Positions 1-64,000 of a DNA stretch of 64,000 bases are shown in pieces. A model generated the notes under the pieces. That model was not told the origin of the DNA. It was given only the letters and a program-made list of their open reading frames with translations, and searched no databases. The stretch's first letter is position 1; the number at the start of each line of letters is the position of its first letter. The translations under genes and the position numbers were made by a program. The stretch is from IMG/VR virus record IMGVR_UViG_3300028393_000019, positions 62,001-126,000 of that record, one strand, 5' to 3'.

Positions 1-1161
1 TTTGAAAACGGATCTAGAATTGTTTCAGCTACTACTACTGGTAATACCGGTCGTGGTATGTCCATATCCTTACTATATTGCGATGAGTTTGCTTTCGTAC
101 AACCTAACATTGCTACAGAATTTTGGACTTCAATATCGCCGACACTAGCAACTGGTGGACGAGCAATTATCACAAGTACACCTAACTCAGATGAAGATGA
201 ATTTGCTATCATCTGGAAGGAAAGCCAGGACCTATTTGACGAGTTTGGCAATGCACGAGATGACGGCAAAGGTCGCAATGGATTTCACGGATTCCGGGCA
301 GAGTGGTATGAACACCCAGATCGGGATGAGGAATGGAAACGTGTTGAGACCGGACGTATCGGCGAAGAACGTTTCCGTCGTGAGTACGGTTGTGAATTCA
401 TCGTGTATGATGAAACACTTATCAGTTCACTTAAACTTATTGATCTAGTGGGCAGAGATCCGCTATGGAAAATGGGGCAAGTGCGATGGTATAAGAAACC
501 CGAACAGGATCGTGTATATCTTGTGGCATTGGATCCCAGTCTAGGCACAGGTGGCGACTACGGTGCCATTGAAGTGTTTGAAATGCCATCCATGATACAG
601 ATAGCAGAGTGGCAACACAACATTACTCCTATACAGCAACAGGTCAAAATATTTAGAGATGTGCTGAAATATATCGCAGACGAAATTGGTGAAAACAGTT
701 ATTCAAGTATCTACTGGAGTGTGGAAAATAACACTGTGGGTGAAAGCGCACTGGTGGTTATTGACAACTTGGGAGAAGAAACTTTTCCGGGAATATTTCT
801 CAGCGAGCCGGCACGTAAAGGGCATGTGAAAAAATTCCGCAAAGGATTCAACACCACATTTGGTAACAAAATAGCCACTTGCGCTAAAACAAAATTCCTC
901 GTTGAAGAGGAAAAAATGACCATAAACAGCAGACCCTTGATATCAGAACTCAAAACTTTCATAGCCGCAGGCACTACGTTCAAGGCCAAAGAAGGACAGC
1001 ACGATGATCTAGTATCTGCCCTGCTTTTGGTAGTACGTATGAGTCAAGTGCTAGCAGAATGGGATCCTCAAGTGCTGGAACGTATTAGAGTTACCAGCGA
1101 TTGGGCTGAAGATCCAGAATTTGAACCGCCTATGCCTATATTCGTATCTTCGGGTATGTGA
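1..1161 (+). CDS. terL: Terminase large subunit (T4 gp17-like), 5'-truncated by window edge
   Basis: Frame is open from base 1 (FENGSRIVSATTTGNTGRGM...). Walker B LLYCDEFAF, ITSTPN coupling motif, nuclease LDPSLG and HDDLV motifs. Confidence 0.95.
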   Translation, partial: FENGSRIVSATTTGNTGRGMSISLLYCDEFAFVQPNIATEFWTSISPTLATGGRAIITSTPNSDEDEFAIIWKESQDLFDEFGNARDDGKGRNGFHGFRAEWYEHPDRDEEWKRVETGRIGEERFRREYGCEFIVYDETLISSLKLIDLVGRDPLWKMGQVRWYKKPEQDRVYLVALDPSLGTGGDYGAIEVFEMPSMIQIAEWQHNITPIQQQVKIFRDVLKYIADEIGENSYSSIYWSVENNTVGESALVVIDNLGEETFPGIFLSEPARKGHVKKFRKGFNTTFGNKIATCAKTKFLVEEEKMTINSRPLISELKTFIAAGTTFKAKEGQHDDLVSALLLVVRMSQVLAEWDPQVLERIRVTSDWAEDPEFEPPMPIFVSSGM

Positions 1162-1167
1162 TAAATA
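1160..1167 (+). promoter_or_regulatory. T4-late-like promoter motif GATAAATA
   Basis: TAAATA core 4 nt before ATG 1172; same core recurs before many late-type genes. Confidence 0.6.
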
Positions 1168-1171
1168 TAAC

Positions 1172-3340
1172 ATGAACAAGAATTTAAATAAAATTGCACA
1201 AGATCTGTATGGGAAGATTGAAACACGGTTTCCTAATATCAAGATCGGTGATGAAAATGCTGGTGTTTTGAGCAAAAAGACCGATATTCCCGATGCACGT
1301 TTTTTCGAATTTGAATACGAAGATGACGGAGAAAAGTTGGGAACTATTGCCATCACGCTGGATGCAGATGACGGAATCGTTATTCAAGTCAGCGGACAGT
1401 TGGCTGACAGCAAGCACTACGGAGCATTTAGATTTATCCGCAGTTTTAGACAATTTGCCAAAAATCGCTTGTTAAAATTCCATGTGCAAAATATCGGCAA
1501 AGATCATCTAGACAAACGTGATTACAATTTTCAAGCGAAACCTAAGGAAGAACCAGTTATGCTATCGCAACAACAACCCATGATGGAAAGTAAGATGTAC
1601 GGTAACGCTCGCATGAGTTACCAGGATCTAGGCGAAGCACGCCTAGTGATCAAACACAGTCAACCGGTGAATCCAGAGATTGCCGCTGGCCGCACCATGC
1701 ACATTGACAGCATCTATGTTGAAAACTCACAAGGTGAACGTTTCAAATATCCATTCAAACATCTCAGTGGTGCTCGTGCAATGGCTGAACATCTCAAACA
1801 TGACGGAATTCCCTATGATGCAATCGGCAAACATATTACCAGTCTAAGCGAAGAACTGGCTCAACTACGCAAGTTCAAAGGCTATGTTACACGCAACTCC
1901 ACACTGGCAGAAGCAATGAACGACATCACCCCACGGGTGCTGGAGCGCATTGAAGCAGTTAAAAAAGAAGTAGACATGTTACAACGTCCAGCATACTATG
2001 AAACATTTGCTGAATCATTTGAAGATCAAGAAGACCAAATGATACCAGAAGACATCATGAGTGATTGGATTGATCGACTAACAATACGCACATTCAACGA
2101 AGAATTAAAAACAGCATTTCCTTACATCTTCCGTTTAGTTGATGAAACATCTATCCCAACAAAAGAAGTAACGCCAGATGATTTGCTAGATGAAGCAGGC
2201 GCTGGCGCTATACAAGCCGCTGTTGCAATTGCCAAGAAGAAATCAGGCAAATATGACAAAGATGGCAAACGTTTGAAAGAAAGCCCAGAAGATCAATTTG
2301 AATCATTCCTTGACAGCATTATGACTGAAGCAGAAGATGACGGCCACAATAATCTTTTTAGTCCAGACATTGAGAAAAGGTCTCAAGCACTTGAACAACT
2401 AAAACAGCTGATGTCAAACGGAGAATTCAGTGCAGGCGACGGCGGAATGAATGCTATTGCTAGTATTAAAGGCATAATTGACAGCGAATATCTAAATGAC
2501 GAGTTATCAAGTTTGAGCGGTGATGACGATGCAGGGACAGCAATCAAATTGTATCTTAAACATGTGGCAGATGAAAAAATTAGAGAGCCGTTATCACCCA
2601 AGGCTAAAGAGATTGCACAGGAAATTATAGCTGCCAAGTCACTGGATCAAACAGATGAGGGAGAGCCTCCGATAGGTGGAGAAGAAGTTCCTCCAATGCC
2701 GGACGCAGGTGCTATGCCTCCCCCAGCACCTATGCCTCCCCCAGAAGCAGGAGCTCCCCCCGTTGATATGGCAATGCCGCCGCCCGATGCAGGGTCTGTT
2801 CCCCCTGTACCAGGCGCAGTTCCGCCGGCACCTCCAATGGCTGAAAGTACTGCTATGTCTCGAGTCAAGGCCAAACTGATCAAAGCAATGGAGTGTGGAG
2901 CACAACCAGACGATGTATTAGACTTTGGCCATAGAACCATGACATTTGCAGAAGCCTGTACCACAGTTGGAATGAAACCAATGCAACAAAGTCATGACGA
3001 GCCGCTTAAAGAAATAATCAAATCGATCTCGGGATTCTTTAATCCCCAGAAACAGAATTTTACCATAGGCGGTACTCGTGCCAAAATCAAAGTTTTAAAA
3101 GATTTTAAGAACGGTACCTACAAAGGTGCCAAACCACACCACGTCAAGCAAGTGTTGATGATGATTGATAAATTGGATCCAAGCGGGCAACAGACCCAAC
3201 CATCAATGGATCATGCTAGTCACGCAGAGCCTGGCAATCCTCAAGATGTGCATGTCACAATAGGCAAGGAACAGGCCATGGCTGAAACAACTACCTACGA
3301 CGATTTGAAAAGAATTGTCAACTTAGTACATCATAGATAA
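1172..3340 (+). CDS. Large acidic protein with Pro-rich segment, probable virion/head-associated protein
   Basis: Long ORF; start moved to ATG 1172 after the late motif; Pro-rich tract about 2690-2840; follows terminase. Confidence 0.7.
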   Translation: MNKNLNKIAQDLYGKIETRFPNIKIGDENAGVLSKKTDIPDARFFEFEYEDDGEKLGTIAITLDADDGIVIQVSGQLADSKHYGAFRFIRSFRQFAKNRLLKFHVQNIGKDHLDKRDYNFQAKPKEEPVMLSQQQPMMESKMYGNARMSYQDLGEARLVIKHSQPVNPEIAAGRTMHIDSIYVENSQGERFKYPFKHLSGARAMAEHLKHDGIPYDAIGKHITSLSEELAQLRKFKGYVTRNSTLAEAMNDITPRVLERIEAVKKEVDMLQRPAYYETFAESFEDQEDQMIPEDIMSDWIDRLTIRTFNEELKTAFPYIFRLVDETSIPTKEVTPDDLLDEAGAGAIQAAVAIAKKKSGKYDKDGKRLKESPEDQFESFLDSIMTEAEDDGHNNLFSPDIEKRSQALEQLKQLMSNGEFSAGDGGMNAIASIKGIIDSEYLNDELSSLSGDDDAGTAIKLYLKHVADEKIREPLSPKAKEIAQEIIAAKSLDQTDEGEPPIGGEEVPPMPDAGAMPPPAPMPPPEAGAPPVDMAMPPPDAGSVPPVPGAVPPAPPMAESTAMSRVKAKLIKAMECGAQPDDVLDFGHRTMTFAEACTTVGMKPMQQSHDEPLKEIIKSISGFFNPQKQNFTIGGTRAKIKVLKDFKNGTYKGAKPHHVKQVLMMIDKLDPSGQQTQPSMDHASHAEPGNPQDVHVTIGKEQAMAETTTYDDLKRIVNLVHHR

Positions 3341-3376
3341 TTGAGTAAACTGCTCACATTTAGAGCATAATTCCTC

Positions 3377-3405
3377 TTGTAGAACTAAATAAAAGTGCGT
3401 ATACT
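3377..3405 (+). promoter_or_regulatory. sigma70-like promoter for gp32 (TTGTAG-17-TATACT) with TAAATA in the spacer
   Basis: Sequence and spacing read directly; -10 lies inside an inverted repeat. Confidence 0.55.
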
Positions 3406-3488
3406 GTGTATATGCACTTTTTGTTTTACAGGTGTAAAACAAATATAGGCACAAAAAGCAATCAAAGGCTATTAATAGGAGAACAATT

Positions 3489-4466
3489 ATGGCAACTTTA
3501 GCTGAAATACGAGCAAAACTTAAGGCATCAGAATCAAAAGGTTCTGGAGAACGTACAGGCGGAGATAATTCAATTTATCCGTTTTGGAATCTCAAAGAAG
3601 GCGGCGAATCTACTCTACGATTCCTACCAGACGGCAATTCAGACAACACTTTTTTCTGGGTTGAACGTGCAATGATCAAACTTCCCTTTGCAGGCATCAA
3701 AGGCGAATCTGAAAGCAAAAATATCACAGTACAAGTACCCTGCATGGAAATGTATGGCGACACTTGCCCAATCTTATCAGAAGTGCGTCCTTGGTTCAAG
3801 GATCCAGCATTGGAAGATATGGGTCGTAAATACTGGAAAAAGCGTAGTTATGTTTTCCAAGGTTTTGTTGTTGAAGACGGCCTTGCAGAAAAAGAAACCC
3901 CCGAAAATCCAATCCGTCGTTTCATTATCGGTCCTCAGATTTTCCAATCAATCCGTGCGGCATTGGTGGATCCAGAATTGGAAGACTTGCCAACTGACTT
4001 TGTACATGGTTTAGACTATCGCATGAAGAAAACTTCAAAAGGCGGTTATGCTGACTACTCAACATCAAGTTGGGCACGTCGTGAGCGTCCACTAAGCGAC
4101 ATCGAAAACGCCGCTGTCAAACAACATGGCTTGTATACCTTGTCAGACTTCTTGCCAAAGAAACCAGGCGAAGTTGAGTTGAAAGTTATGAAAGAAATGT
4201 TTGAAGCAAGTGTTGACGGCGAAGCATATGACTTGGAACGTTGGGGACAATACTTCAAGCCAGCAGGCATTGGTCAAAATACCGGTGATCCTGTTAGGTC
4301 AACTCCTAAAGCAAGTGCTCCGGTAGATAACGACATTGATCCGGATGACATTCCTGCACCAGTTGCAAAGTCAACACCAGCACCAGCCCCAAAAGCTGAA
4401 GCGGCAGCCAGCGGCGATCGTGCCCAAGACATCTTGGCAATGATTCGCAATCGTCAAAAGGCATAA
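3489..4466 (+). CDS. Single-stranded DNA-binding protein (T4 gp32-like)
   Basis: LRFLP, CPI, YWKKRSY and GGYADYSTS motifs; flexible C-terminal tail; AGGAG RBS. Confidence 0.9.
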   Translation: MATLAEIRAKLKASESKGSGERTGGDNSIYPFWNLKEGGESTLRFLPDGNSDNTFFWVERAMIKLPFAGIKGESESKNITVQVPCMEMYGDTCPILSEVRPWFKDPALEDMGRKYWKKRSYVFQGFVVEDGLAEKETPENPIRRFIIGPQIFQSIRAALVDPELEDLPTDFVHGLDYRMKKTSKGGYADYSTSSWARRERPLSDIENAAVKQHGLYTLSDFLPKKPGEVELKVMKEMFEASVDGEAYDLERWGQYFKPAGIGQNTGDPVRSTPKASAPVDNDIDPDDIPAPVAKSTPAPAPKAEAAASGDRAQDILAMIRNRQKA

Positions 4467-4526
4467 AAACGGCTTGGGCCTCTGCAACCTAGTTGTACGC
4501 CCAGGTTATCTATTTAGGAGAAACAC

Positions 4527-4739
4527 ATGGCAACAGCAAAAACAGTAAAGTCTTTTGGTGACAAATTGACTAAGGTAAATGAATCATTTACAATTAATAT
4601 GTATGATAATGGCTTCATGGTAGAAGCAGGTGGACGCAACAAGAAAGGCGATTATGTCAATGCCAAAATCTTGTGTAACACACTAGACGAAGTTGTTTCA
4701 CTGGTACGTGAAGCATGCGAAATGGATAGGGACGTTTAA
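4527..4739 (+). CDS. Hypothetical protein
   Basis: 70-aa ORF with AGGAG RBS, between gp32 and uvsX. Confidence 0.8.
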   Translation: MATAKTVKSFGDKLTKVNESFTINMYDNGFMVEAGGRNKKGDYVNAKILCNTLDEVVSLVREACEMDRDV

Positions 4740-4740
4740 T

Positions 4741-5796
4741 ATGGCCACTAAAGCGTTCGATTTATCAAAGTTTAGAAAAACTTTGACCAAGTCAATTGAC
4801 GGGCTTGGTGTTGGATTTAATGATCCAACAGACTGGATCAGTACAGGCAATTATACACTTAACTATCTGATCAGTGGCGATTTTCACAAAGGTATTCCAC
4901 TGGGCAAAGTTACAGTGTTTGCCGGCGAGTCTGGCGCAGGTAAAAGTTTTATCTGTTCGGGCAATCTAGTGCGCAACGCACAGGCACAAGGCATTTATGT
5001 TATCTTGATTGACACAGAAAATGCGCTGGACGAAACTTGGTTACACGCACTTGGTGTAGACACCAGCGAAGACAAACTGCTCAAACTCAATATGGCTATG
5101 ATCGATGATGTGGCTAAAACCATTCACGAGTTCATGAAAGAGTACAAAGAAATGGCAGAGCGTCCCAAAGTCTTATTTGTCATAGACTCATTGGGTATGT
5201 TGCTTACCCCTACTGACATTAACCAGTTCCAAGCTGGTGATATGAAAGGAGACATGGGCCGTAAACCTAAGGCACTTACCAGTTTGGTGCGTAACTGTGT
5301 TAACATGTTTGGTAGTTACAACGTGGGTATGGTTTGTACCAATCACACGTATGCCAGCCAAGACATGTTTGATCCAGATGACAAGATCTCGGGCGGTCAA
5401 GGCTTTGTCTATGCAAGTTCAATCGTAGTTGCTATGAAAAAGCTCAAACTCAAAGAGGATGAAGACGGCAATAAAATAAGTGAAGTAATGGGTATTCGTG
5501 CAAGTTGCAAGATTATGAAAACTCGTTACAGCAAACCTTTTGAAACTGTACAAATTAAAATTCCATATGAAACAGGTATGAATCCCTACAGTGGTATGGT
5601 TGATATGTGCGAAAAGGCAGGCTTGCTGAAACAAGAAGGCAATAGACTCAAGTGGGTTGATCCAGAGACAGGTGAAGAGTTCAAATTCTACCGAAAAGAA
5701 TGGAAAGATGATAAATTAGATATGATAATGAACAAATTTCATATCAAAACGTTAACAACACCTATTCCTGAGGAGACAGAAGAACATGTTGAATGA
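4741..5796 (+). CDS. uvsX: RecA-like recombinase (UvsX)
   Basis: Walker A GESGAGKS, VIDSLG, GGQG and KTRY motifs; start moved to ATG 4741. Confidence 0.93.
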   Translation: MATKAFDLSKFRKTLTKSIDGLGVGFNDPTDWISTGNYTLNYLISGDFHKGIPLGKVTVFAGESGAGKSFICSGNLVRNAQAQGIYVILIDTENALDETWLHALGVDTSEDKLLKLNMAMIDDVAKTIHEFMKEYKEMAERPKVLFVIDSLGMLLTPTDINQFQAGDMKGDMGRKPKALTSLVRNCVNMFGSYNVGMVCTNHTYASQDMFDPDDKISGGQGFVYASSIVVAMKKLKLKEDEDGNKISEVMGIRASCKIMKTRYSKPFETVQIKIPYETGMNPYSGMVDMCEKAGLLKQEGNRLKWVDPETGEEFKFYRKEWKDDKLDMIMNKFHIKTLTTPIPEETEEHVE

Positions 5797-6019
5797 ACAA
5801 CAAATCGGTGACATCTGGGTATTATTTTCCGACTACATTGATAAAAAGCAAGTTGAAGTTGTAGCTGAACGCTATGTAGATTTACTAGCAGATTTTGGAA
5901 CTACTGATAGGATCATGCAAGGTTCTATGGGAGTAGATCCAATATTAGATCAAGCAATTGAATATTACATGGATGAAGAAAGTGATGATGCAGATGATGT
6001 TGACGAATTGGAGTTTTGA
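5786..6019 (+). CDS. Hypothetical acidic protein
   Basis: 77-aa ORF coupled to both neighbours. Confidence 0.8.
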   Translation: MLNEQQIGDIWVLFSDYIDKKQVEVVAERYVDLLADFGTTDRIMQGSMGVDPILDQAIEYYMDEESDDADDVDELEF

Positions 6020-6474
6020 TGGGGTGGTATTCTGAGGTTGCAAAAGATATTTCAAATATTCCTGATGCGGCAGTTTATTTTGAAGCTGAACTATTAGAAG
6101 CTAAAAAAGAATGCCGAGTAACTGGCAATGTTGAACGTGCCGCGGCAGCAATGCCCGGAGTAGTTGAAGAACGATTTGCACAACTACAGGAAATTGAAGC
6201 AATTTTAGAATATCTCAACATTGAACTCAGAAGACTCAAGAGTCAGCATTTTCGCAAGTACTTAGAAAGTTATCAACGTGCTCTTAGCAGTCGAGATTGT
6301 GAAAAGTTTGTAGAAGGCGAGGCAGATGTTGTTGACTTTGAAAAAATTATCAACGAATTTGCCTTGCTTCGCAACAAGTGGTTAGGCATCACTAAAGCAC
6401 TTGATCAGAAACAATGGATGCTGACTAATATCGTTAAATTACGTGTGGCGGGCATGGAAGACGCTACACTATAA
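6019..6474 (+). CDS. uvsY: Recombination mediator (UvsY-like)
   Basis: Helical protein with SRDCEKFVEGEADV and C-terminal KLRVAGMED; sits between uvsX and uvsW. Confidence 0.75.
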   Translation: MGWYSEVAKDISNIPDAAVYFEAELLEAKKECRVTGNVERAAAAMPGVVEERFAQLQEIEAILEYLNIELRRLKSQHFRKYLESYQRALSSRDCEKFVEGEADVVDFEKIINEFALLRNKWLGITKALDQKQWMLTNIVKLRVAGMEDATL

Positions 6475-6498
6475 TCAATTCGCCCGAAAGTGAGACTG

Positions 6499-6531
6499 TA
6501 GGCCTTAAATAAAATTGAGGCCTATTTTTTT
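6499..6531 (+). terminator. Intrinsic terminator
   Basis: TAGGCCT/AGGCCTA stem followed by T7; loop contains TAAATA. Confidence 0.75.
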
Positions 6532-6539
6532 CTAAAAGG

Positions 6540-6568
6540 TTGCATTATCAATACCATAAGTGTATACT
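6540..6568 (+). promoter_or_regulatory. sigma70-like promoter TTGCAT-17-TATACT
   Basis: Read directly; 7 nt before ATG 6576. Confidence 0.6.
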
Positions 6569-6575
6569 AACTAAC

Positions 6576-7778
6576 ATGACTACTATAGATAAACTATTAA
6601 TAAAGATTATTAATCAGCCTGATGACTATGCTAAAAATCTTTTTGCGAAACGAGATTTTGACGTACTCAACAATCTCTATGGTTCTATCTTGGCCAATTT
6701 TTTCATTACAGAAAATCAAAGTAGACTATTGATAAAAATCCTCAAAGAAAATCAGAAAAAATTATCAGATTTTTCACAAGAACTTACTTCAGCTCTGGAC
6801 GCACCTGAGTGGTCAAGAAGCTTTAGACACATAGAGCAGGTTAAAAAACTCTATATTGAAAAAACTCCAGAAGACGTGTTGGCATTGACCATAGAGTTTA
6901 CCTTTAGTTCGCAAATTCGTAAACTGTTAGTTGAATTGAACAAGCATTGTGAAAATTTAGAACCAGGGCCAACTGGCAAAAAATACTATGCAGAGCTAAC
7001 TGAAAAGAATATTGTCAAACTGGTCGAGGCATTATCGCCATTGAACTTTGAAATTGACTCTACAGTCAAAACTCATTACGATACCATAAAATCTTGGTCT
7101 CTGCAGGATATCTCCGATCAGTTTCTAATTGCCAACATGCCTGGTAACAACTTTCAAAAACACATTTCTGCGGACTTGGGAATAGAAACAGCAATCGATC
7201 AAAACATTATTGTCGACCGTGGCATGCGCTATCAATACAGTCTGGAACATCCCAGAAAATTCGGTGAAAATCTCGTAGAAATCATCGCCAATAGAACCAA
7301 GTCGAGAATATGGTTGGGTAAAGAAACTTATGACTTGGCTTCAATAATCAGTGCATTAATAGATTTAAAGAGACTACCGTTGTTAGTAGTGTTCGACTCT
7401 CTAGCCGCTGGCAAATATGTAGAAAATTTGGAAATTTTGTCAGATGCACTAGAAAAAAATGGAATTTTTGACAACATTGGAGTTTACTTTAGATTGCCCA
7501 ACGACGAGGTTGGCACAACATTTAATCAGTTGATAAAGGAAAAATCCTATAATGCTAATCTTGATTCAAGTACAAAAGTGGCAGTTGTCATGAGTGGAAA
7601 ATTACCGAAATTTTTCCTTAAAAATATGTGGCAACCTATGAGTGTGCTGACATTGGATACCAAAATGGGCCTACGTCATGGCAAGATTGCAGTATACTCT
7701 AACTGTTGTGATCTTGTAGTTGAATGGTCAGACAAGGAAGTTTTATTTGAAAATAGGATAGTTGGCAAATGGCAGTAA
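6576..7778 (+). CDS. Hypothetical protein
   Basis: About 400-aa ORF; start moved to the first ATG after the promoter. Confidence 0.8.
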   Translation: MTTIDKLLIKIINQPDDYAKNLFAKRDFDVLNNLYGSILANFFITENQSRLLIKILKENQKKLSDFSQELTSALDAPEWSRSFRHIEQVKKLYIEKTPEDVLALTIEFTFSSQIRKLLVELNKHCENLEPGPTGKKYYAELTEKNIVKLVEALSPLNFEIDSTVKTHYDTIKSWSLQDISDQFLIANMPGNNFQKHISADLGIETAIDQNIIVDRGMRYQYSLEHPRKFGENLVEIIANRTKSRIWLGKETYDLASIISALIDLKRLPLLVVFDSLAAGKYVENLEILSDALEKNGIFDNIGVYFRLPNDEVGTTFNQLIKEKSYNANLDSSTKVAVVMSGKLPKFFLKNMWQPMSVLTLDTKMGLRHGKIAVYSNCCDLVVEWSDKEVLFENRIVGKWQ

Positions 7779-9235
7779 GACTGATAATCAAAGATGAAGT
7801 CAACATAAAAATTGAGAATCTGCCATTGGATGTTCGCAAGAAATTAGCCAACACCTTTAAGTATGAGATTCCATATGCTCGCTATCACCCGGCATTCAAA
7901 TTGGGGCGATGGGATGGCATGGTCAGTTTATTCGGACTTGGCGGCAACGGTTATCTAAGTCAGTTGGAACAGATATTAGGAATCCTGGCCAAACAGGGAA
8001 TTACCATCGAAGATGTTGAAGATCTACGTACTACACCGCAGTTTAAATTTGAACCTGTGACAGAAACATACTGGGCAGATCAAGGCAAAGTGTGGCCCAA
8101 AGGACATCAACAAGAAGGCCAGCCTATCATGTTGCGTGATTATCAAGTCGAAGCTGTTAATACATTTTTAACCAATCCTCAAGCTCTGCAAGAGATAGCA
8201 ACAGGTGCTGGCAAGACCATTACTACAGCAACTTTGAGTCAATTGTGCGAACAGTTAGGGCGTACAATTACCATTGTTCCCAACAAGAGTCTGGTAGAAC
8301 AGACAGAAGAAGACTTTATTGCTGTGGGGCTAGATGTAGGTGTTTACTATGGTGATCGAAAAGATCTCAACAAGACACATACCATCTGCACATGGCAAAG
8401 TCTGAACATATTAGACAAGAAAAGTAAAAATCATGAGCATGAAATTGTAACACTGACACAATTTCTCGATGGTGTTAAATGTGTAATTGTTGACGAAGTA
8501 CACATGGCCAAGGCCGAAGTTCTTAAAAATTTACTCACTCAAAATCTGTGTAATGCGCCAATTCGCTGGGGATTAACAGGAACTGTTCCCAAAGAAAAAT
8601 TTGAAAGCGAACAAATATTTGCTTCAATAGGTCCAGTGGTAGGCGGCATCAAAGCACACGAATTGCAGGAAATGGGAGTACTATCAAACTGCCATGTTAA
8701 TGTGGTGCAGATGATTGATCTACCTGAATTTAACGGTTATGCAGAAGAATTAAAATATCTTGTCACTGACGATGACAGGATGATCTATATCTCAAAGTTA
8801 ATTAAAAAAATATCTCAAACAGGCAACACTCTAGTTCTAGTTAATAGAATTGATTCAGGCAAATTTATAATAAACGAGTTACCAGATGCAGTATTTGTAT
8901 CAGGTGCAGTGAAAACAAAAGATCGCAAAGAGGAATATGATGAAATTAAAACCAGTGATAACAAAATTATTGTTGCGACCTATGGCGTCGCGGCTGTTGG
9001 TATTAATATTCCTAGGATCTTTAACATGGTACTGCTTGAGCCTGGTAAGTCGTTTGTTAGAGTTATTCAAAGTATAGGCAGAGGCATCCGTAAGGCAGAA
9101 GACAAAGATTTCGTACAGATATGGGACATAACGTCCACATGCAAGTACGCAAAAAGACACCTTACCGAGCGTAAGAAATTTTACAAGGAGGCCAAATACC
9201 CGTTCAATATTGATAAGGTTGATTGGTCTAAATAA
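7769..9235 (+). CDS. uvsW: SF2 DNA helicase (UvsW-like)
   Basis: LRDYQ, ATGAGKT, VDEVH, GLTGT and QSIGRGIR motifs. Confidence 0.92.
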   Translation: MAVRLIIKDEVNIKIENLPLDVRKKLANTFKYEIPYARYHPAFKLGRWDGMVSLFGLGGNGYLSQLEQILGILAKQGITIEDVEDLRTTPQFKFEPVTETYWADQGKVWPKGHQQEGQPIMLRDYQVEAVNTFLTNPQALQEIATGAGKTITTATLSQLCEQLGRTITIVPNKSLVEQTEEDFIAVGLDVGVYYGDRKDLNKTHTICTWQSLNILDKKSKNHEHEIVTLTQFLDGVKCVIVDEVHMAKAEVLKNLLTQNLCNAPIRWGLTGTVPKEKFESEQIFASIGPVVGGIKAHELQEMGVLSNCHVNVVQMIDLPEFNGYAEELKYLVTDDDRMIYISKLIKKISQTGNTLVLVNRIDSGKFIINELPDAVFVSGAVKTKDRKEEYDEIKTSDNKIIVATYGVAAVGINIPRIFNMVLLEPGKSFVRVIQSIGRGIRKAEDKDFVQIWDITSTCKYAKRHLTERKKFYKEAKYPFNIDKVDWSK

Positions 9236-9240
9236 AAAAC

Positions 9241-9747
9241 ATGCAGATTTTAACACTAGATAATGAGATGTTCTCATTGAACAATTTACCAGAGGAAGTG
9301 GACGAAAATACTAGATTTGCAGTATTGGACAACAGTGATCCTAAAGAACCAGATTTTATGTTTATGCCTTTGATCTTTTTAGAAAGCTTCAACAGTCCAG
9401 CAATGGTACTGAGAATCGGTGATGATGAAGTGGCTATGCCTATCGATTGGAGCATAGCAGTAGGTGATAGTCAAAGCGGATGCGACATTGAGATCCTGCC
9501 ATTGACAAGTCTAAACGATAGAGGATTTGAAGCATTAATTTTTAATCCGCTGAGTAGCTTTAGGGTTGAGTTTAAGAAAATACAAATTGTTAATTTCTAT
9601 AACGATGTCAAATGGTATTTCCCCAAGATGAAGAATAGCCAGCTGTTAGCAACTCCTATCAAATCCGGACACAAGCCGGACTGTGCATATTTTGTCAAAG
9701 AAATTTCAAGACAAAGTGAAATCATACTGTTAGATAAAATACTATGA
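9241..9747 (+). CDS. Hypothetical beta-rich protein (possible Hint-like fold)
   Basis: 168-aa ORF; fold is inference only. Confidence 0.75.
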   Translation: MQILTLDNEMFSLNNLPEEVDENTRFAVLDNSDPKEPDFMFMPLIFLESFNSPAMVLRIGDDEVAMPIDWSIAVGDSQSGCDIEILPLTSLNDRGFEALIFNPLSSFRVEFKKIQIVNFYNDVKWYFPKMKNSQLLATPIKSGHKPDCAYFVKEISRQSEIILLDKIL

Positions 9748-10367
9748 CCCTCAAAATTGCTTATTTTCAGCCCATAACATTGGCAATAGATCAAGTGCCT
9801 CCGATAGAGTTCAGCAAGATATTCAACCTAGCTGAAATGTTACATCAACATCCTGAGCTAAATGACAGTACCAATCCCATGCTCAGTATACGTGGAGGGC
9901 AACAGGTACAAGTGTATCCCAATCAGTTGGGCATGGATGTTGATTGGTTAGTCAATTGGCTTGAAAATATCTGCAAAGGCTACATGGAACTGATCAGCCA
10001 GCAAAGCGGTACTGAAGAATTAAAACTATGTAGACCAAAGATTGTCAGCGCCTGGACCATTAGGCAATATGCCGGTGATTACCAAGAAATGCACAGTCAT
10101 CCAGGCGGGCATCTAAGTGGAAATATCTATATCAGCGCACCTGAACTTGCGGAAGGTAGCTTGCCCAGTGACAGTCAAATATTGTTCCGACTACCACATG
10201 GAAAAGATGTAAGTAAATTTATTATGAACGACACATGGAAATATACCCCCACTCCGGGCACTGTTATTCTGTTTCCCAGTTACTTGCCTCACACAGTGTA
10301 TCCCTGGAAAGGTACTGGACATAGAACTGTGTTGGCGTTTGACGCTATCTTATTGCCCAAGGATTAA
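9744..10367 (+). CDS. 2OG-Fe(II) oxygenase superfamily protein
   Basis: HSHPG...SGNIY and FPSYLPHTVYP...R pattern of the DSBH fold. Confidence 0.8.
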   Translation: MTLKIAYFQPITLAIDQVPPIEFSKIFNLAEMLHQHPELNDSTNPMLSIRGGQQVQVYPNQLGMDVDWLVNWLENICKGYMELISQQSGTEELKLCRPKIVSAWTIRQYAGDYQEMHSHPGGHLSGNIYISAPELAEGSLPSDSQILFRLPHGKDVSKFIMNDTWKYTPTPGTVILFPSYLPHTVYPWKGTGHRTVLAFDAILLPKD

Positions 10368-10369
10368 TA

Positions 10370-10663
10370 ATGGGCAATCTCAAACCCGGCGTACCGCTAA
10401 TATACGAAAGCCCAGATGGCGGCAACACCATATATGGTAGAGAACCTGGACAAGATCCTAGAGAAAGGAAACTGATTGGATACAAATATCCGGATCCTCG
10501 AACTAGCGACGGCAGACCGTTGCATGAACACATTATAGAAGATAAAATGTGGGGAGAAATACGTCTGATGGCTAAAACCAATTCCACTTTACAAAAGGCT
10601 TTAGATCGTGCTATAATGATATACAAGTTGAGCAAAGATGAACAAACATATAGACCTTTTTAA
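10370..10663 (+). CDS. Hypothetical protein
   Basis: 97-aa ORF with YESPDGGNTIYGR motif. Confidence 0.8.
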   Translation: MGNLKPGVPLIYESPDGGNTIYGREPGQDPRERKLIGYKYPDPRTSDGRPLHEHIIEDKMWGEIRLMAKTNSTLQKALDRAIMIYKLSKDEQTYRPF

Positions 10664-11120
10664 AGAAATTATACCACTGGTTGACCTAGGCGCCAGATCT
10701 GCTTGGTCCGAAGCCACAGAGGATGAGCGTAAAGAAATCAAAGGCGACATGTACAATCTCAATCGCTATATCAGCAGTGTAAAAACCAACAACCGTGAGA
10801 TACAAGAGCACTTTATTCTAACAGTAAACGAGTACTACAACAAACATTGGTCTGTACTACAACAGCATCCTAATCTGTTATGGCAACTGCTGTGTATGTG
10901 CAGTTATGATGGCAAAACCAAATTCTTTCATGAGTGGATACCTAATAAAAAACGTGACAGCAAAGGCGGCAAGCGAGCAAGATTCCTTGAAGAATTAATG
11001 CCTGACAAAAAAATTGATGAGATTGAATTGCTGGCTGAAATGTCTACTGATAAAGAAATTAAGGATCTAGCCCGAAGTCACGGGATGGATGAAGCTACTA
11101 TTGCCAAGAAACTTAAATGA
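10638..11120 (+). CDS. Possible clamp-loader small subunit (gp62-like)
   Basis: Size, LNRYIS...VNE...HEWI pattern and replication context; weak similarity by eye. Confidence 0.45.
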   Translation: MNKHIDLFKEIIPLVDLGARSAWSEATEDERKEIKGDMYNLNRYISSVKTNNREIQEHFILTVNEYYNKHWSVLQQHPNLLWQLLCMCSYDGKTKFFHEWIPNKKRDSKGGKRARFLEELMPDKKIDEIELLAEMSTDKEIKDLARSHGMDEATIAKKLK

Positions 11121-11809
11121 TGGCATTGATCAACCAACCGTTCATCTGTCAACACTGTAACAAAGGGTTCATGCAGGAGAAAACTCTATTTGTTCACGTG
11201 TGCGAACAGAAGCGTAGATATCTGGCAAGGACAGAAAAACATGTAATGTTAGGATATGACACTTATAATCGTTTTTACAAAATGAGTCAAAACTTCAAAG
11301 GCGACAAAACATACGATGATTTTGCCCGTAGCCCTTACTATAATGCTTTTGTCAAGTTCGGCAGCTTTGTCAGCAATGTTAATCCTTTATATCCTGATAA
11401 GTTTATCAACTATGTAGTTACCAGTGGAGTTAAACTAGATCATTGGTGCAGGGACGAACTGTATGACGACTATGTTGTTCACTTGATCAAAAATGAACCG
11501 GTTGAAGTTGCACTGGAACGCAGTGTGAGTCATATGCTGTCGTGGGCCAATGATAATAACTCGCAATTCAATCATTATTTTTTATATGTTAGTCTAAGTC
11601 GTGCTTGCTATGACATTCGTGACGGAAAGATAAGTCCTTGGTTGGTTTTAAATTGTACCAGTGGCAAGGACATGCTGAAAAAATTTAACGATGAACAATT
11701 GATGGCAGTCAGTGCAGTAATGGATGTTCCTTTCTGGTTGAATAAATTTAAGAAGCTATCTGCAGATTCCGAACTGGTGAAGCAAGTAGTTAAGGAGTCC
11801 AGTATATGA
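11117..11809 (+). CDS. Hypothetical protein with N-terminal C2H2-like zinc finger
   Basis: FICQHCNKGFMQEKTLFVHVC. Confidence 0.75.
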   Translation: MMALINQPFICQHCNKGFMQEKTLFVHVCEQKRRYLARTEKHVMLGYDTYNRFYKMSQNFKGDKTYDDFARSPYYNAFVKFGSFVSNVNPLYPDKFINYVVTSGVKLDHWCRDELYDDYVVHLIKNEPVEVALERSVSHMLSWANDNNSQFNHYFLYVSLSRACYDIRDGKISPWLVLNCTSGKDMLKKFNDEQLMAVSAVMDVPFWLNKFKKLSADSELVKQVVKESSI

Positions 11810-11985
11810 AGACAAGAAAGTTAAAAGATGGAACTGAAGTAAAAGAGTTAGTATTACCAGTTACTCTAACTGTTTATACACGCTGTCCTGAAAAATATAA
11901 ATTAGTCGACATGGAAACTGGCGAAGAATATATTGGATACCCTACCATCGGAAATTCTAGCTGGAAGAAAATTAAAAATGCCTGA
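11806..11985 (+). CDS. Small hypothetical protein (59 aa, not in the ORF track)
   Basis: AAGGAG RBS; MKTRKLKDGTEVKEL...; overlaps both neighbours. Confidence 0.75.
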   Translation: MKTRKLKDGTEVKELVLPVTLTVYTRCPEKYKLVDMETGEEYIGYPTIGNSSWKKIKNA

Positions 11986-12559
11986 TATTGATATTGATTT
12001 TGCAGATAGAACACAAGCATTGAGTGTGTTAAAACATGTTGACGCCAGTTTGGATGGTACTTTTAAAAAGCACAATACCGGTGTATACTGTACTAGTATT
12101 CCGTACAATCCTGTCAGCGGTATAAGCACTATTGACTACAAGACAGCCGAAGAACGAGGATATTTTAAATTAGATTTTTTGAATGTCAGCGTGTATGAAG
12201 GCGTCAAAGACAAACAACACTTGACAAAATTAATGGAGACAGAACCACCATGGGAACTACTGGAACAGGACGAATTTACGAATCTGCTATTTCACGTGAA
12301 TGGGCACGGGCGAGTCTTGAGGACGCTGAAACCGAGAGATATCGAACAGCTCGCGGCTTGCCTGGCAATAATACGCCCCGCGAAAAAACACTTGCTAGAC
12401 AAATCGTGGAACGACATAATGAAAGAAGTATGGGTGAAACCAACGACTGACGAGTATTATTTTAAGAAGGCACATGCTGTTGCATATGCACATGTGATTG
12501 TGGTGCAGATGAATTTAATCTGCGAACAATTATCGGACTTTTCGAACAAGCTGGACTGA
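11978..12559 (+). CDS. Minimal DNA polymerase III alpha (DnaE)-like catalytic core, 193 aa
   Basis: MPDIDIDF, KHNTGV, GYFKLDFLN, LAIIRPA and YYFKKAHAVAYA match DnaE palm/finger motifs in order. Confidence 0.85.
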   Translation: MPDIDIDFADRTQALSVLKHVDASLDGTFKKHNTGVYCTSIPYNPVSGISTIDYKTAEERGYFKLDFLNVSVYEGVKDKQHLTKLMETEPPWELLEQDEFTNLLFHVNGHGRVLRTLKPRDIEQLAACLAIIRPAKKHLLDKSWNDIMKEVWVKPTTDEYYFKKAHAVAYAHVIVVQMNLICEQLSDFSNKLD

Positions 12560-12904
12560 TTTACGTTTAACACGTTTCATAGTCAAGTTCATTAGGTTAA
12601 CTACAGGTCCTAGAATAATACGTGTATCTTTGCTGTTGAATGTTTTGATTGCATAAGCATACGGTCCTATTTGATCTCGACAAAATATGCTGATAGGAAA
12701 CTGGCGATTTGACTCCCACCACCAAACTTCTCCTATTTCTAAGAATGCTGTCTTTTCTTCAGGAGTTCTTAAGGCGTTGAGATCATAGAAGCTAGTAACA
12801 TACTGATCTTGATTGATTACGATACCCACGTATTCGTTATCACCGTAGTTTAATACACTGATGAAGGGTAGATTTTGTTGTATGTCGTCTCTTAGTTTTG
12901 CCAT
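12530..12904 (-). CDS. Hypothetical protein
   Basis: Single minus-strand ORF; start moved to ATG 12904 (MAKLRDDIQQNLPFIS). Confidence 0.75.
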   Translation of the reverse strand: MAKLRDDIQQNLPFISVLNYGDNEYVGIVINQDQYVTSFYDLNALRTPEEKTAFLEIGEVWWWESNRQFPISIFCRDQIGPYAYAIKTFNSKDTRIILGPVVNLMNLTMKRVKRKSVQLVRKVR

Positions 12905-12931
12905 AAATACTACTAATAAAGGTTCCTGGTA

Positions 12932-14035
12932 ATGCAAAAAGTTCAAAGTTATTTATATCCTAATAGAGTAGTACTATTGGCTGATTTGGCAGGATTCACT
13001 GTGGAGAACAAGGTCGTGTACGCAAAAACAATTAAAATTTATCAAGGTGTTGACAATGTCATAGAATTTGACATACAAAACGTTGACCAGAAACGTTTGG
13101 ATTTATCAACTCTGTCAAATCTCAAAGTCAACATCATGGATGCTGGAGGCAAGGCACTGAATAATAGTCCTTACCCTATGACTTTAGTAACCAGTGCCAC
13201 TGCTACTGGCGCAACTGTCAATGCTACAACTGGCCAAGCGTCAACAACAACAATCACTGTACCTACTGCAAATATTTCAGGTAATGGATTTGCTGTGGGC
13301 TACACTATCACTGGTACTGGGATCAAAGGAACTGTTACAGTAAGTGCAGTAAACACAGACATTGACTCAGCTACCACTACAATATCCGTAACCTTTGCCA
13401 AGCAAACTGTGTTAAGAGCAACTGGAGTTGTTATAGCCAACACAATCATGGGATTGGCCAAGATAATTATTCCAATAGCAGATATTAGTACACTCAGCGA
13501 TCAGTTTTTAACTTACAGTGCTACCGCTGTAAACACATCGGGCAACACAGTTATGTTGTACAACGACAGCCAATTTGGCGGAAGTGGTACTATGCAATTT
13601 ATTACCAATGCTTCACCTAAAACTCGTGCTACAGTCATACACGATGAGTTTGCCAGTGAAATAAATTTTATGGGCAATGTGATAACTCATACTTCGGCTA
13701 TCCCTTGCAAATTCTACGAAGCTCAATCAACTGCCAGTATGAATTTTCAAGTTACTTTGAATGCATTTATCGGCACTGTGTATGTTGAAGGAACCGAGGA
13801 TATGACCATTTCAGTGAGCAGTTGGCTCAATACTCCAAAATTGCAGTCATTTACCTGCACTACACCTACTAGCCAAACAATACCATTTAGTCTTGTTCCG
13901 GTTCTCAACCCGGTCACAGGCAAGAACTACAGCTACATGCGAGTTAGTTGGTTCTATCCAGATGTTTGGTCCTATGGCAGTCAACAAAATGCTGCCGCGG
14001 TCTACGGATCAATTACCAAAGTCGTTGCTTCCTAA
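12932..14035 (+). CDS. Probable virion structural protein
   Basis: CATAAATA at 12902; Thr/Val-rich beta composition. Confidence 0.65.
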   Translation: MQKVQSYLYPNRVVLLADLAGFTVENKVVYAKTIKIYQGVDNVIEFDIQNVDQKRLDLSTLSNLKVNIMDAGGKALNNSPYPMTLVTSATATGATVNATTGQASTTTITVPTANISGNGFAVGYTITGTGIKGTVTVSAVNTDIDSATTTISVTFAKQTVLRATGVVIANTIMGLAKIIIPIADISTLSDQFLTYSATAVNTSGNTVMLYNDSQFGGSGTMQFITNASPKTRATVIHDEFASEINFMGNVITHTSAIPCKFYEAQSTASMNFQVTLNAFIGTVYVEGTEDMTISVSSWLNTPKLQSFTCTTPTSQTIPFSLVPVLNPVTGKNYSYMRVSWFYPDVWSYGSQQNAAAVYGSITKVVAS

Positions 14036-14058
14036 CGCAGAATCTGTTATACTTAGGC

Positions 14059-15051
14059 ATGAGCCTAATCGCGGATACACTACTACAATACCTTCCGGGC
14101 AAGCGTAAACATACTCCAAGTGGTTGGATATCGTTCAATGCTGTCTGTTGCGATGACCAGCGGCAACGTGGCGGATTCATAGTAAATGCAGGTGATGCTG
14201 TCAGCTATCATTGTTTCAATTGTGGATTCAAATGCAGTTGGCAACCTGGTAGGCACATCAGCAAAAACATGAACAAGTTCATGCGAGATTTGAATATTCC
14301 CGACGGTACTATTAGCCAACTGAGATTAGAAGCACTTAGATTAGATAACAACAATACCGCAGAAATTCGTAGTATAATTCCTAAATTCGATGTTAGGGCA
14401 CTGCCACTGGATGCTATTAGTTTTGAAGAGCTAACTACATTTTTAAAACTGCCAGATGGAGATTATGCAGTTCCGACTAAGTTTGCCGAGTCGGTTGCCT
14501 ACTTAGTTGAGAGAAAAATTGATCCTTTTGATTATCCGTTTTACTGGACTAACAAGGTGGGATTTAACAATAGAATTATTATTCCGTTTTTATACAAAGG
14601 TGAGATTGTAGGCTGGACTGCCCGTGCTATCAACGATGCCAAACCTAAATATCTAAGCGAACAACAACCTGGATACGTTTTTAATTTAGACAGTCAACAA
14701 GACGATAGGGAATTCGTGATTGTTAGCGAAGGCCCATTTGATGCGCTAAGTATTGATGGGTGTGCGTTGCTAGGAGCGGAGATAAAAGACAGTCAAAACT
14801 GGTTATTAAAGCAGTTAGGAAAAGAAATTGTACTGGTACCAGATAAGGATGCCGCTGGCAAAGCGACCTTAGAACAAGCATTGGAATTTGGGTGGGGTGT
14901 GAGCATGCCTGACTGGCCCGAAGGTATCAAAGACATCAACGATGCTGTGGTCAAACTAGGCAAGTTAGCGACACTTTGGTTGATAGTATCAGCTAAAGAA
15001 TCAAACAATCTTAAAATACAATTGAGGGCAAAAAAATGGTTCAACGAATAA
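14059..15051 (+). CDS. DNA primase (T4 gp61-like)
   Basis: Zn motif C..C and HCFNCG; TOPRIM VSEGPFDA, LVPDKD and KDINDA; start moved to 14059. Confidence 0.9.
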   Translation: MSLIADTLLQYLPGKRKHTPSGWISFNAVCCDDQRQRGGFIVNAGDAVSYHCFNCGFKCSWQPGRHISKNMNKFMRDLNIPDGTISQLRLEALRLDNNNTAEIRSIIPKFDVRALPLDAISFEELTTFLKLPDGDYAVPTKFAESVAYLVERKIDPFDYPFYWTNKVGFNNRIIIPFLYKGEIVGWTARAINDAKPKYLSEQQPGYVFNLDSQQDDREFVIVSEGPFDALSIDGCALLGAEIKDSQNWLLKQLGKEIVLVPDKDAAGKATLEQALEFGWGVSMPDWPEGIKDINDAVVKLGKLATLWLIVSAKESNNLKIQLRAKKWFNE

Positions 15052-15152
15052 TTGATTTTATTTTATCTCCTTGGCGAATGTGGCAAGAGCATCGAGCATT
15101 CAAAAAACGACTGGAAGAATTGCGGAAACGTGATCCTTTTATCTACAAATGA
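15036..15152 (+). CDS. Small protein (38 aa, ...KRLEELRKRDPFIYK)
   Basis: Fills the gap and overlaps the primase stop and next ATG (ATGA). Confidence 0.7.
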   Translation: MVQRIIDFILSPWRMWQEHRAFKKRLEELRKRDPFIYK

Positions 15153-16621
15153 TCAGTTGGGGGATTTCGGCAAATAGCCACGATGCGGCACTGGCAGTAT
15201 TTGCTGACGAAAAACTGGTATTTGCCAGCCACAGTGAAAGATACAGCGGCATAAAAAATGACAGAGATTTATGTAAAGAATTGGTAGCGGATGCCAAACG
15301 GTTTGGGTATCCAGAAAAAGTTTATTGGTATGAACGGCCTTTTCTCAAGTCATTGAGACAATTATATGCCGGGCAAGGCTGGAAAGGCCGAGACAATGAT
15401 ATTGATATTTACATGGCACGTTATGAAATTGATGCGCCAGTTGAGTATGTTGATCACCATCTTAGTCATGCCGCAGGCGGATACTATACCAGCGGATTTG
15501 ACAATGCGTGTGTGATAGTTGTAGATGCTATCGGAGAATTTGAAACATTTACTATTTGGGAAGGCAACGGCACTAAACTTAAAAAACGATTTAGTAAAAG
15601 TTATCCATACAGCATGGGATTATTTTACAGTGCTATGACACAACGAGTAGGGTTGAAGCACAATGAAGACGAATATATTTTAATGGGCATGGCTGCATAC
15701 GGCGATCCTAAAAAACATATACAGCGAATTTATGATGATTTTTTTAAAGGGCCGTATGACAGTTTTAAAATGAAAAGAAATCTTCATAGAGGGTGTATGG
15801 ACTGGGCTCCTGATTTGATTATAAAAGACAGTTTTGACATTGCGGCCGCAGTTCAGTGTATATATGAAGAATGGCTTGATGATATATTGGTCAAGGCAAG
15901 ACTGTTGGTTGACAGTGACAATTTGGTGTTAATGGGCGGTTGTGCATTGAACTGTAGTGCTAATAGACTGACCGGAGACTATTACAGTAAAACATGGATC
16001 ATGCCTAATCCAGGAGATGCTGGCAGTTCAATAGGTGCAGTGTTGGCCAAGAATCCCAAGTGGCGTATGACTCAGGATGCATTTACTCCATTCTTGGGAT
16101 ATGATATGGGCAGTCGTACTAACAACAAAGAAATAGTTGACTATCTAGTAGACAACAAGATTTGCGGATTGGCCCGTGGACGAGCAGAATTTGGTCCACG
16201 AGCATTGGGCAATAGAAGTCTGTTAGCGGATCCCCGCGGTGAAGATATAAAGGATCGAGTAAATGCAATCAAACAACGACAAGAATTTAGACCTTTTGCT
16301 CCGGCAATACTTGAAGAGCATGTGGACATGTACTTTGATATGCCTAGCGGTTGGAATACTAGTAGGTATATGCAAGTGGTCGCTCGTTGCAGGCATCCTG
16401 GCCACTATCCTGCCATTGTGCATCGTGATGGAACTTCACGTGTACAAACTGTACCAAACGATGGAAGCCCGTTTAGACAACTCTTAGAAGAGTGGTATGC
16501 TCGAACTGGATGCCCAATGTTACTCAACACCAGTTTAAATATCAAAGGCAAACCCATGGTGAATGATCACGCAGACTCAAGAAACTTTCAACGCCATTAC
16601 GGTGTTAAAGTTTTTAATTAA
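15149..16621 (+). CDS. Carbamoyltransferase, NodU/CmcH/TobZ family
   Basis: HDAA, HHLSHA, DAIGE, GGCALNC, GDAG, EFGPRALGNRS, RPFAP and LNTSLN motifs. Confidence 0.92.
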   Translation: MISWGISANSHDAALAVFADEKLVFASHSERYSGIKNDRDLCKELVADAKRFGYPEKVYWYERPFLKSLRQLYAGQGWKGRDNDIDIYMARYEIDAPVEYVDHHLSHAAGGYYTSGFDNACVIVVDAIGEFETFTIWEGNGTKLKKRFSKSYPYSMGLFYSAMTQRVGLKHNEDEYILMGMAAYGDPKKHIQRIYDDFFKGPYDSFKMKRNLHRGCMDWAPDLIIKDSFDIAAAVQCIYEEWLDDILVKARLLVDSDNLVLMGGCALNCSANRLTGDYYSKTWIMPNPGDAGSSIGAVLAKNPKWRMTQDAFTPFLGYDMGSRTNNKEIVDYLVDNKICGLARGRAEFGPRALGNRSLLADPRGEDIKDRVNAIKQRQEFRPFAPAILEEHVDMYFDMPSGWNTSRYMQVVARCRHPGHYPAIVHRDGTSRVQTVPNDGSPFRQLLEEWYARTGCPMLLNTSLNIKGKPMVNDHADSRNFQRHYGVKVFN

Positions 16622-16636
16622 ATGTTACAATAATAT

Positions 16637-18070
16637 ATGGCACAAAATACAGATTACAGTTACGATATACAAAAATTATACTTGGAAATGATGCTGGCAG
16701 ACGCCGCAACATTTGTTCGTTGTCAAAGCATTTTTGATGCAAGTTTGTTTGATCGCAAGCTTCAAGCACCTGCAGAGTTTATCAACAAATATGTTGAAGA
16801 TCACAATGTTATGCCCACGCAAGATATTGTAAATGCCGCAACCAGCAGTGATTTTAAGGTCAGTCAAGATCTACGTGAAGAACATTTTGATTGGTTGTTG
16901 AGCGACTTTGAAACATTTATCCGTCACAAAGGATTAGAAAAGGCCATTCTAGAGTCAGCTGACCTGTTGGAAAAAGGTGAATATGGTCCCGTGGAAGAAA
17001 TGATCAAAAAAGCAGTGCAAGTGGGTCTGACCAAGGATCTAGGCACTGACTATTTCTTGGATCCACGTGCTCGACTGATGCGAATCAAAGACAATAATGG
17101 TCAAGTATCTACTGGTTGGAAAGCCATGGATGACAAATTGTTTGGTGGTATGAATCGCGGTGAGTTGAATATATTTGCTGGTGGTTCAGGTGCTGGAAAA
17201 TCACTGTTTTTGGCCAATTTAGGTATCAACTGGGCCTTGGCTGGATTGAATGTGGTATACCTAACATTGGAACTTAGTGAAGAATTAGTGTCCATGCGTA
17301 TGGATGCCATGTTGACTGGTATGGCCACTAAAGAGATTTTCAAGAACCTAGATGACGTTGAAATGAAAATCAAAGTGATTGGTAAAAAGTCCGGATCTTA
17401 CCAGGTAAAATACATGCCCAGTGGTAAAACTGCCAACGATATTCGTGCTTACTTGAAAGAGTATGAAATCAAAATGGGTCGTAAAGTTGACGTGCTGTTG
17501 GTAGATTACTTGGACTTGCTAATGCCGATTAGCAAGAAGATATCACCAGCAGACTTGTTTATTAAAGACAAGTATGTCAGTGAAGAATTACGCAATTTAG
17601 CGGTGGAAAAGGGCTGTGTGTTTGTAACAGCGGCACAGTTGAATCGCGGAGCAGTTGAGGAAGTTGAATTTGATCATAGTCATATCTCGGGCGGTTTGAG
17701 TAAGATTCAGACAGCAGATAATGTGTTTGGTATCTTTACAAGTCGTGCAATGCGTGAGCGTGGTCGCTATCAAATCCAACTGATGAAAACACGCAGTTCA
17801 AGCGGTGTTGGTATGAAGATTGATCTAGAGTTCAATATAGACAGTTTGCGTATCAGTGACCTAAGCGAGGAAGAAAGCTACGGTAACAACAATAGTCAGT
17901 CAGCTGGCAGCACCTTGTTGAACAGTATCAAACAACGACAGACAGTCAACCCATCTACTGGCGAAATTACAGACCCGATGGCAGGCGCCGCAGTGCCCAA
18001 AGTTCGTGCGCAGGTAGAGTCCAGCAAGCTGAGAGAACTACTTAATAATCTGCCTGGCGATGATATCTAG
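16637..18070 (+). CDS. Replicative DnaB-like helicase (T4 gp41-like)
   Basis: GGSGAGKS, LTLELSE, VDYLDL, TAAQLNR and KTR motifs. Confidence 0.92.
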   Translation: MAQNTDYSYDIQKLYLEMMLADAATFVRCQSIFDASLFDRKLQAPAEFINKYVEDHNVMPTQDIVNAATSSDFKVSQDLREEHFDWLLSDFETFIRHKGLEKAILESADLLEKGEYGPVEEMIKKAVQVGLTKDLGTDYFLDPRARLMRIKDNNGQVSTGWKAMDDKLFGGMNRGELNIFAGGSGAGKSLFLANLGINWALAGLNVVYLTLELSEELVSMRMDAMLTGMATKEIFKNLDDVEMKIKVIGKKSGSYQVKYMPSGKTANDIRAYLKEYEIKMGRKVDVLLVDYLDLLMPISKKISPADLFIKDKYVSEELRNLAVEKGCVFVTAAQLNRGAVEEVEFDHSHISGGLSKIQTADNVFGIFTSRAMRERGRYQIQLMKTRSSSGVGMKIDLEFNIDSLRISDLSEEESYGNNNSQSAGSTLLNSIKQRQTVNPSTGEITDPMAGAAVPKVRAQVESSKLRELLNNLPGDDI

Positions 18071-18122
18071 TGATTTATGCGAAAAGAGATAAGTACGTAT
18101 ATAATAACTGTGAAAACCTGCC

Positions 18123-18566
18123 ATGGAACTGTACCACTTACGCTCTATAGACGATCCGCTGACAAAGGTCATTGACGACGATCCTGTTCGTCCCCATATT
18201 CCCTTGGCTCAACGTATCAATGACACTGCTGAAATTCTAATACTCAAAGCAGGAGAAGAAATATTGGCTGCCACTTGTTTACAATGGCTTAAAAATATTC
18301 CGTCTACCGAAGAAGAGCTGATAAATGAGGATAAAAGCAAAGATACTGCGGTGTTTTACACTATCTGGAGCTACAGTCCAGGCGCAGGCGCAGAACTACT
18401 CAAGCAGGCCGCGGCTTGGATATTGGGTGAATTCAAAGACGTTAAAAATATCGTAACTCTAAGTCCTCAGACAGAAATGGCTCGTCGCTTCCACTTGAAA
18501 AACGGTGCAGTGGTACACAAAACCAACGAAACAACCGTTAATTACCAATACTATCGCAAAGACTAA
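18123..18566 (+). CDS. GNAT-like acetyltransferase-fold protein
   Basis: FYTIWSY..GAG..L and ARRFHLKNGA resemble GNAT motifs A/B. Confidence 0.5.
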   Translation: MELYHLRSIDDPLTKVIDDDPVRPHIPLAQRINDTAEILILKAGEEILAATCLQWLKNIPSTEEELINEDKSKDTAVFYTIWSYSPGAGAELLKQAAAWILGEFKDVKNIVTLSPQTEMARRFHLKNGAVVHKTNETTVNYQYYRKD

Positions 18567-18602
18567 AACGGTTAAATACTAGTTATAAAGGACTGGTATT
18601 CC

Positions 18603-19619
18603 ATGAGCAAAACCGTACACAGTGTAAAACTACAAGCATACGCCAGCGTTGATTTAGACCGAATAAGTTATAGCGGTGGTGATATTGTCTACGACAAAAC
18701 TAATGGCACACTACGGGTCATGGACGGCGAAACGCCCGGTGGCGGCAAGTTAGCTACACAATTATGGGTGCAAAACTCTGCAGGCACAATCACTGCTAAT
18801 CTAAAAGGCGACATATATACAGCCGGTGGTTTGCGTGTATTGGACAACGGTACAACCCTAGCCAATCCTGCGTTTTTCGGTGATGTTTATGCTAGTAACG
18901 GCACTAGTAAGATATTAGATAATGGTACTGACGGCACTAACGCATTATTTACAGGATCACTAACTGGTAATGTTACAGGAAATTTAACTGGCAATGTTAC
19001 AGGAAATTTAACAGGTAATGTTACTGGTAATGTTACTGGAAATTTAACAGGTAATGTCACTGGTAATGCAGACACTGCCACTAAACTAGCGGCTACTAAA
19101 AACATTAATAATGTAGCGTTTGACGGATCGGCTAACATAACACTTAGCACACTAGTCAATGGTACTAAAACAATAACTTTAAATTCATCTGGTAACTTAG
19201 TAATACCAGGTGCAAGTGGCGGCGGTCTGATATCGTCAACTGGTTATAATTATCTTAGTACTGTAGGTTCACTTATTATCGATGGCGATCAAGTTGCCTT
19301 AGACTATCGTGGTAACAACAATCTATTTGTTGATGAATTTGGTATTGAATTCTATACTAACTCCACTGGAACTAGCGGCTTCAACGCCAGTATATCAGCT
19401 GATAACCATTGGGCATTTGCGCCGGACGGTACAACTTATCTTCCTGGTAATATTACCATGCCTAGCGGCACTGTTAATGCCAGTGCAGTAACAACGACCA
19501 ATGATGTGACAGTTGGCGGCAACGCTGTGATAAGTACTGCGCCAACATTGACAACACACGCAACGAATAAAAAATATGTAGACAAAAAAGCAACAGCCAT
19601 GTCCATTGCTTTGAGTTAA
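18603..19619 (+). CDS. Tail fibre-like protein with GNVTGNLT repeats
   Basis: TAAATA at 18573; repeat tract; C-terminal TAMSIALS. Confidence 0.75.
   Translation: MSKTVHSVKLQAYASVDLDRISYSGGDIVYDKTNGTLRVMDGETPGGGKLATQLWVQNSAGTITANLKGDIYTAGGLRVLDNGTTLANPAFFGDVYASNGTSKILDNGTDGTNALFTGSLTGNVTGNLTGNVTGNLTGNVTGNVTGNLTGNVTGNADTATKLAATKNINNVAFDGSANITLSTLVNGTKTITLNSSGNLVIPGASGGGLISSTGYNYLSTVGSLIIDGDQVALDYRGNNNLFVDEFGIEFYTNSTGTSGFNASISADNHWAFAPDGTTYLPGNITMPSGTVNASAVTTTNDVTVGGNAVISTAPTLTTHATNKKYVDKKATAMSIALS
18960..19070 (+). repeat. 12-nt-period coding repeat (GNVT/GNLT)
   Basis: Tandem GGtAATgTtACt-like units read directly. Confidence 0.9.
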
Positions 19620-19637
19620 CCAAGGAAAAGAAGATAA

Positions 19638-22600
19638 ATGTCAAAGAAACAAATAACTAATTATAAGTTTTTTCCAGGAGCGATTCCTCCTGCTTATAAT
19701 CAATATCCAAAAACAGTAGCACTACTAACAGCCAATAGAGCTTTCCTTGTTGCAGAAACCGATGCGTATATTCGTGCCCAAATACTTGCTAATGCATCAA
19801 ACGTTTCAAGTCCCTATTATAACTATGCTTACGATGCAACTAGATCTACTAAATGTAAAAGAGATATCGGTTATAATTTAGATTCGATGGTGTATGATTT
19901 AACTCAAGGCGGTAATAGTTTATCCTATCAGATGGGTGCAAACTATTATGTCAACGGTGTTATACAGATTCTCACACCAGCCGTAGAAGTTGATGTTAAA
20001 ACTTGGTTACGTGGCAGAATTACCAATTATATCTTAACTAATACAACTTATACTAGATTAAACTCAACAGTTACACAAACTACTATTACTGGTAATGCAG
20101 GTGAGTCGACTGGCATTGCACAAACTTCTGTTTTGTTCAATTACATTATCAATGCTATCAATATTGGTCTAAGTTCGCTTCCAACCGTTATAGCACCTGA
20201 TAGTCAAAATGCCGGATTACTACCACAGACAGTTGCACTTCTAGAAGCAAACAAAAGATTTATTCAAGAAGAAGTTATTGCTTTTATTGCCTATAATGTA
20301 GCAAACAATATTGCACCATTTGCATACTACACCTACAATAAAGAAAAATGTTATAGAGACGTTAGTTATGTTTTGGAAGGATACATTAGTGATTTAAAGC
20401 ACGGTGGCAATAGACAAACATATTTTAATGCTAGTAAATATTTTGATAATGGTTATCCACAAGTAGACGGCGATAGGACTCCGGAAGTTGCCGCACATAC
20501 ATTTATTCGAGATTTAGTTTCAAACTATATTTTGACTAATGTTACGGCTACTGCTCGTAACACTAGCGTAAGTCAAGTTATCGAACAAGCGTACACTCCG
20601 GAATTAGGAGGTTCTGCACAATTTGTTGCTCTTACTAATATTGTTATCACTGTTATTACAAACGGTCTATCTAGTCTACCAACTAAAATTTCAAATCGTG
20701 GCTATGTTAAATTTCCTGGATTTTACAAACTTAAAGATTTCTTATTGATTACCAACACTAGTAGAAATACAATTCTTTATAATTTTAGTGATTCAGATAA
20801 TGCGGCAGAAGTAACATATAGTAGCGGATACGACAGTGATTTTGGCGGCGCCAGTTACGGATTTGAACAAGTTACTACTATAACTTTTAATGTCAGTACT
20901 ACTGGTATGATGGTCACTGACAATATACAAATATTTGTTGAAGGTAAAGAACAAGCAGTACGTATGAATAGTATCGGTACAGATGCTATGGAACGTATGA
21001 AGGTTGGTATTCCACAAAGTATGTTGGACGCTGACTTTGAGTACGGACTACAGCCAACCAAGTGGCAAACAATTAGTATGATGCGTAACTATCCAAGTGT
21101 ATATGAAATACCAGGTAGTGATAAAGCAGTTGTTAGTGTGTACACTGATGCATCAGCTGGTACTAGTTTTACAGGTGCCAGCCAACTGACTGTAACCACC
21201 GTAGCGGCTCATAGTTTTAGTGTTGGTGACGTGTTTACAATTAAAGCGTTAGCTAGTAGTGTCTCGGGTTTTAGTCGTGCAGAAGGTACATTCATTGTTG
21301 CTAGTATAGTATCATCTAATGTATTCACGTACTATGCAAAAAGTAAAGTTGGTTCTGTTAATCCGACACTATTAAGTTCTTCGTATACACAACTACGTGC
21401 GGCCGGATTTTATACAGGAGCAAGTGTTGGTAATCCAGCGTTTAACGTTTATTCTAATGGTCAAAGCGGTACTGTCACAACATATTTAAATTCTGCTAGT
21501 GGTAGTACATTTATTGGATTTAGCGGTACAGCACCAATAGCAGGTGCTCCTATCACCGGTACAGGTATTACTGCCGGTACACAGATCACATCAGTGTTTG
21601 GGGCAGGTGGTGCAGTAGCTAGTACAAAATTAACAACTAGTGCCGCAATTAATGATACACAATTAATCGTGGCTAGCACAACAGGAATTATTCCAGGTTT
21701 AGTGTTTGATCGAGGCGATGGCACTGTAGTTCAAGTTACTACTATCAACGGCAATACTGTTGGACTAAGCGGTCCATTAACTAGTACCATATTAGGAACT
21801 AATCAAACATATAGTGGACTATCACAAAGTGCTACAAGTGGAACAGGATCGGGCGCATTATTCAATGTTTCGAGATTGAATACTGTATATGCCGCGGCAG
21901 CGGGAGCAAGTGCTGGCGGCGGTTATATTGCTAATGATACTATTACTATTTTAGGAACAAGTGTGGGAGGTTCAACCACAGCAAATGATGTGACCATAAC
22001 AGTAACTGGTGCTAGTCCAATTAATGCTGTGGATACTTTTGACAATGCCACACTTGTTCCCGGCAGCCTGTATCTGGGCACTGAAGTAAACATAGTCACA
22101 ACTGGCGGTACTGGTACAGGACTCACTGTGGATATTACCGGCATTGGGGTTGGAGGAACAGTAACAGGCGTAGCTATCAATAATGCTGGTCAGGGATATA
22201 CAGTCGGCAACACCATTACCATCAGCGGTGGCGGCAATGCTGATGCAACTATCCAAGTATTAACTGTGCAAGCTGGCGGATTAGTTACAGCATTCTCAGT
22301 TTCAGGAACTCCAGTAACTCCCCCAACAAAGAATTTTATCAGCGCAATTGGACTGACTGACGTTACTACACAAGCTATTGCCAGTGCAAGCACGTTAAAC
22401 TATACTAGTATTGCAACTATTGAAATACAATTTAGTAGTCCTCATGGATTTGTTCCAGGTGATAGTATCACAACTACTATTAGTAGTACGGGTTCAAATG
22501 CTCAATTATCAGCGGGCGCATTTTATGTTGAGCAAGTGCCAAGTACAACTACACTACGATATACAGCAAGAGCTCCAGGAACTATTGCCAATACACTAGT

Positions 22601-25600
22601 TGGTACAGTTTATAGTCGACCAGATAGTTACTACGTGCATAGACCGCTTGATGGCGGAGTACAATTAGGAACTGGTGGTCCAGCACATGGTGCTACCGCA
22701 ATCCGTATGAGTAAAAAATATATTCGTTATCAATCGGGTAAGGGTGTTATGTATAATACAGGTGCGTTGTTCGCTCCTAGCTACGATATTCAAAGTATGA
22801 CATCTACCGGAACTACTGTAGGATCGGTCATTACAATAACCACTGACGACGTAGACCACGGGTGCCAAGTTGGTGCTATAATTCAAATCACTGGCGCAAC
22901 AACTACAGGATATAATGGAATTTATACAGTATCGACTATTATTAATGAGCGAGTTTTTAAAGTAACTGCATCACAAGTACTAGGGGCTACAACTGCAATT
23001 ATTGGCAGTCCGTGTGTAATGAGTGTGCGCAACTGGCACGGAGCAACTGTGCGTTCAGGAACATTTGATGACCAAAACGGTATGTTCTATCAATATGATG
23101 GAATACAGATGGCCGTGGTTAAACGTTCAAGTACATTCCAAATTGCAGGTACAGTTAGTATTCCGGCAAACAGCAATAGTTTAACTGGAACAAATACAAG
23201 ATTTACACAACAGCTAATTGCTGGAGATCGTATCGTTATCCGAGGTATGAGCCATGTGATAACTAATGTGATTAGTGATACTAGTGCATCGGTAAGTCCA
23301 GATTATCGTGGCGTGACAGATGTTGTAGGTACTAAAGTTTGTAAAACTATTGATTTAATAGTACCGCAGAGCCAGTGGAACTTAGATACATTAGACGGAT
23401 CCGGACCAAGTGGCTACAGTTTAGATGTAACTAAGATGCAGATGATTGGTATGCAGTGGACATGGTATGGTGCTGGATTTATTGACTTTATGTTAAGAGG
23501 TCCTACAGGCGATTATGTGTTTGCACATCGTTTCCGTAATAGTAACGTAAACACAGAAGCATATATGCGTACTGGTAACCAACCTGTGCGCTATGAAGTT
23601 ATTAACGAAGGTGCCAAGACATCGTTGTCATCTACTATTAATAGCAGTACAACTACTATACCACTGACAAATGCATTCTATTTTCCAAATAGTGGAACTG
23701 TATTGATTGAAAATGAGCTAATACGTTTTAACAATAATGACGGTACAAATTTATTAAATTGTACTCGCGGCGCAACATTAACACAGTTTGTAGCAGGATC
23801 TAGTAGAACATGGAGTGCAGGTTCAGCGACCACTCATAATACCGGAGTTGGTGTTATTTTAGTTAGTAATACAATTACTCCGATTATCAGTCACTGGGGC
23901 AGTGCATTTATGATTGATGGTCAGTTTGACAGTGACCGTGGGTATATTTTTAACTACGCGGCAACCGGAGTGGTGGCCAGTGTGGACCCTGCGACCTCTT
24001 TCTTGATTCGTCTAGCACCTAGTGTAAGTAACGCTATTGTTGGCGACTTAGGGGAACGAGAATTATTAAACCGTGCGCAATTACTATTGGCCGGTATTTC
24101 AATTACCAGCGACACTGTCAGCGGTGGTGGTGCAATTATTGTTCAGGGTATCTTAAATCCTTCAAATTATCCAACTGACCCAACTAAGATTACATGGACT
24201 GGCCTAGCATCAAGCGCGGCTGGTGGACAACCTAGTTTTGCACAAGTTGCATCAGGCGGTTCTGTAACTTGGAGTGGTAATACTAGCACAAGCAATGCAA
24301 CTGTACAGGGAGCATTTACGACTCCGATTACAGCAAGAAGTTTTGCTCCATTGACCAATACATTGACCGCAAGAAGTTTCAGTGCAACGACACAAACAGC
24401 GGCGTCACAGAGTTTTGGTTATGCATCACAGGGTATTAGCGCACAAGGATTTGCTAGTGGTAGTCCATATACCGCAGTAGTACAGTCGTTGACAGCTATT
24501 GGATTTGCCGCAGGACAACCATATGGTAATAATGCTTATATCAATGCTACAAATACAGGTCGTAGTGATATTTTAATTACTAACACTCAGTATGATGCAT
24601 TGACTGCAATTCAACCGGGAGACAGTGTAACTGGGGGCAATTTTAATGCCGCAACTACCATTGTCAGTATTACTAGAGCCTACAGTGGCGGTGCTTACAC
24701 ACGTATTGTTTTAAGTATCAATCCAACAGTAACTAGTCTAGCAGGTGCTGGAAATAACGTAATAGCTAGTACAAGTACTAACACTAGATATGTTAATGCT
24801 ACTAATACAGTGCGTACAGACATTTTAATTACCAATGCGGCGTTTAGTGCGTTAAGTCCAACACCCCAAGCTGGAGATAGTGTAACCGGTGCTAACGTAT
24901 CTGGTGGAACTACGATTTCGAGTATTACACAAAGTTTTAATGGTGGAACATATACTCGTATAGTATTAAATCAAGCTCCGTCTGCTACTAGTACAGCAGG
25001 TGCCGGAAATAACGTTAGTCTATCAGTTTCAACTGCATACAATCTTACTTACAATAGTGCTATTAGTGCAAGTCGCAACGATTTCTTGATTACAGACACT
25101 GCATATGATGCTTTGCTAGCATCAACACCGATCGCAGTCGGTGATACTGTTAGTGCATCAACTTATTTGACCGGCGCACAAACGGTTAACGGCTTTACAC
25201 GAACATATATTAATATTGGCGGAACAAATTATACTAGAATTACCATGAGTGCTGTGGGAACCAGTACCAGTCCTGCCGCGGCAACCAACGGTGCTCAGAA
25301 TATTACTATAACATTTACCAGCAGTGTCGCCGCTACATACAATACAGCATTAAGTACAAGTCGTAGTGATTTCCTAGTAACACAGGCAGAGTATGCTGGC
25401 GGTACAGCGGCAGTTACTGACGTATTAGCAGTAGCAACTTATATTACAGGTAGCCAGACCGTTTCAAATATTACAGCTAACTACACTGTTATTGCTGGCG
25501 TAAGTTATGCTCGTGTTATTATGAGTGGTAATGCAAATGCTAATAGCTCAGCAGGTACAGGAAATAATATTGCAATTACTGCTACTAGTGCAAGTAGTAC

Positions 25601-26555
25601 AACCTACGCTCGTGCCTTAAACACCACTCGAGCCGACTTTTTGGTAACTGATGCAGATTGGACATTTAGCGGAATTCAAGTAGGAGATTCCTTAAGTGCA
25701 TCTACCTACATTAACGGTGGCCAGACTATTGCTAGTGTAACTACAGGATATATCACTATTGGTGGTACAAGTCATACAAGGGTTGTTATGAGCTCTAATG
25801 CCAATGCTAACAGTACTAGTGGTGCTGGTAATAACATTGCTGTAACTGTAACAGCCGCAGGTAGTGCAAGTTCGTATGCTAGCAAGAACTTCTTGTTCTT
25901 CACTAGTAGCTCATGGTTAGCTAGCGGTGCTACTATTGGTACAAAACTCAATTCAAGTTATACAGCGTTTCCAGCGGGTTCAAGTGTAACACAGGTAGCC
26001 ACACGTATATTCAACGGTACTGCCAGTGTGGTAACGGCAGCTTCTAGCTCAGGCGGTGGAACTACACAAACTTATACACTAACGGGTACTATTGTTTATC
26101 CAGTAGGTTCAAGTGTTACTGTAACAGGAATTACGGGTGGAACTTATAATGGAACTTTTGTAGTATCGTCAAGTGTAGCTGGAACGCTGATTGTAACAGG
26201 TACTGGATCAGGTACTGCTACTGACTTTACTGGTGCTAGTGTAACTGGTGCTACCACGTATCGTATAACATTTACACAGGCCGCTAATGCTACAATTAAT
26301 GCAGGTGACACTCCGCAATTTAAATTTGGAGCGCAATACGCACTGCCGGGAGAACAGGTATTTTCATTCGTATCGAACCCTGGAAATACCGATACCTTAG
26401 ATTTACAACCCCTAAAAGAGCTTACTGCTACTGCTATCGGCGGACGTGGTACATTCCCCAACGGTCCAGACGTTTTAGCTATTAATGTATACAAAGTTGC
26501 TGGATCAAATACTAACTCTAACGTTATTATACGTTGGGGTGAAGCGCAGGCTTAA
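19638..26555 (+). CDS. Giant virion structural/fibre protein (2305 aa)
   Basis: Thr/Ser/Gly-rich; two KCxRD..Y..D...GGN modules; internal repeats; paralogue of 27562..31881. Confidence 0.85.
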   Translation: MSKKQITNYKFFPGAIPPAYNQYPKTVALLTANRAFLVAETDAYIRAQILANASNVSSPYYNYAYDATRSTKCKRDIGYNLDSMVYDLTQGGNSLSYQMGANYYVNGVIQILTPAVEVDVKTWLRGRITNYILTNTTYTRLNSTVTQTTITGNAGESTGIAQTSVLFNYIINAINIGLSSLPTVIAPDSQNAGLLPQTVALLEANKRFIQEEVIAFIAYNVANNIAPFAYYTYNKEKCYRDVSYVLEGYISDLKHGGNRQTYFNASKYFDNGYPQVDGDRTPEVAAHTFIRDLVSNYILTNVTATARNTSVSQVIEQAYTPELGGSAQFVALTNIVITVITNGLSSLPTKISNRGYVKFPGFYKLKDFLLITNTSRNTILYNFSDSDNAAEVTYSSGYDSDFGGASYGFEQVTTITFNVSTTGMMVTDNIQIFVEGKEQAVRMNSIGTDAMERMKVGIPQSMLDADFEYGLQPTKWQTISMMRNYPSVYEIPGSDKAVVSVYTDASAGTSFTGASQLTVTTVAAHSFSVGDVFTIKALASSVSGFSRAEGTFIVASIVSSNVFTYYAKSKVGSVNPTLLSSSYTQLRAAGFYTGASVGNPAFNVYSNGQSGTVTTYLNSASGSTFIGFSGTAPIAGAPITGTGITAGTQITSVFGAGGAVASTKLTTSAAINDTQLIVASTTGIIPGLVFDRGDGTVVQVTTINGNTVGLSGPLTSTILGTNQTYSGLSQSATSGTGSGALFNVSRLNTVYAAAAGASAGGGYIANDTITILGTSVGGSTTANDVTITVTGASPINAVDTFDNATLVPGSLYLGTEVNIVTTGGTGTGLTVDITGIGVGGTVTGVAINNAGQGYTVGNTITISGGGNADATIQVLTVQAGGLVTAFSVSGTPVTPPTKNFISAIGLTDVTTQAIASASTLNYTSIATIEIQFSSPHGFVPGDSITTTISSTGSNAQLSAGAFYVEQVPSTTTLRYTARAPGTIANTLVGTVYSRPDSYYVHRPLDGGVQLGTGGPAHGATAIRMSKKYIRYQSGKGVMYNTGALFAPSYDIQSMTSTGTTVGSVITITTDDVDHGCQVGAIIQITGATTTGYNGIYTVSTIINERVFKVTASQVLGATTAIIGSPCVMSVRNWHGATVRSGTFDDQNGMFYQYDGIQMAVVKRSSTFQIAGTVSIPANSNSLTGTNTRFTQQLIAGDRIVIRGMSHVITNVISDTSASVSPDYRGVTDVVGTKVCKTIDLIVPQSQWNLDTLDGSGPSGYSLDVTKMQMIGMQWTWYGAGFIDFMLRGPTGDYVFAHRFRNSNVNTEAYMRTGNQPVRYEVINEGAKTSLSSTINSSTTTIPLTNAFYFPNSGTVLIENELIRFNNNDGTNLLNCTRGATLTQFVAGSSRTWSAGSATTHNTGVGVILVSNTITPIISHWGSAFMIDGQFDSDRGYIFNYAATGVVASVDPATSFLIRLAPSVSNAIVGDLGERELLNRAQLLLAGISITSDTVSGGGAIIVQGILNPSNYPTDPTKITWTGLASSAAGGQPSFAQVASGGSVTWSGNTSTSNATVQGAFTTPITARSFAPLTNTLTARSFSATTQTAASQSFGYASQGISAQGFASGSPYTAVVQSLTAIGFAAGQPYGNNAYINATNTGRSDILITNTQYDALTAIQPGDSVTGGNFNAATTIVSITRAYSGGAYTRIVLSINPTVTSLAGAGNNVIASTSTNTRYVNATNTVRTDILITNAAFSALSPTPQAGDSVTGANVSGGTTISSITQSFNGGTYTRIVLNQAPSATSTAGAGNNVSLSVSTAYNLTYNSAISASRNDFLITDTAYDALLASTPIAVGDTVSASTYLTGAQTVNGFTRTYINIGGTNYTRITMSAVGTSTSPAAATNGAQNITITFTSSVAATYNTALSTSRSDFLVTQAEYAGGTAAVTDVLAVATYITGSQTVSNITANYTVIAGVSYARVIMSGNANANSSAGTGNNIAITATSASSTTYARALNTTRADFLVTDADWTFSGIQVGDSLSASTYINGGQTIASVTTGYITIGGTSHTRVVMSSNANANSTSGAGNNIAVTVTAAGSASSYASKNFLFFTSSSWLASGATIGTKLNSSYTAFPAGSSVTQVATRIFNGTASVVTAASSSGGGTTQTYTLTGTIVYPVGSSVTVTGITGGTYNGTFVVSSSVAGTLIVTGTGSGTATDFTGASVTGATTYRITFTQAANATINAGDTPQFKFGAQYALPGEQVFSFVSNPGNTDTLDLQPLKELTATAIGGRGTFPNGPDVLAINVYKVAGSNTNSNVIIRWGEAQA
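24520..25870 (+). repeat. Five degenerate ~80-85 aa tandem domains
   Basis: Recurring R.D(I/F)L(I/V)T ... YTR(I/V) ... GAGNN pattern. Confidence 0.8.
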
Positions 26556-26588
26556 AAATTGCATAAATATAGGTATTAAGGATCGACA

Positions 26589-27527
26589 ATGGCGAATACG
26601 CAGATAAAACTAAGAAGAGACACATCCAGTAACTGGAAAACAGTTAATCCTGTACTGGGTGCAGGTGAGCCCGGTCTTGAAACCGATACTCTATTGTTCA
26701 AGTTTGGCGACGGAACCAGTAACTACAACAGTTTGCTTTATCCAACCCTATATGCTACCCCTACCGCAGCCAGTGCCTTAACTGGAACAACTTTGCCATT
26801 GTCCTTGGTCAACAGCAGTTTAACATCAGTGGGTACTTTGACGGGATTAACAGTCAATGGCAATGTTACTGTAAACAGTCCATATGTGATTACTGGTACT
26901 GTGACCTATGCTCAAACAGCTGGAACGGCCAGTAGTGCGGCAACTGCAACCAGTGCAACCAGTGCAGGCACAGCGACCACTATAACTGGCCCTGTAGGCG
27001 GCTCAAACAATGCAATTACCTATTTAAAATCCAACGGAGCAATAGGATTTGTAACAGACCCATCTACCGGTTCGGCAGGAGTATTCTTAACATGGAACGG
27101 ATCAGGATTCACTTGGGCATCTGCACCGTCAGCTTCAGCCAGTACACTGTCGGGCGATACCTTAGCATCAGGGATATTGAACAGTAGCCTAACCAAAGTT
27201 GGAACTATTGCCACTGGCGTATGGAACGGTACAGCTATTCCTGTAGCTTATGGCGGAACTGGATCAACATCCGCCGCGGCAGCTTTGATAGCACTGGGTG
27301 CCGCACCGGCTGCAGGATCTAGTAGCATAACCACAGTGGGTGCTTTGACGTCATTGACTATTAGTGGCACAGCTGATGCTACCACAGCAAATAATGTACA
27401 GTTTGGATCAATTATAACAGCAGGTGGCATTAATGTGGCAAAAAACGCCTATATTGGCGGGAACCTGTTTGTAGGCGGCGTAAACCTTAAAGCATTGGCC
27501 TTAGTCATGGCCGCAGCCTTGGGCTAA
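26589..27527 (+). CDS. Tail fibre-like protein with Mtd_N-type N-terminus
   Basis: IKLRRDTSSNWKTVNPVLGAGEPGLETDT..KFGDG; C-terminal VMAAALG; CATAAATA upstream. Confidence 0.75.
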   Translation: MANTQIKLRRDTSSNWKTVNPVLGAGEPGLETDTLLFKFGDGTSNYNSLLYPTLYATPTAASALTGTTLPLSLVNSSLTSVGTLTGLTVNGNVTVNSPYVITGTVTYAQTAGTASSAATATSATSAGTATTITGPVGGSNNAITYLKSNGAIGFVTDPSTGSAGVFLTWNGSGFTWASAPSASASTLSGDTLASGILNSSLTKVGTIATGVWNGTAIPVAYGGTGSTSAAAALIALGAAPAAGSSSITTVGALTSLTISGTADATTANNVQFGSIITAGGINVAKNAYIGGNLFVGGVNLKALALVMAAALG

Positions 27528-27561
27528 AGATAAATAAAGATAAGTCAATACGGAGATTTAA

Positions 27562-30500
27562 ATGGCAAAAGCACAACTGAGACAGTACGTTTTTAACGCT
27601 AGCACAGGCGCAATTGAGGTACCTGGCAAGATAGATTTACAGCAGTTATTAGTAATTACAGACACTACTAAAAACGTAATTCTGTACAATTTCGCAGATA
27701 CCACATTCACTGGTACTACTGTATCATTTCCTAGAGTTAACAACACTAATTTTGTTACTTCTTTGGATAATAGCGATACTTCCACTATCATACAGCTGAA
27801 TAGTGCCGCACTGTCTCTGATCACGGCCAACAGTATTTCTAGTGGTGATGTATTACAAATTTTATATGAACAGCCATACCAAAATATCCGTATGCCAGAA
27901 ATTGGTACAGACGCATTCGAGCGTACACGTACTAGTAACCCACAAAGCATGTTGGACGCTGACTTTGAGTACGGACTACAGCCAACCAAGTGGTTGACTT
28001 ATGACCTAATGCGCGGTTATCCCAGCGTGTACGAAGTTCCAGGCACTGATCAATCAGTAACCAGTGTTACTACAGATGCATCAGCTGGTACAGGAGGTGT
28101 AGGTGAAAGTTTGATCACAGTGACCAACTCAGTTACTTTTCCAGCCAGTTGGGCAGTAGGCACTCCGATCACTATCAAAGGCTATTTGAACACAGTGCAA
28201 GGATTTGCCCGTGCTGAAGGTAGTTTTTTAATCAACACAGTCAATAATAATGTGTTAACGTACTATGCCAAGGCCAAAGTTGGTACAACCAACGGTGATG
28301 TACTAAGCTCAACTTATACCCAACTGCGTCAAGGTGCATTTTACACCGGATCAAGTGTGGGAACATCAACATTTACAGCCAGTGCAGTCAGTGCAGTTGG
28401 CACAACCAGTTCAGGCAGTATTACCACAGCTGCCACAACAGTAACCGGATCGATCTCCGGAACATTACTAACCACAAGCGGTGGTAGCCCGGCAATCGGA
28501 CAAGTGTTAACAGGTGGCGGCATATTACCATCCACTTACATTGTAAGTGGTAGTGGAAGCAGTTGGACTATTAGCTCAAGTCAAACGATTGCAAGCACTA
28601 CATTTACAGCAACAACCAACACCTTTACTGCCGCCGGCACTTCGAGCGGATTTGCAGTAGGGCAAGTATTGAGTGGCACCGGTGTTGCAACAGGTACAGC
28701 TATCATTGTTAGCGGTTCAAGCGTGGCTCCAGGTGCATTTAGTGGCACCGGCGGCAACGGAACTTATGCTGTTTTACTATACAGCAATGTGACCGGTATT
28801 ACAATCAACGGCACTACGGGATTAAGTACAATCACTGTGACTTTTGCAACCAACCATGGATTTGTTCCAGGATGTACAATTATCAGTCAGATTGCTTCAG
28901 ACTCAGGAACAAATAATCACAGTTTGGCTCAAGGTCCATTCTTTGTAGAATCAACACCAAGTTTGACTACACTAACATTTACAGCCCGCGCCAGCGGACA
29001 GATTACTGGAACACCGACTGGTGTAATTTATTCACGCCCAGATGCATTCTACCAACACAGACCGTTCGACGGCGGTGTTATGTTAGGAACTGGCGGTCCA
29101 GCTCATGGATCAATGGCAGTGCGTATGAGCAAAAAATATATCCGTTATCAATCTGGTAAGAGTATCAATTACAATACCGGTGCGCTGATGGCACCAAACT
29201 ATGACATACGCTCTATTACTGCAACCAACACAGCAATAACAACATTTACAACAACCACAACAGGCACTATCGCAAGTGGAACGTTGGCTATCACTGTGAC
29301 CAGCGCCGCAAGTGCTATAGTTGGTCAGTTGATCAGTGGTACAGGTATTGCAGTAGGCAGTTATATTGTTGCAATTAACAGCAATACATTGACAATCAAT
29401 ATTGCCACACTGGCAACTATCAATGCAGGTACTACAGTTACATTTACTCCTGGTATACAAATTATAACAGATGATACAGATCATGGCCTCCAACCAGGTG
29501 CAACTATCAACGTGCTTGGCGTAACAACCACGGGTTACAGCGGAACTTATACAGTTGGTGCTATCGTTGATGAACGTAGCTTGATTGTAGCAGTAACCAA
29601 TGTGTTGGGAAATACAACTGGTTCTATCAATTCACCATGTACTATGCAGATTACAGGACACTGGGGTGCTACAGTACGATTGGGAACATTTGACGAACAA
29701 AACGGACAGTTTTGGCAGTGGGATGGTCAACAGCTGGCAATTGGACGTCGTAGTTCGACATTCCAAATTGCAGGTACAGTAACTGCCACTGTTGATTCCA
29801 ACAGCGTGGTGGGTGCCAACTCACGTTTTACCAGCCAATTGATAGCAGGCGACCGTGTGGTAATCAAAGGTATGACTCACGTGGTCACTCAAGTGGTAAG
29901 TGATACACAAATCTTTGTAACTCCAGATTATAGAGGAGCAGTCTCTGCTTCCGGTATCAAAATGGTCAAAACTATCGATAGATTGATACCGCAGAGTCAA
30001 TGGAATCAAGATCGTTGTGATGGTTCTGGTAACGGATTCAATGCCAGCGGATACAATATCATTGTCAACAAGATGCAGATGGTTGGACTACAATGGACAT
30101 GGTACGGTGCTGGATTTATTGACTGGATGTTGCGTGGACCAGATGGCAAGTACATCACTGTACACCGTTTGCGCGGCAACAATTTAAATACTGAAGCTTA
30201 CATGCGTTCAGGTAACCAACCAGTTCGCTACGAAGTGGTCAACGAAGCCGCTCGTACCAGTTTGAGTGCATCAGCCGGATCAGGTGACAATACACTAAGT
30301 GTAACAGATGTAACATATTTTCCAAGTGCAAGTGCAACATATCCAGCCTACTGCTATGTGGACAACGAACTTATCAGCTATACTGGACGTACACTAGGAG
30401 CAACAACTCAAACAGTGGTAAATCAGCAATTGACTGCTGGTACACTGACTGGTGTAAGCCGAGCTGTAGCAATGCCAACATATGTAGCTGGCACTACTCG

Positions 30501-31881
30501 TTTGTTTACAGCAGGCTCAGCCAGCACTCACGCTGCCGGCGCAGGTATTATACTAGTGGGACAAACAGCAACACCTAGTATCAGTCACTGGGGTAGTGCG
30601 TTCTTGCAAGACGGTGGTTTTGATACTGATCGTGGATACATTTTCAATTATCAAAGTATCAACACAACTATCAGTACACGTAAGACCACATCGTTTGCTA
30701 TCAGATTAGCACCTAGCGTGTCAAACGCTATAGTAGGCGACCTAGGCACACGTGACTTGATCAATCGTGCGCAGTTGTTGTTACAGGCGATTGAAATTAC
30801 TGTTGGTGGTTCAACCAACAGCAACTCAGCTGTGGTTATTGAAGGTATTTTAAACCCAAGTAACTATCCACTTAACCCAGCTACTGGTATTACTTGGAAC
30901 AGTTTGAACTCAACAGCTCTGCAAACTGGTCAGCCAAGTTTTAGTCAAATTGCCACTGGTACCAGTGTAACATTTGCCAACAGCAACACAGCATCTCCAA
31001 CAGCCAACATTGCTATATCAACAAGCGCAACAACATTACCAGTCAGTTCAATAGCCGGCATACTAGCAGGCGATGACGTATCAAGTGCAACCAGCACAGG
31101 TTTCTTGGGATTGACCAAAGTAACCGCTACTGGCACCAGCACTATAACATTTACTGGTACAACCGTAACTTCTAGTGCATTGGCCACAACCACTGGTGCT
31201 TACATCAGTGGTACTGTACTTTATGTGTTTGGTACTCCAACAGGTGGTACTTTTGCTGTAGGTAGTGTTCTAGGCGGCAACGGTGTGTTACCAGGCACAT
31301 TTATCACTGCGGTATTAACTGGTAGTGTTTCAACAGGTAACTCAACATTCAGTATCAGCCAAAGTCAGTCAGTTGGTAGTCAACAGAGTATAACCACAAT
31401 CACTGCACAGTTGTTTACCTTTGCACCTACAGCACCTACAGCGGCTATTCAAGTAGGTATGCAGTTAACAGGTGGTAGTGTAACTGCTGGCACATATGTA
31501 ACTCTACAGCTAACAGGTAGCGCAGGCGCCGCAGGTACTTACGCTGTTAATCAAACATTCAGCGGTACTCCAACTGGCGCTACAGCTAGCTTTATACAGA
31601 TTAATCAAGCATTGACCAGTACTGTCAACGCAGGTAGTGCAATAACAGTAAGTCGTAATACATATGCACAACCAGGTGAAACTGTATTCTCGTTCATTAG
31701 CTCACCAGCAAACAAAGACTCGCTAGATTTGACACCATTCAAGGAATTGACCAATACGCCAATCGGTGGCCGTGGTACATTCCCCAACGGTCCAGACGTG
31801 CTGTTCATCAATGTGTTCTTGACACAGGGTGCACCAGTGTTGGCCAACTTGGTTCTACGTTGGGGTGAAGCTCAAGCGTAA
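27562..31881 (+). CDS. Large virion structural/fibre protein (1439 aa), paralogue of 19638..26555
   Basis: Shared DADFEYGLQPTKW, YIRYQSGK, WYGAGFID, HWGSAF and RWGEAQA blocks. Confidence 0.85.
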   Translation: MAKAQLRQYVFNASTGAIEVPGKIDLQQLLVITDTTKNVILYNFADTTFTGTTVSFPRVNNTNFVTSLDNSDTSTIIQLNSAALSLITANSISSGDVLQILYEQPYQNIRMPEIGTDAFERTRTSNPQSMLDADFEYGLQPTKWLTYDLMRGYPSVYEVPGTDQSVTSVTTDASAGTGGVGESLITVTNSVTFPASWAVGTPITIKGYLNTVQGFARAEGSFLINTVNNNVLTYYAKAKVGTTNGDVLSSTYTQLRQGAFYTGSSVGTSTFTASAVSAVGTTSSGSITTAATTVTGSISGTLLTTSGGSPAIGQVLTGGGILPSTYIVSGSGSSWTISSSQTIASTTFTATTNTFTAAGTSSGFAVGQVLSGTGVATGTAIIVSGSSVAPGAFSGTGGNGTYAVLLYSNVTGITINGTTGLSTITVTFATNHGFVPGCTIISQIASDSGTNNHSLAQGPFFVESTPSLTTLTFTARASGQITGTPTGVIYSRPDAFYQHRPFDGGVMLGTGGPAHGSMAVRMSKKYIRYQSGKSINYNTGALMAPNYDIRSITATNTAITTFTTTTTGTIASGTLAITVTSAASAIVGQLISGTGIAVGSYIVAINSNTLTINIATLATINAGTTVTFTPGIQIITDDTDHGLQPGATINVLGVTTTGYSGTYTVGAIVDERSLIVAVTNVLGNTTGSINSPCTMQITGHWGATVRLGTFDEQNGQFWQWDGQQLAIGRRSSTFQIAGTVTATVDSNSVVGANSRFTSQLIAGDRVVIKGMTHVVTQVVSDTQIFVTPDYRGAVSASGIKMVKTIDRLIPQSQWNQDRCDGSGNGFNASGYNIIVNKMQMVGLQWTWYGAGFIDWMLRGPDGKYITVHRLRGNNLNTEAYMRSGNQPVRYEVVNEAARTSLSASAGSGDNTLSVTDVTYFPSASATYPAYCYVDNELISYTGRTLGATTQTVVNQQLTAGTLTGVSRAVAMPTYVAGTTRLFTAGSASTHAAGAGIILVGQTATPSISHWGSAFLQDGGFDTDRGYIFNYQSINTTISTRKTTSFAIRLAPSVSNAIVGDLGTRDLINRAQLLLQAIEITVGGSTNSNSAVVIEGILNPSNYPLNPATGITWNSLNSTALQTGQPSFSQIATGTSVTFANSNTASPTANIAISTSATTLPVSSIAGILAGDDVSSATSTGFLGLTKVTATGTSTITFTGTTVTSSALATTTGAYISGTVLYVFGTPTGGTFAVGSVLGGNGVLPGTFITAVLTGSVSTGNSTFSISQSQSVGSQQSITTITAQLFTFAPTAPTAAIQVGMQLTGGSVTAGTYVTLQLTGSAGAAGTYAVNQTFSGTPTGATASFIQINQALTSTVNAGSAITVSRNTYAQPGETVFSFISSPANKDSLDLTPFKELTNTPIGGRGTFPNGPDVLFINVFLTQGAPVLANLVLRWGEAQA

Positions 31882-31893
31882 TCTAAATGTAAC

Positions 31894-31922
31894 AAAAAAG
31901 CACCTTTCGAGGTGCTTTTTTT
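31894..31922 (+). terminator. Intrinsic terminator (potentially bidirectional)
   Basis: AAAAAAGCACCT-TTCG-AGGTGCTTTTTTT. Confidence 0.9.
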
Positions 31923-31943
31923 GTGACCTATTTTAAATACTGT

Positions 31944-32189
31944 ATGAGGAATTATTTTCCGGATACACACAACTTTGAATATATCGCAGATATTCAATGG
32001 CCTGGATGCGTCGGTGAGCAATTAGACTGGGTTTCAGGTATAGTAAGTGTGGAACAATGGCTACTCAGCTACACTGGCCCCAAATACCAACGCTGGGCAT
32101 GGAACATGGCTACAGAATGTTATCATGTGTCAGTGGCCTTCAAATACGACAAGCATCGTACCCTCTTCCTTATCAACTGGATACAATAA
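31944..32189 (+). CDS. Small hypothetical protein (F..D..x.F.LxW family)
   Basis: ATG after TAAATA at 31934; ends VAFKYDKHRTLFLINWIQ. Confidence 0.65.
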   Translation: MRNYFPDTHNFEYIADIQWPGCVGEQLDWVSGIVSVEQWLLSYTGPKYQRWAWNMATECYHVSVAFKYDKHRTLFLINWIQ

Positions 32190-32196
32190 CTGTATT

Positions 32197-32295
32197 CGCG
32201 AAGCGGACGCTAAATTTTTTACGCGAAGCGGCAGCGGTAAATTACAGGTTACTACGCGAAGCGTAGCGGCAAACGCAAGTTCCGATAGCGGACGC
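32197..32295. repeat. Cluster of three CGCGAAGCG mini-hairpin repeats
   Basis: Copies at 32197, 32222 and 32255; AGCGGACGC at 32202 and 32287. Confidence 0.8.
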
Positions 32296-32368
32296 CTCCT
32301 CGTGGCCTCTTCATTCTCAGGGCTGTTTAAAACTAACTGTACAGTTCAGGCCTGGAGATAAATATCAT

Positions 32369-32743
32369 ATGCAAATAAAAGACATCATCGGCGAAAACTG
32401 GGCCAACAATGCACATTTAGGTGCCGGCAGTGAACGAGCCCAAGATCAACGCTTGTTGGAAAAACAGCCCAAACGCCGCAAGTCCAAAGTGCGCGAAGGT
32501 CTATTGCCCGTACAACCTGTGTTGGCTGCCATACGCATGTTCAATCGCAAACGTGAAGCATATGAGCTGTTTACTAGACCATTTGCATCAGCAGAAGAAG
32601 CCACAGCATGGGTCAACAAGAACAATGCAGAACTGCATAGTCTAACACCAGCCAAACCCACCGCACAGCCTCAAAGTCCTGCTGATCTACAAAATATGAC
32701 ACAACAGATACAGACAGCACGTAAAATAGGCGACAGCCGCTAA
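32369..32743 (+). CDS. Hypothetical, possible internal head protein
   Basis: GATAAATA upstream; N-terminus MQIKDIIGEN. Confidence 0.7.
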   Translation: MQIKDIIGENWANNAHLGAGSERAQDQRLLEKQPKRRKSKVREGLLPVQPVLAAIRMFNRKREAYELFTRPFASAEEATAWVNKNNAELHSLTPAKPTAQPQSPADLQNMTQQIQTARKIGDSR

Positions 32744-32756
32744 CCAAGTATACCCC

Positions 32757-33602
32757 ATGACCAAGACCCTAAGAGACTATATCCAAGAAGCTGAGCGCAA
32801 ACGCAAACCCACAGATTCTTCCGATGCGGCCAAGCCCACACAAGAGCGTGATCCGTTCAGTGCATTTGATAACCTATTTGGAGATCAACCTGATCAACCC
32901 CTGGTCAATCGACCTGCAGAGCCAGGAGCCGATGAACCCGGCGCTCAAGCTCCTAGTCATGACCCCCGAACCAATCGTGCTGGTCAAAGTCGTACACAGC
33001 AGGCCACTGGCGGCATACATCATCCGGGCATGCGTGACATGCTGAGTCGACTGCGTGACATAGAAGGTGATCCCGATGATCCTGGTTATCCAGTTCCGGA
33101 TCAAGAAGCTGAAAATCAAATTGTACAGCATGTCAACACTGAAAACTTGCCCGCAGTAGCTGGTCAAGCACTCACAGCAGGCGGTGTACAAAATCCCGAA
33201 TTCCATCAAGTGGCCAACTTGCCCGGCAATATGAATCGTGCCATACGCACACTGGGACGTCACCTGTTTGCATCAATGACTCGTACTCCAACTGATCGTA
33301 TTTGGATGATAGCAAACCTAGATGGACAAGGTCCCAACACTCCGCAAGAAGTCAATGCAGTAGCCGGTTGGTTACGTGACAATGGAGATGATCTAGGTGA
33401 TGGTGACATAGATTTTGCACAGAGCATGCCCGGATATACCGCAGACATACATCAGTATTCAGCCAACGGAATACGCTGGCTGTTGGTGCATGATCAGTTT
33501 GGACACTACATATATTCATGGCCCGAGAACGAAAGTACAGACAATCGTGCCGCTCCCGAACTAGGCCACGCTCGACCACATCGCAGTTTACTGGGCAGAT
33601 AA
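32757..33602 (+). CDS. Hypothetical, possible internal head protein
   Basis: 281-aa ORF; N-terminus MTKTLRDYIQEA. Confidence 0.8.
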   Translation: MTKTLRDYIQEAERKRKPTDSSDAAKPTQERDPFSAFDNLFGDQPDQPLVNRPAEPGADEPGAQAPSHDPRTNRAGQSRTQQATGGIHHPGMRDMLSRLRDIEGDPDDPGYPVPDQEAENQIVQHVNTENLPAVAGQALTAGGVQNPEFHQVANLPGNMNRAIRTLGRHLFASMTRTPTDRIWMIANLDGQGPNTPQEVNAVAGWLRDNGDDLGDGDIDFAQSMPGYTADIHQYSANGIRWLLVHDQFGHYIYSWPENESTDNRAAPELGHARPHRSLLGR

Positions 33603-33609
33603 ATACATC

Positions 33610-34479
33610 ATGAGCATACAACTATTCAGCCAACTGTGCGAACAGATCATTACCGAAGCCAGTTCAGCACTGACCTTACTGGGCACACATCCCGGCGCTG
33701 CCGCAGTTATTAAAAAACTGCACGGTGATCAAGCATTGAGCCACAATCAAGACTTTGGCAAGATCACCAAGATCAGCTGGAGCGATCTAAAAAATCGTTT
33801 TCCCAAAGGTTGGGTCTTGGTCACTGGCCCCAAAGGATCTGGTGCCATACAAGCACGTAACGGCAACTATGAAGCACTGGCATCAACTGGTGCAGACCCC
33901 GTGGGATTCAACGATTCCAAGGGCGGCAATGTGCTGGACTTTCTACAGGGACAGCTAGGCGGCAAGTGGGAAAAGTACTCCTACTGGATCGGCACAGAAA
34001 ACAAGTACGCCAGCAACAAGCGCAACGATCGCAAACAAGCGGCTCCCAAACAGCAGTCAATGAATCAAGAAACACTGATGAACAAGTTCCGTCCCCTATG
34101 GGCCAAGAGCATGCAGGCAGCCATTGCAGACGGCAAGGGCATGGCCGGAGTCATGTTGAAAAACGATGCGTTTGAAAAAGTTGAAAAGAAACTCAAACAA
34201 CTACAGTATCTACAGCGCGGACTAGATGAATTGGAATCAGGCAACAAAGAACCACCAGACTGGATCAAGGGTGCCATCAACTCAGCAATCTTGATGAGTG
34301 CGGCCTACTATTATCCCGAAGAAACTGGTGAAATTACTCGTAGCCGTTACGGCGGAGCCAGCTATTCCAGTGAACGTCATGAGGGCGCACAAAAATTACT
34401 ACAGGATCTCAGCAACGGTGACACAGCCAAGTTGGGCACAGTGTTGGGATTCTTCAAACGGAGTTTGATTTCAGGATGA
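33610..34479 (+). CDS. Hypothetical virion-associated protein
   Basis: GATAAATA upstream; 289 aa; ...IITEA N-terminus. Confidence 0.8.
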   Translation: MSIQLFSQLCEQIITEASSALTLLGTHPGAAAVIKKLHGDQALSHNQDFGKITKISWSDLKNRFPKGWVLVTGPKGSGAIQARNGNYEALASTGADPVGFNDSKGGNVLDFLQGQLGGKWEKYSYWIGTENKYASNKRNDRKQAAPKQQSMNQETLMNKFRPLWAKSMQAAIADGKGMAGVMLKNDAFEKVEKKLKQLQYLQRGLDELESGNKEPPDWIKGAINSAILMSAAYYYPEETGEITRSRYGGASYSSERHEGAQKLLQDLSNGDTAKLGTVLGFFKRSLISG

Positions 34480-36740
34480 AAACCCTAGACCTAATTAAAG
34501 AAGCCAACGTGGCAGCCAAGATTCGAGATCCTGGCATGATCAAGAAGATCTACATAGCCATGACCAATGATGGCTCAGTACCCAAGGCCGCACTGGCACG
34601 TCTAGGCGTGCGTCCCACTCCCGAACAAGCACTACAGCTATGGAGCCAGCTACTAGATGGTGCATTGAGTAGCACACGCTACGGTGATGTGTCAGCAGAC
34701 GGCAAGTTTGACGAATGGCTCACACGCTTGTACACCAACGGACAAGCAGACTACGAAGACATATCAGGCGAAGGTGGTGACGCACTGGGTGCTTGGAAAG
34801 CACTGAGTATTCGCGGCAAACTAGCGCCAGAACACCAGGATTTCAACAAGTTCCGCAGTATCAAGAACATACAACAGATCATTAACAAGCAGAACTATCG
34901 CGAAGAACTGCGCCGTATTGCCGATGCTGAAGTTATTGAAAAGCACAAGCGTGAGCGCAAAGAAGTTGTGCTGATCGATGATAGTCGTTTTCTAGTGGTG
35001 TTGCCCTTGAACTACGGTGCTTGCTACACATTCAACAATTCAGCTGGCTACCAGGCCAACTTTTGCACAGGCTCAAGCAGTGGTCTGCGTTGGTTCCAAA
35101 ACTACGCACCCGATGGTCCTGTTATCTCAGTAACAGACAAGACCAACATGGAGCATGTGGAAGGCAAGTGGCAACTGCATGCTCAGACACGTCAGATTGT
35201 GGACGCAGATCAAACTCGTCGACATGATACTCAATGGAATGACGAGCGTTTTAGCAAGCTGTTCCCGGGTTTGATGAAGGCCATTGGCTCAGCCATGATG
35301 GCCAAAGCAGAAGAACTGCATGAGGGTAGCAAAGAGCTGACCAACGGCAAGGGCTATGATGTGGCCAAAGACGTGGGCGATCTACAAAAGACCTATCCAC
35401 TAAGCTGGGCCAGTGAGCCAGAAAAATCGGAAGAAACTCCGGATCAAGGTCCAGGCACTTATCTAGTAACACACACTCCCACTGGTAGAACAGCTCGTAT
35501 AGAAGGTGAATCAGCGGAAGATGTCAAGGCCAAACTGCAGGCTCGACACCCCACTGCCAACATGGAAGAGTTTACATTTGTGCTAGATCAGCCTGCTCAG
35601 CAACAACCGGCCAACGATCAACAGGCCGAGCCACCACAGGCAGTGGCTGAAAGTTGGGCACAAAAGATGGCCGAACATGCACTATTGAAACTGGTACCAA
35701 AGAAAAAGACCCTAACAGAAGAAACATTTAATCAGGCCTACGCCGCGGCCAAAGCCAGTGGTCTAACACAGTTTAAATGGAATGGCGGAACTTATGGCGT
35801 GGCTGCTCCGGCAGCAACCAACAGTGGGCCACACCCCGTAGCTCGTCCAGCTGTGGCACCAGCTCCGGTAGCTTCCAATCCAGCTGCCAGCATATATCAA
35901 ACATTGACAGCACAGCCAGCACCCAGCGCCACTGCTGCCGATCCATCAACAGCACAGCCCACAGTCAATATACCGGCAGCCACTGCAGAACCTGCTCCAG
36001 CACCCGAAGGTGACTATCAAGCACCACGCACAGCTCCCGGTCCTGCTCCAGCACCCGAAGGTGACTATCAAGCACCACGTACTGCTCCTACGCTGACACC
36101 ACAACAACAAGCACAGAACGTAATGAGTCCTGGTTCAGCCACTGCTACAAAAGGCCCAAATCCCAACATAAACAACGCCACGAGAGCCAAGGCTGCCAAA
36201 CAGATCAAGGGAACCCAACAGGTAGACCCAGCGGACGGCAGTATCACTATAGGCAATCAAAAGCGTATAGGTGGAAATATAAACTGGCGAGCAAACAATC
36301 CCGGAAACAACATGATGAGCCCGTTGGCCCAGCAGTATGGAGCAGTGGGTTATATTGTAGCCGGAGACAAAGAACCAGTGGCCATCATGCCCAACCTAGA
36401 AGCAGGCACCAAATTGCAAATGGCACAATGGCGCATGCCCAAGTACAACAATCTCACTATAGATCAAGGTTGCCAATTGTGGGCTGTGGCCAACAGGGGC
36501 ATACGCGGCACAGACTATGCTAAAGATCTAGCCAGGGCGGCAGGTGCTACCATAGACACTCCTGTAAAAGATTTATCTGACGAACAACTACGCAAGATGT
36601 GTTTGAAACAGGGACATTGGGAAGGCGGTCCAAACACTGTTCAAGTAGTGGCTGCCAACACACCAACTAATCCCACACAAGCAGTGGGTGAAAGTTGGGC
36701 TCAAAGGATGGCCAACACAGCCTTGCTCAAGGTGGTTTAA
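34476..36740 (+). CDS. Multidomain protein: PcfJ-like region, Pro/Ala linker, C-terminal NNPGN (lysozyme-like) domain
   Basis: ANFCTG..WFQNY..GP segment; C-terminus aligns by eye with 60706..61317. Confidence 0.7.
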   Translation: MKTLDLIKEANVAAKIRDPGMIKKIYIAMTNDGSVPKAALARLGVRPTPEQALQLWSQLLDGALSSTRYGDVSADGKFDEWLTRLYTNGQADYEDISGEGGDALGAWKALSIRGKLAPEHQDFNKFRSIKNIQQIINKQNYREELRRIADAEVIEKHKRERKEVVLIDDSRFLVVLPLNYGACYTFNNSAGYQANFCTGSSSGLRWFQNYAPDGPVISVTDKTNMEHVEGKWQLHAQTRQIVDADQTRRHDTQWNDERFSKLFPGLMKAIGSAMMAKAEELHEGSKELTNGKGYDVAKDVGDLQKTYPLSWASEPEKSEETPDQGPGTYLVTHTPTGRTARIEGESAEDVKAKLQARHPTANMEEFTFVLDQPAQQQPANDQQAEPPQAVAESWAQKMAEHALLKLVPKKKTLTEETFNQAYAAAKASGLTQFKWNGGTYGVAAPAATNSGPHPVARPAVAPAPVASNPAASIYQTLTAQPAPSATAADPSTAQPTVNIPAATAEPAPAPEGDYQAPRTAPGPAPAPEGDYQAPRTAPTLTPQQQAQNVMSPGSATATKGPNPNINNATRAKAAKQIKGTQQVDPADGSITIGNQKRIGGNINWRANNPGNNMMSPLAQQYGAVGYIVAGDKEPVAIMPNLEAGTKLQMAQWRMPKYNNLTIDQGCQLWAVANRGIRGTDYAKDLARAAGATIDTPVKDLSDEQLRKMCLKQGHWEGGPNTVQVVAANTPTNPTQAVGESWAQRMANTALLKVV
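35991..36079 (+). repeat. Direct repeat, 2 x 38 nt (PAPAPEGDYQAPR)
   Basis: cctgctccagcacccgaaggtgactatcaagcaccacg at 35991 and 36042. Confidence 0.9.
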
Positions 36741-36741
36741 C

Positions 36742-37341
36742 ATGCGAGCACGTGAGTTTGTGATTGACGGTGCTGATCCTGTAAAAAATGCAGTGGGTGC
36801 GGCACTGCCCACAGCAGTCAGTAATATTGCGCCCGAGTTTCTCAAACGATATCCCCAACTGGCACAGGTGGCCGCGTTGAGTCCCTATGCGGCACAGATA
36901 GTACAACAGTTGGCCACAAGACAGCCGACCCAGGCAGCTGTGACTGCACTACAGAATTTTGTGCCTAGTTTTCCGGGAATCCCACGAGAAATAGGCGACC
37001 TACTGAGTCATTGGAGCAACACAGGCACTGTTCGCGGTGTGGCTGGACATTTGGTGGGAGACGCAGTGGCTGCCGCGGGAGCCGTGCCCACTGCACTGAG
37101 CTTGCCTTATATGATGGCCGGACAAGAGCAGGAAAAGATCAATGCAGATCTATGGAATCCTATCTACAACACCAATCCCTATGCTCAACAACAGCGCAGT
37201 CGAGCACAAGGCGGCACACAAACACAAGGTCAAGCTGGTGCACAAAATGCCAGGAACGCAGTGCGCACACAGTCAACTACAGCTAATCCCATGCCGGGCA
37301 CTCCGGAGTTTGCACAGTTACAACAGCAGTATCAACGCTGA
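36742..37341 (+). CDS. Hypothetical Ala/Gln-rich protein
   Basis: Start moved to ATG 36742 (MRAREFVID). Confidence 0.75.
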   Translation: MRAREFVIDGADPVKNAVGAALPTAVSNIAPEFLKRYPQLAQVAALSPYAAQIVQQLATRQPTQAAVTALQNFVPSFPGIPREIGDLLSHWSNTGTVRGVAGHLVGDAVAAAGAVPTALSLPYMMAGQEQEKINADLWNPIYNTNPYAQQQRSRAQGGTQTQGQAGAQNARNAVRTQSTTANPMPGTPEFAQLQQQYQR

Positions 37342-37342
37342 T

Positions 37343-37552
37343 CTAAAACTCAAAAAATCTGTGGGGCCACTGTAGGTACATCCAATTGAGATATCTACGA
37401 GCAGATTCCGCCACATATACTATGTGAAATTCATATTCCTGGCTTTGAAACTGCCAACATTCCTTGCGTAGATCCAACTGATGCTGTTGACAGTATGCTG
37501 TTATCGCCTGTAGTTCAGGGCTGTCTTGGGGAATTGTGATCAAGATGCGCAT
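37343..37552 (-). CDS. Small hypothetical protein
   Basis: 69-aa ORF convergent with the late block. Confidence 0.6.
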   Translation of the reverse strand: MRILITIPQDSPELQAITAYCQQHQLDLRKECWQFQSQEYEFHIVYVAESARRYLNWMYLQWPHRFFEF

Positions 37553-37629
37553 CTAGTATTTAGACCCTGAAAGGGTTCAAGCGGCAAAAAATTTCTAGCG
37601 TAAAAAAAATTGGCCAAGTACTTACGCAA

Positions 37630-37854
37630 TCAGTAGAAGGTTTTTTTGGGCAAGCCAGTTGCTGTGTCCAAACTGGGATCTACTCTAGGACAACAGTGAC
37701 CAAAGCGTAGCTGAAACTCAGTGTATACAGCACCTGCGGGAACCCAAAAACGTGTGCGATTGAGATGCGTTTCCGTCACCAGTTTGTGATCAGTTATCCA
37801 ACGTAACACAGAACTGAAGTTGGGATCCAGCGTAAGCACATAGTACTCGTTCAC
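37630..37854 (-). CDS. Small hypothetical protein
   Basis: 74-aa ORF. Confidence 0.65.
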   Translation of the reverse strand: MNEYYVLTLDPNFSSVLRWITDHKLVTETHLNRTRFWVPAGAVYTEFQLRFGHCCPRVDPSLDTATGLPKKTFY

Positions 37855-37856
37855 GG

Positions 37857-38135
37857 TTAAACTATGCCGGGTTTATACTCTATGCAGTAAGCACATATGG
37901 CCATTACAACGACTAGGACAAGCCATGCCCATTTGCTGATAACTCCTTCATCTGAGTATCTACAGTAGTAACAGTCCATGTCTGGGTCGTAATGATAGAT
38001 TTTACCGTTGCGAGTTATAGTTTCATTATATAGATCATTCATAGAGTTACCTGTAGATGGTAGGTTAAAGACACGTCCTGTATGCATATTGAGCCATTCT
38101 GTGTCACTTAACTGCTTGTAGTCTTCTGAGTTCAT
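37857..38135 (-). CDS. Small membrane-anchored protein
   Basis: C-terminal hydrophobic helix. Confidence 0.65.
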   Translation of the reverse strand: MNSEDYKQLSDTEWLNMHTGRVFNLPSTGNSMNDLYNETITRNGKIYHYDPDMDCYYCRYSDEGVISKWAWLVLVVVMAICAYCIEYKPGIV

Positions 38136-38136
38136 A

Positions 38137-38343
38137 CTAGTGTTTCCTTAGATTAGCGCATATACCCGCGATAAGCGCATTGGGATTTGCACTATTGGCA
38201 TTGATACGCTCAATATCTTCTACAGCTACAGTATATAGCTCATGACGCTGAGCCAGTAGATAAAAACGATCTCTAAGCGTGGTAGCTTGAAATACACTGA
38301 CAACAGCGCCTATAATGCGAGCTAGAATGCGGGAATAGTCCAT
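38137..38343 (-). CDS. Small hypothetical protein
   Basis: 68-aa ORF; CTATATAC just upstream. Confidence 0.6.
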   Translation of the reverse strand: MDYSRILARIIGAVVSVFQATTLRDRFYLLAQRHELYTVAVEDIERINANSANPNALIAGICANLRKH

Positions 38344-38543
38344 ACAGTATATAGCACCCGAATGGGTCCTGTGGGTCTATTTCAGATTCGCGTAAAAAAT
38401 TATAAAGAAGTACTTACAGTTTTATGGTGGTGAAAATACTTCGGTACCCATGCGCTACTAGCTATGTTAGTGTGTACTTACATGTATAGCCCCTCACCCC
38501 TCTGTGTCGAGATGAATGCCATTCGGTCGCCGGTCGAGAGAAG

Positions 38544-38586
38544 AAAAAAAATCCCCACCACCGGGAGCGAATCGGATAGTGAGGAT
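38544..38586 (-). terminator. Intrinsic terminator whose loop is AUUCGCUCC
   Basis: 13-bp stem with 2 G.U pairs and one bulge, followed by a U-tract. Confidence 0.8.
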
Positions 38587-38695
38587 CAAAACGAGGATAT
38601 GCCTCGTTTTAGGTGGGCTAGACCTAGCGGGAGCGAATCGCGTTGATTGGTCTAGCCCTACTGCTAAGGGCGCTCTTATGTGTGTTGTTGTATAC
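38544..38695 (-). ncRNA. Candidate anti-RBS small RNA / structured 3' UTR with two AUUCGCUCC loops
   Basis: Three hairpins (38615-38658, 38588-38610, 38551-38586); G.U pairs and U-tract fix the minus strand; loops complementary to GGAGCGAA early RBSs. Confidence 0.65.
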
Positions 38696-39597
38696 TAGCG
38701 TGAGCCCCTCATGCATGTTACTTCTGCTACAGCTTGCCACTTGTCCGGGAAGCTGGCTGCCAAGTCTGCTACCTTGAGCACTGTGCGCAGGCTCAGCTCA
38801 CGCATGCGATGCTTGTTGGAATCCACGAATGCAACCACTTCCAGCTTCTTCTCGTCAGTGAGCTCGTATGAATCCAGCATGCCATGCTCGGTAACTACCT
38901 GCTTGATGCGTAACACCTTCTCGCGTTCAGTGTCGATGGTAAGGTCCAAATAGTGGCAACGGCTCTCTAGTGCTTCCAAGTGATCCTGTAGCTTCTTGCT
39001 TTTCACGTGATCGAACTTGATGTTGGTAATGAAGATCGCACCGCCCTTGAACTCGAATGTGTTGGGCACACCTTCACTACGTAGCAAGCGACTGTCTGTG
39101 TTCCACGAGATCGTACGCTTCTTTGACGTATCTAACGCGGCCTTCAAGATGTTTAGACTGAGATCATCCAACAGGATCGAATCACAGTCGTCGAACACTA
39201 GGATGCTCTTCTTGTCTGAGAACTCGTACAGCTTGCTATACAAGCCAATGGCACTCATAGCGCCTTTGACGATCTCGTACTTCTTCAGCTTCTGATCCTG
39301 TGCGATATCAGCCAGCACATCATGCTTTGACAGAACCTTCTCTACACCGTAGCTCTTGCCCACGCCTGGGGGGCCTGTCACGATCATAGCTCGCACATCG
39401 CCCTTCTTTACAGCACGAGTCATGTCATCCAAGATCTCAAAGCGATCACGTAGACGATTCAGGATCTGTTCATCTGACTCGTGTGCGATGTTCTTCTTTA
39501 CGGGTTCTTGCTCTAGGCTCGCTGTGGTGCCTTTGCTGGTTTTTGGCTGTTTCTGAAGTGCCATTAGCATCTTACTGGTAACTACCTTTGTTGTCAT
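38695..39597 (-). CDS. AAA+-type P-loop ATPase
   Basis: Walker A GPPGVGKS, Walker B LVFDDCD, IFITN, ALESR. Confidence 0.85.
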   Translation of the reverse strand: MTTKVVTSKMLMALQKQPKTSKGTTASLEQEPVKKNIAHESDEQILNRLRDRFEILDDMTRAVKKGDVRAMIVTGPPGVGKSYGVEKVLSKHDVLADIAQDQKLKKYEIVKGAMSAIGLYSKLYEFSDKKSILVFDDCDSILLDDLSLNILKAALDTSKKRTISWNTDSRLLRSEGVPNTFEFKGGAIFITNIKFDHVKSKKLQDHLEALESRCHYLDLTIDTEREKVLRIKQVVTEHGMLDSYELTDEKKLEVVAFVDSNKHRMRELSLRTVLKVADLAASFPDKWQAVAEVTCMRGSR

Positions 39598-39626
39598 ACA
39601 CGCTCCTGTGTTAAATTAATAATAGT

Positions 39627-39655
39627 ATTGTACAGTCTCGTTGAGTCTGTGTCAA
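39627..39655 (-). promoter_or_regulatory. sigma70 promoter TTGACA-17-TACAAT
   Basis: Read directly. Confidence 0.8.
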
Positions 39656-39975
39656 TCCAATCGGCTGCCTGCGTAGGCTGTCAAGCCCAAAGCCTTCAGA
39701 TAGTTGGCCAGGGCATAGGCGCCTGCTTCTTTGATGTCCACGTTTTGCACGGGCAGATCTCCCGGATTCCACATGCTCAAACACTTGGGTTTGTAGTCCT
39801 TCTTGAACCCCGCGGCAATCAATTCCTTAGCCTGCTTTGAGTTGGTACGGTCCACGTAGACATCAACCCAAGCAAAGCCGCAAGCGCCGCGATCTCCGCC
39901 CCACTTTTGATATTCGGCCATGCTGGCTTGTTTGGCCAATGGAATGCCTGCTTGGATCTGTTCTGCTGTAATCAT
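39652..39975 (-). CDS. Hypothetical early protein
   Basis: AGGAGCGAC RBS; GACGFAWV motif. Confidence 0.85.
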   Translation of the reverse strand: MITAEQIQAGIPLAKQASMAEYQKWGGDRGACGFAWVDVYVDRTNSKQAKELIAAGFKKDYKPKCLSMWNPGDLPVQNVDIKEAGAYALANYLKALGLTAYAGSRLD

Positions 39976-40009
39976 AAGTCGCTCCTATAATTGCGTTGTT
40001 GAAGTGTAT

Positions 40010-40038
40010 ATTATACTACCAAAGCGTGGGGTTGTCAA
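40010..40038 (-). promoter_or_regulatory. sigma70 promoter TTGACA-17-TATAAT
   Basis: Perfect consensus. Confidence 0.85.
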
Positions 40039-40204
40039 CCGGACGCTCAGTGCGTTTCAGCATGAGAACGCCACAGCCCATGGTTGCTAATCCCAGGATC
40101 GCTACAAGGACACAGTCCAGGACGGGACCACCGGTTTCGATCCCACCCACCGCAGCCATGGTTAGCAGTAGGCCTGTAAAGATTAAGAATGTGCTTGATT
40201 TCAT
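40016..40204 (-). CDS. Small two-helix membrane protein
   Basis: Two hydrophobic segments; AAGGAG RBS. Confidence 0.75.
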   Translation of the reverse strand: MKSSTFLIFTGLLLTMAAVGGIETGGPVLDCVLVAILGLATMGCGVLMLKRTERPVDNPTLW

Positions 40205-40533
40205 GCTAGCTCCTTGTGCAGATCGCAGTAGTCAACTTCAGGTTCTTTGTAGGTAATAGAACCTTCGTACTCCAGCTGGCTCCGCTCGAAGTCGCTAAGG
40301 TAGCCTTCTGCTTCCACGCGGAATCCCACGATGTACTCTCTGCAGTAGTCATTTGATCGCTCGATGGAGCCACGTGCCATCTCAACGATCTCTGCAGGAT
40401 CGATGTTGCGAGGTGTGTTGAGGATCTTGTAGCTGGAACCGCCCTTGAACTTCCAATACTGTGGGCAAGCACCTTCGCCGTCCCAATCATGGGCACCGTA
40501 GTTCTCCATGTACTGTGTGTCAATTACTAGCAT
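40201..40533 (-). CDS. Hypothetical early protein
   Basis: Start moved to 40533 (MLVIDTQYMENYGAHDW...YWKFKGG); AGGAGCGAA RBS. Confidence 0.85.
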   Translation of the reverse strand: MLVIDTQYMENYGAHDWDGEGACPQYWKFKGGSSYKILNTPRNIDPAEIVEMARGSIERSNDYCREYIVGFRVEAEGYLSDFERSQLEYEGSITYKEPEVDYCDLHKELA

Positions 40534-40564
40534 AGTTTCGCTCCTAGTTAGTGTGTAAAGTATT

Positions 40565-40593
40565 ATTATACTGCCGTTTGGCCCGTTTGTCAA
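40565..40593 (-). promoter_or_regulatory. sigma70 promoter TTGACA-17-TATAAT
   Basis: Perfect consensus. Confidence 0.85.
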
Positions 40594-40838
40594 CAGACTG
40601 TGTAGGTTTGTCCCAGGCTGTCCAGTGCTTCTTGTTGTATTTTAGCCACATACTTGTTCACAGTCTTCAGCGCCTTGCGCTCCTTCTCGTCCACGTCAGG
40701 ACAGCCGTAGTTGGCACGGAAGTTGACCCACGCACTGAGTGTGCCCGCTCGATCTACACCAGTCACAGATCCTTTAAAGGATTCCATGTAATTCAACCGA
40801 TCACCGTTCAACAGTTCTATTGCTTTGGATAGTTTCAT
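40590..40838 (-). CDS. Hypothetical early protein
   Basis: AGGAGCGAAC RBS. Confidence 0.8.
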   Translation of the reverse strand: MKLSKAIELLNGDRLNYMESFKGSVTGVDRAGTLSAWVNFRANYGCPDVDEKERKALKTVNKYVAKIQQEALDSLGQTYTVC

Positions 40839-40862
40839 AGTTCGCTCCTTCTTTGTTAATGT

Positions 40863-41114
40863 TCAGCAGTCTGGGTCAAAGCTCATCCACTCGTCGTACT
40901 CAGAGGGCTGACCGTCGTCCTCGTAGTCCATAGCACGTGGAAACTGATCCTCGGGCTCAGGGGCTTCGCAGATCACCACTTCACCATCGGAATCAAGCTC
41001 AACCCGAGGATGGCTGTAGCCATCGTAGGTCTCGTAACTGCCACGCAAGATCACGTGGGCATCCTGTGGCATTTGCTCCAATGCCTTGATCAAGTCTCTT
41101 ACTGTAGTTGTCAT
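40863..41114 (-). CDS. Hypothetical early protein
   Basis: AGGAGCGAG RBS; EYDEWMSFDPDC C-terminus. Confidence 0.8.
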   Translation of the reverse strand: MTTTVRDLIKALEQMPQDAHVILRGSYETYDGYSHPRVELDSDGEVVICEAPEPEDQFPRAMDYEDDGQPSEYDEWMSFDPDC

Positions 41115-41250
41115 ATCTCGCTCCTTCTCTTGTTCAGCTTAGGCCGAGTCTCCAAACTCGCTTCGTATCCCTTGGCTACGACCCTTTTTGCATTTCTGCG
41201 TGGGTCCTTGCATTTGAGGATCGCCTTGCTTTCTAACTGTTCATGTGCTT

Positions 41251-41279
41251 ATTATAGCTTCAAAAAATAACCCGCGCAA
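41251..41279 (-). promoter_or_regulatory. sigma70-like promoter TTGCGC-17-TATAAT overlapping terminator
   Basis: Read directly. Confidence 0.6.
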
Positions 41280-41292
41280 CCGGCGGGTTATT
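41262..41292 (-). terminator. Intrinsic terminator after tRNA
   Basis: AATAACCCGC/GCGGGTTATT stem plus T-run. Confidence 0.8.
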
Positions 41293-41293
41293 C

Positions 41294-41370
41294 TGGTGGG
41301 CCCACCTGGACTCGAACCAGGGACCAAAGGATTATGAGTCCTCTGCTCTAACCAACTGAGCTATAGGCCC
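41294..41370 (-). tRNA. tRNA with CAU anticodon, probably tRNA-Ile2 (lysidine type)
   Basis: GGGCCTATAGCTCAGTTGGTTAGAGCAGAGGACTCATAATCCTTTGGTCCCTGGTTCGAGTCCAGGTGGGCCCACCA; encoded CCA; C4-G69 and C5-G68 pairs as in Ile2 rather than Met. Confidence 0.92.
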
Positions 41371-41546
41371 GTAAATCGGTTGACTTCTACTGGATCTTGC
41401 CCGTCTTCATCTTTGAGGATGTAGACTTCTTCGCATTCCCACATGTGATCTTCAGCTATCAGCTCGGCTTCTTTGAGGGTAGCAACACAATCGATCAGCT
41501 CATCTCGCCCATCGATTGTGCCCCAAACTTCATACTGAACGAACAT
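41361..41546 (-). CDS. Small acidic hypothetical protein
   Basis: 61-aa ORF; 3' end overlaps tRNA 5' end by 10 nt. Confidence 0.65.
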   Translation of the reverse strand: MFVQYEVWGTIDGRDELIDCVATLKEAELIAEDHMWECEEVYILKDEDGQDPVEVNRFTGL

Positions 41547-41548
41547 GT

Positions 41549-41911
41549 TTAGGCTGTGAACGGAGTGTTCTCGTCTTCGGTCACTGCAGGTGCAGCCTTG
41601 ACTGCCTTGGTGGTCTTAGCTGTAGCGGTCTTGGCCACTGCTTTGACAACTGCTGTTGCCTTGGGAGCCTTCTCATCCAAGTACTCCGTGATAGCTGCCT
41701 GAGCATGTGCTCCTGAGAAATCATCCATGCCTTTGATGGCTTGAATACCTGCATACTTGGTGTATGGCTTCTCGAGATCTACCAAGGTGATATCCTCGTG
41801 ACCATGTTTAGCTAGCACCTTGATGCGCATCACATCATTTGCGAAACGTACCTTGTACTCACCGTTGAGCTTTGATACACCAAAAACGTTATACTGTTTA
41901 TCTGTTGCCAT
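41549..41911 (-). CDS. Hypothetical protein with Ala/Lys-rich tail
   Basis: GAGG RBS; KVRFAND motif. Confidence 0.85.
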   Translation of the reverse strand: MATDKQYNVFGVSKLNGEYKVRFANDVMRIKVLAKHGHEDITLVDLEKPYTKYAGIQAIKGMDDFSGAHAQAAITEYLDEKAPKATAVVKAVAKTATAKTTKAVKAAPAVTEDENTPFTA

Positions 41912-41969
41912 GTTGTTACCTCTATGTGTGTGGTTTAAGTTGTTATGCCAGTTTCCTTAGCATGTGTTA

Positions 41970-41998
41970 ATTGTACTATCTTTTGGTCTGCTTGTCAA
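41970..41998 (-). promoter_or_regulatory. sigma70 promoter TTGACA-17-TACAAT
   Basis: Read directly. Confidence 0.8.
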
Positions 41999-42260
41999 CC
42001 AATTTCTTCATCTTTTGGACATCTTTTCGGCTAGTTGCCACGGGTAGCGGCTTGCCAAACTCTCTGTCCAAATAGTGTGCCAGCATCTTGCCCTTGATGT
42101 TGGTAACCAGATCAAACTGGTCCTGATCAGGGCAGATGAACCGATACGGGCTGTGTCCCCAGCTCATCGTCTTGAGAAACTGATTGAACAGTCTGCGATG
42201 CTCTTTGATGTCCACGTCGAACTCAACCAGCGGTCGCAGATGGAAATCAAGTAGGCTCAC
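41976..42260 (-). CDS. Hypothetical protein
   Basis: GTG start; SWGHSPYRF motif. Confidence 0.7.
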   Translation of the reverse strand: MSLLDFHLRPLVEFDVDIKEHRRLFNQFLKTMSWGHSPYRFICPDQDQFDLVTNIKGKMLAHYLDREFGKPLPVATSRKDVQKMKKLVDKQTKR

Positions 42261-42387
42261 AGGGCCTCTCTTTCCACTGCTTGATCACTTGAGCTAGCGG
42301 TTCGAAGTTCCACTCTCGGATCTTGGGGCGAATGCGATCGGTCTGCTTCTGATCGTGCTCTTTATTCTTCTGCTGGTTGGTCTTCAT
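42247..42387 (-). CDS. Small hypothetical protein (46 aa, not in the ORF track)
   Basis: GAGG RBS; fills the gap between neighbours. Confidence 0.5.
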   Translation of the reverse strand: MKTNQQKNKEHDQKQTDRIRPKIREWNFEPLAQVIKQWKERPCEPT

Positions 42388-42961
42388 TGGTTTCCTCTTC
42401 ATATTCTGCTACTGTTTCTGAAATGCCCATACAGTCATCTAACGCTGTAGGGATCGATTCTCTGATCTGCTCAGAGGTCATTGCTGTGATATCGTAGTAG
42501 TCATCACCGTTCTCGTCGTAGATCCCGCAGAATCCCATGCCCGACTCATAGTAGTAGGCCCGAACTGTGTAGCCCTGCTCCATCAATGCTTCATAGACTC
42601 CACAGGGTGGGGCCCACGCACTGTCGAAGCCGAATGTGACGCCAGTCTTGCCATCATGTGCATCGTCGTATTCCACTGCTTCGTAGGGTTCTACATCCCA
42701 CTTGGTGCCCCACTCGTTCACGCAGTAGTCATACCAAGTGCTGTAGCCATACTTCTCAAGGTTGGACTTCTCTGCTGCCTCAAGAGCGATCTGCTCGGGA
42801 TTGTCAGCGGAACCAACTCGACCCGCTACAATGTGCAGTTCTTTGGGCACAGGCTTGGCAAAGTCGCAGAACTTGCCTTCGTTGATCGCACCTACCAACT
42901 CATACATCTTCGCAGGGTCAGTGTGGTTAATCTCTACTGTGTTGTTGCACCAATTAGGCAT
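42362..42961 (-). CDS. DUF1281/YubB ferredoxin-like family protein
   Basis: MPNWCNN, WYDYCVNEWGTKWD, FDSAWAPP and YYESGMGFCG. Confidence 0.75.
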   Translation of the reverse strand: MPNWCNNTVEINHTDPAKMYELVGAINEGKFCDFAKPVPKELHIVAGRVGSADNPEQIALEAAEKSNLEKYGYSTWYDYCVNEWGTKWDVEPYEAVEYDDAHDGKTGVTFGFDSAWAPPCGVYEALMEQGYTVRAYYYESGMGFCGIYDENGDDYYDITAMTSEQIRESIPTALDDCMGISETVAEYEEETNEDQPAEE

Positions 42962-42987
42962 ACGCTGTTCTCCTAAGTTAAAACACT

Positions 42988-43016
42988 ATTATACAACCAA
43001 AAGGCCTAGAAGTCAA
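42988..43016 (-). promoter_or_regulatory. sigma70 promoter TTGACT-17-TATAAT
   Basis: Read directly. Confidence 0.8.
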
Positions 43017-43029
43017 CCGTTGTTTCTAC

Positions 43030-43174
43030 GCCACAGAATAAGTTCCGGGAGGGTTTTGGGAAGTCTCACCCGGGTCGACTAGCAGGTTTTGTAGGGTCTC
43101 TTATGAATCGCTAACCTATGGCTAGCCCTACAGGAACGCACTTGTCCCTCAGCGATGTCTAGGAGCGAACTAGC
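43030..43174 (-). ncRNA. Second candidate anti-RBS element
   Basis: Non-coding; CUAG-UUCGCUC-CUAG hairpin; shares short motifs with the 38544 element. Confidence 0.4.
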
Positions 43175-43343
43175 TGTTTACCGTAGCATTAGGGCTGAAT
43201 TCTTCATCCTGGATACCATTCAAGGTCAACCAATCGTAGACCATCTCTACGGGTATGTCCAAGGTCTTGGCTATGTTCTTCTCGGTCAAGCCCTCGATGT
43301 AGAGTTGCTCGATGTCATATGCGATTTCTGATAGTTTACTCAT
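43170..43343 (-). CDS. Small HTH-like protein (57 aa, not in the ORF track)
   Basis: MSKLSEIAYDIEQLYIEGLTEKNIAKTLDIPVEMVYDWL. Confidence 0.7.
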   Translation of the reverse strand: MSKLSEIAYDIEQLYIEGLTEKNIAKTLDIPVEMVYDWLTLNGIQDEEFSPNATVNS

Positions 43344-43512
43344 CATTCATTTCCTCTGGTAGATATGCAATTAAGTTGCTTCTGGGAACACTCTTTAACA
43401 GCTCTTCAACAGCAGTTAGATCCCCACCCTCGAGATCTACAGCGATCTGATCTAGAACCCGGTCGATCAAGTCCGATAGGGCTACAGCTCGTTTAGTTTC
43501 AAATCCAGTCAT
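43336..43512 (-). CDS. Small hypothetical protein (58 aa, not in the ORF track)
   Basis: AAGGAG RBS; coupled to the downstream ORF. Confidence 0.7.
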   Translation of the reverse strand: MTGFETKRAVALSDLIDRVLDQIAVDLEGGDLTAVEELLKSVPRSNLIAYLPEEMNDE

Positions 43513-43524
43513 TCTATCTCCTTG

Positions 43525-44013
43525 CTAAACAGCGGGGCCGGTCTTGGCCTTTTGCTTGAGGGCTGTGAGCACACGCTTCCAGCGACCACTTTCACGAGTA
43601 CGGTAGAACCACTTGCCCGACTCTAGGCTGTCATCGTAGCGATACAGGTAGAAGTATTCGCACCATGAACCCTGGTAGTGATCTACAGCAGTTGCGGCGG
43701 ATTCAAAGCTCTTGTAGGGAGCATCTTCGCCGCGATCACGTGAGTAGAAGGTGGTCATATCGCCGTAGAGCTTCTCGTACTCATCTTCGGGTAACTCGCT
43801 GTCCAGCCTTGAGAACTCGTGCTTGATGCCGATCTCGGCTCGCAGTGAGCTGATGTCGCCCAGGGCGATCAAGTTGTTGACCTTAGGGCTAGCACCGTAG
43901 TTGTTCTCTAAGATCTCGCCGTTGTGTTCAAGGTAGCCATCCCAGTGGCAGTAGACGGCCTTGACACGACCACTACTAGGGTTCTCAATACCAATCATTG
44001 ATCTAGTACCCAT
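43525..44013 (-). CDS. Phage hypothetical protein (MGTRS...YCHWDGY type)
   Basis: Start moved to 44013; GGAGG RBS. Confidence 0.85.
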   Translation of the reverse strand: MGTRSMIGIENPSSGRVKAVYCHWDGYLEHNGEILENNYGASPKVNNLIALGDISSLRAEIGIKHEFSRLDSELPEDEYEKLYGDMTTFYSRDRGEDAPYKSFESAATAVDHYQGSWCEYFYLYRYDDSLESGKWFYRTRESGRWKRVLTALKQKAKTGPAV

Positions 44014-44014
44014 A

Positions 44015-44221
44015 TCAGCCTCCGAACACTTCTTTGTTAAGGATCTCGTTCTCAACCAAGTCGTAGCAAGCATTCATCGCTTGAGTCACGAAGGTGTAGA
44101 CCAGGGCCTTTTCTTTGGCCGGCAGTTGCTCAATGCGCTCCTGCAGTTCGGGCAAAGTGGGGGTGTAGAAGAACCCATTGCGTGGAATTGGGTTTTGCAC
44201 TTGATCGTAAATACCTGACAT
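44015..44221 (-). CDS. Hypothetical early protein
   Basis: AGGAGCGAA RBS. Confidence 0.8.
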   Translation of the reverse strand: MSGIYDQVQNPIPRNGFFYTPTLPELQERIEQLPAKEKALVYTFVTQAMNACYDLVENEILNKEVFGG

Positions 44222-44253
44222 AAGTTTCGCTCCTTCTGTGTGTGTAAGTGTAT

Positions 44254-44282
44254 ATTATAACACGGGCCAGGGCCCGTGTCAA
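44254..44282 (-). promoter_or_regulatory. sigma70 promoter TTGACA-17-TATAAT with palindromic spacer
   Basis: ACACGGGCC-AG-GGCCCGTGT at 44260-44279. Confidence 0.85.
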
Positions 44283-44289
44283 TCTATAG

Positions 44290-44643
44290 TTAAATACCCT
44301 GGAACGCAGTAAGGGCTTCTTGTGCGCCCGCATCCAAATACACCGCATCCATAGCCTTTTGCTTCTCACGTGCTACAGTTGCACGATACACTTCCAGCTC
44401 TGCGCTCTTAGCTTCCATAGCAGGCCACACAACATCAGAGGGGTTAAGGTAAGGACCCGTGTAGTCTACCTTGTCTGCCTTCAGCGTAATGTCGCCGCTC
44501 TTAATGCCTTCAAACACCATGCCCCACGTGGGCTGTTGCGGACGACCGCTGGCACCAAACAGTTCTACTGCCTTAGCCTGCACCTTAGCCTGTGCTACTT
44601 CGTTAAGACGACGAACAAAATACTCTCGAGATTGTGCTTCCAT
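44290..44643 (-). CDS. Hypothetical early protein
   Basis: Start moved to 44643; AGGAGCGAA RBS. Confidence 0.8.
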   Translation of the reverse strand: MEAQSREYFVRRLNEVAQAKVQAKAVELFGASGRPQQPTWGMVFEGIKSGDITLKADKVDYTGPYLNPSDVVWPAMEAKSAELEVYRATVAREKQKAMDAVYLDAGAQEALTAFQGI

Positions 44644-44653
44644 TTTTCGCTCC

Positions 44654-44776
44654 TTAGTTTGCTGTGTTGTAAACTCTGTACTTGCCTTCTGCATCGTAAT
44701 ACCAAACGCCGCCTATGTTGTGGTATCCTTTTTTGCGGAATAGTGTTGCATAATATTTCGCGTAATTAAATGCCAT
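44654..44776 (-). CDS. Small protein (40 aa, MAFNYAKYYATLFRKKG..., not in the ORF track)
   Basis: AAGGAAG RBS directly after a promoter; stop abuts the next RBS. Confidence 0.65.
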   Translation of the reverse strand: MAFNYAKYYATLFRKKGYHNIGGVWYYDAEGKYRVYNTAN

Positions 44777-44802
44777 CTTACTTCCTTTGTTGCTAAGTGT
44801 AT

Positions 44803-44831
44803 ATTATAGCACCAAACTAAAGCCCTGTCAA
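44803..44831 (-). promoter_or_regulatory. sigma70 promoter TTGACA-17-TATAAT
   Basis: Perfect consensus. Confidence 0.85.
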
Positions 44832-44842
44832 CCCCAGGGTCT

Positions 44843-45106
44843 TTACATACTCCAGTAGCTCTCACTGGCGGGCGAGCAATAGTAGGGCGTGTCGTAACGC
44901 TCTGTGAACCGGCCCCCACCCATCATGTTGGTCTTCTCGACCATAGTCACGTGGATCTCACAACGATAGCCCTCACTGGCCGGGTACTTGCGAGCATAGA
45001 CCTCTTGGATAGCACCACGATCAGCAGTGCTATGGTCTACCTTGCGATCCAGTCGCTCCCCGGACTTTCGACGGGCATCACGTTTATAAACTTCTACTGT
45101 GTACAT
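44843..45106 (-). CDS. Hypothetical early protein
   Basis: AGGAGCGAAC RBS; TPYYCSPASESYWSM C-terminus. Confidence 0.85.
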   Translation of the reverse strand: MYTVEVYKRDARRKSGERLDRKVDHSTADRGAIQEVYARKYPASEGYRCEIHVTMVEKTNMMGGGRFTERYDTPYYCSPASESYWSM

Positions 45107-45139
45107 AAGTTCGCTCCTTATCTAACTGTCTAAGCATTA

Positions 45140-45168
45140 ATTATAGTGCCAAATCAGTTGTGTGTCAA
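45140..45168 (-). promoter_or_regulatory. sigma70 promoter TTGACA-17-TATAAT
   Basis: Perfect consensus. Confidence 0.85.
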
Positions 45169-45386
45169 CCCCAGGCCTTGAATAACCCGAATAGGCATAT
45201 GGTTAATGCTACTACGTTGGTAACCAATTGTGGCTTATTTGCCACACGTATGCTCCAGATCAAGTAGCAGATCCCGCCCATGAATCCAGCCACGATGTTC
45301 CATGGATAGATGTCAAAGCTCATGAGCGTATACATGGCCAGGAAGCATCCAGTGCCGATCCACTGGATGATGTCGTTGAACTTCAA
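45165..45386 (-). CDS. Small three-helix membrane protein
   Basis: Hydrophobic pattern. Confidence 0.75.
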   Translation of the reverse strand: MKFNDIIQWIGTGCFLAMYTLMSFDIYPWNIVAGFMGGICYLIWSIRVANKPQLVTNVVALTICLFGLFKAWG

Positions 45387-46087
45387 GCCGCTTCCTTCAA
45401 ATGGATCACGAACCCACTGTAGTCCTTCTTGGCACGACCCTTGGCTTTCAACCCAATGATGCCTACCCGGGGGTCTAAGAAGCGCAGATCATCTTCATCC
45501 GCACTGTACACACCTTCGGGGATCCGGTCGTAGACCACGGCAACATTCATGCCCTGAGCCACTGCCTTGGGAATGTCTGCGGCATTGGATTCAGCACGGC
45601 TGAACGTGAGGTGATAGTTGGGGATATGTGCGGTCTTGCGTCCTAGGATCTTGGTATAGTCATAGAACTGTACTGTAGGGAACATTTGGAAGATGTTCAA
45701 GCCAGTGTCGCCGATCGTGTACTTTTCCCACGCTAGATCACTAGTACCGTTCAAGCGGAACACGGGCTTTAGGCCCTGCTTACGGGCATAATTAATAGCC
45801 TTGTCGATGTCATTGGTTAGATCCTTCATGAAAGCATCACGATCGAAGAAGAATGCAACCGTCTTGCGTATACGTGCTCGCTGTATAACGTTGGTGTTCT
45901 CACCCCGCTTGAACATGCCCCCACGTCCAGCAGTGTTGAGACAGCTAGCAATGCATCCAGGGGTAGCCTTGGGACAGGTGTTGTGACCGCTCAGGGTGCT
46001 GGGCGCGAGATGCAGGATGAAGCTTAGATAGCCCCGAGCCGTGCCCTTTTGGATCTTGGGGTTAGCTGTACTCAGTAGTTTAAACAT
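45383..46087 (-). CDS. GP88/DUF7227-like phage protein
   Basis: CP.A..GC...CL, RLNGTSD, FYDYTK and YHLTFS motifs; AGGAGCGAAC RBS. Confidence 0.65.
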   Translation of the reverse strand: MFKLLSTANPKIQKGTARGYLSFILHLAPSTLSGHNTCPKATPGCIASCLNTAGRGGMFKRGENTNVIQRARIRKTVAFFFDRDAFMKDLTNDIDKAINYARKQGLKPVFRLNGTSDLAWEKYTIGDTGLNIFQMFPTVQFYDYTKILGRKTAHIPNYHLTFSRAESNAADIPKAVAQGMNVAVVYDRIPEGVYSADEDDLRFLDPRVGIIGLKAKGRAKKDYSGFVIHLKEAA

Positions 46088-46119
46088 GGTTCGCTCCTTG
46101 TTTTGCAGTGTAAGTGTAT

Positions 46120-46148
46120 ATTATACTGTCAATCGATCTGTATGTCAA
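46120..46148 (-). promoter_or_regulatory. sigma70 promoter TTGACA-17-TATAAT
   Basis: Perfect consensus. Confidence 0.85.
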
Positions 46149-46326
46149 CCACTTGACCCTTTGAAAAGATCCAGTATTCGTTGATAGGGCACGAGCTGGA
46201 TCCAGATGATACCCAAACACACGCATTGCCTGGTTGCACTACCGCATGCTCGGTTCCCCGTTCTAGTAGCCGAGCCAGCACTACCAGTAGCTCAAACTCG
46301 TTGACTCCGGGCCTTACTTCAACCAT
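46129..46326 (-). CDS. Small hypothetical protein
   Basis: Start moved to 46326 (MVEVRPGVNEFELL). Confidence 0.65.
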   Translation of the reverse strand: MVEVRPGVNEFELLVVLARLLERGTEHAVVQPGNACVWVSSGSSSCPINEYWIFSKGQVVDIQID

Positions 46327-46327
46327 A

Positions 46328-46531
46328 TCAACCCCAATCTTTGAAGTCACCGTTGCGCTCGTTGTCCATGTAGCCCTGCCAATAGGCTGCCACTTCTGCC
46401 TCTGTGAGCTCTGTGACGGGTTCACCATTGTAAGTGCCCTGGGGATATTTGTGTGGACGAGCTGGACGACGGTAGTAGCTGTCTGCACTACCTCTATCAT
46501 AGCATCCGCCATGTACTCGATCTATAACCAT
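46328..46531 (-). CDS. Small hypothetical protein
   Basis: GAGGAG RBS; HGGCYDRGSADSYY motif. Confidence 0.8.
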   Translation of the reverse strand: MVIDRVHGGCYDRGSADSYYRRPARPHKYPQGTYNGEPVTELTEAEVAAYWQGYMDNERNGDFKDWG

Positions 46532-46557
46532 TTTTCTGCTCCTCTAACTAAAACACT

Positions 46558-46586
46558 ATTATAACGCCAAAAGGCACTGCTGTCAA
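46558..46586 (-). promoter_or_regulatory. sigma70 promoter TTGACA-17-TATAAT
   Basis: Perfect consensus. Confidence 0.85.
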
Positions 46587-46613
46587 GCAATGCCCTTAGA
46601 CTCTACAGGGTTA

Positions 46614-46994
46614 TTACAGTTCCATACTAGCGTAGCCGTCGTCTTGCATGCCCTGCTCTGTAAAGCTAACACTAGTCCCTAGCAAGTCGCTTACAGCCGC
46701 CTCAAAGCCCGTGTCTGTGTACATTCGCCAGCTTCCCTCTACATCAGCGCCGTCTACGCCGTCTACGTCATAGCAGACTGCAATGTGTGTGCTAATGTCG
46801 CCATCGCCGTCGTAGTCTGTCTCTGCAATGTGTATGCTTGTAATTGTAACTTCCTCAATGTCGCAGTCCCACATACTGTCGCCTGCAAGTTGTACTTTTA
46901 CTCGGCACTTGTACTCCGTGTTAACAGTGTCGTCTTCTTGTTTAACTTCTACTCTTTTTAGTTTTTTACTAACTTTAAACTGTGTTGCTTGCAT
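46614..46994 (-). CDS. Acidic hypothetical early protein
   Basis: AGGAGCGAA RBS; YTDTGFE...FTEQGMQ motif. Confidence 0.85.
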   Translation of the reverse strand: MQATQFKVSKKLKRVEVKQEDDTVNTEYKCRVKVQLAGDSMWDCDIEEVTITSIHIAETDYDGDGDISTHIAVCYDVDGVDGADVEGSWRMYTDTGFEAAVSDLLGTSVSFTEQGMQDDGYASMEL

Positions 46995-47016
46995 AAGTTT
47001 CGCTCCTTAAAAAACA

Positions 47017-47045
47017 ATTATACTACACTTTGTCCAAAATGTCAA
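47017..47045 (-). promoter_or_regulatory. sigma70 promoter TTGACA-17-TATAAT
   Basis: Perfect consensus. Confidence 0.85.
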
Positions 47046-47077
47046 TGCACTGTAATAAGCCCTTACGGGCTGTAGGG

Positions 47078-47320
47078 TTATGCTGTTTGCTTTGCTTGCA
47101 AACGTGCAATCTCTAGTTGCATTTGCACAATTTTTTCTTTTTCTAGTTTAGCAATAAACTTTACTTTTTTTGCTTCGATATCTCTGCGGAACTTTGCTGT
47201 GCTTACATTTAGCATATAAGACGTTTGTCCGTAGCTTTGCATTGTGTTTTGCATACAGTAAACTTTAGCACGAGCGGCAGACATTGCGAATGCATTAACT
47301 GTGTTTGCGTATTGACCCAT
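47078..47320 (-). CDS. Hypothetical early protein
   Basis: AGGAGTCGAA RBS. Confidence 0.8.
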   Translation of the reverse strand: MGQYANTVNAFAMSAARAKVYCMQNTMQSYGQTSYMLNVSTAKFRRDIEAKKVKFIAKLEKEKIVQMQLEIARLQAKQTA

Positions 47321-47346
47321 TTCGACTCCTTTGTTGCTAAGTTGTT

Positions 47347-47375
47347 ATTATAGCGTCGTTTGGCTAACGTGTCAA
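47347..47375 (-). promoter_or_regulatory. sigma70 promoter TTGACA-17-TATAAT
   Basis: Perfect consensus. Confidence 0.85.
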
Positions 47376-47476
47376 CACAGCACACAATACTGGACCCAAA
47401 TGAAGGGTCTTTTGGTCACGCACCGCTACACGAGCACACCCGCCGTGACCTCAGACCATTCTCGGGACCACACCGC

Positions 47477-47593
47477 TTAACTGATGATCTCTGCTCGAGC
47501 TGTTGTGGGGATAGTTTTGGGTTGAGTTCTGGGCAGAGTCAAACAGCTGAGAGCGCCGTTCCAATGCCATTTTTTACAGTTGATGCATTCCAT
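47477..47593 (-). CDS. Small protein (38 aa, MECINCKKWHW...)
   Basis: AAGGA RBS directly after promoter 47618-47646. Confidence 0.55.
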   Translation of the reverse strand: MECINCKKWHWNGALSCLTLPRTQPKTIPTTARAEIIS

Positions 47594-47617
47594 GTGAGTC
47601 CTTGTTGATCAAGCTGT

Positions 47618-47646
47618 ATTATAACACAAGTGATGCCCTCATGCAA
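47618..47646 (-). promoter_or_regulatory. sigma70-like promoter TTGCAT-17-TATAAT
   Basis: Read directly. Confidence 0.75.
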
Positions 47647-47658
47647 CACAAGAAGCAG

Positions 47659-47862
47659 TTATTCGTTGTGAACCGTGACTTGATAACGGGTACGGGGCAA
47701 CTCAGTCAATATGTACTCTGATGCTTCCCATTGATCTGTAAACACAGCAAAGTCACAGGTGCTGTTGTTGTATTTGAAACAGTGTATGTGACCATTGTCT
47801 CCCTGCTTAACATGTACAGCGTGAGTTGAAGTTCTGATAGTGACAGCAAAGGCAGCTCGCAT
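47659..47862 (-). CDS. Small hypothetical protein
   Basis: GGGAG RBS. Confidence 0.7.
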   Translation of the reverse strand: MRAAFAVTIRTSTHAVHVKQGDNGHIHCFKYNNSTCDFAVFTDQWEASEYILTELPRTRYQVTVHNE

Positions 47863-47864
47863 GT

Positions 47865-48460
47865 GATTCTCCCGGTTGTATATAGTACTTATGAGTTAGA
47901 CCTATTTGAACCGTGATTATAGTGTGATCACACGGTACTAGCGTGTGACTCGGTGATCTATCGTGTGGCAAAGTGTGAAATAGATCTCATCATGGCGCAT
48001 AGCGGTGTGTACAGCGGGGCCTTTGGGGCCAAAATGTGTCAAAAAGTGTGACAAAGTGCAATAAAGTGTGACAAGATCAAGACTGTGAATCACTATCTAG
48101 GTTGGGGCCACAGTGGCACAGGGTTGATCAGAATGGTGAACCGTGGGGCAGAGAGGCATAGTTACAATGAATACTAGTCATTACGCCACATCTCCCACAC
48201 TGACCTACACGTACAGCGGGGCCTTTACACTAGTGTCCATATTGTGCCCACTGCAAATCCCAGGCCCCAGGCCCATAACAGCACAGTCAGCATCAAGGGT
48301 ATATACAACCATTCGTCCATGATGATAGTTTCAAAAGTCATATCAGTATCTCCATTATGATGTACATGCACAGCGGGGCCTTGTATACTGTAGCTTGTAC
48401 ACAGTGCTAGCAGGCTTTAGAAAGTTCCGCAGTCATCAGTGTATATAGTAAAAAGAACCA
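47865..48460. repeat. Non-coding repeat-rich region (origin candidate)
   Basis: ACAGCGGGGCCTT x3 (48011, 48213, 48370); AAAGTGTGA x3 (47970, 48043, 48063); palindrome GTGTGATCACAC at 47922. Confidence 0.6.
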
Positions 48461-48491
48461 AAAGAAAAGCACCTGTGCTAACGGGTGCTTT
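48461..48491 (-). terminator. Intrinsic terminator
   Basis: AAAGCACC/GGTGCTTT stem followed by TTTTCTTTT on the minus strand. Confidence 0.75.
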
Positions 48492-48531
48492 AGTGACAGC
48501 GTAGCTGACGCTTGTAATAGTTCCGGTCCCG

Positions 48532-48720
48532 TTACTGTCCCGTATTGGTGTTCACTAGTGCAGGCTCATTGGGATCAGTGTGAGTAGTCTGTGTTAAGCC
48601 GTTAAAAGCCATTGCTTCACGCAGTGCTCTCACTGTGTCAACGTGTGTGTCGGGCACTGGAGTGCTCACTGGCACTACATCGTTTACACCCGTTTCATTG
48701 TAGGTCACATAGCTGGTCAT
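48532..48720 (-). CDS. Small hypothetical protein
   Basis: AAGGA RBS. Confidence 0.65.
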   Translation of the reverse strand: MTSYVTYNETGVNDVVPVSTPVPDTHVDTVRALREAMAFNGLTQTTHTDPNEPALVNTNTGQ

Positions 48721-48726
48721 AGTGTG

Positions 48727-48957
48727 TTATCCTTGATATCCAGGTATAGTGTCAATGCCATGCTGTTCCAATACAACTTGCCCCACCCAATCTGCTGTGT
48801 TCATGTAGCGATTGGTGTTCTGTAGGTGTGCAAACCATTCAGCATGTTCGTGTGCTTCTGATTCAGAGTAGTTGCCCGCATCGGTCAGATCAAATCTTCG
48901 TACAGTTTGATTGGTGCTGGGGCTGTGTGCGTATACTGTGTAACGGCTTGTGGGCAT
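48727..48957 (-). CDS. Small hypothetical protein
   Basis: AAGGAG RBS; GATAAATA about 25 nt upstream. Confidence 0.75.
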   Translation of the reverse strand: MPTSRYTVYAHSPSTNQTVRRFDLTDAGNYSESEAHEHAEWFAHLQNTNRYMNTADWVGQVVLEQHGIDTIPGYQG

Positions 48958-49073
48958 GAGTGACTCCTTGTTGGTATCAGTATTTATCGTGTGTTAGCCA
49001 CAAGCAAGGCCGGATCGTATCTGGGCTTGCGCAGTTGTTGACGAGTGTGAATGGTAATGAACGCGAGTTGGCG

Positions 49074-49517
49074 TTATTGTGCCGCTTTACCGGACGCTTT
49101 TCTATCGCTCCGCTTGTGCTTTGCACTGGAAATTTTGCGCTCCGGCTTCTTCTTCAAAATTTTAGCGTCCGCCTGTTTCACAGACTTCTTACGCTTCATC
49201 ATCACATTGGTACTCTGCCGGTTACGATCTAGATAGCCCGCATACTTGGGATCCAATGGCACAGGAGGCGGTATCTGATCTGGAGTTAGACGTGCTATGT
49301 CATCTGCTGTCATGGGCTCCCAATTGGCTCGATCTGCCGCCAACTGTTCAGCTCGATAGCTCACATACACCGCAGGTTCAAATGTCACAATGTGCCAGCA
49401 CAGGGTCGCAAATAGAGCCGCCACTAGGTATACACCCAATTTGTCAATGGGCCATGCTTCGTAGCGCCACCAATACTTGATGTCAGCTAAGGGATCAACT
49501 GAGTTGTAGGTTCTCAT
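49074..49517 (-). CDS. Membrane-anchored protein with basic C-terminal tail
   Basis: One hydrophobic helix; Lys/Arg-rich end. Confidence 0.65.
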   Translation of the reverse strand: MRTYNSVDPLADIKYWWRYEAWPIDKLGVYLVAALFATLCWHIVTFEPAVYVSYRAEQLAADRANWEPMTADDIARLTPDQIPPPVPLDPKYAGYLDRNRQSTNVMMKRKKSVKQADAKILKKKPERKISSAKHKRSDRKASGKAAQ

Positions 49518-49753
49518 ATGGCTGATCGATTATAGGTTTGGCCGGGGTCTTGTATTTCACAGTAGTGTAGCCGATCTATGATATTCCAAACAGAGCAGTC
49601 ACTATGGGGTATGATCTGCTCCACAGCTCGATCTGTAAAGCTCTTGCCCGTAACAGCCCAAGTGCCTGTTGACGTGGCCGAATATGCAGTTGACAGCACA
49701 GTGTTGGCACAGCCTGACAGCATCACTGAGCCGATCAACAACAGCAGTTTCAT
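49514..49753 (-). CDS. Putative lipoprotein
   Basis: Lipobox MLSG-C after a hydrophobic signal. Confidence 0.75.
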   Translation of the reverse strand: MKLLLLIGSVMLSGCANTVLSTAYSATSTGTWAVTGKSFTDRAVEQIIPHSDCSVWNIIDRLHYCEIQDPGQTYNRSAI

Positions 49754-49962
49754 TGGGGTCTTTCTGTGAATCTGCTTAAAAATGCTTCCAGCCTACAGGT
49801 GTATTCTTTGTCATCTGTACTGGTGTAGCGTATCCAAGCATCGGGCTCTTCGTTTGGGCACCATACGGCCTGCACTACAAACTGTTCACGTGCTGTACCC
49901 ACCCAATGTGAGCCCACTCGGGGCTGTGCTTGCTGTCTGTCCTGCGTGGTCCATGTGGTCAT
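49750..49962 (-). CDS. Small hypothetical protein
   Basis: Coupled ORF; YTCRLEAFLSRF. Confidence 0.75.
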   Translation of the reverse strand: MTTWTTQDRQQAQPRVGSHWVGTAREQFVVQAVWCPNEEPDAWIRYTSTDDKEYTCRLEAFLSRFTERPQ

Positions 49963-50201
49963 TCTATCATTCCTCCTGGGTTGGCCTGCTCAATTTCATC
50001 TAGTTTTTCCCACACATATCGAACCAGCCCTTTGCCAATTTCTGTGTGGGTAGTACACAACAGCGTGACCCTGCTGAGCAACACACCCGTGACATCTATG
50101 GCGTTCAGCATGCCTTCATATTGACGTATCAGGCTGTCCATGTCTTCTACCAGTGCATCTATGTACACTTCTTTTTCTTGTTCTTCTGGGGTCAGTGCCA
50201 T
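49959..50201 (-). CDS. Small hypothetical protein
   Basis: Coupled ORF. Confidence 0.7.
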   Translation of the reverse strand: MALTPEEQEKEVYIDALVEDMDSLIRQYEGMLNAIDVTGVLLSRVTLLCTTHTEIGKGLVRYVWEKLDEIEQANPGGMIE

Positions 50202-50485
50202 AGCATCCTTATCAATCCCACACTATCAATGCTGACCAGCAAGCAGTAGTTGGCCAGCATGCCAAATGATTGTCTAGTCCAGCTGGCCCAAGCATACATG
50301 GCACAACCCGTGATCCAAATGGGATACAGCATGATCAGTGGCGGAGTGGGCACAGTAACAGCCATTGTGATACTACAACCAATGCTGATAGCCCAAGCCA
50401 GCAGTTCAACAGCAAAACGAAAAGGATTGCTGGTAAAATCATCACGTATCCAATCCCATGTGGGTTTAAAAATGGTCATTATCAT
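50192..50485 (-). CDS. Small multi-pass membrane protein
   Basis: Three hydrophobic helices. Confidence 0.75.
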   Translation of the reverse strand: MIMTIFKPTWDWIRDDFTSNPFRFAVELLAWAISIGCSITMAVTVPTPPLIMLYPIWITGCAMYAWASWTRQSFGMLANYCLLVSIDSVGLIRMLWH

Positions 50486-50520
50486 ACTGTAATTATACGC
50501 TCAATTGTGCAAAGGTCAAC

Positions 50521-50542
50521 AAAAAAGGCTGTTGCCAGCCTT
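50521..50542 (-). terminator. Intrinsic terminator abutting promoter TTGACC-16-TATAAT (50492-50519)
   Basis: AAGGCTG/CAGCCTT stem plus T-run. Confidence 0.7.
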
Positions 50543-50562
50543 GATTGTCATCAGGGGTAGAA

Positions 50563-50850
50563 TTAACCCTTGATCAGTTCCACTGTCAAACCTGCTTGTT
50601 TGGCAGCATAGCCCAGTGCTACGATTTCACGGCTTGGGCGACCCAATTCGTAAGTGGTAACTGTAACGCCATTGCCAGCTTTGCTAGTATTAGCATACAC
50701 AGCATGACCGTTGGCACGCAACCGGCTGGCTTCTGCTGACAAGTTCTTGATACCAAACTTCTTTTCAGCTTGTGACTGGGTAAATGTATTACCTGCCTTG
50801 AGAGCTTCCAATAGTTTGTAGGTCTTAGTTTCTGGATTGAAATATTTCAT
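50563..50850 (-). CDS. Winged-helix DNA-binding protein
   Basis: LLEALKAG..FT..QA...FGIKNL.A..SRLR..G..V pattern; promoter TTGCAA-17-TATACT at 50895-50923. Confidence 0.7.
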   Translation of the reverse strand: MKYFNPETKTYKLLEALKAGNTFTQSQAEKKFGIKNLSAEASRLRANGHAVYANTSKAGNGVTVTTYELGRPSREIVALGYAAKQAGLTVELIKG

Positions 50851-50909
50851 CTTTGTTTCCTTTTAGATTATGCTGAAATTGATCAGCTATATCTAGTATA
50901 ACAAAGCAG

Positions 50910-51281
50910 TCACTTGGTTGCAACTGTTTTGGCAGAATTGTCTGTGATCATTTCACCAAAAAACTTCTTGTGGGGGAAACGTTCGCTTACACGTTGTGTC
51001 AGCAGTGTCATATCAGGTGCTTGGGCCAGAAACTCACCTGTGTCTCGAGCATAGGCGTACAACACAGAGCCCACCTGTTCCACACGCATCATAACAGCAC
51101 CATCCGGTGCACTGTCAGCTTCTTCAGCTGTGATCTCGGCCAATCGGGTCAACACCTGTTGCATGTTCTCGGGATGCTCCACTATGCTTTGGCTGACCTT
51201 GAGCAGAGCCCAATGCTTGCCCAAATGAAATGCTATGTAAAACACAGCCACATAGCCCATGAAGTCGAATATTGCGTCCAT
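50910..51281 (-). CDS. Hypothetical protein with N-terminal TM helix
   Basis: FLAQAP...RFP motif. Confidence 0.75.
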   Translation of the reverse strand: MDAIFDFMGYVAVFYIAFHLGKHWALLKVSQSIVEHPENMQQVLTRLAEITAEEADSAPDGAVMMRVEQVGSVLYAYARDTGEFLAQAPDMTLLTQRVSERFPHKKFFGEMITDNSAKTVATK

Positions 51282-51292
51282 ATGTTATTTAC

Positions 51293-51601
51293 TCAATCTT
51301 TTATGCATTCCAACATGGCGATTTTGGCAATCTTTTCGCCAAAGTCTTCGTTTTTGCCAATAATGTAGATGTCGTGATCGTGCCTATCTGACTTGCGATC
51401 ATAGCGACTAAACTCTACAACCTTGCCTCCTACCGCATTGTAGATCTTGAACTGTAGGGTAGGATCACTGCCCACATCACGTGTGGCCACTGCGTTCATG
51501 CCGCGGCTCAGTTTGGGTGTTGGGTAGCAATCTTCTTCTCGACCGGCTTTGTCCCAATCATCACGCACCCATTTAACTACCATTCGTTTTAACCAATTCA
51601 T
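51293..51601 (-). CDS. Hypothetical protein
   Basis: Start moved to 51601 (MNWLKRMVVKW), AAGGA RBS. Confidence 0.8.
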   Translation of the reverse strand: MNWLKRMVVKWVRDDWDKAGREEDCYPTPKLSRGMNAVATRDVGSDPTLQFKIYNAVGGKVVEFSRYDRKSDRHDHDIYIIGKNEDFGEKIAKIAMLECIKD

Positions 51602-51834
51602 TTTGTTTCCTTTCGCGGAGTTGTGCATGAATCACTCCATGTTTCCTGTGCTTGACGTTGATATTCCTCAAGCTCTTGATCACGTTTCATTTCTTCTTCT
51701 AGCCACAGCATCCGTTGATGAGTATACATTTCTTCTGTGAGCCCGTGCCAACCGATGCACTTGCCTGTGGGTGAGCGGCCACAGCCACACTTGCCAAACT
51801 CTTTACTATCTTCTTTAGCTCTGATCTGCATCAT
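51598..51834 (-). CDS. CDGSH-like iron-sulfur domain protein (variant motif)
   Basis: CGCGRSPTGKCIGWH. Confidence 0.6.
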   Translation of the reverse strand: MMQIRAKEDSKEFGKCGCGRSPTGKCIGWHGLTEEMYTHQRMLWLEEEMKRDQELEEYQRQAQETWSDSCTTPRKETK

Positions 51835-51925
51835 TCATCTCCTTGTAGTGCTTCTATTGCTTTTAGAATCAGTATGACCACTATATAGGCCACACAGATA
51901 AAAATAACGCCTTCTATAATAACTA

Positions 51926-52108
51926 TCATAGTTTCATTATCCTTTGTATAGTTGCTGTGGCTTCGGGCCATTCTTTACGTTCCAATTGTGCTTCTATTGC
52001 ACGTTCCACAGCCGCATGCATACTGGCCAAGTGAGGCCTAGTCCAACTGGTTGCATAGGGCTGTGTCCAACTTATGCTCCATAGGTATTTGTTTGGTCTA
52101 TCGTTCAT
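51926..52108 (-). CDS. Small hypothetical protein
   Basis: Coupled 60-aa ORF. Confidence 0.65.
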   Translation of the reverse strand: MNDRPNKYLWSISWTQPYATSWTRPHLASMHAAVERAIEAQLERKEWPEATATIQRIMKL

Positions 52109-52383
52109 TTTTCAACTCCGAAATGTTCTTTTAAATCTTTAGCCAGATGTTCGGCAACTCGTTTAACGGTGTTTAGGCACACATCATCAAATCCATCACC
52201 TTCTTCAACATCGGTAATAACACCCATCAGTTCATAGGAGTGATGTTTATTGAGTTTGGCACATTCTAACACAATCAACTCAGCAAACTTTTCCACAAAC
52301 TCATCGGGTAGGCTGTATCTGCTACCACTGGGTCCGTCTGTTAGACTAGCGTCTTCATATAGTTTTTTTATGTTATTGTTCAT
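52105..52383 (-). CDS. Hypothetical protein (KFAELIV.EC family)
   Basis: Paralogous to 53482..53685. Confidence 0.8.
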   Translation of the reverse strand: MNNNIKKLYEDASLTDGPSGSRYSLPDEFVEKFAELIVLECAKLNKHHSYELMGVITDVEEGDGFDDVCLNTVKRVAEHLAKDLKEHFGVEK

Positions 52384-52840
52384 TTTTATGTTCTCTTGTT
52401 AGTTCTGCTACAAACAAAAACTTCTCGTAGGCCTTGCGCACAGTTGGGTGTTCTAATAGCTTTTCAGCTTCTGCCATCATGGCTTTTACTGCGGCTTCTG
52501 ATGCTTCTCTAGTACTGCCTCTAGTCAAATATCCATCGTTGCCCAATTCTTTCTTGAGTTTTGCCCAGGCTCGTTGAGCCGCTGGAGTAATTGGTGTGGT
52601 CTGTGGACGAAGCTCATTGGCTTTCATCAGTGCTTCACTGATCTTATCTTCAGCAACACGACCAGCCGCAATCATAGGAGCATACGCAGGATCAATATTG
52701 AAACGACGCATGCTACCTCCTGGATAGTTCTGCACTAGGTGAGTGCCTTTGGGAAAACTGTCGCAGAATTCGGCAGAGTATGTGCTGTGCGGAACATAGC
52801 GTCTGCCCTTCTTGACGTAGAAAATTGTTTCTTCTTTCAC
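52373..52840 (-). CDS. Hypothetical protein
   Basis: 155-aa coupled ORF. Confidence 0.8.
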   Translation of the reverse strand: MKEETIFYVKKGRRYVPHSTYSAEFCDSFPKGTHLVQNYPGGSMRRFNIDPAYAPMIAAGRVAEDKISEALMKANELRPQTTPITPAAQRAWAKLKKELGNDGYLTRGSTREASEAAVKAMMAEAEKLLEHPTVRKAYEKFLFVAELTREHKNEQ

Positions 52841-53055
52841 TTGTTGTGTCCTAATGTTTCCGGGCTATGATCCAATCTGTTACCCGAGTCATCTGAATAG
52901 AATGTAGCGTCCTTGTCTGTTATTGTAACAGATAAGTCACAATGCAACAGGTCATAATCGGTAAATTCAAAGTTGTCTGTATAAACACGAAACACATATA
53001 CTCCTGCACCTGTGTATATCAATTGTCCTTCTACACCTTCAGCTGACAGTTTCAT
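52837..53055 (-). CDS. Small hypothetical protein
   Basis: Coupled ORF. Confidence 0.75.
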   Translation of the reverse strand: MKLSAEGVEGQLIYTGAGVYVFRVYTDNFEFTDYDLLHCDLSVTITDKDATFYSDDSGNRLDHSPETLGHNK

Positions 53056-53291
53056 TTACGCACACCTCGAATATCTTTATATTTCACACGAAGCATTGTT
53101 AGCCAATTGTCATCAATCTTCATAGGCAAGTCTAAATGGACACTTACCATAGGGCCTTCTAGTTCACTACGCATGTTGTCTGTGTAAGCACTACCCACCC
53201 AGGGTATGCCTTTGTACGATCCTTCTACCCTGTCACCAAACTTGTATCGGGGCTTGGGGCGATGCTGTTCAAAGTATTCAGCTAGGTTCAT
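53052..53291 (-). CDS. Small hypothetical protein (SH3-like pattern)
   Basis: YKFGDRVEG pattern. Confidence 0.75.
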   Translation of the reverse strand: MNLAEYFEQHRPKPRYKFGDRVEGSYKGIPWVGSAYTDNMRSELEGPMVSVHLDLPMKIDDNWLTMLRVKYKDIRGVRK

Positions 53292-53485
53292 TTCTTAAAC
53301 CTCGGCATGACATTATGTCCTGTGTATTGAAAACTATCCAGCATGGGCAATAGGCCAGCCAAATCATCACTAGGGTGTCGTTGTATCAGGGGGTGACCAG
53401 CGCCGTCAGATAGCATAAAGTACAACTTCTCTGTACCCTCTTCAATTTGATATTCAAAGATGTATTGTAAGTCTTCTAAGGTCAT
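53288..53485 (-). CDS. Small hypothetical protein
   Basis: Coupled ORF. Confidence 0.7.
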   Translation of the reverse strand: MTLEDLQYIFEYQIEEGTEKLYFMLSDGAGHPLIQRHPSDDLAGLLPMLDSFQYTGHNVMPRFKK

Positions 53486-53685
53486 TCTTCAACTCCGAAA
53501 TGTGTTAATATATTACCACCAATCCATTCGCACTTGTTTTCATCTGCGATATCAGCAACATTAGCACATTCCCGCACAATCAACTCGGCGAACTTTGCCA
53601 AGGGAACATTATCCCAATTCTCAATAGGAAAGTTAGCATCATCTAAGCCAGCCTGTCTAACAAGTTCTCGAATTCGTTCGTTCAT
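53482..53685 (-). CDS. Hypothetical protein (MNERIREL...KFAELIVREC family)
   Basis: Paralogous to 52105..52383. Confidence 0.8.
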   Translation of the reverse strand: MNERIRELVRQAGLDDANFPIENWDNVPLAKFAELIVRECANVADIADENKCEWIGGNILTHFGVEE

Positions 53686-54038
53686 TTTTCAATCCCGTCC
53701 ACACGTTTGCCTTCTTTAAGTGTACGCATCAACTGTCGATTCTTTTCTTTTTGTTCAGCGGCTTCGCGTTTCTTTTCATCGCTAAGACGCAACATCATGT
53801 CGTATTCACGGGCCCAGCGCACACCAGCTAACCAATCTTCAAGTCGTTCCAAACTACCCACAAACAGTTCAGCATCACGTGAGTAAATTGGCAATACATC
53901 TGGATCTTTTGGCTTAAGACTTAGAGCACCGTGATCATCCGACCAATCACTGTGCTTACTTTTGGCAAACTTAAAACCCAGCTGGTCAATTTGTTCTTCA
54001 AGCCGACGAATTCGTTCAATTGTGTTCCAACCGCTCAT
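53682..54038 (-). CDS. Hypothetical protein
   Basis: AAGGA RBS; promoter TTGACA-17-TATAAT at 54068-54096. Confidence 0.8.
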   Translation of the reverse strand: MSGWNTIERIRRLEEQIDQLGFKFAKSKHSDWSDDHGALSLKPKDPDVLPIYSRDAELFVGSLERLEDWLAGVRWAREYDMMLRLSDEKKREAAEQKEKNRQLMRTLKEGKRVDGIEK

Positions 54039-54084
54039 AACTGTCCTTCTTAGTTTACGATACAGTCATTATACTATCTTTGAT

Positions 54085-54402
54085 CTATTTTGTCAACTCA
54101 CAGCCCCACTTGACCCACCAATATGTGTAGTCTTTTGGACTGAGTTCTGCTAGAATTGTGTAAGTCCAACCAAATGAGCTAGGGTCAATTAGTCTATGCC
54201 AGCTGGGAGTTTGTACAGCGTTAGCCATTACCCATTCGCCCATTTCGGTATTTTGCCATTGCCAAAGTGGTTCAGCCGCATATAGGTCTGGATCTTCTAC
54301 ATCGCCCATTCTAAACTTGTGTACAACTACAGTCAGCGGACCATGTGCTTCTATATGTTCTACTGTGGTAAAGTCGCCGTTGGGCAATGGTATCACGTTC
54401 AT
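54085..54402 (-). CDS. Hypothetical protein (W-rich family)
   Basis: DVEDPDLYAAEPL.W motif. Confidence 0.8.
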   Translation of the reverse strand: MNVIPLPNGDFTTVEHIEAHGPLTVVVHKFRMGDVEDPDLYAAEPLWQWQNTEMGEWVMANAVQTPSWHRLIDPSSFGWTYTILAELSPKDYTYWWVKWGCELTK

Positions 54403-54695
54403 CCTGGGAACATGACCTTGAATAGACTGTGTATCTTTGCATCACGGAACATAAACACTACGTGATGGCTTGATCCGCCCATGTCTTGAAATGGCAGTGT
54501 AGCACCAAACCATTTACCTGCCCAAGCATTTGGATATAGTTGCGAATACATAGGGCCAAACGATTGTTTGCACCAATCGGCCATTTCTCGTAATTCAGTT
54601 GTACTCCTGTTACCGTCATACATTTCGTGTATCCAGCCATCGTGTTTGAGTTGGGATGCTATGCGCATCTCTTCTCGTTCTTGTGTTATTGCCAT
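54399..54695 (-). CDS. Hypothetical protein (W..FG...FRD family)
   Basis: Coupled ORF. Confidence 0.75.
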   Translation of the reverse strand: MAITQEREEMRIASQLKHDGWIHEMYDGNRSTTELREMADWCKQSFGPMYSQLYPNAWAGKWFGATLPFQDMGGSSHHVVFMFRDAKIHSLFKVMFPG

Positions 54696-54701
54696 GCTAT
54701 G

Positions 54702-54899
54702 TTACCATCTTAATTCAAACCATATCCAATCTTGTTCATCTCTGAAATAGATTCTATAGTTGCTGAACCACCAGCGTGGGCCAGGGGGTCCAAATGATTT
54801 GTTAAGCCATTCAAATAGGTCAGGAGTAACCTTGTCTACTTCCACTACATCGTAAGTATGATTTGTTTCTACTTGTATTGGAATCATACACTTCCCCAA
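54702..54899 (-). CDS. Small protein (WF.LRW family)
   Basis: IYFRDEQDWIWFELRW. Confidence 0.8.
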   Translation of the reverse strand: MGKCMIPIQVETNHTYDVVEVDKVTPDLFEWLNKSFGPPGPRWWFSNYRIYFRDEQDWIWFELRW

Positions 54900-55165
54900 C
54901 GCAGTCTAAACCAATTGGCATCTTGTAGGCTTTCAAACATAAAGTCACGCCCATTACGTTCAAAAGAGTTCTTGCAATTATCTTCTAACCAATGAGTGAT
55001 ATCAATGGCATGATTGTTATCTATCAGTCGCGGCAACATAACACGACACCAACCGATGCCTTCAAGCATGCCCCATAGTATTTCTCTATCAATTTCCCTA
55101 GCCATCTCATTACCCAAATTATCGGCTATTTCATCTTCAATACTGTTTCTAGCCATGGTTTGCAT
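54884..55165 (-). CDS. Small protein (WF.LRW family), start uncertain
   Basis: FMFESLQDANWFRLRW; GGAGG RBS near 55165/55156. Confidence 0.75.
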   Translation of the reverse strand: MQTMARNSIEDEIADNLGNEMAREIDREILWGMLEGIGWCRVMLPRLIDNNHAIDITHWLEDNCKNSFERNGRDFMFESLQDANWFRLRWGSV

Positions 55166-55623
55166 GCCTCCCAGGTACGATAGATATGTGAGTGGCCACC
55201 AGCATTTTCCCATTCCTCACAGTTGCTGATACGGTCATCGATTAGGATGTCGCCAGGCTTACAATGCTTCCACTTGTCATGACTGTAAGGACCAAACAGC
55301 ACAGGAATACGTTCAAAACGTTCTGTTGCCCACAATACTTTGTCATAGGCCGCATATGGTACACTATAGTCGTGTGGCAATGCTGTGAGGAAACGCAGGT
55401 CGTCTGCTAGTCCATTTGCTACAGCTTCACGGCAAAAGTTAACTAGATCATGTGCACCTGGCTTGACGGGCAAGTCACGATAGAAACGTGCTTTGGCTTT
55501 GACCTTGTTCCAATCTGCCTCTGGAATACGTTCGCCATACTCCCAATTACGATTGACAATGGCACGTGCCGCTGGCATCCAGTTTGCTACAACATCATCC
55601 ATATCTAAATATATAATCATCAA
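55126..55623 (-). CDS. 5'(3')-deoxyribonucleotidase, HAD superfamily
   Basis: IYLDMDDVV, FLTALP, KxxW and ILIDDR motifs. Confidence 0.88.
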   Translation of the reverse strand: MMIIYLDMDDVVANWMPAARAIVNRNWEYGERIPEADWNKVKAKARFYRDLPVKPGAHDLVNFCREAVANGLADDLRFLTALPHDYSVPYAAYDKVLWATERFERIPVLFGPYSHDKWKHCKPGDILIDDRISNCEEWENAGGHSHIYRTWEACKPWLETVLKMK

Positions 55624-56015
55624 GGAGCTCCATAAGGGTTGGCCATTGAAGAACTGGTTATAGGATCCGATTCCACAAACTTAGCAAGTATATCAAAGTT
55701 TTGTTCTGCACGTAGGATGGCCTTGTAGGCATTCTGCAGGGCTGGATTGTTTTCAATTAGTTTGGCACGGCCTAGTTCAAGCTCACGTTGATCACGTGCC
55801 CATTTGAGTATGGCTTGGCTTTCACCGTTAAGCTCTACCGTTGCATAGCTGGTGCTCATAGTAATCCAATTGTTACCATCAAACACCTGCATATCACTGC
55901 CGCTAAGACGCAACATGCCTTGCATGGGGTTGCTGATGTTTTGGTTAACATAGGGTACGCTGGTATTGCCACCGTTTACATTTAGGCCAGGGCCGGCCAT
56001 TAGTCCTTTAATCAT
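55620..56015 (-). CDS. Hypothetical protein
   Basis: QVFDGNNW motif; coiled-coil C-terminus. Confidence 0.8.
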   Translation of the reverse strand: MIKGLMAGPGLNVNGGNTSVPYVNQNISNPMQGMLRLSGSDMQVFDGNNWITMSTSYATVELNGESQAILKWARDQRELELGRAKLIENNPALQNAYKAILRAEQNFDILAKFVESDPITSSSMANPYGAP

Positions 56016-56232
56016 CTAGTGACCCCGGCTTGTGCAAGTGATCACTCCAGCGAAGTACAAACCATTCTCTGTGTGCTTCTTTCTTGAAGCTCCAAAGATT
56101 CTCAGTCATGCTCATACCAACGCCTTCTGCTTCTGCCCAGTGTTGCATGTCTTGTATCAATTCAGGTGTTAGCTCGCCTTTTTCAAATACCAGTCCTGGT
56201 AATCGAAACATTCCTACTTCTACATTTTTCAT
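56008..56232 (-). CDS. Small protein (WF.LRW family)
   Basis: WSFKKEAHREWFVLRWS. Confidence 0.8.
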   Translation of the reverse strand: MKNVEVGMFRLPGLVFEKGELTPELIQDMQHWAEAEGVGMSMTENLWSFKKEAHREWFVLRWSDHLHKPGSLDD

Positions 56233-56233
56233 A

Positions 56234-56473
56234 TCACATGGGCACTATGACTTCAGGCACAATGAATACTGGAGTGCGATCACGATAAGCATCAAACACG
56301 TATCCGTCTTTGTTCAGTGCCTCTAGGGTCTTGTCCAATGTGTCAGCATTGGCTACACCTGCTACACGATTTTGTCCATTGATCAACATATAGTCTAGTG
56401 TGTCTTTGGGTGTGTAACTGTCTGTGGCTGTGGTTTGAAAACGGAATATATGTTCTAGTTCTGTTAATGTCAT
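56234..56473 (-). CDS. Small hypothetical protein
   Basis: Start moved to 56473 (MTLTELEHIF), AAGGAG RBS; N-terminus resembles 53288..53485. Confidence 0.7.
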   Translation of the reverse strand: MTLTELEHIFRFQTTATDSYTPKDTLDYMLINGQNRVAGVANADTLDKTLEALNKDGYVFDAYRDRTPVFIVPEVIVPM

Positions 56474-56483
56474 TTGCTTCTCC

Positions 56484-56699
56484 TTAATATCCGGGTGCGG
56501 AATAATCTTTGTGTTTCTTATACAGTGCAAACCCATCTGCACCATATGCAGGACAGACCAATACATATTCATACATGCCGTCGTCCTGTTGTTTACCAGC
56601 TTTGCCGCAGATAAAAGGACGATCAACGCCATATAGTCGTTTAAGCTCTTCGGTGAGCCTAGCATTTTCTGCACGTAGTTGTTCTAATTCATTGTCCAT
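56484..56699 (-). CDS. Small hypothetical protein
   Basis: VCPAYGADGF motif. Confidence 0.75.
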   Translation of the reverse strand: MDNELEQLRAENARLTEELKRLYGVDRPFICGKAGKQQDDGMYEYVLVCPAYGADGFALYKKHKDYSAPGY

Positions 56700-57015
56700 T
56701 TATCGTCTCTGAAAACTTCAATAGAAACATAGTATACTTGCGCTCACTGTAAAAGTCAAGGCAAATGGCATACTCGTTAACATATGATCTATGAAAGTCA
56801 GCATCCTTTTGAGTTTCATACCGCAAGGTGTCACTCATTTCATACTCCTTCAATTCTTTCGGAGTCTTGAGTCTATATCCACTGTGTTCGCGTACAGTAA
56901 AGCCCAAGATCTGTTTCATCCTGTTGCGCAACATAAAGACACTTTTTGGATGTTCTTCGTGAAGCTGTTCTTTGATCTTACGCCATTTGCTAGGCGTTAG
57001 TTTTAAAGTACTCAC
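56689..57015 (-). CDS. Hypothetical protein (LDF.SE...F.LKF family), start uncertain
   Basis: GTG at 57015 chosen to limit overlap. Confidence 0.7.
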   Translation of the reverse strand: MSTLKLTPSKWRKIKEQLHEEHPKSVFMLRNRMKQILGFTVREHSGYRLKTPKELKEYEMSDTLRYETQKDADFHRSYVNEYAICLDFYSERKYTMFLLKFSETINGQ

Positions 57016-57304
57016 TGAAGTCTCTTTCTTCCCACTGATCAGTAGTGTAGTTCCAATGTCTAGTATCATAGATACGGAAACTGATTCCATATCCTAGCAA
57101 ACCTATACTGAGTTCAAATCCCGCATGATCTTCTTGCGAACTGACAGTGACGTCCATGTCAAACAGCGCAAGACTGTAGTAACAGTGTTCTAGTTCCCAA
57201 GCCTTGTGTTTGGTCAACTTGCCGCTGATACAGCCCAACGATTTGAATTTGTCCCAAGTGTCAAACGGATTGGTCAATTGAGTGCGTAGTGTAAATATTT
57301 TCAT
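56990..57304 (-). CDS. Hypothetical protein
   Basis: HKAWELE and DTRHWNY motifs. Confidence 0.8.
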   Translation of the reverse strand: MKIFTLRTQLTNPFDTWDKFKSLGCISGKLTKHKAWELEHCYYSLALFDMDVTVSSQEDHAGFELSIGLLGYGISFRIYDTRHWNYTTDQWEERDFSEYFKTNA

Positions 57305-57546
57305 TTTAGTCTAAACTGTTCTAATATTTGATTGGCTTCTGCATATTCCAAACTCATTTCAGCTTCGATAGCCAGTTCATGTGCTTTGAGCTGTAGCTCT
57401 GCTGAGTAAGCATCCATCAGCTCTTGTGCATAGGCTCTGTCGTCCGCATCTGCCTGCGCCCAAAAAGCCTGGAAGTCATCGCCTTTGACATTGAGCAGAA
57501 AGTTGAGATTGTCTCTATCCCAATCATTAGTAATTAAGCCTCGCAT
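57301..57546 (-). CDS. Small hypothetical protein
   Basis: DRDNLNFLL motif. Confidence 0.8.
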   Translation of the reverse strand: MRGLITNDWDRDNLNFLLNVKGDDFQAFWAQADADDRAYAQELMDAYSAELQLKAHELAIEAEMSLEYAEANQILEQFRLK

Positions 57547-57911
57547 GCTAGTTCCTTTACATGTTTACAAGTACCGCGAAATGTGTAACCAGGGCAAGTA
57601 CAGGTGTTTTCATCTGTGTTCACTTCGTACCAAGTGTTGGGTTTTGAACCCTGCACCTTCTTGATAAACAGCAATGGCTCAGCCACATCAATGTGTGCTT
57701 TTAGCAATTTGGCCCAATTGTTGAACGGATTGGGTTCTACCTTTTCAAACTTGCGTCCTCGCTTGTCAAAGCCTTTGATTGGCTGTTTGAAAAAGTAAGG
57801 CTCTAGTTCGCCCTGCTTGATATAAGCGATAAGGTTGTTGCTGTCCAGCAAGTAGGTATGATTTGGGCATTTGGTATCACCCCAATCAGTTGTTTCCTTG
57901 TATGCTTCCAT
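57534..57911 (-). CDS. Protein with C-terminal SWIM-type zinc finger
   Basis: CTCPGYTFRGTCKH. Confidence 0.8.
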   Translation of the reverse strand: MEAYKETTDWGDTKCPNHTYLLDSNNLIAYIKQGELEPYFFKQPIKGFDKRGRKFEKVEPNPFNNWAKLLKAHIDVAEPLLFIKKVQGSKPNTWYEVNTDENTCTCPGYTFRGTCKHVKELACEA

Positions 57912-57943
57912 TGCGTGCCTTTCTATGATTGCCTAATACGTAT

Positions 57944-58023
57944 ATTATACAGTCATTTTGAAACAAAGTCAAGAGCATTTTGGCTATCTGGTCCTTGACA
58001 TTGTTCATTTTTGGTACTATAAT
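57944..58023. promoter_or_regulatory. Back-to-back divergent sigma70 promoters
   Basis: Minus: TTGACT-17-TATAAT (57944-57972); plus: TTGACA-17-TATAAT (57995-58023). Confidence 0.85.
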
Positions 58024-58039
58024 AAGCACATCATCAATT

Positions 58040-58921
58040 ATGAAAGACAGCATGAAACGCTCAAACATCAAGGACGCTTTTGGCGGTGAAGTACCATTTA
58101 CCAAATTTATCGCTAGCGATCAGGAAACTTCTAGACGATTGCTGACTGCATTGGATCTTAGTTATGAGGACGGCTATAATATAACACCAGAAGAACATAC
58201 TACACATTCAAAACGTGTTGACCTTGTGGTACGCGATAGAGATCAGGAAATATTCCTTGTGATCGAAAGCCAAGATGCCAGCGGTTGGTTAGATGCTGTA
58301 CATGCCAGTAAGATTACATATTATATGTACGACAAGAAGTGTGATGATGGTGTATTGATTTGTGAAGATGCCGATGAACACATCAAGGGATTCGTCAAAT
58401 GGCTAAATGAAAATACGCCACTGCGTATCACTTTAGTCAATGTGGTTATTTTTGAACTCAAAGACAGTCCGCATTGTGAGTTTATACCTTTGATTAGACC
58501 CAGTCAGATGGCAGACAAGAAAGTTGTTCGACGTGCATCTAACACAACTGAAGGTGAAACACAAGGACATTTTGATCATTTGGCACAGGTGTTTAATGAC
58601 AATCCGGGTATGTTTACCAATCAAACCGGACGTTATGTCAGCAAGAATAACGTAGCCGGTCTGGGTGTTAACGTGGGCATTGTGCCTTATCGTAATGAAG
58701 GATACTATGTTGATATTTGGCATGCTGGCAAGTATGACAACGACACATTCCGTAGGACTTTTAGCGATGTTTGCAATCAAAACGGTTATGAGCCCAAGTT
58801 CCAAAAATCTAGAGCCTATGTCAACGGAGACAAGGTTGTAACTTTGGATGGAGCCATGCAAGCATTTAAGATGATGGTCAATGGCTTAGAAAATAAAGAG
58901 ATCCTAGTACAGCCCGAGTAA
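58040..58921 (+). CDS. PD-(D/E)XK nuclease-like protein
   Basis: E...RVDLV...VIESQ...H..ITY pattern; start moved to the first ATG after the promoter. Confidence 0.55.
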   Translation: MKDSMKRSNIKDAFGGEVPFTKFIASDQETSRRLLTALDLSYEDGYNITPEEHTTHSKRVDLVVRDRDQEIFLVIESQDASGWLDAVHASKITYYMYDKKCDDGVLICEDADEHIKGFVKWLNENTPLRITLVNVVIFELKDSPHCEFIPLIRPSQMADKKVVRRASNTTEGETQGHFDHLAQVFNDNPGMFTNQTGRYVSKNNVAGLGVNVGIVPYRNEGYYVDIWHAGKYDNDTFRRTFSDVCNQNGYEPKFQKSRAYVNGDKVVTLDGAMQAFKMMVNGLENKEILVQPE

Positions 58922-58929
58922 ATATCTTC

Positions 58930-59748
58930 ATGAAGATATTAGTAACTGGCCACGAAGGCTTTATTGGACGCAACATGCTGGCCTGGCTCCATCAAGAGGA
59001 CGGCTGGCATGTTGACGGCTACGAGTATGATCCTAATGTTTTTCCAGATGTAAGTTCATATGATTGGGTCATACACTTAGGCGCCATTGCCGATATGACC
59101 TACACAGATGTAGAGCAAATACTCAAACAGAACTTGGAGTTTAGTCAACGACTGTTTCACGATTGCAATCTGCACGGTGTTAACCTACAGTATGCCAGTT
59201 CTAGTTCAGTTTATGGTGATACCAAAGACTTTAGTGAACTGGCGCCGTGCAATCCACAAACACCTTATGCATGGAGCAAGTTCCTATTTGATCGTTGGGT
59301 GTTCCAACAAGATGTAAAGATATATGTACAAGGGTTTCGTTACTTCAATGTATACGGCAAATGGATGCACCTACGTGGCAAACGTGCCAATGCTATAGTC
59401 AAGTGGCGCGATCAAGCACGTAAGGAAGGCAAAATCACTGTATGGGAAACAGCAGAACATATCAAACGTGATTGGACTTGGGTTGGCGATGTTTGTCGCT
59501 TGCACATAGACTTTATTAAAACAGTCAACGGATCAGGTATTTGGAATTGTGGCGCAGGACTGGCACACAGTTTTTTAGATATAGCCGAAGAGATAGCCGA
59601 ACAAGAGGGTGTAGAGCTAGAGTTCGTTCCTGTGCCTGAAGCAGAAAAAACACGTTTTAGACACAGAACCAAAGCAGATCTAACACATTTAAAAGAAACA
59701 ATAGGCAAACGCAAGTGGCTAAATGTATTTGAGTTTCTAGCACAATAG
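58930..59748 (+). CDS. hldD: ADP-L-glycero-D-manno-heptose 6-epimerase-like extended SDR
   Basis: VTGHEGFIG, HLGA, YASSSSVYG, YAWSK and FRYFNVYG. Confidence 0.8.
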   Translation: MKILVTGHEGFIGRNMLAWLHQEDGWHVDGYEYDPNVFPDVSSYDWVIHLGAIADMTYTDVEQILKQNLEFSQRLFHDCNLHGVNLQYASSSSVYGDTKDFSELAPCNPQTPYAWSKFLFDRWVFQQDVKIYVQGFRYFNVYGKWMHLRGKRANAIVKWRDQARKEGKITVWETAEHIKRDWTWVGDVCRLHIDFIKTVNGSGIWNCGAGLAHSFLDIAEEIAEQEGVELEFVPVPEAEKTRFRHRTKADLTHLKETIGKRKWLNVFEFLAQ

Positions 59749-59767
59749 AAACAATAAATACATTACT

Positions 59768-60187
59768 ATGCGAATATCCGAACTATTAAACGAATCTAAA
59801 ACAGACAAAATTGCTCCTAGTAAGCCACGCAATTTCGTGGCTAAGAATGCCAAGGGCAGTGGTTCTGGCGCACACAAAGACAAGAGTAAAACTATTCCTC
59901 GCAAGGAAAAGCACAAGAAGTCTATGCCTGTATGCGAGCATTGCGGTGAACTGCATGAAGTCCAGTTAGATGAGCATGGCAAGGCCAGCAAACAGCTATG
60001 TCAAAGTTCAAAACCTGACAGCGAACTGGGTGCCAGTAATCTAGCATCATGCAAGAGTCAAGGTCTACGTGCTCGTGATGGTGAGAAGAGTCACAAGCTG
60101 GGCAAGAGTCCCAAAAGCCGAATCAAAGTAGGCGGCCATCGTATCAAAGGCAAGAAGTACGGCGGACCTTTGCCTGACTGGAGTTAG
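59768..60187 (+). CDS. Basic protein, possible internal head/DNA-binding protein
   Basis: TAAATA upstream; MRISELLNES; Lys-rich. Confidence 0.75.
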   Translation: MRISELLNESKTDKIAPSKPRNFVAKNAKGSGSGAHKDKSKTIPRKEKHKKSMPVCEHCGELHEVQLDEHGKASKQLCQSSKPDSELGASNLASCKSQGLRARDGEKSHKLGKSPKSRIKVGGHRIKGKKYGGPLPDWS

Positions 60188-60188
60188 G

Positions 60189-60701
60189 ATGAAAGTTACG
60201 GAACTGGTTCAAGAAAGTTCGTGGGATGAATTCCTAAGCAAAAGTCTCGGTGATGTTACCGGTGGCGGATCTGTCGGTTCCTTACTGAGTAAATCATCTG
60301 ATAAAACAGACATCAGTAAACCATACATCGGTTACAAGACAGGTAAGATGATCCGACCAGTTGATGCTAAGGCAGGCAGTCCTTTTGGCCCTAGGCATGG
60401 CCAATCTCATAATGGAACAGACTTTCCGGTACCAACCGGCACTCCTGTTAAATCGCCCGAAGACGGCGTTATTAAAAAAACAGGATCAGACAGAATGAAT
60501 GGCAATCATGTGGTTATCTCAAGCGGAAACAACGAACACTGGCTCTTACATTTGTCTAAGATCAATGTATCCAACGGACAAAAGGTCAATCAAGGAGATG
60601 TGGTTGGTTTATCAGGCAGTACTGGTAAATCAACAGGACCGCATCTACACTGGGAAGTTCATGTTGCCGGCCGTCCAGTAGATCCAACCACCGTGGCTTA
60701 A
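60189..60701 (+). CDS. M23 family peptidase
   Basis: HNGTDF, HWLLHL and STGPHLHWEV. Confidence 0.9.
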   Translation: MKVTELVQESSWDEFLSKSLGDVTGGGSVGSLLSKSSDKTDISKPYIGYKTGKMIRPVDAKAGSPFGPRHGQSHNGTDFPVPTGTPVKSPEDGVIKKTGSDRMNGNHVVISSGNNEHWLLHLSKINVSNGQKVNQGDVVGLSGSTGKSTGPHLHWEVHVAGRPVDPTTVA

Positions 60702-60705
60702 CAAT

Positions 60706-61317
60706 ATGAAAATAACAGAACTGGTACGTGAAAGCTCATGGGACGAATTTCTGAGCAAGAGTCTTGGAGATGTAACTGGTGGAGGATCTGTCGGTTCATT
60801 GCTTGGTCCATCTGGTAACAGCAAAACAAGTGACACTAGTTCAGACACAGACTCAAGCACAGCAGGTGCAACATCGGCTCGTGTTGACAAAGACGGATCT
60901 ATTGTGATAGGCAATCAAAAACGCAGTGGCGGTACAATATCTTGGAGAGCAAACAACCCGGGTAATGTCATGTACGGCGCATTTGCCAAGAGCCACGGAT
61001 CAATAGGATCGGCCAAAGCTGCCGATGCAGAACCTGTTGCCATCATGCCAACTCTGGATCACGGTATTAAAATGCAGATGGCACTGTGGCGCAGGCCCAT
61101 GTACAACAATTTGACCATTGACAAAGGAGCTCAGCAATGGGCTGTTGCTGTCAAGAAACAAGGACGCGGATCCAAGTATGCTCGAGACCTTGCCGCAGGA
61201 GCAGGTGCAACCATTGATACTAGAGTTTCGGATCTATCCGATGACCAACTCAAAGGATTGATCAAGGCTCAGATGCACTGGGAAGGATTCAAACCAGGAA
61301 CAGTGACCACAGTTTGA
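60706..61317 (+). CDS. NNPGN-motif lysozyme-like protein
   Basis: WRANNPGN...HWEG; shares N-terminal leader with the M23 gene. Confidence 0.65.
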   Translation: MKITELVRESSWDEFLSKSLGDVTGGGSVGSLLGPSGNSKTSDTSSDTDSSTAGATSARVDKDGSIVIGNQKRSGGTISWRANNPGNVMYGAFAKSHGSIGSAKAADAEPVAIMPTLDHGIKMQMALWRRPMYNNLTIDKGAQQWAVAVKKQGRGSKYARDLAAGAGATIDTRVSDLSDDQLKGLIKAQMHWEGFKPGTVTTV

Positions 61318-61335
61318 TCTGCAAGTAAATATCTC

Positions 61336-61884
61336 ATGGAACTAATAGGTAATTTATTAATCGCACCACCGGCTGTGAAAACCAGCTTCTGGCACAAGAG
61401 TGTTATCATGATCACAGAGCATCATGGACAAGGCAGTGTGGGACTTGTGCTGGGCAGACGCAGTGAACTCACTATTAAACAGTTTGGCGCACAGTTGGGT
61501 TTCACTATCAATCAACCTGGACACTTGTATGTGGGTGGTCCAGTCAACAGTCAAAGTCTCAGCTTCTTGCACACCAGCGAATGGTTCAGCAAGAACACCA
61601 TGAAGATCACTGATCGATATTCAGTAAGCTCAGCAGAAGATATACTGCCCAGAATGGCCATGGGAGATGTACCAATCAAATGGCGCTTGTTCTTGGGCAT
61701 GTGTGGTTGGGGTGCAGGTCAGTTGTTGGGCGAGTTGAAGGGTATCGCACCTTGGAATCATGCCACCAGTTGGTGTACGGCCACAGCCGACATGGATCTA
61801 ATATTCGAAAATGACGGCAAAGATCAATGGTGTACAGCTTTGGATCGTTCTGCACAAGAATTTGCTCATAACACGTTAGCGTAA
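61336..61884 (+). CDS. yqgE: YqgE/AlgH (DUF179) family protein
   Basis: LLIAPP, SVI..EH...GSVGLVL, YVGGPV, FLGMCGWGAGQL..E and W..AL. Confidence 0.88.
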   Translation: MELIGNLLIAPPAVKTSFWHKSVIMITEHHGQGSVGLVLGRRSELTIKQFGAQLGFTINQPGHLYVGGPVNSQSLSFLHTSEWFSKNTMKITDRYSVSSAEDILPRMAMGDVPIKWRLFLGMCGWGAGQLLGELKGIAPWNHATSWCTATADMDLIFENDGKDQWCTALDRSAQEFAHNTLA

Positions 61885-61890
61885 TCATTG

Positions 61891-61919
61891 TTGACATAAG
61901 TACATTATGAGCGTATAAT
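61891..61919 (+). promoter_or_regulatory. sigma70 promoter TTGACA-17-TATAAT
   Basis: Perfect consensus. Confidence 0.85.
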
Positions 61920-61966
61920 GTATACTTCATAGGTTGGGTCTGTAACACAATCAAAAGAGGTTTATT

Positions 61967-62482
61967 ATGGCAGATACTCTGCTACTTAATGCTGATGGCT
62001 TGCCCGTAAGTTACATGCCATTAAGCACACTAATTTGGGAAGACGCTATCAAATACATGGTTCTAGACAAGGCCGATGTGTTGATGTGGCATGACGATTG
62101 GATTGTACATTCAGCCACGTGGGAAACGCCTGTACCCAGTGTTATGATGCTTCGTGAATACATGAAGCCAAAAGTCACAGTTCGATTCAGTCGTGCCAAT
62201 ATCTATCTACGTGACAATGCCACTTGTGCCTACTGTTTGAAACCTGTTGAACGCAAAGTGGCCACTCTGGATCATGTGCTACCGGTCAGCAAAGGCGGCA
62301 AGACCACTTGGGAAAACTGTGTAACAGCCTGTGCACCATGTAACAGTCACAAGAGTGATACTACCAAAGGATGGAAGCCCAAATTCAAACCTTACAAGCC
62401 AGACTTCTACGAACTAGTAAATAAGCGTAAGAAAGAAGCATTTAACTTAAGGTACGAAGAATGGCTACAATTCATCCGGTAA
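61967..62482 (+). CDS. HNH endonuclease (McrA-like)
   Basis: RD..TCAYC, TLDHVLP.SKGG..TWENCV.AC..CN..K. Confidence 0.92.
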   Translation: MADTLLLNADGLPVSYMPLSTLIWEDAIKYMVLDKADVLMWHDDWIVHSATWETPVPSVMMLREYMKPKVTVRFSRANIYLRDNATCAYCLKPVERKVATLDHVLPVSKGGKTTWENCVTACAPCNSHKSDTTKGWKPKFKPYKPDFYELVNKRKKEAFNLRYEEWLQFIR

Positions 62483-62895
62483 AGAAGTTCTTATGGACAG
62501 TCCTAGGCTTTTTAAGTCTAGGCATGGCGTATGTTGGGCTGGTCACGCCCGGCATACCCTACAGTTGCTTTGTGGTGGCCGCGGCCTACTGTTTTGCCAA
62601 GGGCAACGAACGTATGCATCGTTGGCTATACAATCATAAGATCTTCGGCCCGTTCCTTACCAACTGGAATACCAAGCGTGTGTTCCCTACCAAGATGAAG
62701 TTCTTCATGCTGGCCATGATGAGCTCTAGCTTGATCATCATGAGCTTTACTGTTCCCGTTAAGGGCGTGATCTATACAGGTATCTTTATGCTGTGTGTGG
62801 CCATATGGGCTTGGCGTTGGCCCGGTAGTGTAGAAGAACACGATCGACGCATCGCAGAGGGCCGTAAGATAGGCTGGTTCAACAATAGCTTCTAA
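62461..62895 (+). CDS. ybaN: YbaN/DUF454 family membrane protein
   Basis: G...PG.P...F..AAYCFAKG..R.H.WL..H..FGP. Confidence 0.85.
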   Translation: MATIHPVKKFLWTVLGFLSLGMAYVGLVTPGIPYSCFVVAAAYCFAKGNERMHRWLYNHKIFGPFLTNWNTKRVFPTKMKFFMLAMMSSSLIIMSFTVPVKGVIYTGIFMLCVAIWAWRWPGSVEEHDRRIAEGRKIGWFNNSF

Positions 62896-62907
62896 GCTAA
62901 ATATTGT

Positions 62908-63111
62908 ATGAGAGCCGCAGAATTCCTAAGAGGGTTAGCAGATATGATCGATGCAATGGATAGTAAATCCAGCAACGATAGTGTCGACGCAGAACAAAAA
63001 GACCTAAACCCTATAATGGTACCACCATTGCAACAGCATATCGAACTGGCCAAAGCCGGACAGGGCAAGGACAGCGAAGTAATTCAAAAACTCACTCGCA
63101 GTGAGCACTAA
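62908..63111 (+). CDS. Small hypothetical late protein
   Basis: CTAAATA upstream; MRAAEFL; MVPPLQQHIEL.K motif. Confidence 0.75.
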   Translation: MRAAEFLRGLADMIDAMDSKSSNDSVDAEQKDLNPIMVPPLQQHIELAKAGQGKDSEVIQKLTRSEH

Positions 63112-63146
63112 TCAAAGCCGATAAATACTCTAACTAGGGTATTTCG

Positions 63147-63977
63147 ATGGCTTTCGCACAAAAACTATTCACCAGCTTACAGAACTACAACAATCCGGAC
63201 ACTAGGATCGGTGAGCTTAACCGCATTTGGTATGATAGTGTCAATAATGTATTTCGTATACAGTTAGATACTACAACTCCTGGCGGTACTATTATAGGTT
63301 TTAGTGGAGTTACCTATAAAGGTCTATATAACGTAACAACTAACACTCCTGCTATATCAGATGCAACAGGATTGGCAGGCTGGGAATGGACCGTATCAGG
63401 CTCCGGAACTCGTAATTTTGGCAACGGCCCGATAGTTATGCAAGACGGTGACTTGCTAATCCATAATGGATCGCATTATGATTTGATTCCTGGACCAAGA
63501 ACACAACTACAGGCCAACTGGACTGAAACTAATTCAAGTCTTGTATCTTTCATACTTAACAAACCAGTATTGGCCACAGTAGCAACTAGTGGTAGTTATA
63601 CTGATTTAACTAATAAGCCTACTATTCCAGCCGCACAAATACAAAGCGATTGGACACAGGCAACAACTTCAGCACTTGATTATATTAAAAACAAACCTAA
63701 TCTTACTATAAAATCAACTAGACTAGTTACCACTGCTACTTATCTAGCCACTACCAGCGATTACTATATTGGTGTTAACCGAGCAGGCGCAGTTGCTATT
63801 ACACTACCCACGCCTGGCGATGGATATGAACTGGTAATCAAAGACGAAAGCGGTGCGTGTACCACTTATCCAATCAGCATTGTGGGAACTATAGACAATG
63901 ATGCTGGCGGTGCCACACTATCAATTAACAATGGAGCCTTGCATCTAATATATAGATCAGGATGGAGAATAATCTAA
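63147..63977 (+). CDS. Tail fibre-like protein
   Basis: GATAAATA upstream; two Q.(N/D)W....(F/Y)I.NKP repeats. Confidence 0.75.
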   Translation: MAFAQKLFTSLQNYNNPDTRIGELNRIWYDSVNNVFRIQLDTTTPGGTIIGFSGVTYKGLYNVTTNTPAISDATGLAGWEWTVSGSGTRNFGNGPIVMQDGDLLIHNGSHYDLIPGPRTQLQANWTETNSSLVSFILNKPVLATVATSGSYTDLTNKPTIPAAQIQSDWTQATTSALDYIKNKPNLTIKSTRLVTTATYLATTSDYYIGVNRAGAVAITLPTPGDGYELVIKDESGACTTYPISIVGTIDNDAGGATLSINNGALHLIYRSGWRII

Positions 63978-64000
63978 TGACATATCTTTTTAACAACAAC
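63977..64000 (+). CDS. Start of next ORF, truncated by window edge
   Basis: ATG overlapping the previous stop; MTYLFNNN. Confidence 0.5.

What the first reader, a model, noticed from the sequence alone, without database searches (positions are those of the whole stretch)
43030..43174. Second anti-RBS element with up to 12-nt complementarity to early RBSs
Seen: at the end of ORF 43170..43343 the minus strand reads GCUAG-UUCGCUC-CUAGAC, a short CUAG/CUAG stem presenting the same seed. It matches AGGAGCGAACUA (12 nt, gene 40838), CUAGGAGCGAA (11 nt, gene 40533) and AGGAGCGAACU (11 nt, gene 45106). The 140-nt non-coding stretch also shares GUAGGGCUAG, CAUAAGAG and GCGAUUC with the 38544-38695 element. 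On the plus strand the GGAGCGAA has no ATG behind it, so it is not an RBS. Inference: a paralogous or ancestral copy of the same RNA regulator.
Basis: partly seen in the sequence, partly recalled or inferred. Interest (0 to 1): 0.7.

Follow-up and report, generated by a model that had tools for sequence, protein, structure and literature searches.

The report
Second anti-RBS RNA hairpin in jumbo phage
Just after a small early gene of an uncultured freshwater jumbo phage lies a conserved RNA hairpin whose loop is the exact complement of the ribosome-binding site shared by the phage's early genes, so it is probably a second copy of an RNA switch that masks those sites, though no experiment has shown this.

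Summary
On the minus-strand transcript the stop codon of ORF 43170-43346 sits inside CUAG-UUCGCUC-CUAG (43173-43159). The seed UUCGCUCC complements GGAGCGAA, the ribosome-binding site (RBS) of seven early genes in the window.

The element is not a chance match or a decayed inverted RBS.
- The 15-mer is exact in 8 related IMG/VR phage contigs.
- A 20-mer that includes it occurs in 32 metagenome stretches (23 distinct contexts). It is always within 10 nt of a stop codon, and usually a GC hairpin with a U-rich tail and the next sigma-70 promoter follow.
- In 160 related loci, GGAGCGAA is almost always a promoter-proximal RBS.
- Its complement is never in an open frame there, and 59% of copies lie just upstream of a T-run.
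- The two motifs co-occur: 4.2 such RBSs per 3 kb where the seed is present, 0.23 where it is absent.

In the window's lineage a ~95-nt unit (43175-43080) is 98% identical to a relative whose flanking genes are 68-80% identical.

It is not a structural paralogue of the two-hairpin RNA at 38544-38657: a covariance model of that RNA misses it, and the other shared words are marginal.

Best reading: a single-seed module in a 3'UTR that masks early RBSs. Transcript ends and regulation are untested. No published equivalent was found.

The parts
43159..43173 (-). Type-A seed hairpin CUAG-UUCGCUC-CUAG. The 4-bp stem pairs 43173-43170 with 43162-43159 and encloses a 7-nt loop. The stop codon of the upstream gene (43172-43170) lies inside the 5' arm.
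   Evidence: Sequence. The hairpin appears in the minimum-free-energy fold of the local 92 nt. The 15-mer is exact in 8 family contigs and in 23 distinct metagenome contexts. Among the nine sequences folded the fifth stem pair is G-C in 4, A-U in 2 and mismatched in 3; the window copy has G.A.
43162..43169 (-). Anti-RBS seed UUCGCUCC, the reverse complement of the early RBS word GGAGCGAA. With its flanks it is complementary to AGGAGCGAAC, the family RBS consensus.
   Evidence: Flank consensus: A at position -1 in 346 of 381 sites, C as the commonest base at +8. Duplex energies.
43080..43175 (-). Conserved ~95-nt non-coding unit of the window's lineage. It holds the seed hairpin, hairpin AGGGAC/GUUCCU (43149-43132) and hairpin GUAGG...CCUAC (43131-43091) with inner stem GCUAGCC/GGUUAGC. 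An alternative closing helix pairs GCUAGU (43174-43169) with GCUAGU (43083-43078).
   Evidence: 88 of 90 positions are identical to L169 over 43175-43086, against 119 of 149 in the p58a coding part and 68% in p199. In six lineage variants, 5 of the 26 predicted pairs carry a single-sided substitution and every one keeps the pair, while changes pile up in the internal loop.
43035..43074 (-). Weak terminator-like hairpin: CCCGG(G) pairs with CCCGG around a ~19-nt loop holding CAAAACC, followed by the tail AACUUAUUCU. This is not a canonical intrinsic terminator.
   Evidence: Sequence. The terminator scan finds nothing here. L169, L196 and L204 have a homologous weak hairpin followed by CUUUCUUU.
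42988..43016 (-). Sigma-70-type promoter TTGACT-17-TATAAT for the next gene (42362-42961). It marks the 3' limit of the spacer.
   Evidence: 11 of 12 consensus positions.
43170..43346 (-). Upstream gene p58a: 58 aa, HTH-like, ending ...TVNS*. The element lies in its 3'UTR.
   Evidence: ORF. Sub-threshold match to Sigma70_r4_2 (E = 0.0037, 17.3 bits against a 25.7-bit cutoff). Homologues occur in 48 distinct contexts, most of them followed directly by a promoter and a minority by the seed hairpin.
40537..47006 (-). Predicted targets: seven RBSs that read GGAGCGAA, at 40537-44, 40841-48, 44226-33, 44646-53, 45110-17, 46090-97 and 46999-47006 (plus-strand coordinates). Near variants precede the ATGs at 41114, 39975 and 39597.
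   Evidence: Five of the seven follow a TTGACA-17-TATAAT promoter.
38544..38657 (-). The canonical two-seed RNA after the AAA-ATPase gene: hairpin 1 with seed 38637-38630, a middle hairpin, and a terminator hairpin with seed 38571-38564 followed by U8. It is context for this finding, not part of the element.
   Evidence: Folding z = -4.45. Covariance-model score 67 bits. The hairpin-1 stem covaries in 45 relatives.

Best explanation
The element is a single-seed anti-RBS module in the 3'UTR of an early operon. That operon starts at the promoter at 44282 and ends with p58a.

Its short hairpin, placed at the stop codon, displays UUCGCUC(C) in the loop. This seed pairs with AGGAGCGAAC, a private extension of the Shine-Dalgarno sequence found on most promoter-proximal early genes of this phage clade. 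Pairing covers the site where the 30S subunit binds and so lowers early-gene translation. The module most likely acts in trans, either as part of the mRNA or as a stable 3' fragment protected by the downstream hairpins. It would work alongside the two-seed RNA at 38544-38657 to give feedback or shut-off of the early class.

Shown: the sequence, the complementarity, conservation, exclusive non-coding location next to terminators, co-occurrence with the RBS word, and hairpin display (by covariation for the sister element).

Inferred: that the RNAs actually pair, that pairing represses, the timing, and whether a processed small RNA exists.
For: - The RBS word is real and specific. 371 of 381 distinct GGAGCGAA contexts in relatives have an ATG 1-5 nt downstream, and 356 have a -10 box in the 60 nt upstream, mostly 17-23 nt from the motif.
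- The CGAA part does not match the canonical SD extension. Canonical words GGAGGTGA and AAGGAGGT are rare there (3-5 copies against about 25 expected).
- Of all RBS variants, only GGAGCGAA has an enriched reverse complement: 237 copies against about 25 expected.
- Of 167 distinct antisense contexts, 0 lie in an open frame, and 99 have a run of 6 or more T within 90 nt. The figure for random positions is 3.5%.
- The sister hairpin displays the seed in a loop closed by a covarying stem: covariation score 0.395 against 0.152 in shuffles (0 of 500 reach it) and at most 0.144 when partners are slid.
- The type-A 15-mer is the only invariant block among diverged contigs. It has 23 distinct metagenome contexts, and it can replace the canonical RNA after p300 in L178.
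- Co-occurrence: 4.19 GGAGCGA-type RBSs per 3 kb where the seed is present (n = 48) against 0.23 where it is absent (n = 13). Pseudomonas phage PA5oct, the closest cultured relative, has neither.
- The lineage unit is 98% conserved next to genes at 68-80% identity.
- The region is present in RNA libraries from lake water at about the depth of its flanks.
Against: - There is no direct RNA evidence. The metatranscriptome data are unstranded assembler contigs, DNA carry-over cannot be excluded, and contig ends follow strain variation, not transcript ends.
- The window copy has only a 4-bp stem with a G.A at the fifth pair, no canonical terminator, and no fold stability above shuffles over 161 nt.
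- The seed and RBS words are nearly invariant, so seed-target covariation could not be shown.
- Most p58a homologues lack the element: of 48 contexts, 3 carry the exact seed hairpin and 1 a variant. It is therefore dispensable.
- The co-occurrence counts are not phylogenetically independent.
- Seven of the nine aligned type-A sequences were found by exact-pattern search, which inflates the apparent invariance.
Confidence: 0.5

Rival explanations
1. A cis-acting mask or insulator. On transcripts that read through from upstream promoters, the seed folds back onto an RBS of the same molecule. The partner would be either the first-gene RBS at 44233, about 1.07 kb upstream, or the RBS of the next gene. 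The affected gene would then be translated only from certain transcripts, or the mRNA ends would be tied together.
For: The transcription unit that starts at the promoter at 44282 begins with GGAGCGAA (44226-44233) and ends with the seed. No strong terminator follows in the window, so read-through is likely, and the depth in RNA libraries is continuous. In L016/L187 the gene after the element has a perfect GGAGCGAA RBS.
Against: The next gene in the window has AGGAGAACAGCG and a weak predicted duplex (-13.5 kcal/mol, rank 20 of 43). In most relatives the next RBS is GGAGAGCGA, with a 1-nt bulge, or some other word. The canonical sister RNA is followed by a terminator and not by a GGAGCGAA gene. 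There are 2-3 seeds per genome against 7-13 RBS copies.
Confidence: 0.2
2. A DNA-level or protein-binding site. GGAGCGAA/TTCGCTCC, here within the inverted repeat CTAG-N7-CTAG, would be an operator or protein recognition word. Candidates are the HTH-like p58a, a RegA-like repressor or a RegB-like nuclease. The antisense copies would then be binding sites and not pairing partners.
For: The word sits at a fixed distance, mostly 17-23 nt, from the -10 box, so an operator just downstream of early promoters is conceivable. The element abuts an HTH-like gene. CTAG...CTAG is palindromic as DNA.
Against: Copies without any promoter still sit 2-4 nt before an ATG (40848 and 44653). The strand asymmetry is absolute: sense copies are RBSs, antisense copies are only in non-coding 3' regions. 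The flanks of antisense copies change in a compensatory way that keeps an RNA stem, which a double-stranded DNA site does not need.
Confidence: 0.1
3. No present function in this genome. The copy would be a relic of recombination or of an inverted RBS cassette, or just the 5' part of a decayed terminator region left after a gene between p58a and p199 was lost.
For: In L043, L017 and many metagenome relatives another gene lies between the element and p199, whereas the window has only a 208-nt spacer. The stem and terminator are weaker than in relatives. Most p58a homologues lack the element.
Against: The 95-nt unit is 98% identical to L169 although the flanking genes differ by 20-32%. Six lineage variants keep all stems. 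The 15-mer is invariant across diverged contigs. There is no inverted -10 box beside it.
Confidence: 0.1
4. The seed targets something other than phage RBSs, for example host mRNAs. Another candidate is a host 16S rRNA segment, since from memory GGAGCGAAC occurs in helix 24 of many bacterial 16S rRNAs.
For: Only the sequence coincidence, recalled from memory and not tested here.
Against: The host is unknown. Co-occurrence with phage RBS copies is explained without any host target. That rRNA segment is base-paired in mature ribosomes (established knowledge).
Confidence: 0.05

Closest known systems
c4 antisense RNA of phages P1 and P7 (and the related P4 CI RNA)
   Same: It is a phage-encoded RNA made from the same operon as its target. 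Short complementary sequences displayed in loops pair around an RBS and block translation (PMC12197685).
   Different: c4 controls one target (icd-ant) for lysogenic immunity and is processed to a defined small RNA. Here one 8-10-nt seed matches 7-13 early RBSs per genome in lytic-type jumbo phages. It occurs in 2-4 copies at two loci, and no processing has been shown.
Bacterial small RNAs with C-rich loops that mask SD sequences (UCCC-motif RNAs such as RsaE/RoxS), and 3'UTR-derived sRNAs such as CpxQ and SroC (named from memory)
   Same: A pyrimidine-rich seed sits in a hairpin loop complementary to G-rich RBSs. The element lies at the 3' end of an mRNA next to its terminator. There are many targets.
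   Different: Those RNAs are host-encoded and pair with generic SD sequences. Here the seed needs the private extension GCGAA, which is carried only by the phage's own early leaders. No chaperone dependence or processing is known.
T4 RegB endoribonuclease and RegA translational repressor
   Same: The proposed role is the same: class-wide shut-off of early mRNAs through their ribosome-binding sites (review PMC3014915, listed but not read; established knowledge).
   Different: RegB and RegA are proteins. Here the proposed effector is RNA, and recognition is by base pairing.
The canonical two-seed RNA of the same phage clade (window 38544-38657)
   Same: The seed is identical, it is displayed in a hairpin loop, it lies in a 3'UTR or next to a terminator, and it has the same predicted targets. 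The two forms swap positions in L178/G003.
   Different: This element has a single seed. Its flanks are CUAG/CUAG, not the CCGA...CGG of the canonical form. Its complementarity is longer (10 nt to the consensus). The covariance model of the two-seed RNA does not match it.

Membership tests
Two-seed RNA downstream of the AAA-ATPase gene (this clade; model R1) | Full-length match to a covariance model built from 45 relatives | tested here: not met
   R1 scores 67.1 bits on 38544-38657. Nothing is found at 43.0-43.2 kb at E <= 10 with filters off.
Two-seed RNA downstream of the AAA-ATPase gene (this clade; model R1) | Two hairpins with invariant GAUUCGCUCCC and CCGAUUCGCUCCCGG | tested here: not met
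   There is one seed only, flanked by CUAG/UAG. A second GCGAUUC lacks GCUCC and varies in L201.
Two-seed RNA downstream of the AAA-ATPase gene (this clade; model R1) | Identical 8-nt seed UUCGCUCC on the early-transcript strand, in non-coding sequence | tested here: met
Type-A single-seed module (CUAG-UUCGCUC-CUAG next to a stop codon) | Exact 15-mer within 10 nt of the stop codon of the upstream gene | tested here: met
   The window copy overlaps the stop codon. The same holds in 8 IMG/VR contigs and in 23 metagenome contexts.
Type-A single-seed module (CUAG-UUCGCUC-CUAG next to a stop codon) | A GC-rich hairpin with a U-rich tail within ~10-30 nt, then the -35 box of the next promoter | tested here: inconclusive
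   This is clear in L043, L017, L178 and most metagenome contexts. In the window lineage ~95 nt of other hairpins precede a weak hairpin with the tail AACUUAUUCU, and the terminator scan is negative.
Intrinsic (Rho-independent) terminator | A GC-rich stem followed directly by a U-tract | tested here: not met
   No site lies between 43030 and 43174.
c4-type phage antisense RNA | Loop sequences complementary to the RBS region of a target in the same operon | tested here: met
   The loop UUCGCUC(C) faces GGAGCGAA RBSs, including the first gene of its own unit at 44233.
c4-type phage antisense RNA | Processing to a discrete small RNA, with demonstrated repression | not testable with these tools
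   Only unstranded contigs of metatranscriptomes are available.
Any Rfam family | Match at or near the gathering score | tested here: not met
   Only the tRNA is found in the window. Nothing lies on the element's hairpins or either seed at E <= 5; the one nearby chance-level match (sR60 snoRNA, 43185-43211, 19.6 bits against a gathering score of 50, E = 0.39) sits inside the p58a coding sequence.

The most novel reading that the evidence does not exclude
A clade of freshwater jumbo phages runs its whole sigma-70-driven early gene class on a private RBS, AGGAGCGAAC. It also carries several RNA modules, including this one, whose loop is an orthogonal anti-SD sequence that outcompetes the 30S subunit. 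This would give RNA-based, class-wide feedback or shut-off of early translation, the RNA counterpart of T4 RegB/RegA. Modules would be gained, lost and swapped between operon ends.
Probability: 0.4. Interest if true: 0.85.

Novelty: new variant of a known kind. Interest (0 to 1): 0.62.

Why it matters
If the pairing is real, temporal control in large lytic phages can be built from a shared RBS extension plus a few short RNA seeds at operon ends. That mechanism has been described for single targets (P1 c4) but not for a whole gene class.

It would also explain why early leaders in this clade keep an 8-10-nt word that 16S rRNA pairing does not require.

It would give a simple signature for finding such circuits in metagenomes: an RBS word whose reverse complement appears only in terminator-proximal hairpin loops.

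The second element shows that the system is modular. The same seed appears in different hairpin frames and at interchangeable positions.

Tried and rejected
- **Cultured phages.** A distant blastn search of the locus found no match. The closest cultured relative by the AAA-ATPase, Pseudomonas phage PA5oct at 47% identity, has no element after the homologous gene and only one GGAGCGAA in 287 kb.
- **Rfam.** Searches at the gathering score and at E <= 5 gave nothing on the element itself.
- **RNAalifold on the MAFFT alignment of the two-seed RNA.** It recovered only three invariant pairs, because the variable stems were misaligned. A motif-anchored analysis and a stated structure were used instead.
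- **Seed-target covariation.** The few seed variants are not matched by RBS changes: AUCGCUCC in L016 and L047, CUCGCUCC in L165 and L166, AGUCGCUCC in L127. The result is uninformative.
- **Metatranscriptomes.** Four lake-water RNA runs hold the region, but only as unstranded contigs. Contig breaks at 42944-42977 and 43254-43283 coincide with strain variants, not RNA ends. No small-RNA peak is visible.
- **Wider search for the lineage-specific unit.** A gapped pattern found only L169 and the window's own contig in IMG/VR.
- **Literature.** Searches for the motif strings and for phage anti-SD small RNAs found primers and general reviews only.
- **Independent promoter inside p58a.** The 9-of-12 match at 43261-43233 is rejected because its -35 box is lost in L169.
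- **Decayed inverted RBS.** Rejected on conservation.

Full report
**Setting.** The window is bases 62,001-126,000 of a 265,680-bp IMG/VR record of an uncultured jumbo phage, estimated 72% complete. Near-complete relatives are 345-356 kb. All relatives come from lake and other freshwater metagenomes. From about 57.9 kb to 37.3 kb the minus strand carries small early-type genes. At least twelve promoters that match TTGACA-17-TATAAT in 11-12 of 12 positions drive them.

**The observation.** It is correct.
- The minus strand reads ...AACAGCUAG|UUCGCUCC|UAGAC.
- The TAG stop of the 58-aa ORF 43170-43346 is at 43172-43170.
- The seed is at 43169-43162.
- CUAG (43173-43170) can pair with CUAG (43162-43159) around a 7-nt loop.
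- GGAGCGAA occurs 11 times in the window against 1.03 expected.
- Seven minus-strand copies lie 2-4 nt before an ATG, five of them 20-25 nt after a -10 box.
- The three transcript-antisense copies (43162, 38630, 38564) are the only ones in the whole record.
- The stated 12-, 11- and 11-nt complementarities are right.
- Predicted duplexes with the seven GGAGCGAA start regions (-16.6 to -26.0 kcal/mol) take the six best ranks of 43.

**Is it chance?** Counts within one genome cannot settle this, so I used relatives. Protein-anchored searches gave 160 loci (1.63 Mb), oriented along early transcription.
- They hold 543 sense and 237 antisense copies of the word, against about 25 expected per strand.
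- Of 381 distinct sense contexts, 371 have an ATG 1-5 nt downstream and 356 have a -10 box in the 60 nt upstream, mostly 17-23 nt from the motif. GGAGCGAA is therefore the RBS of promoter-proximal early genes. Its consensus is A-GGAGCGAA-C.
- Of 167 distinct antisense contexts, none lies in an open frame, and 59% have a T-run within 90 nt. For random positions the figure is 3.5%.
- No other RBS variant has an enriched complement.
- Loci with a seed after the AAA-ATPase gene have 4.19 GGAGCGA-type RBSs in the 3 kb upstream (n = 48). Loci without a seed have 0.23 (n = 13). PA5oct, the nearest cultured relative, has neither. These counts are not phylogenetically independent.

**The sister element.** Nearly every relative has, after the AAA-ATPase ('p300') gene, an RNA-like element with two hairpins, invariant GAUUCGCUCCC and CCGAUUCGCUCCCGG, and a terminator.
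- The stem that closes the first seed loop covaries: score 0.395 against 0.152 in shuffles (0 of 500 reach it) and at most 0.144 when partners are slid (anchored analysis).
- The window copy folds with z = -4.45.
- Displaying the seed in a loop is thus a selected feature of the family.

**The element in question.** The 15-mer CTAGTTCGCTCCTAG is exact in 8 family contigs of IMG/VR. The other 12 hits lack any sense motif and look like chance.
- The 20-mer AAYAGCTAGTTCGCTCCTAG occurs in 32 metagenome stretches, which make 23 distinct contexts.
- In an alignment of nine contigs with 51% mean column identity it is the only invariant block.
- It always lies within 10 nt of a stop codon. This is usually the stop of a p58a homologue. 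In L041 and L171 the stop sits 3-4 nt upstream of the block (a different upstream gene in L041, a p58a-like one in L171). In L178 it is the stop of the AAA-ATPase itself, followed by a perfect terminator.
- The usual layout is stop, then seed hairpin, then 5-25 nt, then a GC hairpin with a U-rich tail, then the TTGACA of the next promoter.
- Among the nine sequences folded the fifth stem pair is G-C in four, A-U in two and mismatched in three. The window copy has G.A.
- Only a minority of p58a homologues carry the element: of 48 contexts, 3 have the exact form and 1 a variant.
- Other relatives have 2-3 tandem seeds at a second site in its place.
- The second site is therefore recurrent, but variable in form and dispensable.

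**The window's lineage.** Here the spacer is longer.
- From 43175 to 43086 it is 88 of 90 identical to L169. The p58a coding part is 119 of 149 identical, p199 is 68%, and the spacer beyond 43080 is about 50%.
- Six lineage variants share two further hairpins. In 5 of the 26 predicted pairs one side has changed, and every change keeps the pair, mostly through G.U. Changes accumulate in an internal loop.
- With transitions, each single-sided change has roughly a one-in-two chance of keeping the pair. This is mild support for structure, not proof.
- The words GCGAUUC and CAUAAGAG lie in that variable loop.

**Relation to 38544-38695.** A covariance model of the two-seed RNA finds only 38544-38657 in the window.
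- Outside the seed, the best local alignment is GTAGGGCTAG-CCA (p about 0.025).
- GCGATTC lies at the same distance in both elements, but it is not conserved in L201.
- I conclude that the two elements share the seed, the display principle and the kind of position, and that they exchange positions between genomes. The 43.1-kb element is not a copy of the whole RNA.

**Mechanism.** I commit to RBS masking by base pairing.
- The loop and its flanks match 10 nt of the RBS consensus, against about 6 nt (AAGGAG) available to the 16S tail. That comparison rests on established SD knowledge and is an inference.
- Trans action is favoured because seeds are few, sit at operon ends next to terminators, and the canonical element is not followed by a target gene.
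- Cis action on read-through transcripts is the main rival.
- A double-stranded-DNA or protein site is unlikely, given the strict strand asymmetry and the compensatory stems.

**RNA evidence.** Four lake metatranscriptomes hold the region. In one, a single error-free contig spans 42978-43283 at a depth like its flanks. These are unstranded assembler contigs and may include DNA. Transcription, ends and processing remain unshown.

**Comparison with known systems.** No Rfam family matches the element, and literature searches found no description.
- The nearest known system is the c4 RNA of P1 and P7, whose loop sequences mask an RBS in the same operon (PMC12197685).
- It also resembles C-rich-loop and 3'UTR-derived bacterial small RNAs.
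- In proposed role it resembles T4 RegB/RegA. The last two comparisons rest on memory or established knowledge.

**Verdict.** This is a real, conserved second anti-RBS module and a new variant of a known regulatory kind. Function is inferred, not shown.

Noticed in passing
window 38481-38502 (minus strand), and the equivalent place in relatives (e.g. L043, L020, L126): A G-rich box followed by TATA(T/C)A (GAGGGGTGAGGGGCTATACAT) lies 40-100 nt after the terminator of the two-seed RNA. It recurs in at least 32 of 78 relatives within 230 nt of the p300 stop. It may be a promoter of a non-sigma-70 type for the next gene block.
   Followed up: partly
window 43079-43141 (minus strand): A 20-codon GTG ORF with an SD-like GAGGGA lies inside the conserved 95-nt unit. 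It is cut to 14 codons in L201, and the variants show a mix of synonymous and non-synonymous changes (hand count on A3). It is probably not coding, but this is not excluded.
   Followed up: partly
L040 5210-5247, L049 4860-4928, L076 4968-5005; record G003 110791/110820: These relatives carry tandem arrays of 2-3 seeds with a 29-32-nt period, in CCUAGG or CCG/CGG stems followed by a hairpin. The arrays lie at a second site in the early region of relatives that lack the CUAG form.
   Followed up: partly
L127 259-274: A variant of the element, CUAG-AGUCGCUCC-UAG, sits at the p58a stop. It is complementary to GGAGCGACU and not GGAGCGAA, while the two canonical seeds in the same contig are unchanged.
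   Followed up: no
window 41294-41370 (minus strand): A tRNA-Met (CAU) gene lies inside the early region. Its bin has 4-5 times the contig depth of its neighbours in all four RNA runs, although tRNAs of other organisms may add to that.
   Followed up: no
relatives' early regions (L009-L168): The canonical extended SD words GGAGGTGA and AAGGAGGT are rare (3-5 copies against about 25 expected). GGAGCGAC (133 copies) and GGAGCACA (142 copies) are further over-represented RBS words whose complements are not enriched.
   Followed up: no
window 39627-47375 (minus strand): Nine promoters match the sigma-70 consensus TTGACA-17-TATAAT in all 12 positions, and three more in 11 of 12. Several share the leader ATACACTTACAC. 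Such a dense array of consensus promoters is unusual.
   Followed up: no
window 38695-39597 and 45383-46087 (minus strand): The gene before the two-seed RNA is an AAA-ATPase-like protein (PHROG 1250, sub-threshold AAA matches) with homologues in T4-like and PA5oct-like phages. The protein from 45383-46087 belongs to Pfam GP88.
   Followed up: no
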